Origin: Syncephalis fuscata S228
Taxonomy: Eukaryota > Fungi > Zoopagomycota
Assembly (NCBI GenBank): GCA_025786725.1
Contig: JAHLTZ010000033.1
Span: 1 to 64,000 of the forward strand
Direction of reading: 5' to 3'
Length of the DNA stretch: 64,000 bases
The position numbers and the translations under genes were made by a program. The notes below the pieces were generated by a model, which had not been told where the DNA came from, made no database searches, and was given only the letters and a program-made list of their open reading frames with translations. Shown one piece after another: positions 1 through 64,000 of the stretch. The stretch's first letter is position 1, and each line of letters begins with the position of its first letter.

Positions 1-549
1 ATAAATGGATTGTTAATGGTTTATTAAAATGTGTTATTGATTTGATTATTATATAGTTAGCGGATTCAATTTAGTTACGCGTTATGATGTAATTTAATTA
101 CATTCATCATGCGTTATAATGAAGTGTGATTGTTAGTCATGTGTTTGTATTTAAGCATGATTAACCAAATATGGTAATTAATGTCAGGCAAATACCTGAC
201 GGTCAGGGCCTTGGACATATTGAATGAATGCGGTGTAAACACACGCATTATTTCAATATTTTTTTTAGAATTTAAAAAAGAGTATTTCTGTAATTAAAAC
301 TGAGAAACGATGTATTTTCCAAAATTGCCCTTAAATATAATATTTCATAAATCATTAGTTAATTAATGTGTTTGTTTGCATTGGTATAAAGGTATTTACT
401 GTTTACAAAATACTATAGGGCTATTTGAATTTATTTATTATACACCAACTGTTTTATTGGTGCGAATTTAATTAACAATATTGTTCATGCATTTTGGTTG
501 GTTAACATAAATAAAGTAAAAGTTGTTTTTATTTACGTATAAATAACTT

Positions 550-1050
550 TTATAAAGGATACACTATAAAATATTGTTCTGGTAGACTATAGTCACATTC
601 TTCAACTTTAATGTCCTCGCCGCTCACCTGTAAGCATACTTCATTTTTTTCGTATTTTTTATCAAAGAATTTTGGAATGATTTTGTAACGGTTCTTATAA
701 CTATTGTCGCCTTCTTTTGTATAAAACTTCCATGCTTGGAATACGCTTTTTTCATCGCATGTGTCCATAGACAGGCTTTCCATATTATAGCTAAGGCATT
801 TGTTTTCAGCCTTATGCTTGATCTGGCTGTAGACTTTGTTTCTAGGATTTTCCGTTCTTATCCATTTATTGTTGTCGGATTTGTCATTTGAATGTACGAA
901 TGGCACTTTTACACCCGATTTGTCTTTTACGCCAACATAGGCATTTTTATACATCGGCGATCCAGGTACAATCTTGATTTCTTCGCCAAGTGAAGCTGGG
1001 ATGGCAGTGACCAGCAGGGCAGCAGCGACAAGAGTTGGTAAGAGTTGCAT
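550..1050 (-). CDS. Secreted ricin B-type (beta-trefoil) lectin-like protein, copy A, 166 aa
   Basis: Signal peptide MQLLPTLVAAALLVTAIPASLG. Ricin-B-like repeats KCLSY...DTCDEKSVFQAW and CLQV...EECDYSLPEQYF. Start set at ATG 1050 by comparison with copy B. Confidence 0.8.
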   Translation of the reverse strand: MQLLPTLVAAALLVTAIPASLGEEIKIVPGSPMYKNAYVGVKDKSGVKVPFVHSNDKSDNNKWIRTENPRNKVYSQIKHKAENKCLSYNMESLSMDTCDEKSVFQAWKFYTKEGDNSYKNRYKIIPKFFDKKYEKNEVCLQVSGEDIKVEECDYSLPEQYFIVYPL

Positions 1051-2526
1051 GGTTTCTAGTAGTGACGAATAAACTGTATTGACCCAATGATATTTACTGA
1101 GATATTTGTTGTAGAATATGTATAGCTGAATAGATGAGTAGTTGCAATGATAATGTTGCAAATAAGCACTTAACTGTGGTATTTATATACTAGTGTCTGC
1201 AAAATAAATTTTATTCAATACACACAATAACCGGATTGCTATTGGCATCAATGGTACACTTCAAAGTGACAATACATATTGTGCTAATCTGACGTCTGCA
1301 CTGGATTTAAATTAGGCCTATAGTTGCTTGAATTAGCATGCTTTAACAAATTAGAGCCGACCAAATTGCTATGTATCTATACTGATTGGTTTTCAAAACA
1401 GGTAAATGACAGCATCATAGCGATTGAAGCATTAGTACAAGGTATAGGTTAGCCGAGGGATAAAATCAACAAAATGATCTAGAACCATTACCTGTTTTTG
1501 TTGTTGGCAATTATACCGAACCAAGGCGGCGTTTTTCACTATTATTAGTTCCGTGCAAAGGGCCCATTTTTAATGTAGCAAAAATACATTCTATTTTTGT
1601 ACTTCTGCCAATTAGATTCTGATTCAATGTACATTGCTAAGGCCCATCATTGCCTTGTCGAAATTCAGCATTACTTTGAACTGTATAGATGATTTCAAGT
1701 TTTTAATCAATACACTATCAGGCTAGCAAATCATTTAATGAATTGAATTTTGCAAGTCACAGTAAAACTAGGTTATAGAAATTACTGATTACAGCACAGT
1801 ATCTAGAAATAAACAAACTTTTATATAGCCAATGCTACACAAATTCATACGGTTGCATAGCTGTTTTATTAAAATACTGTGTAAATGCAAAACAGCTCAG
1901 TTACCATCGGTAATCAAACATTCGATAGTGCTGTATACTGCAATGGCTTATATAGAGATGGCTATCTATAAATACTATGCAACTGTATAGAGTACTTATA
2001 AAACGAGCTAATCTGCAAATAGCAGTGGCAGTAAAAAGATATTGCCTTTGCTGCATACTATTATGAAAAAACAAGTACTATGTCTAGACCATTTTGGTGG
2101 ACATATTATCTAAATTGGATTAGGCCTTGGATTATCTATGTAGCTATCCTATGATAGCTTTACCTGATTGACAAAAACAAGTATAAGCAATATGTTAATT
2201 TCATTGGTTATAACTAGAATATAGTCTACTGTATGCAATGCACCAGCAATTCTTGATTTTGGTACGGTCTAGAATTGACTTGCTATAATGCAAATGGTTT
2301 ATCACAGTAACCTGCAATATTGCCGGATGGATGGCATAAAATTAATGTGAATGGTGGTGGATACTGGATATCTAAAAATTTACTATATAAATTACCACAG
2401 CTAAGTGCTTATTTGTAACATTATCATTGCAACTACTCATCTATTCAGCTATACATATTCTACCAACAAATATCTCAGTAAAATACCATTGGGTTTAATA
2501 CAGTTTATTCGTCACTACTAGAAACC

Positions 2527-3027
2527 ATGCAACTCTTACCAACTCTTGTCGCTGCTGCCCTGCTGGTCACTGCCATCCCAGCTTCACTTGGTGAAAACAT
2601 CAAGATTGTACCTGGATCGCCGACGTATAAAAATGCCTATGTTGGTGTAAAAGACAAATCGGGTGTAAAAGTGCCATTCGTACATTCAAATGACAAATCC
2701 GACAACAATAAATGGATAAGAACGGAAAATCCTAGAAACAAAGTCTACAGCCAGATCAAGCATAAGGCTGAAAACAAATGCCTTAGCTATAATATGGAAA
2801 GCCTGTCTATGGACACATGTGATGAAAAAAGCGTATTCCAAGCATGGAAGTTTTATACAAAAGAAGGCGACAATAGTTATAAGAACCGTTACAAAATCAT
2901 TCCAAAATTCTTCGATAAAAAATACGAAAAAAATGAAGTATGCTTACAGGTGAGCGGCGAGGACATTAAAGTTGAAGAATGTGACTATAGTCTACCAGAA
3001 CAATATTTTATAGTGTATCCTCTATAA
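2527..3027 (+). CDS. Secreted ricin B-type lectin-like protein, copy B, 166 aa
   Basis: Intact ORF differing from copy A at 2 residues (EEIK/ENIK, SPMY/SPTY). Confidence 0.8.
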   Translation: MQLLPTLVAAALLVTAIPASLGENIKIVPGSPTYKNAYVGVKDKSGVKVPFVHSNDKSDNNKWIRTENPRNKVYSQIKHKAENKCLSYNMESLSMDTCDEKSVFQAWKFYTKEGDNSYKNRYKIIPKFFDKKYEKNEVCLQVSGEDIKVEECDYSLPEQYFIVYPL

Positions 3028-3715
3028 AAGTTATTTATACGTAAATAAAAACAACTTTTACTTTATTTATGTTAACCAACCAAAATGCATGAACAATATT
3101 GTTAATTAAATTCGCACCAATAAAACGATCACCTATTGACAAAGACGCAATAACTATTACTATTGCTTTATCAGTCAATAAATTACTATGTCTCTATTGA
3201 GACTATGATGTATTAGTTTATTTCTCCCTATACACTATTTTTTAGTAAACCAATTTATTAAATAAAGCACGTACTTGTATATAAAAATGGTTTTATTAAT
3301 GCATACCCATCATATTTTGTTACTATAATTTAAAATTAAACATCGTGTATTCATCAATTGACGCAACTATAGTTCTTAAATAGTAAAAAAGTAATTGATA
3401 ATATAATAATTGATTATAGTACTGCGTTGACATTATAATCTAGGTTACGCCAAATTAAAGCACGACGCCAGTAGTTATAGTAGGCGGATAGTAATGCTTT
3501 AGTATTGAGTTTATACTGTACTAAAACTATTTATTTGAACAAAGCAATACTTGCTAATTACAATGAAATGGTCGGCTGTCACAAAAAGATATCTTGTAAG
3601 TAAATGTATTTATTAAATTTAATTCTTAATTTGCATAGAATCTTATAGCTAACAGTCTGCTGGTCGATGTGCTATTAATCCATACGACTATTGCCAATGT
3701 AATATGATTCTAAAA

Positions 3716-5657
3716 TTAAGCAGAGCAATCTTGTGGCAGTTTTGTTCCAGCTACAACAGCATCGGCTGCTTTGGCATCTTCGCCGAGGCCTCGTTTAGCA
3801 AATGCACGCCAGAGTTCACAGCGATGCTTGCCTCCAGTCAATAGCTGTTCTGCTTGTATAATGGAATCGCGAGCATTAATAAAGTTTGGGCGACAAACTT
3901 GCAACTTAAGAGCATCCATAATAAGCTTTAATGCAAGCGTGTTACCCTTAGTGATATCGGCCGAATAACGATCCTCGTTGAATCCAAGTTTTGTTACAAG
4001 ATTCCAATAAAGTTCGTATAAGATAACCGCCCATACTTCACCAATTTTATGAAATTCATCCCAGCCTGGTTCCAAAAGGCGTGCATAAGTCAGCGGATTG
4101 ACTTTTATGTCGAGTGCATACGGATATGTGCGAATATTTTGGCCAATAACATATTTACCAAGCTCAACCTGCTTTGCTGGCGTGTCGGTGGCCTTCATTT
4201 CAAGCCAATAGGCAAAGAAGTCGCTCCATCCCTCGCCCATCCGGCAGATTGGCCATCAGGTAAACAATCGGCATTGCTTGGGCCGCCCGTCAATCGACTA
4301 CTGATACCATGGCCATATTCATGAGATACAATGTCATTTTCAAAATCGCCGTCACGCGATGGCTCGGTCGAAGTAAAGGCGAACATGCGCATTTGTGGCC
4401 GCTCACCGTCGGGTGGCGTCTCAAAATCTGCATTGTTTGTACCATCTCCATCAATGGCGTTTGCCTTGACCGCATCACCACCAAGACCACCTTTATTCCA
4501 ATTGTTTTCTTGGAAATTACCTGTGGCCTCGGTAAATCCATAGTGATAGAAGATGTCGTGCATGATATTGTTCATGTAGAACAAATTGGTGATTGATGCA
4601 TTCATACTATCGACGGGTGGCTTGGATGGATCATGGGGATAGTCAAACATCAGACTATTCCCACCGTCAGGGCGTTGCTTTGTTTGCCAATTACTGTCGC
4701 CATTAAGGTTCTCTTGAGCATAAACGTTATTGCCAATGGTGGTGTTGTATTTCTTTGTGCCTTGATCATGCCATCCAAACGGTGACGCTGCCTTATCGGC
4801 CGGGTCATTGACTAGTTCTCGGGGCGTGTCCAGAGGATTATTGCCACCAACTTTGACGACACGATAGGATGCACTCATGACCCAGTCAACTAACGAGAGT
4901 ATTTCTTTGCCATCGGCCGAAATGTAAACGTGAAAGTAATTGCGCGGCATGTGTACTTTAAATTCCCAGACCGATTCTAGCTTGTTGCAACTAGATTGGA
5001 TTAGAGACTGGGCGGCATAAACATCACGATCGACAAAAGAAACTCCTTTAAGTGTGTACTTTTGCTGCGCTCCTGGCGCGGTCAATTCTGCTGATGCCAC
5101 AGTAATTTGGTTGATATTTAGTGATTGTCCAATATGCGCGGCAAACGTGGCAAATGCTTCTTTAGGCCCAACAGCCTTACCGCTCTGCTGACTGCTCCAG
5201 GCATCGGCACGACGACGTAAGCTAGGACTGCTGCTTTTAAAAAACTATCACCATAGGCAACTACTTTTCCCTCTTTATTTACATGTACATCAATATCACC
5301 ATTAGCCACTTCCAGACCACTGATTACTTGTTTACAGTAGATGTGGGTAACACCGGTGCTTTCTGTGGTATAGTGATTACGTACAACGATTTCGTTGGCC
5401 TGAATTTTAAGTCGCTGCGTAATGAATTCAGCAGCAATCTTTATTGGATCCAGAGGATGGTCAGATGCGGGAGGGCGGAAATGCTGAAGTAGCGTAGATT
5501 TAAGACGAATTTCAGAACGTGTTACCGGTCTTGGACTGAACGTGGCAACATTCACGCGTGTTTTGCCAAATTTCGTAAGTGCACACACGATGGAAGAAAA
5601 ATTTAGTAAGGTTGCCACATAGAATAAACAATAAATAGCACTGTTGGATAGGCGCAT
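3716..5657 (-). CDS. Fungalysin (M36) extracellular metallopeptidase with signal peptide and FTP propeptide; two apparent 1-bp frameshifts (~5225, ~4241)
   Basis: ORFs 5118-5657, 4195-5100 and 3716-4240 join into signal + TGVTHIY propeptide + TIGNNVYAQ, ITNLFYMNNIMHD, HEYGHGIS zinc motif, GEGWSD and EFHKIGEVWA. Confidence 0.93.
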
Positions 5658-7089
5658 ACCGAATCAGTAATTATTACTAAAAATCAATTACTGATGAAAA
5701 TAATAAAGCAATAAGGAAGATAGAAAATAGAAAAGATCAGATATCGACAGCGCAAAAACAAAATAAAAGGCTCCTAAGAATAAACGTGGACGTACGTAAC
5801 GGTAAAATCAATGTCGTTAAAGCATAAAACAATCGTAAATAAAGCGTAATTGAAGCGTGATAACTAAAGACGTAAAAGATGTGCAGAAGAATGAGTTCAA
5901 TAAAGATGACGAGAGTGGCGTTAGATGGATATTGGTAGCAGATTTGTTGATGATGTTTAGTAACTTGCATGATTGCATGGCAAAGCAGCCGCACCTTTTA
6001 TCATAAAAGCAATACGACGCGTAAACTGCCATGTAACTCTTATGCGTGGTCACTAGACCTGAATGAATCACGTGGAAAAAGATGTTTACTTAGATTTTAG
6101 CAAGCCGAGACAATTAACAGTGACACTTGCCTATGTTCAATGTTCATTGGTGCAACACACGAGTAGTAAGCCCGGAATTTAGAATTTTTGTTCAACAATC
6201 AAACGGCAAAACGATGCCACGGCAGCTTTCCTTCGTGCATTATCTACTTAGCGCGTGATTGCGTGCTATGATGAAATGAAGGTAAACAGGAAAGGTCACA
6301 AGATAAAAAGTGCCCATTATGGTAAAAACGACAGGCCTATGACTGCCATCTCGTGTCAATGATAACCATTATTATTACTTGATGGCACATGTCAGTATTT
6401 CGATTAAAATGGTATTTAAACAATGTTTTTATGACATTCCAAATAAGTTTTCAGTATAATTATCATTCTACTTTAAGGTACTATTCATTAAAATCTTTTA
6501 TTTGTGTTTACAATATCTAAGTAAAATTTAGCACAACAATAAAGCATTTTATTGCATTTTATATATTTATAAAATACTTTATTAGTATCGGTAATTATTA
6601 CAAGAATTGGATAACTGTCTTAATCAATAATTATTACAAAAATAACAATAACTACATATTGCTAATAGTACTTTACAGCTACTGTTATAACTCAACGACT
6701 TTATTTTATTTATTTATTAGTTAACATTGAAAAATATTACTACGCTAATATGCTGTAATTAAAGTGCGACAGTTTGAAACACGAGTATTTAACAAAGCTA
6801 ACATTGGTTAATGTAATAAACAAATGGTTATTTATAATTATCTTCTAGTTTGTCTATGTCAAGCTTTTTTAATTTATTAAACAGAATTAAGCACAAAAAA
6901 TAAACGCTGATATATTTGTACTACTTTTCTAATTGTAAAATATGCTAGAATGACCATTAGAGCGGTAGTAGAGTAAAACTAGAAGAATCTAGACAACGGA
7001 AAGAAAGCCAATTGTGTTGCAATTTGAGTCATGAAAAATAATAGCGTGGCATCAGTAATAGTGGTAATCATGGCAAAACTAAAAGTCGG

Positions 7090-8026
7090 ATGATTAAATT
7101 TAATAACATCCAATCTAATGAAAATGAGGATGGGTGATGAGTGACATCAAAGTCTAAAATGCTTATTATTGTAGTTTCATTATCCAGTATGCATATATCC
7201 TCATTCCTATTCTATTCTATATTATTGCATATTATTTATGATATATTGAATACATTATATTGAATATAGCTTTCAAATGCGTATAGTTTAATGAACATAA
7301 TAAGCAAAATAAATTAAACTTTACTATTAATATATCTAGAGCCAAACGAACAACGTTTCTGTATAAATCGTAGCTCTTACATAATAAAGCAATAGAATAT
7401 TATAAAGAATATATAAACTAAAGTGAGAGTAGCTGCATTGAAGTTACTGAGTATATAGATTGACAAGCGAAATTAGCTAAACTTTATCAATAATACAGTT
7501 AGAACCAAAAGGACAGCAGCAATAGGTAGTGTGTAGCTATTAGAAAATAAAAGAATATACAATATAGTGAATATACGGTGTGAAATGATGATTAGCCTTA
7601 TTGAGGCTAACAAGCATATATGCATGCCCAATGAGTGGAAATAGTCGGCGTTTATTAATAATAACGCTAGAGCGAAAAAGTAGTTTTAGATAGAGGAAGA
7701 TTAGGCAATTATAGAGCGATATATAGAATGATAAATGTACGGTAAGAAAGCATATAAAACGATGTTAGAGTTATAGTGCATATAATGCAATGAGTGGACT
7801 GAGTGGAATGTAATGGTGTATATAATAAATAAATGTGTCTAGTATATCGTAGACTGGGATACAATGGTGTGGGATAGTACAGGAATGATATAGATAAATA
7901 GAATATACATGCCTACTGAATATATGCATACTGGATAATAAACTACAATGATGAGTATTTGATGATTGATATTACTCACTACCCATCATCATGTTCAGTA
8001 AATGGATGTTATTAAATATTAGTCAT
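7090..8026. mobile_element. Degenerate inverted-repeat (MITE/foldback-like) element; arms ~7090-7200 and ~7918-8026
   Basis: ATGATTAAATTTAATAACATCC...TTGTAGTTTCATTATCCAGTATGCATATAT aligns with the reverse complement of ATATATGCATACTGGATAATAAACTACAA...GGATGTTATTAAATATTAGTCAT. No ORF inside. Confidence 0.6.
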
Positions 8027-8308
8027 TTGACCACCAAACAAACAATAAATGTGATGATGTAATGATTAAATAAAACTCACCACTTGGCCCATGTTCAATA
8101 GATTGAATTTGTGGTTCAATTACGCGAATATTATGAAAATAGTCATTTGTTTCCCAAACCATAATAAATGTTTAATAGATTATTTAGTACAAGTGTATTA
8201 ACATTAACAAAAATAAAATGACCGGATAAATTATTGACATTTTATTTCTTAATAAAATTACGCTTTACTAAATATTAATAGTGTTTAAGAAAGATTTAAT
8301 AATAACAA

Positions 8309-10044
8309 TCAGTAAATATAGCCCAGGTGAGTCACTGAGCGTTTACGAGCAAATCGACGAATTAACCAGGCCATTCGTGCTACTACAAGAAAATAGCCAA
8401 CAAATATTGTTAGCCATACCCAGGGCAAAAGAGGTGATGCATCGGCCGGTGGCCAGCCATCGCTGCTTGCCGCGCGCCAAGTCGTTGTCCACCAATGGCG
8501 AAAGGTGGCTGCCTCCATAGGACCTACAACACTGCCAACTTCTACTGGCGATACGGCATGCATCATAGCAGCACCCAATGTCCAAGAAAACGGTATGCCA
8601 TTCGCATTATCCAACGACTGAAACCGAGGCGTTGTGGCAGCAATGGAGGTGGATAGTGTTCGAGGTAACCCAAAGCCTTCATGTAAAATGTTAGCAAGCC
8701 AGGCTGCTTTAAAGCATTGTAAACGTAATCGTTCTTCTGTTGTGCCAGGGGCAAGTCGTCCTGCTGCATGTTCAGCCACAATATACTTCCAGCCTAACTC
8801 ACAAAAGTGATGGGCAGTCTTTTCAAATGTTTCTGCATCATAAGCGCCGCCTAGACCGAGTATATCGTGCATTGATACCACCAATCGCTAACACCAACAA
8901 ATCTATGTACTTGATAGTCAATCTCTGGCGTGTGAACGCCATTGAATAGACATGGTGCCTCTGGACAATCGATTGTTTTGTTAAGTAATGGTAGTGTATG
9001 TTCAAGACACTTTGCAAATGAACCGCCACCTATTACGCGCGTTCCATCTGCCAATAGCTCCTCTAATCCTACGGGCAAGCATGGATCCGACAGATTATAT
9101 GTATTACCGGCTGATGAATGATTAGGTTTTGATAGAGTTTTTAGTTGCGTGATATGTCGTTGGCGTGCTTGATTTGTACCATATCCAAGAAAAGTTGCGA
9201 CAAATACGTCATGACGCGCCACACTGCCGTCTAACCGGCGTAAACGCACCTCTGTCATATCATGGCGATGCTCATCGGCCACCTGTATACTTGGTTCGAA
9301 TACCAGCTGTGTACTGGCACCGCCCATGTCCGAAAAGCCCAAAGTACGTCCTTGGCTTTTAGTCTGTTGTTTTACTGTTGATGTCGAAAAGATAGAAGCT
9401 GGCCAAATTTCATTGCTTTCAGGTTCAACATTGCCATCAGAAACGACTTTTTCAAATCCGCCCAATAGGTAGTTAACGGTGACCCAACCGTAGACACCCT
9501 CTGTTTCTCCTGATATAGTTTTAATATGATCACTGCAGCTATTTACGCTAAATGGACTACTGGATTGTAAATAGCTGCACACAGCCTCTAACACCTGAAC
9601 ACGCTCCTTTTCAGGGACAAGTCGCATGCCAGCCGTGGCAAATAAATAAACAGATGTGCGTGCCCATGTATCCGATGGTATAATACCTTTGGCAAAGTCT
9701 ACCAGCGGCGTTAAATGCTGGTACGCTAGCTGAGGTCTATCGGCAAAAGTAGATAATCCTAATGCCACAATATAAGATAAACGTCGATTCATTCAAATAC
9801 AATTGTTCTTACCAGGCTCCTGTTTATACTGCCAACTAAAGCCGTGTCCATTGCCCAGCTCTACTACTGGTAACTTTACCCATTCGGCTGGTGTTAAATG
9901 ATTGCGCTGTATCTCTGGAGATTTCCAGCTGTAGACATGCACACGAGAACCGCTACTGCCTGCATCAATTACAATAACATACTCTCGCTGTTCATTTGTA
10001 GCTAAACTGTCTTTTGAATATGCAAATGAGTCAGCTGCTGCCAT
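8309..10044 (-). CDS. GDA1/CD39 nucleoside phosphatase (Ynd1-like apyrase with C-terminal TM); intron 9759-9812; apparent frameshift ~8875
   Basis: All five apyrase conserved regions present: DAGSSGSR, ATAGMR, GETEG, DMGGASTQ, SWTLG. Hydrophobic C-terminal segment. Confidence 0.92.
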
Positions 10045-10487
10045 GATTCATCCTATTCGCAATTGTTATTATTATTATAACTAGGCGTGTGGATATTCTA
10101 GACTAATCTGCAGCCTGCGCAATGAGCGTGTGGTCGCGTATGAACAGACTGGGAATAAAGCGGCAAGAGAAAGCTACGGCACTGTCTAAGTTACTAGTTT
10201 GTAGAGCGGTATTTGTACACTCCGACAAATCAAATAATGATTGACAAAATCCTAGTTGTCTTCAGTTCTTCTCTAATCTATCATGTTCTTTTATAATAAA
10301 ATCATTATAAATAACCAGTAACTTTATCAATAAATATATTACTGCTATATGCAACATAAAAGTATTTTAATCTGTATTTGTTTGTTTATAATTATTATAT
10401 GTACAATACAGCTGTAGCAATAATGATGAAACCAAATAAAACAATCAAGTTATCAATTATCGTTACATAAACAACGTTAACCAATCT

Positions 10488-11056
10488 TAATTAGCTATTA
10501 TTAAATAATTGTCAGCATTAATTAACTAATTAATACACTTTTGATTATTAATTGTGTGGACACTGTATAAGAATGGCAAAAGAGAATTAATACAGTTTTT
10601 CAACAAATTAACCATTTTTCACCGATTTTTAATTCCATCAATAATATATCTAAAAATACGCAATACTATTCATTATGACCGCATGGCCTTGGCACATCAG
10701 CACATATAAGCTATATATTTTTGAAAAAGTATAGGAAGGTGATAATAATTAAAAGTGCTTAAAAATAGTATTTTTAATAATAATAATGTTATTTTTATTT
10801 ATAGTACTTTTTACGATTTTTAAAAATATATAGATTATATGTATCGATACGCAAAAACTATGCGGTCATAATGAATAGTATTGCGTATTTTTAGATATAT
10901 TATTGATGGAATTAAAAATCGGTGAAAAATGGTTAATTTGTTGAAAAACTGTATTAATTCTCTTTTGCCATTCTTATACAATGTCCACACAATTAATAAT
11001 CAAAAGTGTATTAATTAGTTAATTAATGCTGACAATTATTTAATAGTAGCTAATTA
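10488..11056. mobile_element. Young foldback/MITE-like element: ~197-bp near-perfect inverted arms (10488-10684, 10860-11056) with ~175-bp spacer
   Basis: TAATTAGCTATTATTAAATAATTGTCAGC...CATTATGACCGCAT mirrors ATGCGGTCATAATG...GCTGACAATTATTTAATAGTAGCTAATTA with only a few differences. Outermost bases are TA on both sides. Confidence 0.8.
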
Positions 11057-11269
11057 GTAATAGCTAATATACTTTTATTAACAGTTTTTGTTAATATTTA
11101 TTAGTTGCTTATGTCGTCTAACTAGTATTGCTGATATTATGTTCCACTTATTATTAACTATTAGTAGCAGACGACCATACATTACAATATTGGTACTAGT
11201 AAATACATAATGTTTATTGGCACTTGATTTAATTACAATCCAAAACAACGGCATTGATATTTATTATGT

Positions 11270-11834
11270 TGTTACGCTTCTAGTTTTAGAAATCGCAACT
11301 TAGATGACCAAGCAACACCTTATCCTGTCGCTATCCTATAACGCTAATTTCTGATGCTTATTAACGCTTACCTTAACGCTCAGAATACAATGTGTTATTT
11401 GGTTGTATTGCTTTTATAATAAAATTATTCCTTATTGGTCATTAATTACCACAGTTTAACTATAATAAACTGAATAACTTGTATGACACTAAGTAGAAAT
11501 AATATTGGACTAGAAACTTGATTATTTCTTTATTGATATTGAATAAAGCTATCATTATATAGTAAACATAACTAAATAGAACTGGAATGCCTTGTAGTAT
11601 TTCATCATTAGCGCAGCATATTAGTTCAGGTGACTGCTCATATGCTTACAACTAACAAGTAGCTACTCGTTATATTGTCGTAATAGCATTTGTTACTAGT
11701 AATCGGTACTAATATCCGATAGATATATTATTTTTGTGATCAATCACATGCGACTTTAACTGGTGACCCATCACACGATATATCACTTAGGCACACTTCC
11801 ACAAGACCCTGTCCGGAATATCAGAACAGTAACA
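11270..11834. mobile_element. Solo-LTR-like repeat, copy 1 (565 bp)
   Basis: Begins TGTTAC and ends GTAACA (TG...CA with 6-bp inverted termini). Direct repeat of 16645-17208. No adjacent PBS, PPT or gag-pol. Confidence 0.8.
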
Positions 11835-13694
11835 ACATGATGACGGGTGGTGTCGTATTAGTAGAGAATATGAGGGATGGTAGAGCGAAGTGACAATTGA
11901 GGATTAAACACTTAATATGATTGTTTACACTCCCATTTAGTAATACAGAAATGAAAAAAGTCTACTTGTTTATTAATGCTATTTAGTTTGTAGTAGTTAT
12001 AATAAACGTTCGGGCTTCGCCCCTAAATACCATTAGAACCACGCCCAATACCACAAGTAGAAATGATTGTTTGGTTATTTACCCATCACTTTATTCATCA
12101 ATGTTATGTTTATAGATAGCTGTTATTGATTGGTTGCTATCCTTTATGCTTGGCATTCTTTAAAGACAGTAAAATAGCATTGATTAATGGTTCTTTGTTG
12201 GATTAAATAGCCATTTACGTGTGAATTGTATAGACTTTATTGGTTGTTTTTAAACCGAATATCTTAGCTTGTACATCCTATAGTAATAAAGATTTAGTAA
12301 CTATAATTACAATATAATACTATGGAAATTAGAGAAATAGAATATTAATGCCAAATACTATTACTTTTGCTGTCTATTACTTTGCATTATTAATGCTTAG
12401 ATATGGATTTAACAATCATTAATTATTACTTAATACCTGGCAATGCTTAAATAAATTGTGTGCTATATTATAGATAAAATCAGAAGTATTTTATTGGTTA
12501 TTGCTATTTTAGAATATTATACCTGTATTATTAATGGCGCTAAAAGAATCTGGTAATAATCCGGTTTATTTTTATTAATATGTACTAAGCATAATTGGAT
12601 CAACACCAATAATACTATTATGGCCATGGGATGGGAGTCATATAATTGTCTCTACTATAGAATGCGACAACCATTCATTTCCTGTTTTGTAAAACAAAAA
12701 CTTGATTACAATTGCATTAATAATAATATGCTAATACAAACAGTAACATTGTTATAGCTATTAATATCATTAATGTACAACTTGAGGCTGCTAATATTGA
12801 TGGCAACTATATATAATTAATACGCACTCCTCCATTACTGATAATAATAGCTCAAATGAAACACTTATGCATAAACTATGCATTGTCCTTTTTCCTCACT
12901 CTCACCTTTTCATCCCTTCACTGTTGCCACCACCACTCCTTCCCTCGTCCACTAAGGCGGTGAAGGTAGCAAAAACGAAGTACTAGTCTTGTCGGGTCGT
13001 CAAAAATATTAGTCAAACATAATAAGTCCTTATTTTATTGTGCGCTCTTACCTAATGAAAATACATTGTCTTTGCAGGTCGTCTCATCGCATACCTAAGA
13101 ACCAACAGGTATCGTTGGTTAGAAGATAGATTATTTGATAACCACTGTTGTTGTTGATTGATAGCCGATGACATACAGTATCAGGCACAGCATAAGCGAT
13201 AGACCAGGCTTTGGCTGAGTGGAATTGTGGCCCATTTGACCATTCTGGTGTTTGAAAACATCACTGCCGTCAAGACGAATAAATAGCAATTTGCTTTTAA
13301 TTTCCCAATAGTTAATTCCTCATATTCACTCACTCACTCACTCACACTAGTCTCACTACTCACATTATTTACACTATTCACACTATTCACAGCATTTGAT
13401 TGAAATCGTGGCTCAAATTACAAGGTAAATATGGCAATGATGGTTATCTCTACTGGATACAGTGAATATCTATATTACTTTTATCGGTTGCTGAGGTTAA
13501 GTGACGCGTGTGGCTTGCCCTTTTCATATACCCGTTTATTCCGATCAATAAGCGCTCGCGCAATTCAAATGGGTGGTTGCACGCTCCGCACTTTTCTTTT
13601 TCTATACTCACCTCTTCTCCTTGCTTGTTTCGCACGATGACGTGTTCACTGCTTTTATTGCCTGTATACGGCTACCAATATCGCCGCGGTCCTC

Positions 13695-13701
13695 TATAAA
13701 A
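13695..13701 (+). promoter_or_regulatory. Candidate TATA box of the ODC-like gene
   Basis: TATAAAA followed by pyrimidine-rich sequence and ~850 nt containing only one ATG before the main start. Confidence 0.5.
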
Positions 13702-13945
13702 CGACCGCTACACACCTCACCGTTTGTTCTGCATTACCTTAACTTTACCTGATACCTTGTTTTATTCATACTTGCCTATTTCTACGGCAAACCAATCCAG
13801 CTTTCAATAACCAGTTGCAATACTTGACTCATATCGTTGATAACTCTACTTGCTCGTTGCTTCTCCTCACTCTTGTTCTTTATCCATTGGATCTACTGCT
13901 GTTACTTACTCTAGTAACATCGATACGAACAAACAAGCTGATTCC

Positions 13946-14029
13946 ATGCGTCGTTTGTCGAGTGATCGTTGTGCCGAGTCCAGCCGGCTTTTCATAAAAC
14001 CTTTTGTCGTGCATCCGACGGGACGCTAG
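13946..14029 (+). promoter_or_regulatory. AUG uORF (27 aa, MRRLSSDRCAESSRLFIKPFVVHPTGR) in weak context
   Basis: The only ATG between 13701 and 14546; context TCC-ATG-C. Confidence 0.45.
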
Positions 14030-14057
14030 ACCGACGTTGTCAGCGCCCACTAGCACC

Positions 14058-14177
14058 ACGGCCTCCGAAACCGCTAAGCAGTCCGTTGTTGTTGCGGTAG
14101 TGCCGGCTGCTATTGCTGCCTACCGGTACTTCTCTGGCCCTCCTCCCTGGCCCTGCTGCCGCTGCTTACACGCGTAA
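14058..14177 (+). promoter_or_regulatory. Non-AUG uORF with PPW motif (uCC-like): (M)ASETAKQSVVVAVVPAAIAAYRYFSGPPPWPCCRCLHA*
   Basis: Frame open 13998-14177 with no ATG. ACG at 14058 lies in ACC-ACG-G context. PPPW encoded at 14139-14150. Confidence 0.65.
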
Positions 14178-14546
14178 ACATACACGCTTGCCTACATTAA
14201 CTATCTTTTCTTTCCATTGCTTGCCTACTGACGTGGACTTGACGAAAGACCACTGCTTCACTACTGCTACTTCTTGCCTGCCGTTTTGCGCTTCGCATAC
14301 TATCGGCATAACTTGCACCTGCCCTAGCGGTCCACACACGTCTGCCTGCGTGTGTACGCTTGTTTGCGGGTACCTTTCTTCATATTCTATCTGACGGTGC
14401 TTATTGTGCGCAATCTACACCATTAATCATCGCCTACAATCTAACTATATTTCTATTACAATATCGCTGATTTTACTTTGATTGTTTTTGCAGGTATTAT
14501 TAGGATACCAGTCATTTAACCAAGAACTATTTTATTCGTTTTCAAG

Positions 14547-16259
14547 ATGCCTTTTGTTGAGGGAAGATTTTCATTGAACGCTGCTGAGGATGTTGAATCG
14601 ACCAACACATCTCATACTGCGACTGCAATTGTTGCTGCCAATGGTGGCATTGGCAAACAGTCGGTCTACATTGGCAACAATGCAGCCCAACTACCGATTA
14701 CTCCTCCTATTATGCCATTAGCCTTCGATGCGGCTACCAGTAACACTATTGATTTGTCAATGCCTATGGGCAATTTAGCTCCCCTTCCGGCCACGACGGC
14801 TTTGCTGTCAGCCCCACCACCACGTATGTCTGTTGATGATGCGTTGCGTCATCAGCTGGCCAACATCGAGTTTACTGGTGCCGAAGGTAATGCCTTTTTT
14901 ATTGCTGACGTGGCTCATTTACATAGACAGCACCAGACTTGGACAAATGAACTACCACAAGTTCATCCTTACTATGCAGTTAAATGCAATCCTTCGCCAC
15001 TAGTTATACAAACTCTAGCTTCATTGGGCGTTAACTTTGACTGTGCTTCAAAAATGGAAATCCAGTCTGTTTTAGAAGCTGGCGTGTCACCAGATCGCAT
15101 CATCTATGCCAATCCGTGCAAGCAACTGTCGCATATCCACTATGCAGTTGCTAATAATGTACGTATGATGACGTTTGATAACGCAGACGAACTTCATAAA
15201 ATGTATCGTGTTAATCGAGATATCAAAATGATTCTTCGTATTCTAGTCGATGATAGTAAGAGCTTCTGTCAATTAGGACTTAAGTTTGGCGCTCCTATGG
15301 AGTCGATTGAATCATTGTTGGCTGTAGCACGTGATCTTAATGTTCACTTGGCTGGCGTTAGTTTCCATGTAGGCAGTGGATGCTATGATGCCGAAGCCTT
15401 TGGCAGTGCTGTCCAGCGAGCCAAGACGGTCTTTGACTTGGCTCCGCTTTATGGACATAACGATATGCGTATTCTTGATGTTGGAGGCGGCTTTCCTGGC
15501 TCCAAGCTTGCCGATATTAAGTTTGAGCAAATTGCTGGTATATTACGTACCGCTCTTAGCGAATATTTCCCGATTGATTCGGGTATTCAGCTTATTGCCG
15601 AACCTGGCCGTTACTTTGTTGAAAATGCATTTACATTGGCCGTTAACGTTATTGCTCGACGTGTTATCTATGACGACAAGCCAGAAGGAGAGGATGGTGT
15701 GGTAACCGATAGTATGACCAACGATAACGGCAATAGCAAACCACCATCTTACATGTACTACATTAACGATAGCATGTACGGCTCATTCAACTGCATCATG
15801 TTCGATCATGTTATTATGAAGACACCGGGCCTATTGATGCATAAAGGCCAATTTCATGGCCGTGACCATCCACACCAACGTCCAGAGTATCTGGTCAACC
15901 GTGAGACGCCGACTTTGCCGCTTATAGGCTTCAGTGGCTCGAATGATGATAGTGTCGAACTGTCAACACCAAACGAGGCGATGTCGGTAGAAGGGGCACT
16001 TATGACCGCATCGCCAATGCCTCCCGGCTATCGCTGTAGCATTTGGGGTCACACTTTGGATTCAATTGACCGCATTAATCCACAATGCGTATTACCCGAA
16101 CTCCGTGTTGGTGACTGGCTACGCTACGACGGTATGGGTGCCTATACACTATGTGGAGCCTCTCAATTCAACGGCTTTAAGCAAAGTCGGGTCATCTACA
16201 TTGATACTACTGACACTTGCTCGCACACAGTAGCGACCGAGAGCGGCAACATTTACTAG
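14547..16259 (+). CDS. Ornithine decarboxylase homologue (PLP fold III, group IV) lacking the catalytic Cys360 equivalent
   Basis: YAVKCN, FDCAS, YANPCK, LKFGA, SFHVGSG, DVGGGFPG, AEPGRY, YGSFNC, GAYT and FNGF are present. WGPTCD reads WGHTLD. Confidence 0.93.
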   Translation: MPFVEGRFSLNAAEDVESTNTSHTATAIVAANGGIGKQSVYIGNNAAQLPITPPIMPLAFDAATSNTIDLSMPMGNLAPLPATTALLSAPPPRMSVDDALRHQLANIEFTGAEGNAFFIADVAHLHRQHQTWTNELPQVHPYYAVKCNPSPLVIQTLASLGVNFDCASKMEIQSVLEAGVSPDRIIYANPCKQLSHIHYAVANNVRMMTFDNADELHKMYRVNRDIKMILRILVDDSKSFCQLGLKFGAPMESIESLLAVARDLNVHLAGVSFHVGSGCYDAEAFGSAVQRAKTVFDLAPLYGHNDMRILDVGGGFPGSKLADIKFEQIAGILRTALSEYFPIDSGIQLIAEPGRYFVENAFTLAVNVIARRVIYDDKPEGEDGVVTDSMTNDNGNSKPPSYMYYINDSMYGSFNCIMFDHVIMKTPGLLMHKGQFHGRDHPHQRPEYLVNRETPTLPLIGFSGSNDDSVELSTPNEAMSVEGALMTASPMPPGYRCSIWGHTLDSIDRINPQCVLPELRVGDWLRYDGMGAYTLCGASQFNGFKQSRVIYIDTTDTCSHTVATESGNIY

Positions 16260-16644
16260 TACGTTTAGAACAATACTACGTTGGCTGCCTTAATTTTTGA
16301 CCAATATTTTTATGCAAATCCATACATGAATAAAGCATGTGATTATAATATTAAGTTTCTATTGTTTCTACAAACACGTTCTTTATTACTTTTATTGGAA
16401 AGAAAAGGGAAACAGCTATTGTACAACCATGTATAGTGGTCATTGAAGTTAACATGACGTTATTACCTGTGTATTCAAGTGACAATAATAACAGCAAATA
16501 GACAATAGGCATTGAATACATTACACTTATTAGATGGATTGAAGTAACATTTTATTTAGCCATCACATCATCACATTTATTGTTTGTTTGGTTGTCAAAT
16601 GAGCAACATTTACATACTTGAACTGCACATTTGTTTATTGACAT

Positions 16645-17208
16645 TGTTACGCTTCTAGTTTTAGAAATCGCAACTTAGATGACCAAGCAACACCTTTCCT
16701 GTTGCTATCCTATAACGCTAATTTCTGATGCTTATTAACGCTTACCTTAACGCTCAGAATACAATGTGTTATTTGGTTGTATTGCTTTTATAATAAAATT
16801 ATTCCTTATTGGTCATTAATTACCACAGTTTAACTATAATAAACTGAATAACTTGTATGACACTAAGTAGAAATAATATTGGACTAGAAACTTGATTATT
16901 CTTTATTGATATTGAATAAAGCTATCATTATATAGTAAACATAACTAGTAATAGAACTTGAATGCCTTGTAGTATTTCATCATTAGCGCAGCATATTAGT
17001 TCAGGGACTGCTCATATGCTTACAACTAACAAGTAGCTACTCGTTATATTGTCGTAATAGCATTTGTTACTAGTAATCGGTACTAATATCCGATAGATAT
17101 ATTATTTTTGTGATCAATCACATGCGACTTTAACTGGTGACCCATCACACGATATATCACTTAGGCACACTTCCACAAGACCCTGTCCGGAATATCAGAA
17201 CAGTAACA
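16645..17208. mobile_element. Solo-LTR-like repeat, copy 2 (564 bp)
   Basis: TGTTAC...GTAACA; differs from copy 1 at only a handful of positions by eye. Confidence 0.8.
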
Positions 17209-17482
17209 GTGTCATTATGATGATAGTATTGATTTTTGGTATTGCATTGTCATGGATAAGACAACTAACTAATTAATAAAATAAATAAGATAATGATAGC
17301 ATACTGTTAATATTCTACTTGGAGTAAAATAATAAGTATGGTGTCAGCGTTGCACTAATCAAATAACCTATAATAAAGCTTTTTAGTGGTTGATGATGCT
17401 TGTATTATATTCAGTTGAAATAGAGTTTGGGTTCATATCTTTTATTTCCAAAAAAATATGAAGCTCAAAGTAAAATCGTTCC

Positions 17483-18252
17483 AAAATGTGATTTATGAGC
17501 ATTTTGTGTATGTTTTGCTAGTAGTATTATCTTTAAACTTTTAATGCTATACAATTTATTTACTTGCCTGGATCAATAACTAGTGGCTGTATTGATGTAA
17601 AAGCAATTATACTCCAAATTATCAAGTTTGGCTTTGCTTTTTAAAACTGGCAATAAATTGTGTTGTTTTATATAAAACAAAATAAAAGCTCAGTTATTGT
17701 AATATTAATGTAATTCTGTACAAATCAGATCGAAGTCAAGGAATTACAAAAATGGGGCAAATAGATCATTAGCTCAAATGACAACCAAAAATAGCTACAA
17801 TATATCTATGAAACAACAGTGCATATTTGTGTTTTATAATTACACCAATCATACTTGACAAAGCGTAAATTTTAAATAGCCAAATGCAAATAGCATATGT
17901 AAAATAATCTACTATACAAATCACTAACAAACATAAAGATATAATTACTTACTGATTGCACTACATCTTATAAAGCAGCTAATTATAAATTTAAAGCACA
18001 TTAATTATTATAAATGTAATAAATTAATATTTAAAATCATTTGTATTTATTCTGTTATTTATATAAAACAACACAATTTATTGCCAGTTTTAAAAAGTAA
18101 AGCCAAACTTGATAATTTGGAATGTAATCGCTTTTACAGCAACACAGCCGCTAGTTGTTGAATTAAGCCGGTACAGAAACTGTGTAGTGTTACAAGTTTA
18201 CAGATAATATTTATGGCAGAATCATACACAGAATGCCTCTAAATCACACTTT
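17483..18252. mobile_element. Diverged foldback/MITE-like element; arms ~17483-17686 and ~18047-18252
   Basis: CCAAATTATCAAGTTTGGCTTTGCTTTTTAAAACTGGCAATAAATTGTGTTGTTTTATATAAA mirrors 18058-18120 almost exactly. Outer parts match with more substitutions. Confidence 0.75.
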
Positions 18253-18529
18253 ATAATTGCTTAATATGGAATGTTACATATATTTTTAGATAGCGTTTCA
18301 AATGATAGTCAAATCATCCTTTGCAGGAATTATAAACAGGTAATTGTTACAGTAATACCGGTTGCATTGAGAACTGTTACATATTACAATTCAATTGCTT
18401 GTCCAATATCCTATTTAAATAAAGCAACAGTTTTTAATTTGCAAAACAACAACTCACTACCAACTACCATTAGGATTATTGATTAATCTATACTTTCGTA
18501 TCTTTAATATTCATTTAATTGTACCCACA

Positions 18530-21172
18530 ATGCATTCATCACTTTCTAAGCTACTTTTTGTGCTGGCACTAGCAATCAAATTGAATTTGCCTACTACAAG
18601 TAAGTCTTAAAACTTAAATACTATGTTTTATTGTAATTATTAACATGTACCGAATACTAGATAATTCTGGTAAAAACAATGGCTTAATTTTCGCAAAAGC
18701 TACGCCGCTTGATCTTGGCAATTCAATTCAATCCATCGTAGCAACAATTTCTGATACCGGTAATAAGGCTTTACCTGCCTTGAAGTCAGTAATTCCACTT
18801 GGGTCTACCAAGTCAAAGCAAGCTGCATCGGCAAGAAACACACCTTCAAAGTCAGGCCAGATCGATTGGGAATATCCTATTGTACGTCGTGACCAGTCTG
18901 TTGTCGAGACCATTCATGGCTATAAGATTGCCGATCCATACCGGTGGCTGGAAGATACTAAAAGCAATGAGACTAAGGTTAGATTTAGTCTAATTAGCTT
19001 TTAATAAAACTAACAAATAACTAGGCATTTGTCAAGGACCAGAACAAACTGACAGACTCTTACTTAAGCCGAAATAGCCAGCGCGATGCTTATACAAGCG
19101 CGTAGGTAGCATTAAATGCATTAGCAAAATAGCTATTAATTATCTATTGCATTATTAGAGTTACTAAACTATATGGCAGCGACTGGATGAGCACTCCAAT
19201 GAAAGCTGGCAATTATTACTTTACTTTTTATCAATATAATCTAGATAATCAAAGTATTTTGTATAAGCAGAAGTCATTGGATGCTGAAAAGACGGTCTTT
19301 CTTGATCCAAACCAGTGGGACAAGAATGGTGCTTTTTTTATCAATCAATACTTATTTTCTGATTCCGGAAAATATTTTGGCTATATTATTAGGAAAAGCG
19401 GCAGCGACTGGGGCACCATACGCGTACGTTGTGTTGAAGACAGCCCAAATTGCAAGGCTGGCCAGGATGCAATTGATGAAGTCAAGTGGACCAAGTTCTT
19501 CAACATTGCCTGGTCCCACGATGAGCTCGGCTTTTTTACACAGTAAGTTATAGCTATTATCCACATTGTTTATATTTATTTATTACAATTGATTAGCGTT
19601 ATCCAGAACCAAGTGGTAGCGACAAAGATACTGCACCGAGACAAGCAGCAGTGAAAATGCTAAAGTTTACTACCATCGTCTTGGTACACAACAGTCGAGC
19701 GATCAACTAATTGCTGAATATCCTGAAACTCCTACATATGACGTATTCGCTTCGACAAGCAATGATGGCCGCTGGCTAGTGGTAAAGTTACTGATAATAG
19801 TAGTAACGAAAAGGTATGGCTGGCTCGTATGGGTGAAGATGGAAGTGTGCCCAAAAATATTACATTAACAAGGTAGTGAATGATATGAATGGCTATTATA
19901 ATTAGTAGGTGACAATATACATATAGTTAATTTAGCTAAATCAATTTTATAGCATTGGCAATGCTGGAGATCGCTTTTATTTTAGTTCTGACAAGAATGC
20001 TCCTCGTTCTAAAGTTATTACATATGACATGGCAGCTCCAGAAAAGGGATTCATCGATTTGATTCCTCAGCATGGAAAAGACATTTTGAATAATGCATAT
20101 ATTGTAGAAGGTGATTATCTCTTGCTTGAATACATGAAAGATGTAAAAAGTGCTTTATCGATCCATCAGCTTAGCACTGGCAAAAAAATCCGTGATATAC
20201 CATTGCCTATTGGCTCAGTGAGCGACATTACAGCATATTCCAAACATACCGAAATATTCTTTTAATGAACTCTTTTTTAAGTCAAGGTACCATTTACCGT
20301 TATGACGTTAAATCAGATACACTATCTGTGGTAAATGAATTGAAAACGCCTGGATTCAATCCCGAGGAATTTGAAACACGCCAGGTATTGTTAAAGCAAA
20401 GACAGCGTAGAGTTTCCTATGTTATTACAGCACGCAAAGGAATTTCACTCGACAAAAGTCACCCAACTATTTTATTTAGTGACGGCAGTTTCTCTTATTC
20501 ACAAATGCCACAATTCAATACGCTATGGGGTGCTTTCCTCAAACATTTTAATGGCATTGTGGCTGTCGCGAATATACGCGGTGGTGGCGAATACGGCACC
20601 GAGTGGCATAAAAATGGTATGTTACAAAAGAAGCAAAACACTTTTGACGACTTCCAAAGTGCCGCCAAATATCTTTCTGAGCAAGGCTACACCAAACCGT
20701 CATTGCTAACACTTCAAGGTGACGGTGCTGGCGGCTTACTAGTTACCGCCACTGCTAATCAGGCGCCCGAATTGTTCGGATGCGGTCTAGCCAATTATGG
20801 TCTTACGGATATGCTACGATTTCACAAGTTTTCCGTTGGAGGTGCCTGGACAACGGAATTTGGCAATCCTGATGTTAAAAGTGATTTTGAATATTTATTA
20901 CGGTATTCTCCATTACACAATGCCAATGCCAACAAAACTTATCCAGCACTACTTTTAACACGCCAGATCAATTGGACCGTATATCACCATTAAATTCATA
21001 CAAGTTAGCTGCTGAACTTCAATATAAACTACCAAAGAATCCCAATCCACTGATGCTTCGTATTATTGAAAATTATGAAGTTGATGGAGAATCAACAACG
21101 GCTTGGATTACTCAAGTTGTGGATAGGCTTTCATTTATGGCAATATCTCTTAATCTAAAATGGCATGATTAA
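18530..21172 (+). CDS. Prolyl oligopeptidase (S9A) homologue with putative signal peptide and no catalytic triad; multi-exon, several apparent frameshifts
   Basis: YPIVRRD, IADPYRWLED, SGSDW, WTKF, ANIRGGGEYG, KKQNTFDDF, DMLRFHKF and YSPLHN. First exon MHSSLSKLLFVLALAIKLNLPTT followed by GTAAGT. Confidence 0.88.
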
Positions 21173-22628
21173 GTAATAATCAAATGATTATCAAAATTAA
21201 TAAACACCGTTTAAATATAGCTGCTTATTATTTGATTAATAAGATGAAACTATTACAACGCAAATACAAGTGTATCATATTAAATTATACTAAATTGTAT
21301 TGTTTTTTAAATGTTATAGCATTCATTTTTACTATTTGGATATTCAATAACTTGGTGTTAAAGCTTAGCTATATCGATTACCAAATTGGCAATCCGGATT
21401 AATCACCAATACTATTATCATATGATTTGCATCGAATTATCAATACACTGTCGTGAATAAAACAACTGAATAATTAATAAAATAAAATAGAGATTAATAT
21501 TTTATTATAAGATGGGCAAATCATGTATGTATTTATAGTGAGCGTGTGCTACACAAGTATCTTAATATATTTATGACGAGCAATCTAAGAGATATTCTTA
21601 TTTTTAGACTCACGACAACGGTAATTATTTAATAATAGCTAATTACAGTTTGCTAACATAATTCATGTAAAAGTGATTAATTATCAGTAATTAATGTCAA
21701 GTAGCTAATTGTATTAAATAACTAATCATTGCTTTAATGCATTTTCAATTAGTAAATTGACTAACAATTCTAATACGAACTAATCAGCCAGCTATTAATT
21801 AAACAACACTACTGATATTAAATATTATATGTGCTAGACAGGCGAATAACTAGTATATAAAAGCACTTTAAATAAAAGCTACTACAATAATATGAGTATT
21901 GAATTAAATGCAATATATAGATGGGTTAGAAATGTTGTATATTATTTACTATAGAAGAATCATGGTGCATTTCTACAGCTAGTTGATCATAATTGCAAAG
22001 TATAAATACATTAACAATAATATTTATGAACCATTTCTTTAATTGCTTTGTTTATATCTATTATTATTAATCAGCCTATTAGTTAACAGTTTAATATAAT
22101 TTGGTGCCAAATAATTATGTTTATAATATTTACACGATTGCATTAGACATTTATTCTAGTAAATATAAGGCTGAAGTGATAAACAATATTAATATAGATT
22201 TTGATTCAGTTCACTGTTTGTATGTGCGTATACGTCTACACACTACAATTTCATTGCAAGTATTTATACATTTACTTGGTTATTTATTTGAATTTATATA
22301 ACTATAATAGAAGCTACAATTCATGCAAATAAAACAAATAAAATAGCAATAATTTGAACGCGCAATCTACGCTAGGTCATGACTCCGATACTGGTTACAC
22401 TTGACATATTCTCACAAAACTACAAACCATTGGCCATATATCGTTGCGGCCTTAGCCATAACAAATTTCCAAAGTTATTGTTTTTGATATTCAAAATACT
22501 TATAGGCTTCGTAAACAAACTTTTTATTTATTTCATATAACTAACAAAAGCAGACAATAAGAGCGTGGCAGAACATAGCAAAACTAATATTGTTTATTAT
22601 AGTCACTAAAGTTATTGCAGCAATAACA

Positions 22629-24377
22629 ATGACTACCACTTCATCGCTGGTGGAGTTCTATTATGACCTCCACTGTCCTTGGACCTATATTGCGGCCTGT
22701 CGTGTCGAAGCTATGGCAGCACGTACAAATGCCAAACTAATTTGTAAGCCGAGTAAACACCAAATGAGGTATTAAATAACGTTTTAATAGGGGCGCCCGT
22801 GCAGTTGAGCATACTATGTCAACCAAGACCCACTCAAGGAGACGGCAAACCATCGCGAGGCGACAAATTGAAAGCTGAAGCATCTAAACGTGATCTTCTT
22901 CTCACGATAGAAAAGTATCAGATTCCATTTCAAAGTCGTCCATCCTTTGCTGTAGATACCACGAATGGTAGGCAATTAATTGTTCATCATTCATCTCTGT
23001 ATATAGAATCTAACATTTGGGTGGATAGCATTGTTATTACTTTGGACATTGCCACAAGAACAACGCGGCAGGCTTTCTCAATTGCTATTCAAAGCTTATT
23101 GGGTAGATCATTTGGATATTGGACAGCCGAAAATATTGAAGCAACTAGCAACAAAAATAGGTATTGCGTATGAGCAATCAATGGATCTACTGAGTAAAGC
23201 TCGTCAGCAACTCGATGAAGCAACGAAACAATGCGCTGAACGCGGTGCCCCTGGTGTGCCAAGTTTTTGGGTCACAACTACGGCTACTGCTGCTGACGCG
23301 TCCGAAGGTACTCTTTACTGGGGACAAGATCGTATGCATTTTGTAGAGGCACAGCTGCTAGCTGTTAAGCGACAGGCTTCTTGGTCTCAGATCCCAGAAC
23401 TAGCTATTATAGAGCCGCGATGTCGTAAAGACGTTTCTACACAGCCCAAAACACTGCGATTTTGGTTCGATTTTTCTAGTTTTTGGTCATTTATTGGCTG
23501 GACACAAATCAAACGTATTGTCGACGAAGCAGGTCCTCAATGCCGTTTAGAATTGAAGCCTGCTTTACTCGGCGCCTTATTTCGCGAGTAAGTGTGATAT
23601 AACAGCTATAGTTGTGCATAAAGCTTTATACTAATATTTTCCAAGTAATGGTCAAGTAAGTGTAGCTATAGACGCATTGGCACCAAGACATCGAGACTAT
23701 ATGATGTAAATGAAGGAACAACAATAGTCAAATAACTTGACCTTACTAGTTTGCAAAATACTTATATTGCTAGGAAGGATGCATCTGAATGGATGGCATG
23801 GTGGAACGCACGTTCCAATCAAGATATGAAGCTTGTTTGGCCAGATCACTTTCCATTAAGAACGGTAACGGCACTTAGAATAGTTGCGCTGGAGCCTGCT
23901 GCTACCGATGCTATTTGTAAGTAAATGAAATAGATAAGTATTGGTAGCAACTGATCAATTAATACTTAATAGTCAAAGCTAGCTGGTTGCATAATATCAA
24001 TATTGGTGATTCTAAAGAGCTTGCAAATGTGTTGAACAAAGCAGGTTTTGATGGAGAGGCTTTATTGAAGGATGTTACAGCTAATCGCAACGGATGTAAA
24101 GACCAAGTTAATCAAAACTTTTCAGAAGCCATCAATATTGGTTTATTTGGAATGCCTAGTTTTCAAGTAAATCAAGGCCATGCAATTTTTGGGTAAATGC
24201 CGTTTATAATATACATATGTATAAATACTAAAACATTTAATAATAATAATATTCATTATTATCATTCATAGACAAGACCGTTTATTTACGGTACAGGATT
24301 TACTAGCTGGTTGGAAGCCTACTTTATTGCCGCCGGCTGAAGGAGAAAAACGTGTTGATCGATCATCACATGTTTAA
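22629..24377 (+). CDS. Tandem two-domain DsbA-like / HCCA isomerase (GST-kappa family) protein, multi-exon
   Basis: Domain 1: VEFYYDLHCPWTY...GAPGVPSF...YWGQDR. Domain 2: LRFWFDFSSFWSF...GLFGMPSF...FGQDR. Confidence 0.85.
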
Positions 24378-24425
24378 CATAGTTATTGCTTATATGCATA
24401 TAAGAGGCGGCAATGAAAGCTCATA

Positions 24426-25307
24426 TTAATCACATATTAGCTCAATTATACGTGTCTCCTTGCGATGTGATGCTAATAAATACTGAGCATTGAGGTGGTC
24501 ATTTTGATCGATCCTTTGCTGTGCTTGCTCCTCATTATGTGCTACAGCAAATTTAATAATTAATACCGTATTAAAATCAATGTACTAGCATACCCAGTCC
24601 AGCCTCTTGGTGTCTTTTAACAAGTCGATCATAAGCAATTTGCCAATTGGATAGCTGTGTAAACCAGATAGCATCAAACGGTGCCTCCGACCAAGGTGAT
24701 TCATCAAGTGCAATGTATAATCCTTCTACAATCAGTAGACGATGTCTCAATTGTATCATGGTAGATTAATACGCCAAATAGACATTATTTAATTAGTGTT
24801 GCCAACTTACGATGGTTGAATTGTTATACCATTTGGTACGGGATCTCCAACAGAATGATCGAAACTAGGCCAGATTGTTGCATATTGATGGACGTGTTTT
24901 TGATTTGAGCAACATGGTCAACAAACTCTATGCAGCTCATTTAATGGCAGGTAAGCCGATCATGGTCAACGTACCTTGAGCGTCAAATGTCCAAACAGAT
25001 CCTCTTCGCCGAAATGCAAGTTCTGGATCCTAATATGACAAAATAAGATGGTGAAATCTTTTATTAAACTACATACTGGCATTGCGCGTAACTGCTCTTT
25101 CGTCAAATGGAAACCATCCATGGAAAGAGCAATTGCGACAGGCGCATTTGATTGTTTGTTGATTGATTCGACTAAGCGATGTGATAGCCATGTTTTACCG
25201 GCACCTGGTACACCGGCAATACCTAGTAAATACCGTTCGTTTGAAGGTAGACTGTCAAGAACTTTAAGCAGCTCATTACTCAATTGGTCGACAGTAGTGG
25301 TGGCCAT
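24426..25307 (-). CDS. Yfh7-like P-loop kinase (PRK/uridine/pantothenate kinase family), multi-exon
   Basis: GIAGVPGAGKT, SMDGFH, RRGSVWTFD, FDHSVGDP, IVEGLY and RLVKRH. Confidence 0.85.
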
Positions 25308-25592
25308 GCTAAAAGAATAAAGATAGTATTAAAATAAATTAACTGCCAGTTCTATTTTATTATTGGCTACATTTAACCATGTTCATATAAAGTTTATCAT
25401 TCATTTAATAATAAAACTTTGTATTGTACATACATAAATCATTGGTAGTAGTAAAGTTAAAATGGCCAAATATGTTTATTAAACACTTATATAGACGCAA
25501 TATATTATTATTACTATATCTATTTACATGTACTAATGTCATAGTAAATACGCAAGTTTTACCAGGTACTAAAACATGTATTTGCTTTATTC

Positions 25593-26189
25593 TTAGGCAA
25601 GGTAAAAGACGGCACCAATTACGGCCGCAATACCGGTTAGTAGACCGTTTGCGACAAGGTTACCGTTCATTGAGCTGACACCGACATTCGAGCCTTCTTG
25701 AGAAGGAGTCGTGGTTGACGATGCTGTTGGTGTTGATGTGTTTTTAGAGGCAGTGACAGTTTCCTTTGGTAGGTTAGCGCAAAGAGCAGATACAACGCCT
25801 TCCTGGACCTTTTTCTGGCCTATCATGGTCGCATTGGTACATCCGTTGTAGCAGAGTACAACGTCCTTATTACGCTGGCAAAGACATTTAGGTTCATTCT
25901 CACAGCGCTCAATGTAGTCCTTTCTGTCGACCATACATTGGTCAAACACTTCCTATAAAGCGTAAATAAAAAAACAGCGTTAATAAAGCAGTTATAAAAT
26001 AAATACTCTTTATCGGCCAAATAGCCAGCAAATGTGCACACATATTGCAGTGTACAGCCATTTGTTAAGCATTTTATCGATGCAACTGGTATCTAGAAAG
26101 CATATTTAACTTACCGGACTACAGTCGGCGGAGACGAATTGAACAGCAGCAAGTGCATTAAAAGCAATCAAGGCGGCGATAAGCTTCAT
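25593..26189 (-). CDS. Small secreted 8-Cys, Ser/Thr-stalk, probably GPI-anchored protein (exons 26189-26115, 25952-25593)
   Basis: Signal MKLIAALIAFNALAAVQFVSA; C-x7-C-x10-C-x5-CxC-x8-CYxxC-x19-C; S/T-rich linker; hydrophobic C-terminus. Confidence 0.85.
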
Positions 26190-29100
26190 GGCGACAATGT
26201 ATAAAAGACTAAAGTATTACTAAAGTAAGGGTGAATTTACAGACAAAGCCGTAATATTATAAATCTCGAGGAAGAGCCCGATGGGAATAGGACAGCAGTA
26301 TAAAATAAAGAGAAGTTTAATAAACGATAAATACGAAAGAACAGGCGGACAAGTGAAAAAGTGGGCGTAAAAATGCATGGTGGACCCATTTAGCTCTCGC
26401 CTAATTCACCAATAAGCCAATGCCATTATGGGTGTACGGCATATGAATGGGCCAATCACTGTCGTTCTTGCCATACCATTTTCATCGGGTGATATGGATG
26501 TGTAAATGTGAGCAGGTTTGCAAGGGAGTAGAGTAAAAAGCTGTAAAACAGGAGATGAGTTACTGCGTGCGTGCGTGCGTGCGTATGTATGTATGTGTGT
26601 ATAGTGTGAGTGTACTTAGGATGTATGAGTGCGTAAATGTAAAAGACTAAGAAATGAGCAACCCAGTGCGAGGACGATCTTTGCACCCGCTCATCATCCG
26701 CTCATCCATCTACTTGCTTACGTGCTTATCGTAGACACATAACTACGATCCTTGCACTACATTACAGCTGTCATACTATTGACTGATCAATGCAAGCGAT
26801 ATAATATGTCATTCCGGCAAATCTAGACACATGGTAGAATCGCTTGATTAGAGCGTATGTTGTGTCGCCTTTTATCCATATATACGCCAATAAAACAACA
26901 CGAGCCACTTTCAATGGTTTTGCATCTCTTTTGCAAATTTGTTACAAATTTTTATACCATTAATGGAATACTCCATACCCGAACCAAACAAACGAAGTAA
27001 TCTTTAATAAAAAAAGACTAGTATCCGTGTTCAGTGTTTATTTTCGGCACTTTGCTGATTATTGGGGAAAAACATGGTGTCATTGTTTATCGGGCCCAGC
27101 CTCTTCATGTCGGGCGCTAGTAAGCCATGACGCCGGTCTTACATCATGCTATCTTTTGTGACTAGATTTAAAGCGGTCACCGCTGGGAATACCATTTGCC
27201 GCGACAATAGATAGATTATTCGATACGATAGATAACTATTATTCTGCCACTACAGCTGCAGCACAGCTGCTGCGGAAGTGGAAGAAAATAAAACACTAAT
27301 ACTTGTATAATACTTGTATGGTGGCAGATGTCAACGCCAAACATTTTAAGCATGATGCACGTGGCTCGTGAAGCTCTAGCCAGCATCGATGCAACAGTAA
27401 CAGGCATCGAGTCCATCGACGCGAAGGCCGCTAGCAAATAACTGCTAGACAACGATGGCATGTCAGTGGTACTGAGCGGAACCAACCATGTGGCGGCCCC
27501 CTACATACATGGCAGATGCAAGACGACCTTTGGCATTACGGCTGTGATCAATAACGATTTAGCGGAGGCCACGCGGTTTTGACGAATCATCATAATGACT
27601 AGAATGGACGGCTACAACGACTGTCTCCACCGATGAATGAAGAAATGAATGAAGAAATGACATCAAATGGCGTCTCGTTTGTACTCCGCTCCGCTCTCCG
27701 CACAGTTGGCTTCCGTTCTCCGTTCTCGCCCAGGCCCAGTCGCATCAGGTTTCGTAGGGCCGCGTGGCAACTCGGCCTAAATATACATTTATTCTTTTGC
27801 TCTTCCAGACGACATTATTACATCTCTTTTATTTTCTTTTCATTTAGCCTGACCGTTTAATACTAGGCTTATTAGTATAACGTTTCTTTGTCTATTCTTG
27901 TCGGAACACTGACGAGCATTGTCTCCATTATTGAACTGCCAGCCATCGTCAACTAGGTAAATATATGCAGTTAAAAAGCCGCCTACCGCCGGCCGTTGAA
28001 GTTGTACACTATCGCTGGTATATGTTTCATTATGTTCCAAATACTTTCAGTTAGGCTATTATGGCCATGGCGGTTGGCTTTAGCCCAACCAATGCCACAC
28101 CTTGCACGCCATGTGGTATGATGCCCAAAACTTGCTTAATTTCATGTGTTGTTATTGTTGTTGTTGATGTTGCTATCATCTTATCGTGCTGAGCTCCTTA
28201 ATCCAAGCGCCATTTCGTGATAGTGGGGTATGTTTAAGGCCTTGAGGTCTCTTAGAGTACTCTTTTGCATGTCTGAATCGTCGATAATTCATGCCATGCA
28301 CACTTTATTATATATCACGTGGCGTACATAGCAAATGAACGAAATGAGGCAAAAGCTGCCAATTACTGCAATGCATGTCTTGACAAATCTATTACAGCAA
28401 CACCATCGCGCTCACTTATTCATTTACTTATCCGCTATTTACTCATTCATTTACTTGTTTATTTATTCGCTCATCCGTCCAGTCTATTAATACCATCTAT
28501 TTCTATCGTGCTTGATATAAGCATTACCTATTACATCGGTGTAACTGTTACCTATTTCCCCCTGGCTATTGATCTTTCCTGTCCTACCGTGCCGGCCGTG
28601 GCATTCAATTCTATTGACGTCATCTCGGTAACTCGGTAGTTCCCCTTTCTGGTCACGCGGTGTCAACCAAGGCATCTTTTAAGCACGAGTATCAAGCGCA
28701 CCTGAACCCACGTTTGTTACTTTGTCGTATTTTATTAATTGCTTTTACATTTTTATTCAGTACCAAAATCATTGGTAATACCAACAGTAACTGGTAAGGT
28801 GCATGCTGTGTGATATCAAAAAAGAACAAGCACGAGGACATACTAGCAGTTCATGATGTCATACCCTGTTGTTCTGCAAGCAGTTGTGTGTCTCAAACGC
28901 AATTATTGGTGCGGTCTGCACATAAAAGTAATGGGCCTTTGTCTTAAAACGGCAATGTGATTATTGGTTATAATGTTTATTGCTTTATGGAATATTCTAC
29001 CAATTACTGAAATGGTTACAATGAACATCATCAAGACGGTGTTTTCATCCGAGTTTTACTTGATATTCAATTGAACATTATATCCTTTAATAGTATCAAG

Positions 29101-30314
29101 GCCATCAGTGTAATAGCAACGCCAGTAATAGCAGCACAATGAATAGATTTGCTGTGTAGAACAGGATAAGTAATATGCTTATCCAGTCGCCTTGGCTGGG
29201 TGTCACCAGGCAAAGGTATTAGATCCCTTCGTTGGAAACATGTGTCGGTATGCTCGTCTACTACATTTATAGGAAACGAGATTCAACTAGCGAACAAATC
29301 GATAGACATGTATGATAACCAATGATTAAGTACGGAATAACAGTTTATTATTGTTAATATGTGTATATATTTGTGTGTGTGTGTGTGTATATATACACGT
29401 ACATGTACAGTAATATAAACCATTAGTAATGATGTATTAAATAGTGTTGTGTGTGTGAATAGTAGTTATGACTTGGGTGCTATGGTAAAGATAGCCAAAT
29501 ATCATTTATTGAATAGTGATGATCAATTGATTGATGATTGAGTGATGGCGTGATTGAGAGTGAGAGTAAAGGCGATAATAATGATGAGGGGGTGGATGAA
29601 TGAATGAATGAATGACAAGTACAATATCAATAGGACAGAAAAAGAGAGAGTATGGTAGACCATTAAGACCGACAGCGAGGAAGGGAGGGAAGGAGGGAAG
29701 GAGGGGAGTGAAAAAAAGAGAGACAGAAATACTAGTGGATGTAGATAATACAAAGTGAAACAAAAAACCACTTTAATTGATGAGTGTATAAAATACGCTA
29801 TTACTGCCTCTACAGTCCACTTTCTCGAATTACTTCGTGTGCATGCCTCGTTTTTTCATATTCATATTCATTCTATAGGTCTTTTGGCCATTACTCTTTA
29901 TTGCTTATTGGGCTTTTGCATATTCGGTCGACGAGTCTTTGTGCAACAGTGCTAACTACAATTCACTACTTTTATATCTATAGGTGCTGTTGAAGCAGCA
30001 ATTATTCTCTGCATTAAAAGGAATTATTTAAATTCCAACAGACGGTCTGGCGACCAGTCTTATATACTCCATTGAAGAGAACGAATTGGTAAGTAGACAA
30101 TTACCGCGTTTAACATAGACTAATTTCTAATGAATGCTAATAGTTATTCAAAACATACAGACACTGTCATACGTGTGTTTGTGTGTACGTGCGTGAGTGA
30201 GCGAGAACGAGAGTGAAAGTAAGAGATAGTGAACGAGCACATAAGAGTTTGTGTACACGCGTGTTTCTACTTGATTAGAACAACGTGTTTGGCAAGAGTA
30301 AAGATAGCCTCGGC

Positions 30315-31206
30315 ATGTCCACTCAGCTTAACTCTTCTGACTCTGCATTGGCCACGCAGTTATCAGCTGCAGAAATGTTAACAACACAATTATCATCACA
30401 ATCAACAACAACAACAACAACAACACAATCGCCACCATCTCAGTTGCACGAAACAATGATGTTGACCGAAACGATTCAATCTCAGCATCTTACACTTTCT
30501 TCAACGCATGAACACAACATTGATTACAGGCTATTAATCAATACACAGGACGCAAACTGGTCAAAGTGTGAACCAACACCGCCTATGTCACTGACTTCAA
30601 ACGTTTATTGTCAAACACTGTGGGTGGCAGTGACTCAAAAGGAGAAGAGTATAATGACACAATGAATGCCGCCAAAGTCAATAACCACTCTATAGCTTAT
30701 GATGCAGCATTAAAGCTGCTCGACGACTACTTACAAACGTCTCTGCATTTTGATCCAATCGTCTGGAATGGCAGCAGTGCCGATGATGGCCTAATATGCT
30801 GCTATCATGATGTTGTTCTTCGTGGTGACGACTTGCAGCTACTTTTGCCTGGCCAGTGGCTAAATGACACATGGATAGAATTCTTTTACGAGTAAGTAGC
30901 TGGCAGATACATTCTAGATTGAGTGCGGTCGCGTTTGCATAGGTTGCACAACTGCGACAGATACACGCTGGTTACCATAAGCATGGTGGTGTGACCAATC
31001 TATGTGGCCACAGTAGTTGTATGCATGAATGCATGGTCAAGCCTTTTGGTAGATCCAAAAGCTAGTATTTTGGCCGCGTTATTTGTAAACATGGTAGAAG
31101 ATTAAGTATTGGTGTGCGGATTGCATATATCTGCGCGTGAGTGAGTGTGAGGTGGCATATGAACCTATGACTATCTTTTGTAGTTGTATGTATGTATGTA
31201 TGTATG

Positions 31207-31239
<33 letters not shown>

Positions 31240-32472
31240 GAAGGAGGATAGCCAAAAGTGCGCGTGGGTATGTGTGATATGTCAAAACTGACCTGCAGTC
31301 ATGAACGAATAAGCAGTCGGTCTTAGACTTGCATATATCAATTACTTCTGATGGACGTGTGTGATATGACTGCTGCTGCTGCTGTTGCCGCTGCTGTTGT
31401 TCCATGAACAAAGAAAACAGTTGCTATTTATTTTATGGGGCGGTGCATATGACTGTGTAATGATTACTATTAGATAGTGTTGTTGTTTATTGCTGTGCTA
31501 TGTTTATGGGTCACTACATCATTATCTAATGTTGTCTCCCTCGCACTTCCCCCTCCTCACCCCTGCAGGTATCTTGAACGACAAGTAATCCAGACTGAGG
31601 AAATTCTTTTGATGCGCCCTTCCATGGCCCACATGGTCGCGCAAAGCACGAGTAAGTTCAGCATTATTAAAGATACGCGTGGGCACTAATGACGACAAGT
31701 AGATCCAGCAGAGTATTTATCCGTATTACCGCCACATCTGCATGAACGGCCGTGTCTTTCTGCCCATTAATAATCATACTCGATTAGACAGCTCGGGTGG
31801 CAGTCATTGGTAGGCACTACTTCTACTGTTTTTGCTAAAGATGTAACACTAATGGCCATACAGGTCGCTACTCGTTTATACGCGTCACACGGATACGTTC
31901 TACTATTACGATTCGATGAATATATCAAACTTAAGTGCTGCACGTAATATGGCAGCCAAAGCGGCTATCGTGCTCAACACAAGACGTAAGTATGATTGGT
32001 CAAAAGACATCTGAATACACTATAACTAATAAGTTATGTATAGGCCCAAAATTTATTATGATGCCAACACCGCAACAAGATAACAGTACGTAAATTGCTA
32101 TTTAACATTGAGCATAGTATTAACACTACGATGATAGGCTATGATTGTGGCATTTATGTCATTAGTATTACCGAATTGCTTTGCAAGCGGTTACTTCGCA
32201 CAGCTTTAATATCCAAGTCTAAATCCGATACGATGCGTATCAAATCAGCCACCGAAGAGGATAAAGACTGCATTAGTATATTGAAACGACGCCCAGTATC
32301 CGCATCAGATGGTGATATTCGAGCATGGAAGATTGAGGTAGAGCAATGCTTGGAACAGCGCTTACGAATGTCCGACTTTGACTTGCCATCGACCACGTTC
32401 ACTCGAAAGTTTTTAAAAGAGCTTGTGGTAAAGTTTTGTGAAATTCAGCTCCTTTCTAATAATACCAGCTAA
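30315..32472 (+). CDS. NEDD8-specific protease (SENP8/NEDP1-like, Ulp1/C48 family); start uncertain; ~680-nt intron 30892-31568
   Basis: YHDVVLRGDDLQLL...WLNDTWIEFFYE, LPINN, GGSHWSLL, YYYDS and PQQDNSYDCGIYV (His-Asp-Cys triad). Confidence 0.85.
31185..31236. repeat. (TGTA)13 microsatellite inside the SENP8-like intron
   Basis: Direct reading. Confidence 0.95.
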
Positions 32473-35400
32473 GCAAGACTGCGTGTGTCTATGGTGGCCG
32501 CATCTTACCCTTTCTCTATTCCATGGACAGCAGCAGTACTTCAATAGTCCATAAACATCATCGATTGATTGTCTGGTAGCGCGCGCTGCTTAGCGTGGCC
32601 ATTATGTATGCCACAACCTCTGATTGCTATTAGAATCACACCTCTTATTTTGCTGCCATTCTTTCTTCATTAAGCTGCATTCGTTTTATTCTTGTACTGC
32701 AGTCCAGTCGCTCTTTTCCCTATGATTAGACATGATAATTACCGGCCATACTCTGGTTAAACTGTAGCAAGTACAACAACAGAACTAGTAGCGGTCCTAT
32801 CTTAACCAGCCAGCCAGCCTCACTTTTGCCATTTTTTCCTTTTTCATTGGCATCTCATTTTCTCTATACACACCTACACTTACACATACACATCCATTGC
32901 TTTTATCATTTATTTTCTCTGTTATTCATATGCTTGGAGCACCTCTTTTTCTGTATCACTGGATGCACATTGTTTTACTATAACCACATGCGTATACTCC
33001 TTGTTTCTTATCTTAAATTTTGTCCTATTGTGCTTATTTCTTTTAGTCAATGACTAGAATAGAGTCGGTATTTGCGAGAATGGCCGATATCCATTGATAT
33101 TTTTTTAAAAAAAGCACTTTCTAGCCAGCCAATTCCTATACTACATTTATATACTATTATCCAACATCTAGTATTCCAATTACGTGCAACTCCACTTTGC
33201 TTTGTTACAGGATCTGACTATGCTCTATACCACTTATCTTTATCTATCATTTATCCGTTCATACCTACAAATATATCATCCAACAGCAATAGGAGTTGGC
33301 CAACTATGCCTCTCCATTATTATTCACTTTCATTTCGCTCAATTAACAGCACCACGGCTCATCCATTCACTCATCTACTCTCCACTCATACACATACAGA
33401 TATATACATATATATACACATTTGCATGTCCACAACTATTTTCTAATCCTATGTACACATTGTTATAGCTATTACCTTCTTGTCCAATTATCCAAATGAC
33501 ATTATTAAACAAACTGTTTATCACACATATTATAACTGAACTATAAAGTGCAATTTTTTACTTTTCTAACCAAGGTGTAGTAATATGAGCGTAAACAATA
33601 AGCGAATACTTCACTTTTAAATAAATATATACAATAGAATGACAGCGAAGCAAAAGACAGACCGCTTAACACAAAAATAGTAAACGCTTATTATGTGACA
33701 ATCTAAGTTATGTAGAGCGATAGCTTAACAATAGGAATGCACGCCGCTGCTATATTGTTTCTTTATTATGTGCAAATACATACATATATTTTAGTAGGAT
33801 ACAATAATACTTATGGATCTTGAAAATGGCGTTTATTAAAAATATAAACTAGTGAAGCAATTACCAGAGAATGTACAACTAACAAATAGCTGTAAACCCT
33901 AGTTATATTATCGGAGCAGAACAAACAGCTTGATAACGAGAAAGCAAACGTAGCGCTGTTCAGTTGCCACGGACTATGTGCTGGAAAGAAGTACTGACGA
34001 GTGAGATGATTCTAGTAGTGGACAAAGAAGAGGAAAGAATTGGTGGAGAAACAATAGCGCATATAGTTAGCACAACTTGTAACAGTATTCTATAGCAAAA
34101 TAAACAACATTCAATAGACTTTTGACAATATAAGTACTGCATAAGAGTGTACACAGTGGATATATGCTGTCAAGTGTGAAGAAAAAAGAAAGGGAAATGT
34201 GATGATGTAGATTATGATCTGTGGAGCCTGTCAGTCAATATTTATAGAGATGCAAATAATTGTATTAACAGCAAAATAAATAATGTTGTAATGTAAAATA
34301 TTAGTTAAATCAAGGAGCTGTTGTGCTTTGACTTTCACATTTTTATCTATTCATTCCATTCCTTAACACTTTTAAATACAATTAAACACTCATTCATCAC
34401 TATTCCATGTATAATATTAGAAAATGAAACAGGCTATTTAGATGCAATAATCCATGTTGTAGATAGATGCAACAACAACAAATGCAGAATGACATGGAAT
34501 TGCAATCATATGGCTTCTATTAATATTCGATCAATCTTTCTACACATGGCCAACAACAACAATAATCGGCCTCAGTGTTTCAAAAAAATCAAACAGTATG
34601 CTACATTGTTTATTTAAATCAATTTATTGATAAATTTTAATAAAAAGTAATGTAACTATGTTGCATATAACAATGACATGACTTTGATTAAAACGAATTT
34701 TGCTTTGAGGCTCAAAATGAAATCCAACCAAGCTGAGTTTGCCACATCAACACAATCACTGCCGAGAACTTGGGTTCAAGCTTCTCCTAGGAGAATGATT
34801 TAAATGCCGAGTGCAAGTTGTATTAAAATGTTTGAAATAGCAGCTACTGATGCTATTTTCTGTTACAATCAATTCTATTTTATGAAAATGATAATAAACG
34901 ATAAAATTACGTTAATGCTTATTGTAAATGATGATTTAAACGCAACTCAACTATTTAAATCATTATGATTGATGTGCAAAAGGATATTTGCTCTGCATTA
35001 TTTCGCCATAACTAGTTACCCCTTTAATTAAGCTGCAACTCGATTGGTTCCATACAATCCACATTATCCAATCAATTGCCAAGTATACTAATCCGCCGTT
35101 ATTGGTGGACTTTTCTAGCCAATAAACGCGATTAAAATAATTGTTGTAAAGAGACGGAACAAGTGCAGAATGACTCACCCGTAAATGTAGATAGACGTGT
35201 TGTTGTTAGATTTACTACATTCACAGTAGTTGGCGGAGTAATCATTGGTCAAACATACCAGAATGTCTTTTTTATTTAAAGCAATACCATTGACAATGGC
35301 TGAGGTCTATTCGCCACACACACACGCACACACGCGATAGGACAATGCAGCGGTGTCTCAGGTTTACTGTTTGGCCAATCGAATGCATATCCAGAATAGC

Positions 35401-36530
35401 AAAATGGTATTGGATGATGAGTGAACCATAGCACTATTTGGCATTGCTATTCGGCATTACTATTGCTGGCCAGTAATACCAGCAGCAGCAGCAGTAGTAG
35501 CGGCAGCAACGGCAGCCTTGGACGATGAACAGGTGTTATGCATGTGTGTATGTGTGTGGTGCCCCTTGCCCAAACCAACTCCACCATTTCATTATCGCTA
35601 TGGCTATTGCCATTGTAGTAATATCGTTGCTACCACTCTTACAAGCCCGATAGCCATTGACATTGGTCCATCCATTGGCTAGTGGTTGCTAATAACAACG
35701 CCTTCCCATGCATTGGTCAAGACTATTCATCCTTTCCGCGCGCTTCATTTTATTCATTTAATTAGTGTTAATAAACATAATGCTGTAAAGTAAAAATAGA
35801 CCTTGGTCATTAGCGATCGTCCCTATTCTTTTATGGCAACCAACTCGCGGGTGTATACCGGTAAAAGAATGCGATTTACTTCTGCTATCCAGCGTGGGCA
35901 CATACGACTTTGATAGAAGGCAGAGGGGAAAAGGACAGGAACGGTGACTGGTTCTTTGCACTCGTGCAATTCATAGATTTTCCTCTTTGGTTCATCTGCA
36001 TCGTTTAGCATTCTCGCTCTTTTCGATTAGTTTCGCGTGTGCGTAGGTGCATGTGGCACTCATTTCATCTTACTGTTTCTTTCTTTCTCTCTTTCTTTCT
36101 CTCTTATTTCCTTCGCTGTGTTGGCCTGTCTATCTTTCTCTTTTCTCCATTTATTTCATCCATTTCTGCTCTGTTTGCTCGGTGGTTCTTTGCTTTCTAT
36201 TTTTATTCTATGATTTGCAATCGATTATAAACAATATTAGTTTCAATTTTAAGCTTTGATTTGGGTAATTTTCTGCTTTAAAGATTGCAATATCCGTGCA
36301 ATAGTTGTATTTTCTGTGGTAGTAAAGTTATAAACGCTATCGTTTATTTTATTTCTCTTTCATCAGCATCAATCTAATAGACCACAAACAAAAAGAGTAC
36401 AAATCGTTTGTGAAATAACACCTTTAATTGCAAGTGTAGTTGTATTCTGACACAATACATTTTCGGTATACGTAACGACCACCACACCTTTATTACTGCT
36501 TTCTTCTTGACACGCAAACAAACACGTGCC

Positions 36531-37688
36531 ATGGATCGTCTAGCTAGACCAAATGACACAGACACTCGCTTAGAGGCAGCCCGTGCTCTCATTGCACTTC
36601 ATGATAATAGCGATAGTGACCAAGACCATGAGTATGAGTGTGACAGGTATTATTACCAACAACAACAGCATCAGCAGCAACAACAACGGCATAACCATTG
36701 CCCGACTACCTTGTACCCTGACCATCATCATACGTATCACTCGTTACCTTCTCCCAGCCGAGGTTGTCGTTCTAATTCTAATGTCAATTTAGAATATCGT
36801 GAACGATCTACATTTGCCCCAGTATATAGCCATCACTCGTCATCAGGGCCATTACCACCACCGCCAGCATTGTCACAAACAGTAGCGGAACCCCCATCAT
36901 CACCGGTTCACTTTCCCATCCATCCTTTGCGGTGTGACACCAGCGGGTCGTCTCGTTCAACGTTGCCTTTGGTTAGAATGTCGCCTGTGTTACCTTCGCC
37001 CGCACGTTCCCCCACTCCGCCGTCACCATCATTTCCACGGCAGCAACAGCAGCAATACCAACACCGCCATTCACAGCAGCATCAGCAGCATCCTTTATCG
37101 ACTCGTTACCATCAGTTACGACCGATCGCACCGGCATCACCATCAGTGTCATTGCTAACATCTCCCCATCATACAAGTCTAGCAAATATTTCCCCCACTA
37201 TAGCGTCACATTCATACGCTCAACCATCGCCTTATGATGCGGATAATGTTTATAACTATACGGATGCAGCAACAACAGTGATGGCCGCATCTCCCAAATG
37301 TCTACAACCTGTTCATAGTGCGCCTTATTCTCGTCCTTCTTCGTCGCCATCATCTCGTCGCCATCGACACTCGACATCACCTTTGCCGCCTGCACGCCAT
37401 ATATCCACCTCGACCACGTCACCATCGCGTTCAATACGCCCATCCATGGTACGCATCGCCCCCGCTCCTACCAACCATACATCCGCCGATATTTACACCT
37501 ATCGAGTCCCTCCAAAGGTGGCCAAACCTGTTAGGAGTACTGCATTTGCAGGCTACCGCATTCCGCCGACGGCTGCATCCATCGCATCAACGCTTCAGCG
37601 ACGAGAGCGGGAACGTATGGCGCGACAGGCAGCAGGAATTGAGCGCATGCGACAATTTCTAGCTGATCGCTCTACTACAGCTCGCTAG
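36531..37688 (+). CDS. Uncharacterised S/P/Q/H-rich disordered protein, single exon
   Basis: Long GC-richer ORF in an AT-rich context, with poly-Q and many SP motifs; no recognisable domain. Confidence 0.7.
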   Translation: MDRLARPNDTDTRLEAARALIALHDNSDSDQDHEYECDRYYYQQQQHQQQQQRHNHCPTTLYPDHHHTYHSLPSPSRGCRSNSNVNLEYRERSTFAPVYSHHSSSGPLPPPPALSQTVAEPPSSPVHFPIHPLRCDTSGSSRSTLPLVRMSPVLPSPARSPTPPSPSFPRQQQQQYQHRHSQQHQQHPLSTRYHQLRPIAPASPSVSLLTSPHHTSLANISPTIASHSYAQPSPYDADNVYNYTDAATTVMAASPKCLQPVHSAPYSRPSSSPSSRRHRHSTSPLPPARHISTSTTSPSRSIRPSMVRIAPAPTNHTSADIYTYRVPPKVAKPVRSTAFAGYRIPPTAASIASTLQRRERERMARQAAGIERMRQFLADRSTTAR

Positions 37689-38239
37689 TTTATTCATTAT
37701 TTTATTTGTTTACTCTTTATTATTTTACTCATTTTCTTTGTATCGACTGATGAAATATCTTTATTTAAATTATCATCAAATATTCTTTATTATTTTTATA
37801 GCTTATACTAATGTATTATTATCCAATTGTTTTAATAAAAATACATTTACCTACATTACTATTAGTATTACTGTACCGAATAATATAAATGCATTGACGT
37901 AGTTGGCGTGGGTTAATTAAATTATAGTAATGTAGTACTACTATTATTATCAACATTAATACACTAATTACCATGCATCTAGACCATATTTGAAGTTATT
38001 GACATTTTGATATTTTTGAAATAATAAATAAAATAGCAAGATTTTGTAATTTGGAAACATCTATAATGATAGTCACTTTGAATTGATACTGTCCACATTA
38101 GTTTATTGTGTTACAATAAAAAGGAATGACGCGTACAGTCGCCTATACTAAAAACTTCAGCCAAATTACGTATGCTATAACTATCGCTGCTGCCATACTT
38201 AACTATACTATTTGTCAATAGCCTTTATTTTCTATTAAA

Positions 38240-40080
38240 ATGTCAGATAACGTATTAATTTCGGATGCTGTAACAGCATCCGTATCTACTGATACAATGT
38301 ATCGTCACGGTCGGCTTCTTTTAGAAATCGACTAAAGGACATTGTAACTTTTAATAGCAATCTTGATACTATTGAATCTGCAAATGAGGACGATTCATTT
38401 TTGGAGCAACATAGGGACAAAAAGCGATCAAAAAAGCTTGTATATAAGATTCGACGAGAATGTTGCATACTTTTAATACTTACAAGTATAATTGGCGTCT
38501 TAATATTTGCAACACTTTTTATTCAATGGCTATTTGGCCACTCGAATGGCATACAGGAAAAACGACATCATTCTGTACCAATACGCAATTTAATGGCTCT
38601 TCTAGCACCCTATGATTCATCTATTTCAAGCACACAGTTTAAAGCAAATAACAATACATGTAATGTCAATAGTGCCGACGCGGCTGCAATCCCAGGTCGT
38701 TGCAATCTTGTACATTTCCAAGCTGTTGTTCGTCATGGTGATCGAAATCCAATTCCTAAGCGAGTGGAACAATTAACGGCTTTTGAGAAAGAGTTACAAT
38801 CAAACAAAAATCCAAATTGGCCGAAATGGCTACAAGAATGGAGATCTCCATATAATCAAGACAATGCCGATCAACTAATGGAACAAGGTGTGCTTCAGCT
38901 TCAACAATTGGCCCAGAGAGACGTTTGTCGTTATGGCAAATGGTTGAACGAAAAGGTCAACCTATTAAGCGAAAAAGCAGCTGAAGTACGTCATCAACAG
39001 GCATGGTATTCTAGTTCAAGTACGCAGCGGTAAGTTTTCTGCCCGTTGACTACACAAACCCATTTATTATGCCTCAATACAGCGCTATTGATTCTGCAAA
39101 TGCCTACGCATCAGTTTTTTCAGGCAAAGCATTACCTCAATCCGCAATGCATATCATACCGTTGGTAAGCAATTGCAATCGTCTATTAAGCGTTGCACAA
39201 TAGACTAACAACAATTAGAAACAAGATCGTGAACTATCAGTAGGGGGCGGATGCCAAAATTGGTTCTATTCGGAATCCAATGTTACTGCCAAACTTGAAT
39301 TCTTGCGTCCTTATACAGCCCATTATTTGTCAGAAATACGTGATCTTTTATCGACTCGCATGGGATTCCAGATAACAGCACTTACACTTGATCTTATGGG
39401 GGAGTTATGTGCATTTGATTATATTAAAGAAGATCGCCGGGATCACTGGTGTCAATTGTTGCTATCCAAACAAAATCACTATTAGGCGAATTAGCGACAG
39501 ATGCAAGCAATGAGCAATTCCCTGTTAAAAATCCAAGCCCACTTGAATACTACGATTTTATTACGGACCGCAAACACTATCATCGATGCGGTGCATTGCA
39601 TCCAATTAACAAACGTGTCTCATGCAAGCTATTTACTCAAATAGTAAATGAAATGCAACAGGCAATTTATGGCAACTTACCATTACGTTGGCGCTTAAGA
39701 TTTGGTCATGGAAATACGATATTGCTATTATTAACTCATTTGGTAAGCTACAGAATCAAAATAACCATCAACGCTTTTACAAATTTTATTAGAATTTATA
39801 TACGGAACCACCGACTTTTGACCAAAATCGTGGATTTCGAACATCGCACATTAGTCCATTTGCAGCTAATATACATTTTGAGTTACTAAAATGTACAGGC
39901 GATAATGATAGTGACAATGATGGTCAAGACTACTTTGTACGCATGCTGCACAATGAACATCCCATTCAAATACCAGGCTGTCCAGAGGATAGTATACTCT
40001 GTCCTTGGAAGGAATTTTACAAAGTTGCACAGATGCGGATTGGACACTGCGATATGAATGAGATTTGTGGCCCTGAATAA
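38240..40080 (+). CDS. Histidine phosphatase clade 2, MINPP1-like, N-terminal TM, multi-exon
   Basis: VRHGDRNP, SSTQR-AIDSA, LCAFD, LRFGH, SPFAANIHFEL and VRMLHNE...IPGC. Confidence 0.87.
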
Positions 40081-41451
40081 ACGTACTATTATTATTTCAA
40101 TGATCTGGAATAAGAAATAAGATAGTATAGCTTGAAAAATATAAAATTGGATTAAATCAAAGATTTGATTTGATTTATAAACTAGTATTGAAAAAGGAAA
40201 TATAGCATAGAAAACGCAATGTTCAAATGAGTATCATGAATACTCAGCCGGCTATTTATGAAGCGAATAATAATGATAATATAGATATTGGTTGGAAATG
40301 TGGCATACATGTGTGTTAAAAACGTTTATATTGTTTATCATAGAATCATTATGATATAATTTATTGGCAATAATTGCATTGCATTGCCGACCAGCTTTCT
40401 TGATAACCCAGCAGTCCTCATCACGGCAACTTTTGGCCGTCTTCCATGAGCATGAGGTGCAATGCAACGTAAATTGCCAATGCTGTACCATGCAATTAAA
40501 TATAACCAAAATAGTTCAAATATTGGCATTATATATTTTAAATGTATCTACATTTATTTAAATGTTGTTTATACTCAATGCTGTTTATTAAGAATATAAT
40601 AAGATTGTTATTTGCTATGATTTAATAACAACATTCAAATATAGATTTCTACATTTTTAGACATATTTCAACGTCGACTGGAAATTGAGTAACAAAAAGG
40701 AGCTATTGCAACGTGTATTAGACGTTTCACAGTTTGGAAACCACAAGAGCTTGTATACAACGATAGACCTGCACGATGCATGTAGCTGGATTAGCAGTAA
40801 AACGTGCAAATGTTTCCTGACTATTATCAAAAAAGCACAATATTGATTTGTATGTCAGTTGCCATGCTACAAAATTGTCCAATCGGTTGAATCATCTTAA
40901 TTTGTATGCTTCATTTTAAATTTCTATATCTTTTAGCACCCATTATAATTTTGGAGAAAAATCCTGCACTTTCTATTCTATTTGGCAGTTGGATGTATAA
41001 ATCTGGATTTTTTGTAATATGCTACAACTACCAGTAATAGTTTCGTCACCTCATGACCCCTCTCAGCCATAAAACTAGGCATATTGCAGTGATTATAAAA
41101 CACCGCATATGGATCATTGTAATATGTGTACTAATTTGGCAATACATGGGTGGGGTACATCAGCGGCTTTTGATAGTATAATATTTGAAACTGATTGCTT
41201 ACAACCACAACATTGTTTGAATATCACTTGTTTCACATTGTTAAATCCCATACCGCGCACGTTTGCAAAATATACCTCACTTTTAGCTATTTCTAGGATG
41301 TTCAAGCAAAATGACATGTCTCCAAAAGATATAAATACTCTAATAAATTATGTTTTTCTACAGCAAATTATACACATTCAAGCACTCGCAATCTACCATT
41401 CAGCAGCTTTTCCTTCATTATCCAAGTCGTAGATCGATTACCACTTTTAAA

Positions 41452-42703
41452 ATGGTTAAACTTCTTTATTCCGCATACGTGGCCGCTGGAGTGCTGGCAC
41501 TTTTCTTTAATACACATACAACCCACGCTATTGGTGGTACACTTGATGGTAACGCATATTTGATTACAAAAGTAAACATGTTGTTAATATATAATATTAT
41601 TTAATAGGCGATCCCGGTCCAGACGCTGCTGGTCGCAAATTTGTCGACCAAAACTTGAAGGCCCTTAAAATAGATAATATCAAATGGGTTGGCGGCAACT
41701 CTGAGCTAAGCTTTGCCCTACTAAATGGAAAGAAAGGATTTCTTAAATGCGGTACAAAACTCGGTGGTGAAGCTGTAGCATTTGATGTAATGAAGCTCGC
41801 TCTAATCTATCATTTATATACTAACTAAAGTGTTAGATGTTGCTTAATGCTGAAACTGCACTCAAGGGTAACGATGCGCTTGGCAGAGAAAATATTATGC
41901 GCCCTATTTCTAAATTTGCTACCACAACTGATCCAAAAGCTGGCTGTCTTATTTATAATTTTATTACTGGTGATTCATTTATGAACACTATAACTTCAAA
42001 TATGCTATATCAAAACTCGGGCAAATTAGTTTCAGTAGTCTATCAAATATTACAAGGTATTTGTTTTGTTTTAATTAGCTATTACTGCTGACCAACTCAA
42101 AATAGGCGTTCAATATTTACATCGAGCCAATATTGCGCACATGGATTTACTTCCCAATAGTAAGATTCAATTATAATGTAATATATTTATATTAAGTTTG
42201 TTTGTTTCTAGATGTCATAGTATCTGAAGATTTAAAGACAAAAAGGATTATGGCAACAATCATCGACTATGATAAGGCAGTTCCGCTGGCCGGAAATTCA
42301 GGTACTGCATTAGATTAGAGTTTCAAATATTAGTCAACTAACTGAATCTATTAAAGCCCAAGATTGCAAAAAAGACAATCGTTTCATTGCTGTACTAATC
42401 AATAGATCCATCACAACTGCGCTGATTTCCAAAAATCCTCCAAAAGAAAACGAGCAGAGACAGTTTATGCAGAAAAAGATGGAAATGTGGTTCAGGATGC
42501 TTGAGTCACCTCCATTGCCTCAAAATGTAGAAAAAGCGATCGATAACACAGCGCCACTTTTAAATGTTCTGATGGCGCTTAATGCCGAAAATTCAGATTG
42601 CTCGACAATAGGCAAGCAATTAAATGCTCTCCGTCCAATATTGATAAAACAAATCAAAGAGGGAATCGTTGGATGGGCTAATCCGGCATCTTTAGTGGGC
42701 TAG
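41452..42703 (+). CDS. Divergent protein-kinase-like protein with signal peptide, multi-exon
   Basis: MVKLLYSAYVAAGVLALFFNTHTTHA; GFLKC (beta3 Lys); QILQGVQYLHRANIAHMDLLPNNVIV; IIDYD. Confidence 0.75.
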
Positions 42704-42913
42704 AAATATAAAGCTGAGAAACTAAATAAACAATTGAGATTTTTATGAGGCACAGTTTTATTTATAATATATCTAATTGAGTTGCATAATATCGAAGGCT
42801 GTATTTTAAGTCGAATTAATTATTACACTTAATTACATTGATAGCAGATTTAATCAATTTAATATTAATAAGTGTTTACCTCATTCTTTTCCCGTCTTTA
42901 AATACACCAACTC

Positions 42914-45900
42914 ATGACAAAGCGAGTGGGCCAATCACCGACTGCGATGGAGGATGTAGAAATGGCTGACGATCAGCAGCGGTAAGTTGTACACTGCATA
43001 GAAATTTGCTATTCTAAACTCGTTACTATTGGTATAAGTAGAGGGCGTTCTCGTTTGTCGTCAAATTCATCCAGCTCGTCTCGTCAATCCTCGCGATCCA
43101 ATGAGGATAGTTCGCAGTCGCGTAGCCGCGAAAGATCGAAAAAGAGAACTACTCGCGCTAGAAAACAGAGCAGTGATAGTGGTAGTGATGATAGTCGAGA
43201 TTCGTCGCGATCTCGATCTCGATCACGCTCGCGTGCCGATCGAAAGCAGCGCCAACGTCGCCGTTCACGTTCATCCTCGCCGCCACCGGAACCACCACGA
43301 GTATTCGACATGGATCCTGTGCGAAGACGCGAACGCGAACGTCAACTCGCAAAGCAATACGATGAGGCAGAGCCGTCTCGTGCGCCTTCGGCACCTATGG
43401 ATTCAACCGAAGAGCGTATTAAATTGGCATTCACCACGCGTACAGGCGGTGCCTACATTCCGCCTGCACGTCTAAAGGCAATGCAAGAACAGATTACGGA
43501 TAAAAACAGTCGAGAGTATCAGCGTCTAGATTGGGAACAGCTTAAAAAGAATATTAACGGGTTGGTGAACAAGGTAATTAGCCTACTTAGCATAATAAGC
43601 ACGGTGTTATTAGTAAAGTATTAATATTAGTGTAATTATTTAGGTCAATACTACAAATATCAAAATAATTGCACCGGAATTGTTTAAAACCAATTTAATT
43701 CGCGGTCGTGGTTTATTTGCACGTTCAATTATGAAGGCTCAAGCAGCTGCACTACCATTTACACCAGTTTATGCGGCATTAATAGCCGTATTGAATACGC
43801 GTATGCCTCAGATTGGTGAACTTGTGCTTTCACGCCTTATTGTACAGTTTCGCCGCGCTTATAAACGAAACGATAAGGTAAATTGATAGCACAGCTAGCT
43901 ATATGAGCTAATTATCATTATTTCTACTATTTGATATATGTATAGGGTGTTTGTTTGTCATCCACTACGTTTATTTCCCATCTTTGTAATCAGCAGGTAG
44001 CTCATGAAATTGCCGTACTTCAAATGCTTGCTCTTTTACTTGAACGTCCAACAGACGACAGTGTTGAGATTGCTGTTGGTCTTATGCGCGAGTGCGGCGC
44101 ATTTCTAAGCGAAGCATCATCTCGCGCAACCAATGCAGTGTTTGAACGCTTCCGTGGCATTCTTCACGAGGCTCAAATCGATAAGCGAATCCAGTATATG
44201 ATTGAGGTGCTTTTCCAAGTGCGTCGTGACAAATTTAAAGACAATCCGGCTGTACCAGAGGAACTGGACATTGTAGAAGAGGAGGATCAAATTACACATA
44301 CACTTAGCTTAGACGACGAATTAGACATTCAAGAAGGATTGGGTATGGAGTGATGGGTAATGAGTACATGTCAATTACATACTAACAATTGCAATTAGGC
44401 GTATTTAAATTTGATCCAGAGTTCCAAGAAAACGAAGAGAAATATGCACAAATTCGAGCAGAAATTCTAGGAGAAGACTCGTCTGGATCAGGAGAAAGTG
44501 GATCGGAAGAAGAGAACGAATCGGAAGAAGACTCGGAAGCAGAGGGCGCAACTCAAGGTAGGTAGCCATTTGCATTTGTAATATTATCACCTATATTGAC
44601 CAACTATGCCATATTTAATATTAATGATAGCATTGGAAAATCAGCTAAAAATACACGATCGAACGGAAACTAATCTACTTAATCTACGTCGTACTATTTA
44701 TTTAACGATTATGTCCAGTGTGGATTTTGAAGAATGTGCTCACAAGTTAATGAAAATTCAATTACAAGAAGGTGAAGAAGTAAGTAAATAGCATTTGATT
44801 AAATAATGTTAGCTAATGGAGCTCTAGTTTGAATTGTGTAGCATGATTATGGAATGTTGTTCGCAAGAACGTACATACTTTAAATTCTACGGTTTATTGT
44901 GCGAAAGATTTTGTAAAATCAACAAAGTTTGGGCCGATGCTACAGCAAGATTGTTTGTAGAAACATACGAGACAATTCATCGATTTGAGACAAATCGCTT
45001 GCGTAATATTGCCAAGCTATTTGCACATGTGCTATCGACCGATGGTATTACCTGGTCTGTAATGTCATGTTTCAGACTAACTGAAGAGGAGACAACAGCT
45101 AGCTCTCGTATTTTTATCAAGATTCTATTTCAAGAGATTTGTGAAGCACTTGGTCTAAAGCAACTGAACGATAGACTAAAGGATCCAGTGTTATCAGAAG
45201 CATTTAACGGAATATTTCCTGTGGATAATCCAAAAAACACGCGATTTGCCATCAACTATTTTACAAGTATTGGTCTAGGTGGACTTACGTAAGTAGACTT
45301 TAAAGCAAAGCGTATTTAATGATTAATGAAATGATAAATATCTATAGAGAGGAATTGCGTGAACACTTAAAAAATGCACCAAAATTAATTATGGCGCAAC
45401 AACGACTTTTACAGAGTTCAAGTGATTCATCGGATTCTGATTCGTCATCATCTGATGATTCTGATTCAGATAGTAGCAGTAGTGATAGTGGAAGCGATAG
45501 TGGCAGTGGTAGTAGTGGTGGTAGTAGTAGTAGTAGTGGCAGTAGCGAAAGTGAATCGAGTAGCGAGGATAGTGATGACGCTAGAAGTCGTCGTCGTCGT
45601 CCTCGTGATCGACAACAGCATCACCGCCGCCATAATGATCGTTCCATTTCTCCTAAAGCATCTAATAGATCACACAAGGAGAAAGAATCAAGGAAAGATG
45701 AAGCGGAACAAGTTGACCGTCAACGTCGTCGGGTATCAACATCTAGATCTCCAGTACGTCGTTCATCGCCTACACGTAGTCATCGCCGTCAACAACAACA
45801 ACAACGCCATCGCCGAACATCAGTAACACCAACTCGTCAAGATCACGTAGTCCACCGCGCCATGCTCCATCTCGACGTAATGGCGGTCGATCACGTTCTC

Positions 45901-45986
45901 CAATACGCCGTAATAGATCCCGTACACCTCCACGCGGTCGTTCTCCTCCCCGTTCACGTCGTCGTCGCTCTCGTACTCCCACGTAA
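42914..45986 (+). CDS. CWC22: Pre-mRNA splicing factor Cwc22 (MIF4G + MA3, RS-rich termini)
   Basis: [58 protein letters not shown] and [20 protein letters not shown]. Confidence 0.96.
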
Positions 45987-47049
45987 CATTTATTTCTTTC
46001 TTCTTTCTTTCTTAATGCATTTCTATATTTGCCACCATGTACAGACTGCGTGGATTACTTGAAAGAATATTACTGATTAAATCACTCACTGATTTTGTTA
46101 TAATCAACAACAATAATAATAATAATGAAATATTTTTATTAAGAACGTGTTAAAGTAACAGCATATTATAATTATACCACATCCAGACAAGTGTTATTGA
46201 CGATTTTATTGTTAATTTACTTATACCATTCTTTATATTTAAGCTGTTATTGAAATGGTGAATGTGGCTGTATTCATGCTGAATATAACTAATAGTAATA
46301 TGCTATTTAAGTTTGTTCCGTGTAATTAAAACAGCAATAAAGCAGCCAGTAGCATCAACGATTACATTATCAATACATCACAATACTTGGTCTATATATT
46401 TGAGTAATTATAAAAGCTATTGGTGCTTTTTAATGTAAATAATAGTGTAATGCTTTCACACTGTACAGCATCACTACTCAGTATTTATATAATGATAACA
46501 ACTTGTATCGGCAAATATTAATATGGCACTAATCATTACAGTAGTTAATTTACCCAATAATGAAAAACGACCTGTTTTATTTAACCAAATTTATTATAAT
46601 AACAAAACTCGTGTGGCATTCGATGAGCTGAAGGTTCTTGACACACATTAATTCCAGTGGAATAATAGTTAACGATTGAAAGCATGGGCTGGGTTAGATG
46701 GTTAACATGTTTTTTTATTAATAAATGTCTGTAATATTCAGTAAAGCACTTTCTCCGCAGTTATCGGATATAATTCTACCGAATTACTGATATTAGATGG
46801 TCATTCACCTTGGCTGTTCTATATAGTCAGTAATGCAAGTATAGTACTCACGGTAAACGACACGCCTTAGCGATAACCATGTGTTTGGATTATGAACCCA
46901 TGACGCTGCATCATGAAAGTACAGGGCTTAGAAATGGTAGAGTATAAATACTGTCCATCTATACTGATGACTCAACACTGTATCTCACTCCTTAACATCG
47001 TTGTTGTGCCGTTTATTTGCACCATTCTTTCTATACTCGTTTTGAAGCC

Positions 47050-48354
47050 ATGTCTACGCCCAAGCCAATCGAAGGCGTTTGCCAAGTAGCCGCAACCCGT
47101 GGCCCAAACCGCTTAACATTGCATATCATCTATATGGAACTGGCCCCCAGCACGTTTTATTTATTATGGGTATATAAGCCAACAGTCTCCAACATCATAT
47201 ATACTAAAAATACATTAGGCCGAGGCGCTACGCTTGATGCATGGATGGGGCAAGCTATTTTCTTTGCTCAACAAGGCTACCAGGTGTGCATTTTCGATAA
47301 TCGCAATATTGGACGATCAGGTAAGTTGATATAGATGCTCTATTACATCGATTAACCGCTTTATACCATAGATAAAGTTGACTATGACTTTACGTTAGTA
47401 GACTGATAGGTATTCCAGATTATAGTTAACAAATATCGCTGCTTAGTATTAAGGATATGGCAACTGACACTGTGAGCTATTGGATCATCTGGGATGGAAG
47501 TCGGACGTGCATCTCGTTGGCCTCAGTATGGGTGGCATGATTACTCAGTCATTACTATTGCATTATCCGCAATATTTTGCTTCTGCATGCTTAACAAGCA
47601 CTTCGGCAGATGTACCGGCGAAGCACGTAAGTTGGATTACTTATATAACACTATAGATAGGAAATAACATATTTTGACTAGAATAAAATGCCAGATGCTA
47701 ACACTTCCCCTCCTGATGCAACTGAATCTGTAAAATTATTATTTCCAGAGGCAAGTATAGATATAGAAGTAATACGCGACTATTTATTAACCAAAATTAT
47801 TAGAAATGGCTGATTGCTCCTGCAAGACTAAGTCCGGAAAAGACTAATTTTGAATGGCTAGTTGAGGTACTGTGACCACTCACTCTATAATGTGACTCTA
47901 ATGCTTATTTAAACAATAGATCATGACCAGTTTGCGAACAACAGACCCTGAAGCTATTAACAAACAGACAAAAGCGGCACTAGTCCATACGCTTTCGGAT
48001 GAAGAATTTGCCAAGATTCGCAATACCAATATTCCAATTCTAGTTTGTACAGGTGATGAAGACAGAATTCTTGTTTTGGAAAACTCGGAATATATTGCTG
48101 AAAAGCTACAAATACCACTACGGGTGTTTAAAGAATGTGGCCATGCTATTAACATCCAAGTGCCTGAGTTATATAACGAAATGTTGCTTGAACATTTCCG
48201 CACCCCTTCTACGAATAGCATAGCTTCCCAATATAACTACCGCATAACTATTTTTACAATAAAGCTACTAAATGGTTTTAATGATATTTATATTATAGAC
48301 AATTTAGAAAGCTATTGTAATTCAAATTATTTGGCTGTAATTATTGGTTTATAG
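47050..48354 (+). CDS. Alpha/beta hydrolase, multi-exon; 3' end uncertain
   Basis: FDNRNIGRS, HLVGLSMGGMI (GxSxG), TGDEDRIL (Asp) and CGHAI (His). Confidence 0.85.
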
Positions 48355-48659
48355 CATTTTGTATTAGCTGATTTATTCTACACTATTTTGATGCATGGTA
48401 CGAATAAATGACCTTAAACGATCAATATGCCATTTTTCGTTGTTAAAGCAAATCTATAATATATACATACTATAGAAATATATTTAAACAAGTTTTAATG
48501 CGAACACATGTTACGATATAGAATATCGTTATTTTCTGGAACATTCGAGAAACGATTAGTCATCATTGGTGATTGCTCCTTTCAAAAACCTTTAAAGCTC
48601 AGTTAAACACTACTGGATATACAATTACATTTATTTTGCAACTTTTTTTTGTTATCAAA

Positions 48660-49340
48660 ATGGAATTCTATGATCTTGGAAAGCGCTGCTCATTACCAGA
48701 TTGTCAACAACATGGTGAGTGGGACTGCTAATATAATATAATTTATATAAACTTAACACCAGTACTAACAGCAATAATATCAAAGATTATTTACCATTTT
48801 TCTGTAAACAATGCGTGGCATGGTATTGTTTAGATCACAAAAATGTCGATCATCATATCAACTGCTCTGGCCGTTTGGATCGTAAAGTGCCAACCTGTCC
48901 TGCCTGCAATGCACCGGTACCAACATCTCCCGATGAAGACCCAAATACAACGGTAATATTTTAGCATTAACAAAACTAAACAGCAGACACGATACTAAGC
49001 AGCTGTATTCTAGATAAGCCGGCATTTGGAAGAGGTTTGCAAAAACTCCAATAGTCGAACAATAGAACAGTCCAAAAAGACAAAAAAGAAATGTGAAGTC
49101 ACGGCTGTCGTCAGATTCTTGGTGCAACTAAACCAGTTATCACATGTACACGTTGCTATCTTACTCTTTGTCTCGCGTAAGTAACCTCAAACTGTTACAC
49201 ACACAAAAAACTTATTCCGTTCTAGACATCGATTTCCCGAACAGCATCATTGTGGAGACCAAGCTCGTCGTCAACGTTTAGCAAACGCCGCTGAACAACG
49301 ACGTCTTCATTCTACTGTTTTTATGTTGCGTGTCCATTAG
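48660..49340 (+). CDS. AN1-type zinc finger protein (ZFAND2/Cuz1-like), multi-exon
   Basis: MEFYDLGKRCSLPDCQQHDYLPFFCKQC...CLDH...H, PTCPAC, and a second C-x4-C...CLAHRFPEQHHC finger. Confidence 0.85.
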
Positions 49341-50161
49341 TCTTGTTTTATTAAATACAATAGTCGTCATTCAATTAATAATCATTGCACTTTTATGCCC
49401 TCTATATATTAGGCAATTGTGTTATTAATATAGTGCATAACTGCTTCTTTATGTGCTAGCCCTTTTTTACATTAGTCGAGCAACGCAAACATATCCCCAT
49501 TTTAATTCTCCGCTGCATACACAATGTAGCGTTTGATATTTCGAGTGTTTTACAATCGAGCTACAATACGCTTATCTGGACTATTAAGAGTCGACTAATT
49601 AGCGCTAAGGCTAGAAATATAACGAAAAAATTGCCTTTGTCTCAGAAACACAATGCCATTGTAGTTAGTTGCTACCTTACCCATTACATGGCACTTTGCT
49701 CTAGATTAATCTAATAGTATCATTTGTTATTGAAGTAACACGCAATTAGTTATACTAAATGTTTACTAATTTTTTTAGTATTACTTGTGCTATACTTGGT
49801 AATAGCTTTTATAAGCTTCGTAATCTATTAAACAAAACCAAATAGTTTCGAATTGATGGTGCCTATACGTGTTTTGAATTATTTTTTTTGTTTAATAGAG
49901 ACCGTAACACATTCTTGTAACTATGTTTTAAGCATAAATGGTACTATTCGCCTATTAGCCCCATTATTTACAAATATTTATAACACGTTGGTTGGCTAGT
50001 AGTTACCATTACGGTCATCATTTCTTACGCCATTTCACGCCACTTTCTAAGCACAACAATACACTTTTAACGCATTCTACGCTCTTTCTCATATATAAAG
50101 CATATTGCCTAACATTTTTTCATCCACTTACTTTACTGAATTGATAGATCAATTTTAACCA

Positions 50162-50968
50162 ATGGCGCGTACCTATAAGCAAACCTTTATGATATTTCTA
50201 CCTTTATGGCTACTTTATTTAGAAGTTATTCAGTTAACAATTAACGATTTCAGTCCATTTGTCGATGCCGCATGCGCACAACAGGTAAATCTATTATATT
50301 AAACGCTATACGAATATTTTATTAACCACTCGCCGTCTATTGATAGAACGCCGTGAATGAATGTCTTAGAAGCGCAACAGCAGCCATAAAAGACTGTGGG
50401 ATGAATTCTGCTTGTGCCTGTGATCAATTAACACAACGGCTAGCTTGCTATACTCAGTGCAAAGATGATATAGATTTCTACAATGCTGGTCTAAGCAATG
50501 AGCGTCCTCTCCTAATTCAGGCCTGCAATGATGCACACAAAGTAATCAAAATACCAGATCCTATTCCGGCAGCAGAAGCAGCAGCACCAGGAGCAGAAGC
50601 AGCGAAAATGATAAACCGGCTAATGCATGCCTAAACAAAATTCTTCAACGAATCCGGCATCTACGTCAAATTCGCCACCTAACGATCCGTCATCACCGAT
50701 CAATTCACGTTCTTCTCCAAAATGGCACATGGCATCTAAACAGCCAAAATTATTGAAAAGTCCGACAGTGATTATAGTTCAAATCAAAGAGCAAGAAATA
50801 GCGCTAATATCGGATGGACGACACGTATTCAGCGGCATCTTCGGTACAACGTACTGCTTTCACCGCTATGAATGGTTTATTAGTCTGTTGCTTGTTATGG
50901 ACTTTGTTGTAACACCCTTTATGATATCTATAGTATTATTATCATTCAATTATTCAATTATTTTTTAG
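50162..50968 (+). CDS. Secreted 8-Cys protein with S/P/N-rich stalk and hydrophobic tail; same family as 25593-26189; C-terminal frame uncertain
   Basis: Hydrophobic N-terminus; C-x8-C-x10-C-x5-CxC-x8-CYxxC-x21-C; intron 50285-50346. Confidence 0.75.
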
Positions 50969-51276
50969 TACATACAGTCGTTTATGATTAAACTAAATAT
51001 ATTTTGCAAAACACTTCAAATAATTATTTTATTCAGCGTTTCAGAATCAATGATGTTTCGGAATGTATAGACAACATTCAAGTAATGGCCAAAGCTGTGG
51101 CAAACAAAGCAAATAATAAGCGAACAATAAAGTAATTGTTCATAAGCGGATATAACTACACACAGAGAAATAGTAAAAGGTAGAATGACCGTTAATCGTG
51201 TAAATAATTCACAGATTATCATCGATCATCCACCAGATACTGTAGGATATTTGGTATAACAAATCAACAAATAATC

Positions 51277-53523
51277 TTATAGGACACGCGTTTCAATTAG
51301 GCGGCGTAATTCCGGCTCCTGAAGCACTTTATCAATAGTTGGCCGCTCTGACGGTGTTGCTGCTAGTAAACGTCGAATACAACTGGCTAGGTTGTCTGAA
51401 ACGTTAGAGAAGTCACAGTCGCTAAAATCGTTACTCCGCAATTTCTGCCATGCTACTCCGTTATCTGGCATGACAACATTAATGGCCATTTCTAGAACAA
51501 TAAGTCCTAGACTAAAAATATCCGCTGGTCGATCATATTGGCCATTTAAAATCTCAGGTGCCATATACTCGCGGTCGCCTTCTCGTTCATCGCTACCATT
51601 CGTCGGATGAAATGCTGCCATGCCAAAATCGCCAATCTTTAATCGATCTTCGTCATCTAAAAAGACATTAGCCGGCTTTAAATCTAAATGAAGAATATTT
51701 AAATCATGCAGATGTTTTACGCCCTATTTCAAAGTCAAATACTGCTAGTTATTATTAATTGACCAACTTACCATTGCTATATCGGCAAAAAACAGCCAAA
51801 TCTGCGCTTCATCAATTTGCTCACTATTACAATGAATATCAAGGTAATCTTTTAATGTACCTCGAGAACAAAGCTCTGTCTGTAAGTACAGATGTCCTTT
51901 TTGTTCCCAAGCATCAAAAGTTGAATACAGTGCGGATGTTGGCCAATATGCCATAGAATCTTCACCTCTTCAAGTTGCCGCATTCTGTCGCGTGTGCCAT
52001 TAAATGGAAATTTTGTACGTTTAACCGCATAAACCTGTTGGTTTGATCGTGACCGTGTTGCAAAAGCTTCTGAAACTCGCCACAACCAAGTGTACGTATT
52101 ACAGCAAATTCCGAATCAAAATAGTCTATATAAATATCCGGCATTGATGGTGTAGCAAGATGATCATCTTCATTAGTAGGTAAAATGAACACTATTATTT
52201 GATATACGTTAGCTCATTATTATACACTAGCAGCTTTGCCTTACCTTGGCCATCTGCCTCGTCAAGTTGTTTAAAATACGGTGCCCGAAGAAAGTGTGAA
52301 AAAAGCGTAATATAATCATTAATAACTAGCTTATTAAGCTTCTTCTCCATAACAAATAAATCCTTTTTCGGCTCCTCTATATTACGCGCAACAACTAAAC
52401 GATGCAATAAACTATTAGTAGGCGGCGCATGGGTCATTGTTTCATCCTGCGATAGTAATATTTCTTCACTAGCATCATGCCATATACATGGCGATGATGG
52501 CAGATCATCTGAACTTGTTAGCACATCCGACTGTTGTGGTGGTGTGCCAGGTATCGAGCTTAGCTGTTCATTATCCGTTCGATCCTTTAAATACTGATCA
52601 AGTCGTTCATTACGATGTCGATGACGCGACACAGATAATGGCGACTCTGATCCACTATGGTCCGGTGATGGGGCCATTCTTAAGAATGATAATTCTCGAA
52701 CCGGCGATGATGGTATATTGCTCATAGATTGTACAGATGGCGGTGTACACGATCCATTATTGACCAATTGATCCGGGGAATAGGCCATTTTATCAGGTGT
52801 TACTGGATTATCATGATTTGCTGTATTTGTTTCAGTAGCCGTTGCATCTTCATCGATATGTACACGCTTACGGTCTCGCTCTTGTTCAGCAGACAAAGGC
52901 AAAAGATGCTTGAGAAAAGGCCGTGTAGATGTCTTAGGGCTCGTTGTGCTATTATACATATAAATATTAGCTTTTTGCAATAATAATAATAATAATAATA
53001 ATAGTAATAATAATAATAGTATACCATACTATATTATATTCTACTTACATGGTGTATCCAATACACGCTGACTAGGAGGTCGTGGTGATTGTAAGACGTC
53101 AGCATTCATCATCATTGCTGTTGCCGATAATGTTTTATTCTTTTTCGTTTTTGACATTAAACCAGTTGAGTTGAATGCTTTGGCATCTGGTTTAACAAGT
53201 CGTGGCGTTATAAAGTTTGGCTGTTTATCGACTCTCTTGCTGGCTGTAGCAGGTGTCGCGTCCATTCTGGCTATTGTATGTCTACGTGGCACAGGTGTAC
53301 CCAGTTCAAATTCGGTCGTAGCATTACGACTTGTATTCTCGTCTTCCTCTTCGCCTAGTAAGAGCGACTTATTAATGCTACCTTGAAATAGCTGCTTTCT
53401 AAAAGAGCCTGATAGTCTGGTTGAGGTATCCGATTCCTTTAACATTCGAGATAGCATCACATTGTTACTCCGTCGTCTATTCACAGGAGCCGGCGTGCCA
53501 AATGGCAAACCACTACTATCCAT
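51277..53523 (-). CDS. WEE1: Wee1/Swe1-family kinase
   Basis: LGCGEF, YAVKRTK, LYLQTELCSRG, HLDLKPAN, IGDFG, EGDREYMAPE, ADIFSLG and PDNGVAWQKLRSNDFS. Confidence 0.9.
52979..53019. repeat. (AAT)n microsatellite in a Wee1 intron
   Basis: Direct reading; the source of the spurious poly-Tyr ORF. Confidence 0.9.
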
Positions 53524-54003
53524 TGTGTTGAGATTCGTTCTTCAACCACTAACAAGCGAACAATCGTCGCGATCTATTCAAATGGTAGTTAAGCGCTGAT
53601 CTTGTTAATGGTGAGTGCATATAGCGTATACACACACACACGTAGATCTGACGATCAATCAGTGTTAATTGAACACTAGAGTAAGGGAAGAGCAGGATCT
53701 GTACAGAAGAAGCAGCGGTAACAACAATAAGTGTCAGTAAGTGCATACAGTAAACAAAAGTAAGCAAGGAAAAGAAAGGAATAGTAAAGTGCAGCACCAC
53801 ACAATGACTAAACCTTTTCCACTATTTTTCCTTGTATTATGACTCACCTACTAATAGATTAGTAATAAACTAATAATCAATCTACAAGATCTTACTCTGT
53901 AATAGGATCAATTGTTGAAGAAATAAGCGGACTTTAGTACAGGTGAATACAACTCAGATAATATAGCATGAAATATGGCCACATGATCAATAAAGACGCT
54001 TTT

Positions 54004-58469
<4,466 letters not shown>

Positions 58470-58657
58470 ATTGACAATAATAGTAGTAGTATTAAGTGAC
58501 GACAACGTAAAAAAATATATAACAAAAATAAAAAATTTAATCACGTCTACATTAATTAAAAGTTATTTAAATCATTTAAACTATTTAATCATTTAATAAT
58601 TGCTTTTTATTTAATGGTTAATTACTATTATGTACAACGGTAAATGCATCATCTTAT

Positions 58658-60195
58658 TTATTGGCGTCCACGAACTTCTTTAAGTAAGCCTCGTTTAAGT
58701 GCCAATTCTGCTTCTAACTTGTCGGCCATGCCTTGTAAACGTTTCTATTAATTTATTCGATTAGCACTGGTTGTCTTAATAATAGCAATAGCAATAATAA
58801 TGCTTACTTTAACAATTGGATTGGTAGCACTAGCAATATCAGCTTGTTTCTTTTGCAGACTTGTCTCCAGCTCTGACACTTCTTCTTGTAGTAATCGACG
58901 TTGTACAGATGCTTCATCATCTAAATAGAGGATCATCAATTAATACCTATTACTATACTACATGACTTGATACTTACCAGGCCCACCTTCATCGCCCTCC
59001 TCTTCATCTTCGTCATCTTCGTCGTCATCGTCATCTTCGCCGCTTCCACTGCCGCTTTCGCTGCTTTCACGGTCATCGTCTTCATCTACCTCGTGTAGAC
59101 CGTCAACACCTTCCTCAAGTTGTTCAAGACCACGACCAATTTCTGCTGCAAATCCGAGTCATATCCTTCAAGGTCAATATCACTACCGACGCTTTGGCGA
59201 TCTCGACCATCACCGTGACCATACGAGGCAAGTGGTGTATTATTGCCCATTTCATACTCTGATGGTGTAGCATGGTCTCGTAGCTCGTGTACCTCTACAT
59301 TAATTAATAAAGTTAATATTGCAATCATTACAATTATACAGCACTTGCCGTATATTACTTGTTCAGCTGCGGCATCCTTTTTCAACAATTCTTCAACTTG
59401 TCGCTCAATAATTTCTATTCTCTATTATACAATTAGCTAATCGTATATCGCCAACTACCATAAACTTGCCTGTTTTGAAACACGTTTACGAAAGCGTCGT
59501 TTACGCACATCTCTCAATGGGGCCGATAAACCATCAGGCCATGCATTACCATTACCGGTGGGTGGCCGTGATGGCTGTAATTCTGGCTGATCTCCTTCAA
59601 CTACAAGCATCTTTATAACTTATATTAATTAAATACTATTTAGTTGCAGTAATGCCACTTACTTGACAAATATCGCCTACTTTAAAAAAGTGTCGACGAT
59701 TAAATGTTTTTTGTGTTTCAATAATACACGGTAGATCGACAAGTTTAGCCCGATGCTTCTCGCCATATAGATCAAGTTGTGCGTGTCGATTATCTACAGC
59801 CAGTTTAAGACTATTTGCTAACAAGGACCAAGGTCTAGCTTACCGGTGAATTTAAAGCTAACATTATTGCCAATAGTTCGTTCACGGATATCACGCCGTA
59901 ATCGTTCGACTGTCTCGCCTGGTGGTAAGCGTAATAGGAATTGTTCTTCAGAACGTACTAGATTCTCAAGATCGTGCGGTAGATTATCGCTCATCTCTTT
60001 GCCAATAGGTTTGATACGGATACGTGGTGTAGCCGGTGGCAAGGGTGCCGACGTGCGCTGACTACCTCGACCCGCCCCAAACGGTGTCGAGGATGAAGAC
60101 GGTGTGGATCCAGTGGCATTAGAAGAGGCTAGAATCTCTTTCGGCGTCTTTATCTTTAGTCGAACGCCACCAGGTGTGCTAGGTGTAGACTCCAT
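58658..60195 (-). CDS. TAF7: TFIID subunit Taf7
   Basis: EEQFLLRLP, AKLVDLPCIIETQKT, KVGDICQML, WPDGLSAPLRDVRKRRFRKR, acidic tract and C-terminal NPIVK coiled coil. Confidence 0.92.
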
Positions 60196-60338
60196 ACTGT
60201 GTATAGAATGTATATTATTGAAAGTAGTAAAGAGTAAACAAATAAATGTAACTTTAGTAAATAATTAAAACACTTTTGTTAATTAACAGCATTTGATTAA
60301 AAACACGACACCATCCGTCTTTATTAAATATAAACCGG

Positions 60339-63033
60339 CTACAATGGCGTGGTTTCTCGTTTCAACCAAGCATAACCAGGTCCATCCTTGTTCAATAGAG
60401 GAGAGACACGCTCAAAGCATTGCTTGTGATGGTGGTCGACCCATTGGCGCTCCTCGGAACTGATCAGATTAATATCAATCAGCTTCTTTTGAATTGGTAC
60501 CTATTTACAATAATTAGCCTATATTCGATCTAATCAAGATAGCTTACCATAGTAACATTTTCAAAGCCTAGATAATCAACATCACCGAATCTTTGTGGTG
60601 TGTCGGCCTTGCGTACTAGCAATACATTTTCAATACGTATGCCAAATTGACCGTCTTCATAGTATCCCGGCTCTATTAACATCGAATAAGTATGAGTAAT
60701 GCTACTATTTAGTCATATTATAACTTACCATTGGTTATAGACATGCCGACCATTAATGGTACTTCATGGCAATAAGGCCGATAGCCAATACCTTGTGGGC
60801 CTATAAAATAATTGCTATTTAGCCATTTTATTCATAAATTATACTTTTATAATTACCTTCGTGTACATTTAAAAATGATCCTACACCATGGCCAGTGCCA
60901 TGACGATAATCAAGGCCATCTTGCCACAATGGTGCACGGGCCAATATATCAAGCGAGAATCCTGAATAAATAATAAATATGTAATTAATTAGATGGTATG
61001 ATTATTGCTATACACTCATGCCATTCGTTGTATTACCGGTAGTTGTGGCGGGGAACACGGCTCGGTCAATAGCAATATGGCCTTGAAGTACTCGAGTAAA
61101 GCATCGCTTTTCGTAATCTGTTGGTGTACCAAAGTGCAAGGTACGTGTGACATCAGTCGTGCCATCACTAAGATTTGTCATAATTAATAAATACACAAAT
61201 ATTTATATTGTTTTCTTTCATTTCTTACCGGTATTGACCGCCAGAATCACACAAATACATTTGATTACGCTTGACTAACGCGCATGTCTCTGGTTCCGGC
61301 TTGTAGTGAATAATGGCGCCATTGGCACCCGCGCCCGAAATGGTGTCAAAGCTCAAACCAACGAAATCTACTTGTTCTGCACGGAATGCTGCTAATTTAT
61401 CGGCTACATCAACTTCACTATGATGTTCATTGCCAGCCAAAAGCTCGCCTTCTAACCAGGCAAAATAATTACACTATCAAATAATACTTTTGTTAAATAA
61501 CAATAATATATCATCTACTAGTTAATGTTACCAATGCAGCAGCATCTCTTAGATGAGATTGACGCATGCCTTCAAGTTCTGCCTGGTTCTTGATGGCCTT
61601 GGACATCATAATGGGTGAACGGCCTTCTACAACATTACTCTATTATTATATTCAATTAGTATGTTTTTAATAATGTCTATTATCGTTAGTTTAGAACAAC
61701 AATTACCTTGCCAATGGCATCTTCGAGTGCAACACTGCTCGAGTAGTTAATAGTAGTTTCTATGCCATAATAAATACATGGTTAATAATAGTGCTTATTG
61801 TTTATAATGCCGTTCTGATATTTACCTCTTTGATTCGGCAATAGGAGCACTGTTGGCCACTGTGCGTAAATGAGTGAGAATACTGTGATACGGCTTAATC
61901 TGTACACTGTCACCCAAGTGTTCACGTACTTCAGCCGTGACCTTCCTCTCGTCAATATACAAAATGACTTTATCGCTGGTTACAAGACTATAGGCGAAGA
62001 ATACCGGGTTAAAGTCATATCAGAGCCACGTAAGTTAAACAGCCCTATATTATCGATGGATTAATACAAAACAGCAACCAAGCTAACTGCCATTCATTTA
62101 ATTACTTACAGGCAATTTCATCGAGTGCCGATACAACAATACCGGACAAATTGTCTTTCTTTAATTCATCACGTAATTTATGAATCTTATCAGCCATGGT
62201 TTGGCCTATTAATATTTATAATAAATTAGCTTTTAATTATATTCAATCTATTATTACTTGCCAGTATATTTGATGGGTAGAACAAAGGCTGGATGGTGTG
62301 GTCGTTCTGGACGATCATCCCAAATAACATCAATCAAATTCTCGGTAATTGTAGCAAATTGTGCACCAACACTTTCCAATGAGTCTTGAAGGGACCGTGC
62401 ATCGGCTGTAAATCACCATAATAATTACGATTAATACAGTGATTCATTTGTATTCATTACAACCTACGTGCTGTAATAAGTGTTGGATCCATGCCTACAC
62501 GCGCACCTGAAGATGCCATCTAATGATTGAACGTGTTAGCTCAATAGTCATTTATCACTGTCTATTACCTTAAGCAAATACTCTTGCCAATTGGGCACAC
62601 CTGGTAAGCCTTGCTTCATAAGAGTCCAGTTATCGTCAAGTTCCTGAGAAGCTTGCAAGAAATAGCGACCATCGGTGAATAGAGCTGCAGCATCTGTTGT
62701 GACAACTGCACAGCCTATTTGGTAACAGTTGTTAGCAGATAATGCAGTTAAGTATCTATTACTTCGTTTTACCGGCTGAACCACTGAAGCCTGAGATATA
62801 CTGACGACGCTTATCGCAAGCTGCGCTGTATTCACTCTATTGAAATGCATTAGCACGCTGTATTACTTGTTTATCTGCCTATGTTTCTTGGTTTGTCGAC
62901 CCACCTGGTGTGCATCCTCGCTAGGAATGACGTAGGCAGTCAAGTTGTAGCGAGGGTCGGCCATCAAGGCACGTAGACGGCGCAGACGGTCCGTCGTGGG
63001 CACCCTCTTTATTTCGGCAGCGTCGACCGGCAT
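60339..63033 (-). CDS. Xaa-Pro aminopeptidase P (M24B), many introns
   Basis: [65 protein letters not shown] and [16 protein letters not shown]. Confidence 0.94.
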
Positions 63034-63877
63034 GATAGCGTTGCTAGTAGTACTTGAAAGAGAAGAAGCGCTATGGAATGACCGACCTTGTTCAGCAGGA
63101 GGCTTATAAAACGATAGTTGACGAGTAGTTGACCTACTAGTCCCAAAGATACCCGAGATACAATAGGACGTTGACGCAGTCGGGGAAATAGACGCGTACC
63201 AGCAGTGGATTTATTGAAAGGCCAGAAAGGATACCGTGCCCAGAAACACATACAAATAAGCGTCGTAGTGTGCGCACGATAGATAAACAGACGCAAAAGA
63301 AAGAGAAAAAGCCTTGGGCAATCCTAAACTCACGCCTTTAGAATAGGCGATACAAGAACAATGAATGACAAATGGTATTGTGTATTCAGTTGCCATTATA
63401 ATTGAATTATTAAGTAAATATGATCATCATAAATACCATGATAATTAAACTATATAAATAACTAATTAATTAGCTAATTAGTTAATTCTATCAATATATT
63501 AATAACAGTCTATTCGTATCTATCTATTTTATTGTAAAATGTTAATTACAGGCTAAATATTTTATCTTATTTATGCAATAGCATCTGAATAAGTTTGTTG
63601 TTAGGTCGAAATTCACGCATCCAGATTAGTATTCCCCTTTAATATTCTATCGGGCGGAACTCTTTCCGGTTCTTCTTTTGTTTCTCCTTTCCTGCTTTCG
63701 CTCTTTCTCTAGTTTGGTCGGCCAAGCAAGATTAAACACACCACCTGCACTTTGCACGGCCATTCTCTTTGATTTGCCGCACGCTTGCTCATTCCTGCTA
63801 ACTACTGGTTCTAATAGGGACACCAGTTGAATCTACGCGAGTTTGTCGTCTTCTTTTCTTCAGTGATTGCACCTTCA

Positions 63878-64000
63878 ATGTTTGCCCTTCGTACTGTTGC
63901 CAACGCGTCTCGCGTCATGAGCGCTTCTGCTCGCGTCTCTTCGGCAGTTATGGTCGCCGGTAAGATGAATAGATCGAGAATAGTGCGACATTCAATAGCT
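63878..64000 (+). CDS. First exon (63878-63959) of a gene running off the window; mitochondrial-presequence-like peptide
   Basis: MFALRTVANASRVMSASARVSSAVMVA (R/S/A-rich, no acidic residues), followed by a GTAAG donor at 63960. Confidence 0.65.
   Translation, partial: MFALRTVANASRVMSASARVSSAVMVAGKMNRSRIVRHSIA

Follow-up and report, generated by a model that had tools for sequence, protein, structure and literature searches.

The window analysed here, a stretch of 64,000 nucleotides from Syncephalis fuscata S228 (contig JAHLTZ010000033.1), carries an intronless ODC homologue preceded by a long leader with a single ATG. Within this leader we identified an upstream frame that has its putative start at a near-cognate ACG codon and encodes a peptide with a Pro-Pro-Pro-Trp motif, a second short candidate frame with a putative UUG start, and two potential hairpins (Table 1).

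Table 1. Features of the ODC homologue and its leader in the window
Feature	Coordinates	Strand	Basis and remarks
ATG-depleted 5' leader of the ODC homologue	13640..14546	+	ATG count; X1 contig coverage
Upstream ATG ORF, 27 codons, poor context	13946..14029	+	Copy b has TTG there (13946 A>T)
Stem-loop GGG-A-CGCU-A-GAC / GUC-AGCG-CCC	14020..14048	+	RNAfold -13.3 kcal/mol; ends 9 nt 5' of ACG
uCC1, ACG-initiated, 39 codons + TAA	14058..14177	+	Codon-level conservation, comparison across species
uCC2 candidate, UUG-Arg-Phe...Pro-Pro-stop	14286..14327	+	Conserved in four sequences
Hairpin-forming block	14334..14355	+	Shortly 3' of uCC2 stop; conserved
TTTTTGCAG, proposed intron acceptor, not supported	14485..14493	+	AG absent from copy b
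Main ORF, intronless ODC homologue, 570 aa	14547..16259	+	Pfam PF02784, PF00278

Organization of the leader and of the upstream frame

A candidate TATA box (TATAAAA) is located at 13695-13701, and the 852 nt from 13695 to 14546 contain one ATG, at position 13946, against an expectation of 11.4 under a first-order model (Poisson P ~1e-4); none of 2000 mononucleotide shuffles had a count this low. Both the TATAAAA position and the single ATG in about 850 nt agree exactly with the original prediction, which had been made from the letters of the window. The leaders of a second gene copy (copy b, located on contig C339), of the metagenomic contig L001 and of Thamnocephalis are about 900 nt long and ATG-free, and strong ATG depletion of the leader is seen in three species. 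The part of the leader matching the upstream ATG ORF has no ATG in any of these sequences, and comparison with them indicates that the upstream AUG at 13946 is probably a window-specific, derived change of the window copy.

The frame that is open from 13998 to a TAA at 14175-14177 has a translation ending in ...YRYFSGPPPWPCCRCLHA*; the original prediction had described the same ATG-less frame (13998-14177), with the end ...AAYRYFSGPPPWPCCRCLHA*, correctly. As was also claimed, the ACG at 14058-14060 stands in an ideal context, with A at -3 (14055) and G at +4 (14061), and is followed by 39 sense codons up to the stop. This upstream conserved coding region (uCC1) contains no in-frame AUG and has instead the conserved near-cognate ACG in good Kozak context. 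Its PPPW codons occupy 14139-14150 and are followed by the eight-codon tail PCCRCLHA. The frame is separate from the main ORF and ends 5' of the main AUG, with its stop 370 nt upstream of the ATG at 14547. The statement that the frame is missing from the list of open reading frames holds for ATG-started ORFs, but the list does include it from a TTG at 14004. The FSGPPPW-coding pattern occurs only twice in the whole genome (29 Mb), both times in ODC leaders, which is much more specific than chance would allow.

Conservation of the upstream frame within Zoopagales

An alignment of related ODC leaders, for which the original prediction had called, revealed conservation at the codon level with the ACG kept. 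Copy b, L001 and the Thamnocephalis contig L002 all carry the tail YR[YC]FSGPPPW[PL]CCRCLHA-stop 370-600 nt before the start of ODC. Over the last 20 codons of uCC1 in three species, pN/pS is 0.07-0.13 (pS 0.34-0.61, pN 0.044), and of the 13 columns that vary, 9 are third codon positions (P = 0.009). The position of the stop is kept among species with the stop codon itself varying between TAA and TGA, the CCRC motif is invariant in the three Zoopagales species, and Zoopagales retain the ACG together with its Kozak context; the N-terminal two thirds of the frame show little conservation and differ in length. The window and copy b show zero differences over 14012-14195 (184 nt). The upstream frame is under codon-level purifying selection across species.

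The coding signature starts at the ACG and is not present 5' of it. Initiation further upstream was considered in view of the conserved in-frame sequence DARPTLSA and rejected, as this hairpin-forming region lacks third-position bias; a conserved UUG 5' of the ACG was rejected as a start for its poor and variable context. Neither the degenerate pattern YR[YC]FSGPPPW nor the conserved hairpin core had matches in a metagenome collection that did not contain L001, and an Rfam scan of 13300-14650 gave zero matches. Contig L003, which carries P0002, includes no DNA upstream of the gene.

Homologous frames in other fungi and relation to known elements

PPW frames 5' of ODC were also found in Mucor, Rhizopus, Mortierella, Basidiobolus, Martensiomyces, Gigaspora, and two chytrids, and PPW is present in all fungal frames recovered (11/11). 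Seven AUG-less leaders (window, L001, Thamnocephalis, Mucor, Rhizopus, Martensiomyces, and Mortierella) have an AYC-ACG-G start, and in the eighth, that of Basidiobolus, the start is AUC in the same context; the chytrid frames are AUG-initiated. In Mucor and Rhizopus, the frame comprises exactly 22 codons when counted from the ACG. The Zoopagales frame and this 22-codon Mucorales frame have in common PPW and the context AUC-ACG-GCC-UCN-GAA-AC, the first 15 nt 3' of the ACG being near-identical. Frame lengths differ by multiples of three (39 vs 30 codons, and 22 in Mucorales), and the PPW peptide is kept with different codons across phyla. The CCxC tail, which had been thought unusual, turned out to be the Zoopagales version of an eight-residue post-PPW tail that Basidiobolus, Mortierella, and Gigaspora have as well; in other lineages the tail is equally long but without Cys, or PPW is followed by just two residues. 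The only invariant features of the family are PPW and the location upstream of ODC. In Dimargaris, the 2.2 kb upstream contain no PPW frame, and the element is therefore not universal.

According to a review, a 'Zygomycota' ODC uCC of 22 codons has been described, with ACG among its putative starts (Ivanov, Loughran and Atkins 2008, PNAS 105:10079, via PMC2811004). Like the window frame, it is located in an ODC leader, lacks an AUG, has a putative ACG in Kozak context, and contains adjacent prolines followed by Trp close to its end; Mucor further shares with the window the Thr-Ala-Ser-Glu-Thr codons from the start. The two differ in that the published element has 22 codons, PPW, and Leu-Ser-stop, whereas the window frame has 39 codons, PPPW, and the Cys-rich eight-residue tail. 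The match to the published 22-codon uCC places the window frame in an already described family, and by sequence comparison it is orthologous to the 'Zygomycota' ODC uCC. No earlier record of a PPW frame in Zoopagales was found in a literature search that covered the 2008 report through the review.

The vertebrate AZIN1 uCC resembles the window frame in its non-AUG start in good context, in having a PPW pause motif close to its C-terminal end, and in being upstream of an ODC-family ORF without a catalytic residue. It starts with AUU and ends with PPWxxPS-stop (PMC10855120), while the window frame starts with ACG and ends with PPPW plus eight residues; it thus has neither of the two features, AUU start and C-terminal PPWxxPS-stop, of the animal AZIN1/ODC subtype. 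For AZIN1, stalling dependent on PPW, polyamines, and eIF5A, together with queuing, is established (Ivanov et al. 2018, Mol Cell 70:254, via PMC8705083, PMC10855120), and in these secondary accounts AZIN1 is the only case for which uCC function is demonstrated (PMC8705083, PMC10855120). The classification of the frame as a near-cognate uCC of the ODC/AZIN1 type with PPW was borne out by the conservation of peptide, ACG, and Kozak context in Zoopagales and by the Zygomycota homologues (PMC2811004). Animal and zygomycete uCCs are of independent origin according to the same review (PMC2811004). The frame spans chytrids, Glomeromycotina, Mortierellomycotina, Mucorales, Entomophthoromycotina, Kickxellomycotina, and Zoopagales; it may go back to the common ancestor of Fungi instead of having arisen as a separate 'zygomycete invention'.

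Hairpins, a candidate second frame, and an insertion

The predicted energy of the stem-loop at 14020-14048 is within the best 4% among 42-nt windows of its own leader (RNAfold), and its variable sites are without third-position bias. An equivalent hairpin of different sequence, ending 7-13 nt 5' of the non-AUG start, is present in all eight non-AUG lineages and in none of the three AUG-initiated ones, the hairpin and its spacing window having been spotted first and tested afterwards. Such a stem-loop may keep the scanning 40S subunit on the weak codon and would then be a determinant that has so far gone unrecognised.

In the candidate second frame (uCC2), the CGTT-TTG-C context and CCC-TAG are kept in the window, copy b, L001, and Thamnocephalis (42, 42, 42, and 39 nt, respectively), and the codons for the conserved Arg and Pro differ between species. 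The frame ends with Pro-Pro-stop in copy b, L001, and Thamnocephalis, and with Leu-Pro-stop in the window copy. Termination stalling at Pro-Pro-stop or Pro-Ser-stop is exemplified by the small uORF of plant AdoMetDC and by yeast HOL1 (MLLLPS-stop) (PMC2811004, PMC10855120). The candidate uCC2 resembles these uORFs in its Pro-Pro-stop end and its position in a polyamine-pathway leader, but has a putative UUG start instead of AUG. We found no earlier description of uCC2 in the literature covered, which included the 2008 report as summarised in the review.

The block at 14334-14355 has a predicted stem of 8 bp in the window and copy b and of 6 bp in L001; its identity to L001 is 70%, compared with about 40% in the flanks, and its conservation in Thamnocephalis is poor. 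A possible third coding block at 14336-14383 shows four consecutive synonymous differences relative to L001, in a comparison of two sequences only.

The Zoopagales uCC contains a nine-codon insertion of 27 nt, about one ribosome footprint, which may shift the start from approximately two to three ribosome lengths off the stall site, as queuing would allow.

Probable transcription of the leader

Sequencing run X1, which is probably RNA, yielded a contig of depth 1246 that covers 13396-14418 as a single piece. The depth profile goes from 36 upstream through 1246 to 2300-5400, and then to 129 downstream of the gene. The X1 contigs have the alleles of copy b, not those of the window, at at least 18 leader sites; the profile suggests a transcribed, unspliced leader, though via copy-b alleles. 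A second X1 contig spans 14439-14643, is collinear with the genome, and has no joints reported. The original prediction had also proposed a leader intron ending at 14493; this candidate was discarded, as 14492 A>G in copy b turns AG into GG and X1 is collinear and jointless across the site. In Thamnocephalis, a good candidate for a leader intron (GTAAGT at L002:2486, CTGAC at 2681, AG at 2696 or 2717) holds all five leader ATGs.

The main reading frame and the two gene copies

The description of the region as an ODC leader was correct as to the downstream ORF with its two Pfam domains, but this ORF lacks the catalytic cysteine; therefore, the element precedes an 'ODC homologue' and not a demonstrably active ODC. 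In the alignment, the window ORF has WGHTLDS where WGPTCDS is expected, with the catalytic Cys changed to Leu and the adjacent Pro to His; the PLP lysine motif is retained. Polarised comparison assigned 18 derived residue changes to the window copy and 6 to copy b, those at invariant columns in the window copy being P502H, C504L, G409S, and A537G. Between the copies, pN/pS is 0.49, a value compatible with decay as well as with a new function, and divergence is 2.3% in the leader and 5.8% at synonymous sites of the coding sequence. Copy b has a 1-nt deletion in the present assembly, and a 575-bp direct repeat adjoins the end of the duplicated segment. Judging from these residue changes, the window ODC copy shows signs of relaxed constraint. 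Antizyme genes are present in the genome, and by analogy with AZIN1, the catalytically dead window copy may represent the equivalent of antizyme inhibitor in a fungus.

Proposed mechanism and alternative explanations

Our preferred explanation, with a probability of about 75%, is that the frame at 14058-14177 represents a true uCC in the long, AUG-free leader of an ODC-homologue mRNA and would work, by analogy with AZIN1, as a polyamine sensor. Most scanning 40S subunits would bypass the weak ACG and arrive at the main AUG, while the few ribosomes initiating at the ACG would translate the 39 codons. High levels of free polyamines would interfere with eIF5A, causing a pause at Pro-Pro-Pro-Trp, 29 codons past the start. 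The paused ribosome would block the leader, and later ribosomes would queue back to the ACG, leading to more initiation there and to a further decrease in translation of the main ORF. The stem-loop that precedes the ACG may re-form once the 40S subunit has passed it and keep the subunit over the weak codon, and the UUG...Pro-Pro-stop frame would supply an additional eIF5A-sensitive termination step; both are probably accessory parts of the device.

Alternatively, the frame could be translated and inhibitory without sensing polyamines: it would form a constitutive barrier or cause decay of the mRNA, with constant repression whatever the polyamine level. Nonsense-mediated decay could be elicited by a uORF whose stop lies 370 nt before the main AUG. 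The window C-terminus, PPPW plus eight residues, differs from the tested animal motif PPWxxPS-stop, and a function of fungal PPW frames is proposed by analogy. We nevertheless consider such a barrier improbable: the element is tied to ODC, whose product makes polyamines, from chytrids to Mucorales, its one invariant feature PPW is the motif most dependent on eIF5A/EF-P, and the FSGPPPW pattern is restricted genome-wide to the two ODC leaders. Conservation of an RNA structure or protein-binding site in an untranslated frame would account for the nucleotide-level conservation of the 40 nt that precede the ACG, which form a hairpin and lack third-position bias, and for the near-identity of the first 15 nt past the ACG between Zoopagales and Mucorales. 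It is very hard to reconcile with the strong preponderance of synonymous changes in the C-terminal 20 codons, with the constant position of a varying stop codon, with length differences in multiples of three, with the retention of the PPW peptide by different codons across phyla, and with the lack of an Rfam match. The least credible alternative is that the Cys-rich 39-residue peptide functions itself, for example as a metal- or redox-binding micropeptide, and not as a cis-acting nascent-chain sensor. The invariant CCRC of three Zoopagales species would fit this explanation, but the frame has no AUG and a poorly conserved, length-variable N-terminal part, and only PPW and the position at ODC persist in lineages with non-Cys or two-residue tails.

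The remaining alternative concerns the window copy rather than the family: the window unit would be a decaying duplicate or allele, its uCC a recent relic without a role, and copy b on C339 the working gene. The excess of derived changes, including those at invariant columns, the pN/pS between the copies, the gained upstream ATG, the lost Pro-Pro-stop of the second frame, the exclusive presence of copy-b alleles in the X1 contigs, and the direct repeat adjoining the duplicated segment are all in its favour. Yet the 570-codon ORF is intact, uCC1 and its hairpin are identical to copy b over 184 nt, the leader has diverged less than synonymous sites, the 1-nt deletion is in copy b, and vertebrate AZIN1 is a dead ODC paralogue with a kept uCC, antizyme being encoded in the present genome. 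We regard a relic without function as rather unlikely. Still, the switch may no longer matter for the window copy, because this copy shows signs of decay in its lost catalytic Cys, the 18 vs 6 changes, the upstream AUG at 13946, and the lost Pro-Pro-stop.

The polyamine-sensing interpretation can be extended to a joint reading, in which a PPW frame ancestral to Fungi is combined with a 40S-holding hairpin, a second frame, a queue-spacing insertion, and an AZIN-like dead copy; we offer this combination as tentative.

Distribution and implications for annotation

Zoopagales are mostly uncultured mycoparasites and predators, for which, to our knowledge, no genome existed in 2008. The present results extend the non-AUG PPW device of ODC leaders to this order. 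Across the 11 fungal lineages compared, start type, upstream hairpin, and start-to-stall distance vary together. This series yields predictions by which the ribosome-queuing model of weak start choice can be tested, a model supported so far mostly by work on mammalian AZIN1. As regards annotation, conserved AUG-less frames in long ATG-free leaders are real and are overlooked by standard gene callers. The annotated start of the Thamnocephalis ODC itself is located 84 codons too late.

The leader of the ODC homologue contains a conserved upstream coding region

The intronless ODC homologue finds its closest named relative in the ODC of Thamnocephalis sphaerospora (60-66% identity); in a protein search, two JGI metagenome proteins score slightly above the latter, and the remaining matches are all below 50%. 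The window thus derives from a fungus in or close to the Zoopagales (Zoopagomycota). The anatomy of its leader, as described in the original prediction, was confirmed. TATAAAA lies at 13695, and the sole ATG of the 852 nt from there to the main start codon (13695-14546) is at 13946, vs 11.4 ATGs expected (P about 1e-4). The ATG-less frame stays open between 13998 and its TAA (14175-14177), with the C-terminal end ...AAYRYFSGPPPWPCCRCLHA*; its proposed start, the ACG at 14058, is flanked by A at -3 and G at +4 and gives 39 sense codons.

DNA fetched around the ODC proteins closest to that of the window yielded the same frame in two further species, a related metagenome contig (L001), where it sits 446 nt 5' of the ODC ATG, and Thamnocephalis (L002), where it sits 602 nt 5' of the ATG at L002:2749. 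The ATG at 2749 was taken as the true ODC start: it lies in frame with the annotated one (L002:3001), which is probably placed 84 codons too far downstream, and its product begins MPIFND..., resembling MPFVEG... in the window. The proposed alignment of related leaders bore out conservation of both the PPW frame and the ACG. Pairwise comparison of the last 20 codons across the three species gave pS of 0.34-0.61, pN of 0.044 and pN/pS of 0.07-0.13, and 9 of the 13 variable columns are third codon positions (binomial P = 0.009). The L001 frame ends in YRYFSGPPPWLCCRCLHA-stop and the Thamnocephalis frame in YRCFSGPPPWPCCRCLHA-stop, with the place of the stop kept and its codon varying between TAA and TGA in the Zoopagales sequences. 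The flanking regions show about 40% identity and are hardly alignable, and an ATG-free stretch of about 900 nt is present in both further leaders. Such purifying selection at the peptide level on a frame that lacks AUG indicates that the upstream conserved coding region (uCC) is real.

Homology with PPW frames of other fungi

The same scan of ODC leaders detected PPW frames upstream of ODC in many other fungi (see table). An AYC-ACG-G start region is found in 7 of the 8 AUG-less leaders (window, L001, Thamnocephalis, Mucor, Rhizopus, Martensiomyces, and Mortierella), and the eighth, from Basidiobolus, has AUC within the same context. The first five uCC residues, Thr-Ala-Ser-Glu-Thr, are common to the window and Mucor. 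In the ODC-homologue leaders of animals, Pezizomycotina, Basidiomycota, and Zygomycota, uCCs are known that range from 100 codons down to 22 codons in Zygomycota, carry two adjacent prolines near the C-terminus in almost all cases, and have putative start codons including AUU, UUG, and ACG (Ivanov, Atkins and Michael, PMC2811004). The frames of Mucor and Rhizopus, counted from their ACG, are 22 codons long, like the shortest published Zygomycota uCC. Judged by the shared start region, the PPW motif and this 22-codon frame, the window element is the Zoopagales orthologue of the already described uCC and not a new kind of element, and its assignment to the near-cognate-initiated PPW elements of the ODC/AZIN1 type is upheld in essentials. 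No earlier record of a uCC in Zoopagales was found in the literature accessed via reviews.

The CCxC tail after PPW, regarded in the original prediction as unusual, turned out to be a lineage variant, since a post-PPW tail of the same length (8 residues) occurs in Zoopagales, Basidiobolus, Mortierella, and Gigaspora, with Cys at its third position in all of these lineages except Mortierella. In Dimargaris verticillata (L004, 800-3300), the 2.2 kb preceding the ODC start contain no CCN-CCN-TGG, although the final 600 nt of the leader are ATG-free; the PPW element may have been lost or replaced there.

Coordinates of features in the window, in the same genome (G000) and in ODC leaders of other fungi
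Feature	Location	Strand	Remarks
ODC homologue	14547-16259	+	570 residues; Pfam PF02784 and PF00278 matches
Hairpin	14020-14048	+	GGG-A-CGCU-A-GAC pairs with GUC-AGCG-CCC
Candidate second small frame	14286-14327	+	begins 108 nt past the uCC stop
X1 contig	12906-13235		depth 36
X1 contig	13396-14418		depth 1246
X1 contig	over CDS		depth 2300-5400
X1 contig	past stop		depth 129
Sister ODC copy (copy b; L011, L012)	G000:C339:278674-280379		96% identical to window 13064-16605
Third, divergent ODC-like gene (L013-L016)	G000:C339 ~241993-243500		35-46% identity to fungal ODCs
ODC antizyme (L020)	G000:C54:10872-11114		PF02100; score identical to L021
ODC antizyme (L021)	G000:C179:300751-300993		PF02100; score identical to L020
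Mucor PPW frame	L005		ACG; ...GFPPWLS-stop
Rhizopus PPW frame	L008		ACG; ...GFPPWLS-stop
Mortierella PPW frame	L009		ACG; ...SPPWLPGTLGLV-stop
Basidiobolus PPW frame	L007		AUC; ...EPPPWLPCSLGLA-stop
Martensiomyces PPW frame	L006		ACG; ...APPWASSAFHPPF-stop
Gigaspora PPW uORF	L019:2899-2970		AUG-initiated, upstream of ODC
Batrachochytrium PPW uORF	L017:2813-2902		AUG-initiated, upstream of ODC
Spizellomyces PPW uORF	L018:2844-2885		AUG-initiated, upstream of ODC

A hairpin directly upstream of the near-cognate starts

Directly 5' of every near-cognate start lies a hairpin that ends 7-13 nt before the start codon. Its stem is perfect in Thamnocephalis (GGACGCU/AGCGUCC), and in the window a U-to-C change in the 3' arm is compensated by an additional G in the 5' arm; the other stems are CGGACUG/CAGUCCG in Mucorales, ACUUUUCC/GGAGAAGU in Martensiomyces and Basidiobolus, and GCAGACC/GGUUUGC in Mortierella. 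When the 42 nt before the start were ranked against the 42-nt windows of the same leader, they came out in the top 0-12% for stability in each of the eight non-AUG leaders and were unremarkable (34-65%) in the three AUG-initiated ones (Gigaspora, Batrachochytrium, and Spizellomyces), and uninterrupted stems of 7-10 bp occurred at 0-4% of background positions; these statistics are indicative only, because the test windows were chosen after the pattern had been seen. Variable sites in the hairpin region show no third-position bias, so that what looks like peptide conservation ahead of the ACG is explained by constraint at the RNA level; this also speaks for the ACG as the start. The hairpin could plausibly act as a device holding the 40S subunit: it would refold at the 40S exit side just when the P site gets to the ACG, limiting backward movement and keeping the subunit longer on the weak codon. 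The hairpin may prove a general determinant of weak start-site use.

A candidate second small frame

The second frame consists of a UUG in conserved CGUU-UUG-C, Arg-Phe, a variable middle, and Pro-Pro-stop, and is 42 nt long in the window, copy b, and L001 and 39 nt in Thamnocephalis. Its conserved Arg and Pro are encoded by differing codons between species, and in the window copy Pro-Pro-stop is changed to Leu-Pro-stop. Pro-Pro-stop is an eIF5A-dependent termination context (cf. PMC2811004). We lean towards a real translated element. In the window and L001, the frame is followed by a conserved hairpin-forming block (14334-14355). In a third frame, at 14336-14383, the window and L001 share the peptide Arg-Leu-Phe-Ala-Gly-Thr-Phe-Leu despite four successive synonymous differences, which may mark an additional coding block that overlaps the hairpin-forming one, as far as two sequences can suggest. 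Three additions of the present analysis merit testing, though the sequences behind them are few: the association of the hairpin with near-cognate starts, the Pro-Pro-stop second frame, and the spread of PPW frames across fungi, from chytrids as far as Zoopagales.

Transcript evidence and the proposed leader intron

The sequencing run X1 was labelled 'RNA?' by the read-mapping tool, and steps of at least 35-fold in contig depth within about 150 nt suggest that it is RNA rather than genomic DNA. If so, a single abundant unspliced leader carries the hairpin, the two small frames, and the block downstream of them. All 19 listed X1 leader variants match sites at which the window and copy b differ, and X1 therefore documents the sister copy and not the window copy. 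The X1 contig across the PPW segment would then make this segment exonic in copy b. The leader intron postulated to end at TTTTTGCAG (14485-14493) found no support: its AG is GG in copy b (14492 A>G), and an X1 contig is collinear with the genome over 14439-14643, with no joints reported; a minor spliced form is conceivable. The main transcription start is left undefined by X1, since the contig at 13396-14418 begins 300 nt upstream of TATAAAA and would contain five AUGs. Thamnocephalis has a good candidate for a leader intron (GTAAGT at L002:2486, CTGAC at 2681, AG at 2696 or 2717) that sits 3' of all conserved blocks and holds all five ATGs of that leader.

Proposed polyamine-dependent mechanism

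In the AZIN1 leader, ribosomes translating the uCC stall at PPW in a polyamine- and eIF5A-dependent manner; scanning ribosomes queue behind the paused one as far as the start codon, which boosts uCC initiation, and ribosomes translating the uCC do not reinitiate, so that the main ORF is repressed (PMC8705083, PMC10855120). The window element carries every sequence feature required by such a mechanism, namely a weak start codon whose context is good, the PPW motif, and a long leader free of AUG, and it is tied to ODC, the gene for putrescine production. Given that the element is real, stalling and queuing of the AZIN1 type would be the most likely mechanism by homology (probability about 0.6-0.7). 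The last Pro codon is 87 nt from the start in the window and L001, which differ from Thamnocephalis by an insertion of 9 codons; the distance is 60 nt in Thamnocephalis, Martensiomyces, and Basidiobolus, 54 nt in Mucor and Rhizopus, and 51 nt in Mortierella. These values approximate three or two ribosome footprints, which fits queuing and is no proof of it.

Divergence of the two ODC copies

The uCC peptide of copy b is that of the window, with no nucleotide differences across 14012-14195. The proteins have diverged (pN/pS 0.49): residues ~500-506 are WGHTLDS in the window and WGPTCDS in copy b and all ten compared ODCs, i.e. the catalytic Cys is replaced by Leu and the preceding Pro by His. 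Polarised with three Zoopagales outgroups, 18 changes are derived in the window copy (four at invariant columns) vs 6 in copy b, and the window copy also gained the uATG at 13946. The window copy may be a decaying allele or duplicate, or else an antizyme-inhibitor-like pseudoenzyme with a retained uCC, as in vertebrate AZIN1. Copy b keeps the catalytic Cys and has, in this assembly, a 1-nt deletion at the equivalent of window 15410, where X1 lists none. Because the antizyme is likewise present twice, on two contigs, many loci may be represented in the assembly by two haplotypes or homeologues.

The third ODC-like gene is split by several intron-like interruptions, contains a large insertion, and retains the PLP-lysine motif AVKCNPD and the catalytic-cysteine motif WGPTCDS; no PPW-coding motif turned up in the DNA fetched for it, which extends about 1.5 kb upstream of the match. 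Homology between the window and copy b ends at 16605, shortly before the second of two LTR-like 575 bp direct repeats (11260-11834 and 16634-17208; 98.3% identical) that bracket the ODC region.

Follow-up and report, generated by a model that had tools for sequence, protein, structure and literature searches.

The window (the whole stretch of 64,000 nucleotides from Syncephalis fuscata S228 analysed here) contains an intronless open reading frame homologous to ornithine decarboxylase (ODC), which lies, with its leader and promoter, in a 4.55-kb duplicated segment bracketed by two near-identical solo LTRs (Table 1). The preliminary description, made from the bare sequence, held that this ODC paralogue is undamaged over 570 aa, that its PLP lysine K146 and other active-site motifs are intact, and that WGHTLDSID and NDSMYG stand in place of the cysteine motif and of NDGVYG, respectively. 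All of this was confirmed: no stop or frameshift interrupts the frame, PLP-side and substrate residues are otherwise kept in the alignment, and both altered motifs are present in the assembly. The list of altered motifs was nevertheless incomplete, as A393G (codon 537) had been overlooked.

Table 1. Features of the ODC copy and its surroundings (positions in the window; residues in human numbering unless stated otherwise).
Feature	Position	Strand	Remarks
Solo-LTR-type repeat 1, 565 bp, TGTTAC...GTAACA	11270..11834	+	left flank ATGT, right flank ACAT
Spacer between repeat 1 and the segment, 220 bp	11835..12054	+	16/18 match to an old foldback repeat family over its first 18 nt
Duplicated segment: upstream DNA, promoter, leader, CDS, 3' end	12055..16605	+	94.7% identical to G000:C339:276126-280725
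Upstream AUG, window copy only (parent TTG)	13946..14029	+	opens a 27-codon out-of-frame uORF; leader comparison
Non-AUG upstream conserved coding region ending PPPWPCCRCLHA-stop	13998..14177	+	PPPW at 14139-14150; shared C-terminus
ODC-homologous ORF of the window copy	14547..16259	+	intronless, 570 aa; recent copy of the ODC at G000:C339:278674-280385
PLP-binding lysine K146 of the copy (human K69), intact	14982..14984	+	translation, homologue alignment
G321S in NDSMYG, window copy only	15771..15773	+	G in 121/121 homologues and parent
Catalytic loop WGHTLDSID: P358H (16050-16052), C360L (16056-16058)	16044..16070	+	parent WGPTCDSID
A393G (codon 537), window copy only	16155..16157	+	A in 120/121 homologues and parent
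Solo-LTR-type repeat 2	16645..17208	+	left flank ACAT, right flank GTGT; 2 substitutions from repeat 1

The encoded protein has the ODC fold, matching Pfam PF02784 and PF00278 and retaining the barrel and sheet domains in its AlphaFold model (pTM 0.73). Among solved structures, human and mouse ODC are the top matches (E 2e-120; 406 bits for human ODC), whereas AZIN1, which binds antizyme more tightly than ODC does, is matched far more weakly (E 2e-85, 291 bits). In human numbering, K69, D88, E94, K115, D134, R154, K169, H197, S200, G235-237, E274, R277, Y323, D332, D361, D364, G387, Y389, F397 and N398 are all intact, and these include the complete PLP-binding set of active ODC (K69, H197, G235-237, E274, R277, Y389).

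The catalytic C360 of the GPTCD motif is absent from the copy, for which the assembly reads GHTLD. Among 176 homologous proteins, the motif is PTC in 175 and PSC in one; in 79 of 80 metagenome loci it is PTC or ATC, and the remaining locus has no motif match, so that the cysteine is present in every readable motif of both sets. In the second altered motif, codons 15765-15782 encode N-D-S-M-Y-G, compared to NDGMYG in the parent gene described below. Four changes of the copy thus fall at invariant columns (G321S, P358H, C360L and A393G), and in having C360L together with three neighbouring invariant positions changed, the copy fits the substitution of catalytic residues expected of an antizyme inhibitor.

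As read from the assembly, the Leu codon in place of C360 is probably genuine. The copy and the parent differ by 60 substitutions in the CDS, 51 of them transitions and nine transversions, and hence the differences represent real divergence rather than long-read error. There is a slight chance that TTG is a consensus artefact (one T added in a T run and one C lost) and that the copy truly retains the cysteine: near-identical repeat pairs in the assembly show 4-7 one-bp gaps per 0.6-1.7 kb, and three of the nine transversions sit within the 9 nt at issue. However, an artefact would require two compensating errors within 3 nt, making the number of events no smaller; P358H, G321S and A393G are separate substitutions, and the adjoining changes are synonymous transitions. 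The catalytic loop as a whole has five base differences in 13 nt (simulation, P = 0.023).

The genome search yielded three ODC-like genes and an antizyme gene, so the window gene is not the sole ODC homologue, and both a second, Cys-intact ODC and antizyme are present along with it. The closest of these genes, the parent (G000:C339:278674-280385), keeps WGPTCDSID and is 96.5% identical to the window CDS (94% at the protein level, 34 differing residues), which supports the status of the window gene as an ODC paralogue, with the cysteine lost in the window copy only. The parent sequence in the assembly is one base short at codon 288 (C339:279536; window equivalent 15410), and we read its CDS through this break using N/X. 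A programmed frameshift was considered for this site and rejected, as no slippery sequence was seen there. Since the parent has no changes at invariant columns, and since one-bp gaps are frequent between near-identical repeats here, the deletion is probably an assembly error. If it were real, neither of the two close copies would make a canonical ODC, and the fungus would have to use the divergent third gene or polyamines of its host, being itself without an intact canonical ODC. Such a situation would be in line with the site lying outside any homopolymer, with the nearest named relative being a Zoopagales parasite, and with the third gene retaining K69, C360 and D361; still, we consider it very unlikely, given the spared invariant columns, the omega of 0.26 on the parent branch and the frequency of one-bp gaps.

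The third ODC-like gene (G000:C339:241402-243.6k; L004:639-2906) encodes 636 aa in a five-intron structure, is about 40% identical, and has K69, C360 and D361 intact along with S200C, K294Q, Y331I and a long, acidic N-terminus. In the tree it stands on a long branch, apart from the main set of fungal ODCs. It may act on another substrate. The antizyme gene, with the GUU-UGA-C +1 shift site, was found on two contigs (L008:1069-1782 on G000:C54, and L009 on C179) that are 99.7% identical across 3.2 kb and are likely haplotigs.

The neighbours of the Thamnocephalis ODC gene, an upstream Pro-rich gene and a downstream patatin gene, match those on C339 and nothing in the window, and similarity between the window and C339 is limited to 12055-16605. 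Thus, by synteny, C339 is the ancestral ODC locus, and the window gene is a displaced copy rather than an allele. A haplotig was likewise ruled out, as similarity does not extend beyond 12055 and 16605 and the genes on either side are not the same.

The two LTRs flanking the segment are only two substitutions apart, while at least 26 separate them from any other copy of the family. This 565-bp family has at least 40 genomic copies; a perfect 4-bp target-site duplication was seen in 13 of the 30 inspected. The family matched by the first 18 nt of the spacer is the one interrupted by repeat 2, and it includes the parent locus, 25 nt past the right end of the segment. Thus, the spacer appears to continue the sequence that repeat 2 interrupts. 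The remainder of the spacer showed no significant similarity in the alignment test, and no close donor of the spacer was found in the assembly.

We considered whether the copy could have been produced by LTR-mediated retrocopying, and rejected this. The inner flanks of the repeats are identical (ACAT/ACAT), but the outer ones are not (ATGT/GTGT), hence there is no outer target-site duplication, and the insert is not bounded as an mRNA, since it reaches 1.6 kb beyond the TATA box on the upstream side. A retrocopy would also be expected to have a primer-binding site and polypurine tract inside the LTRs. Alternatively, a DNA circle carrying an LTR could have recombined into a resident LTR, depositing the ODC segment. 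We favour this re-integration as the explanation of the LTR-bracketed layout, with restraint, because one outer flank is mismatched, the spacer has no close donor, and similarity of the rest of the spacer is not significant. Gene duplication through extrachromosomal circles (PMC7188851) is similar in giving a dispersed copy with permuted junctions; here, in contrast, the entry would be by LTR-LTR recombination, as deduced from the swapped 4-bp flanks, and the mismatched flank and the spacer lacking a close donor in the assembly set our case apart.

In the tree, the window copy and the parent form a sister pair (support 99), the branch of the copy (0.044) being about five times longer than that of the parent (0.008-0.009). 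There are 35 non-synonymous codons between them, one of which is the break in the parent, and 17 synonymous ones. When polarised by outgroups, 18-20 amino-acid changes are assigned to the copy and 6-7 to the parent. Under a codon model for 364 core codons, omega was 0.90-0.96 for the copy, 0.26 for the parent and 0.05 for the outgroups; for the copy, omega = 1 was not rejected (P = 0.91), whereas equality with the background was (2dlnL = 30). The difference in omega between the copy and the parent has P = 0.018 if their synonymous branch lengths are set equal, and P = 0.5 in the free model.

If the copy had lost all constraint, its changes should hit invariant columns at the neutral rate. Over the whole protein, 4 of 20 changes do so, with 5.7 expected (P = 0.29), as neutrality predicts, and the ratio of synonymous to non-synonymous changes does not differ between the barrel and the C-terminal tract (P = 0.49). 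All four hits are in the C-terminal domain, with none among 100 invariant barrel columns (Fisher P = 0.077), and in the diverged barrel tract, where pN/pS is 0.30, none of 6-9 changes falls at an invariant column (P = 0.008-0.03, post hoc). For a neutral copy, the chance of remaining free of stop codons is 41-55%, and real indels would lower this figure further. We also observed an excess of double-hit codons between the copies, nine in total. Thus, the intact ORF and uORF, the barrel tract spared at invariant columns and the double-hit codons are points against relaxed selection.

Synonymous divergence between the two genes is a mosaic: codons 1-148 and 227-373 have diverged by 1%, the others by 11% (P = 1e-5), which suggests gene conversion or cross-polishing. 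Either process would distort all of the rate estimates given above and, owing to this mosaic, the apparent conservation of the leader is uninformative. At codons 33-34 (window 14637-14654), the difference between copy and parent is a 6-bp micro-inversion within a short inverted repeat, GCCAAT...ATTGGC.

An old conserved paralogue was ruled out as the origin of the window gene. Nothing closer than 61% turned up among the collected proteins, and none of the databases searched (proteins, metagenome loci) yielded a relative lacking the cysteine. The copy does not behave as a conserved lineage, since a Cys-less orthologue was not found and its omega, about 0.9, is indistinguishable from 1.

In the leader, the uORF with a non-AUG start has its stop nine codons past PPPW, and its region differs between the copy and the parent at one position in 183 nt. 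The same C-terminus is found upstream of ODC in the parent, in Thamnocephalis (L021) and in a metagenome relative (L020), all of which encode Cys-intact enzymes. Thus, the uORF does not point to an antizyme inhibitor, and the earlier argument that it fits such a role falls; from this distribution, the PPPW uORF is ancestral and marks ODC homologues generally, not inhibitors. Upstream reading frames of the uCC type (non-AUG, Pro-Pro) have been described in Pezizomycotina, Basidiomycota and Zygomycota, where they accompany ODC homologues (PMC2811004). The present uORF resembles them in being a non-AUG region with adjacent prolines near the end, and differs in the conserved tail PCCRCLHA that comes after PPPW. 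Zoopagales-like ODCs whose proteins are 60-65% identical show strong conservation of this uORF tail, PPPW[PL]CCRCLHA-stop. Apart from the new AUG of the window copy, its leader is free of AUG, and neither the parent nor the L020 leader contains any ATG.

The active site of ODC is composite, PLP/K69 being contributed by one monomer and C360/D361 by its partner (PMC4595762), and C360 both participates in the catalytic cycle and is the site of the DFMO adduct (PMC11912471). As C360 is supplied by the second monomer, a homodimer of the window copy would have no cysteine at either site, and little decarboxylase activity would be expected. If translated, the copy would fold, bind PLP and pair with the parent enzyme; as the literature search returned no C360A/K69A complementation papers, we only infer that such a heterodimer would retain one complete active site. 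The copy is the same as the parent at all 14 positions mapped by contact or affinity from the human ODC-antizyme complex (PMC4595762), so that, if expressed, it should bind antizyme as the parent does and soak some of it up. It would then act at most like a weak inhibitor by default, as a side effect of redundancy rather than as a selected regulator.

The copy might also have kept some enzymatic function, either weak or altered, on another substrate or in a side reaction. K69, H197, E274, R277, D332 and D361 are intact, the changes are grouped around the substrate site, and ODC paralogues with shifted substrate preference are known (Xenopus AZIN2/ODC2, PMC6738921). However, paralogues of the latter type retain C360, every homologue with a readable motif has the cysteine, and the core shows no signal of purifying selection; we regard this possibility as improbable. 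From eukaryotic ODCs, of which the nearest named one is that of Thamnocephalis sphaerospora (RKP08662.1), the copy differs by C360L, P358H, G321S, A393G, its displaced locus and faster evolution, whereas the fold, the PLP lysine, nearly all key residues and the non-AUG PPPW uORF are shared; its identity to Zoopagales-like ODCs is 60-66%.

We favour, though not strongly, the view that the window gene arose recently by duplication of ODC, sits between LTRs and evolves under relaxed selection, serving at most as a passive sink for antizyme. A canonical ODC gene would have been duplicated at the DNA level, with promoter and leader, to a new site between solo LTRs, probably as a re-integrated DNA circle, and the displaced copy would then have been freed from purifying selection. 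This rests on the syntenic parent, the long branch of the copy, its omega near 1, the new AUG and the lack of Cys-less relatives.

The preliminary description had suggested an inactive or repurposed ODC paralogue and, as a possibility, an independently evolved fungal antizyme inhibitor. In the latter case selection would keep a nascent inhibitor or ODC modulator whose role is to sequester antizyme at low polyamine levels. An inhibitor would then be seen at birth in an early-diverging fungus, arisen from an LTR-mobilised ODC copy with catalysis lost and with the antizyme-binding barrel and the polyamine-sensing uORF selected. The confinement of all four invariant-site changes to the C-terminal domain near the substrate site, with 0/100 invariant barrel columns affected, would agree with this, as would the intact ORF, uORF and promoter region, and the antizyme gene with its GUU-UGA +1 site in the same genome. 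ODC paralogues of doubtful catalytic competence have arisen repeatedly among eukaryotes (Ivanov et al. 2010, as cited in PMC5574924), so the transition itself has precedents. Yet the copy is very young and occurs in one genome only; no Cys-less relative exists among the sequences searched, and dN/dS is about 1; its antizyme contacts are those of the parent; K69 and the checked dimer residues are intact, while AZINs lose several key residues (PMC3543441, PMC6738921); the uORF is ancestral and an upstream AUG has been gained; and the low divergence of the leader is explained by the homogenised tracts. The inhibitor proposal is therefore not supported, and selection for such a function seems unlikely.

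AZIN1, AZIN2 and the putative inactive ODC paralogues (Ivanov, Firth, Atkins 2010, PMID 20217058, as cited in PMC5574924 and PMC3543441) resemble the copy in the damaged active site and in the presence of Cys-intact ODC and antizyme in the genome. They belong to ancient, conserved lineages in which several key residues have typically changed, whereas the window copy is confined to one species and has one canonical catalytic residue altered. The literature search found no experimentally characterised fungal antizyme inhibitor. Ascomycota candidates are reportedly among the putative inactive ODC paralogues in Ivanov's 2010 work.

Should the copy be doing no more than decay, it would amount to a commonplace recent duplication, of use chiefly as a clear illustration of how genes can move in association with LTRs. 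Were it expressed and able to buffer antizyme, it would capture the opening stage in the evolution of an antizyme inhibitor from ODC. With only 34 residue differences between the two proteins, this question is open to direct testing, and were the inhibitor reading true, the 96.5%-identical active parent in the same genome would serve as a built-in control.

Other repeats were also observed. Of the 30 copies of the 565-bp LTR inspected (L023-L052), 17 have no matching target-site duplication, and several have one flank in common, which suggests that LTR-LTR recombination is frequent in this genome. The LTR pair around the ODC segment is closely flanked on either side by a foldback element with long inverted arms (window 10450-11094 and 17483-18252). 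A prolyl oligopeptidase-family gene (18055-21446) has four or more dispersed copies, which are 86-98% identical; in the closest, seven one-bp gaps occur in 1.7 kb. Finally, an inverted duplication of 746 bp (451-1192 / 2381-3126) is 97.7% identical.
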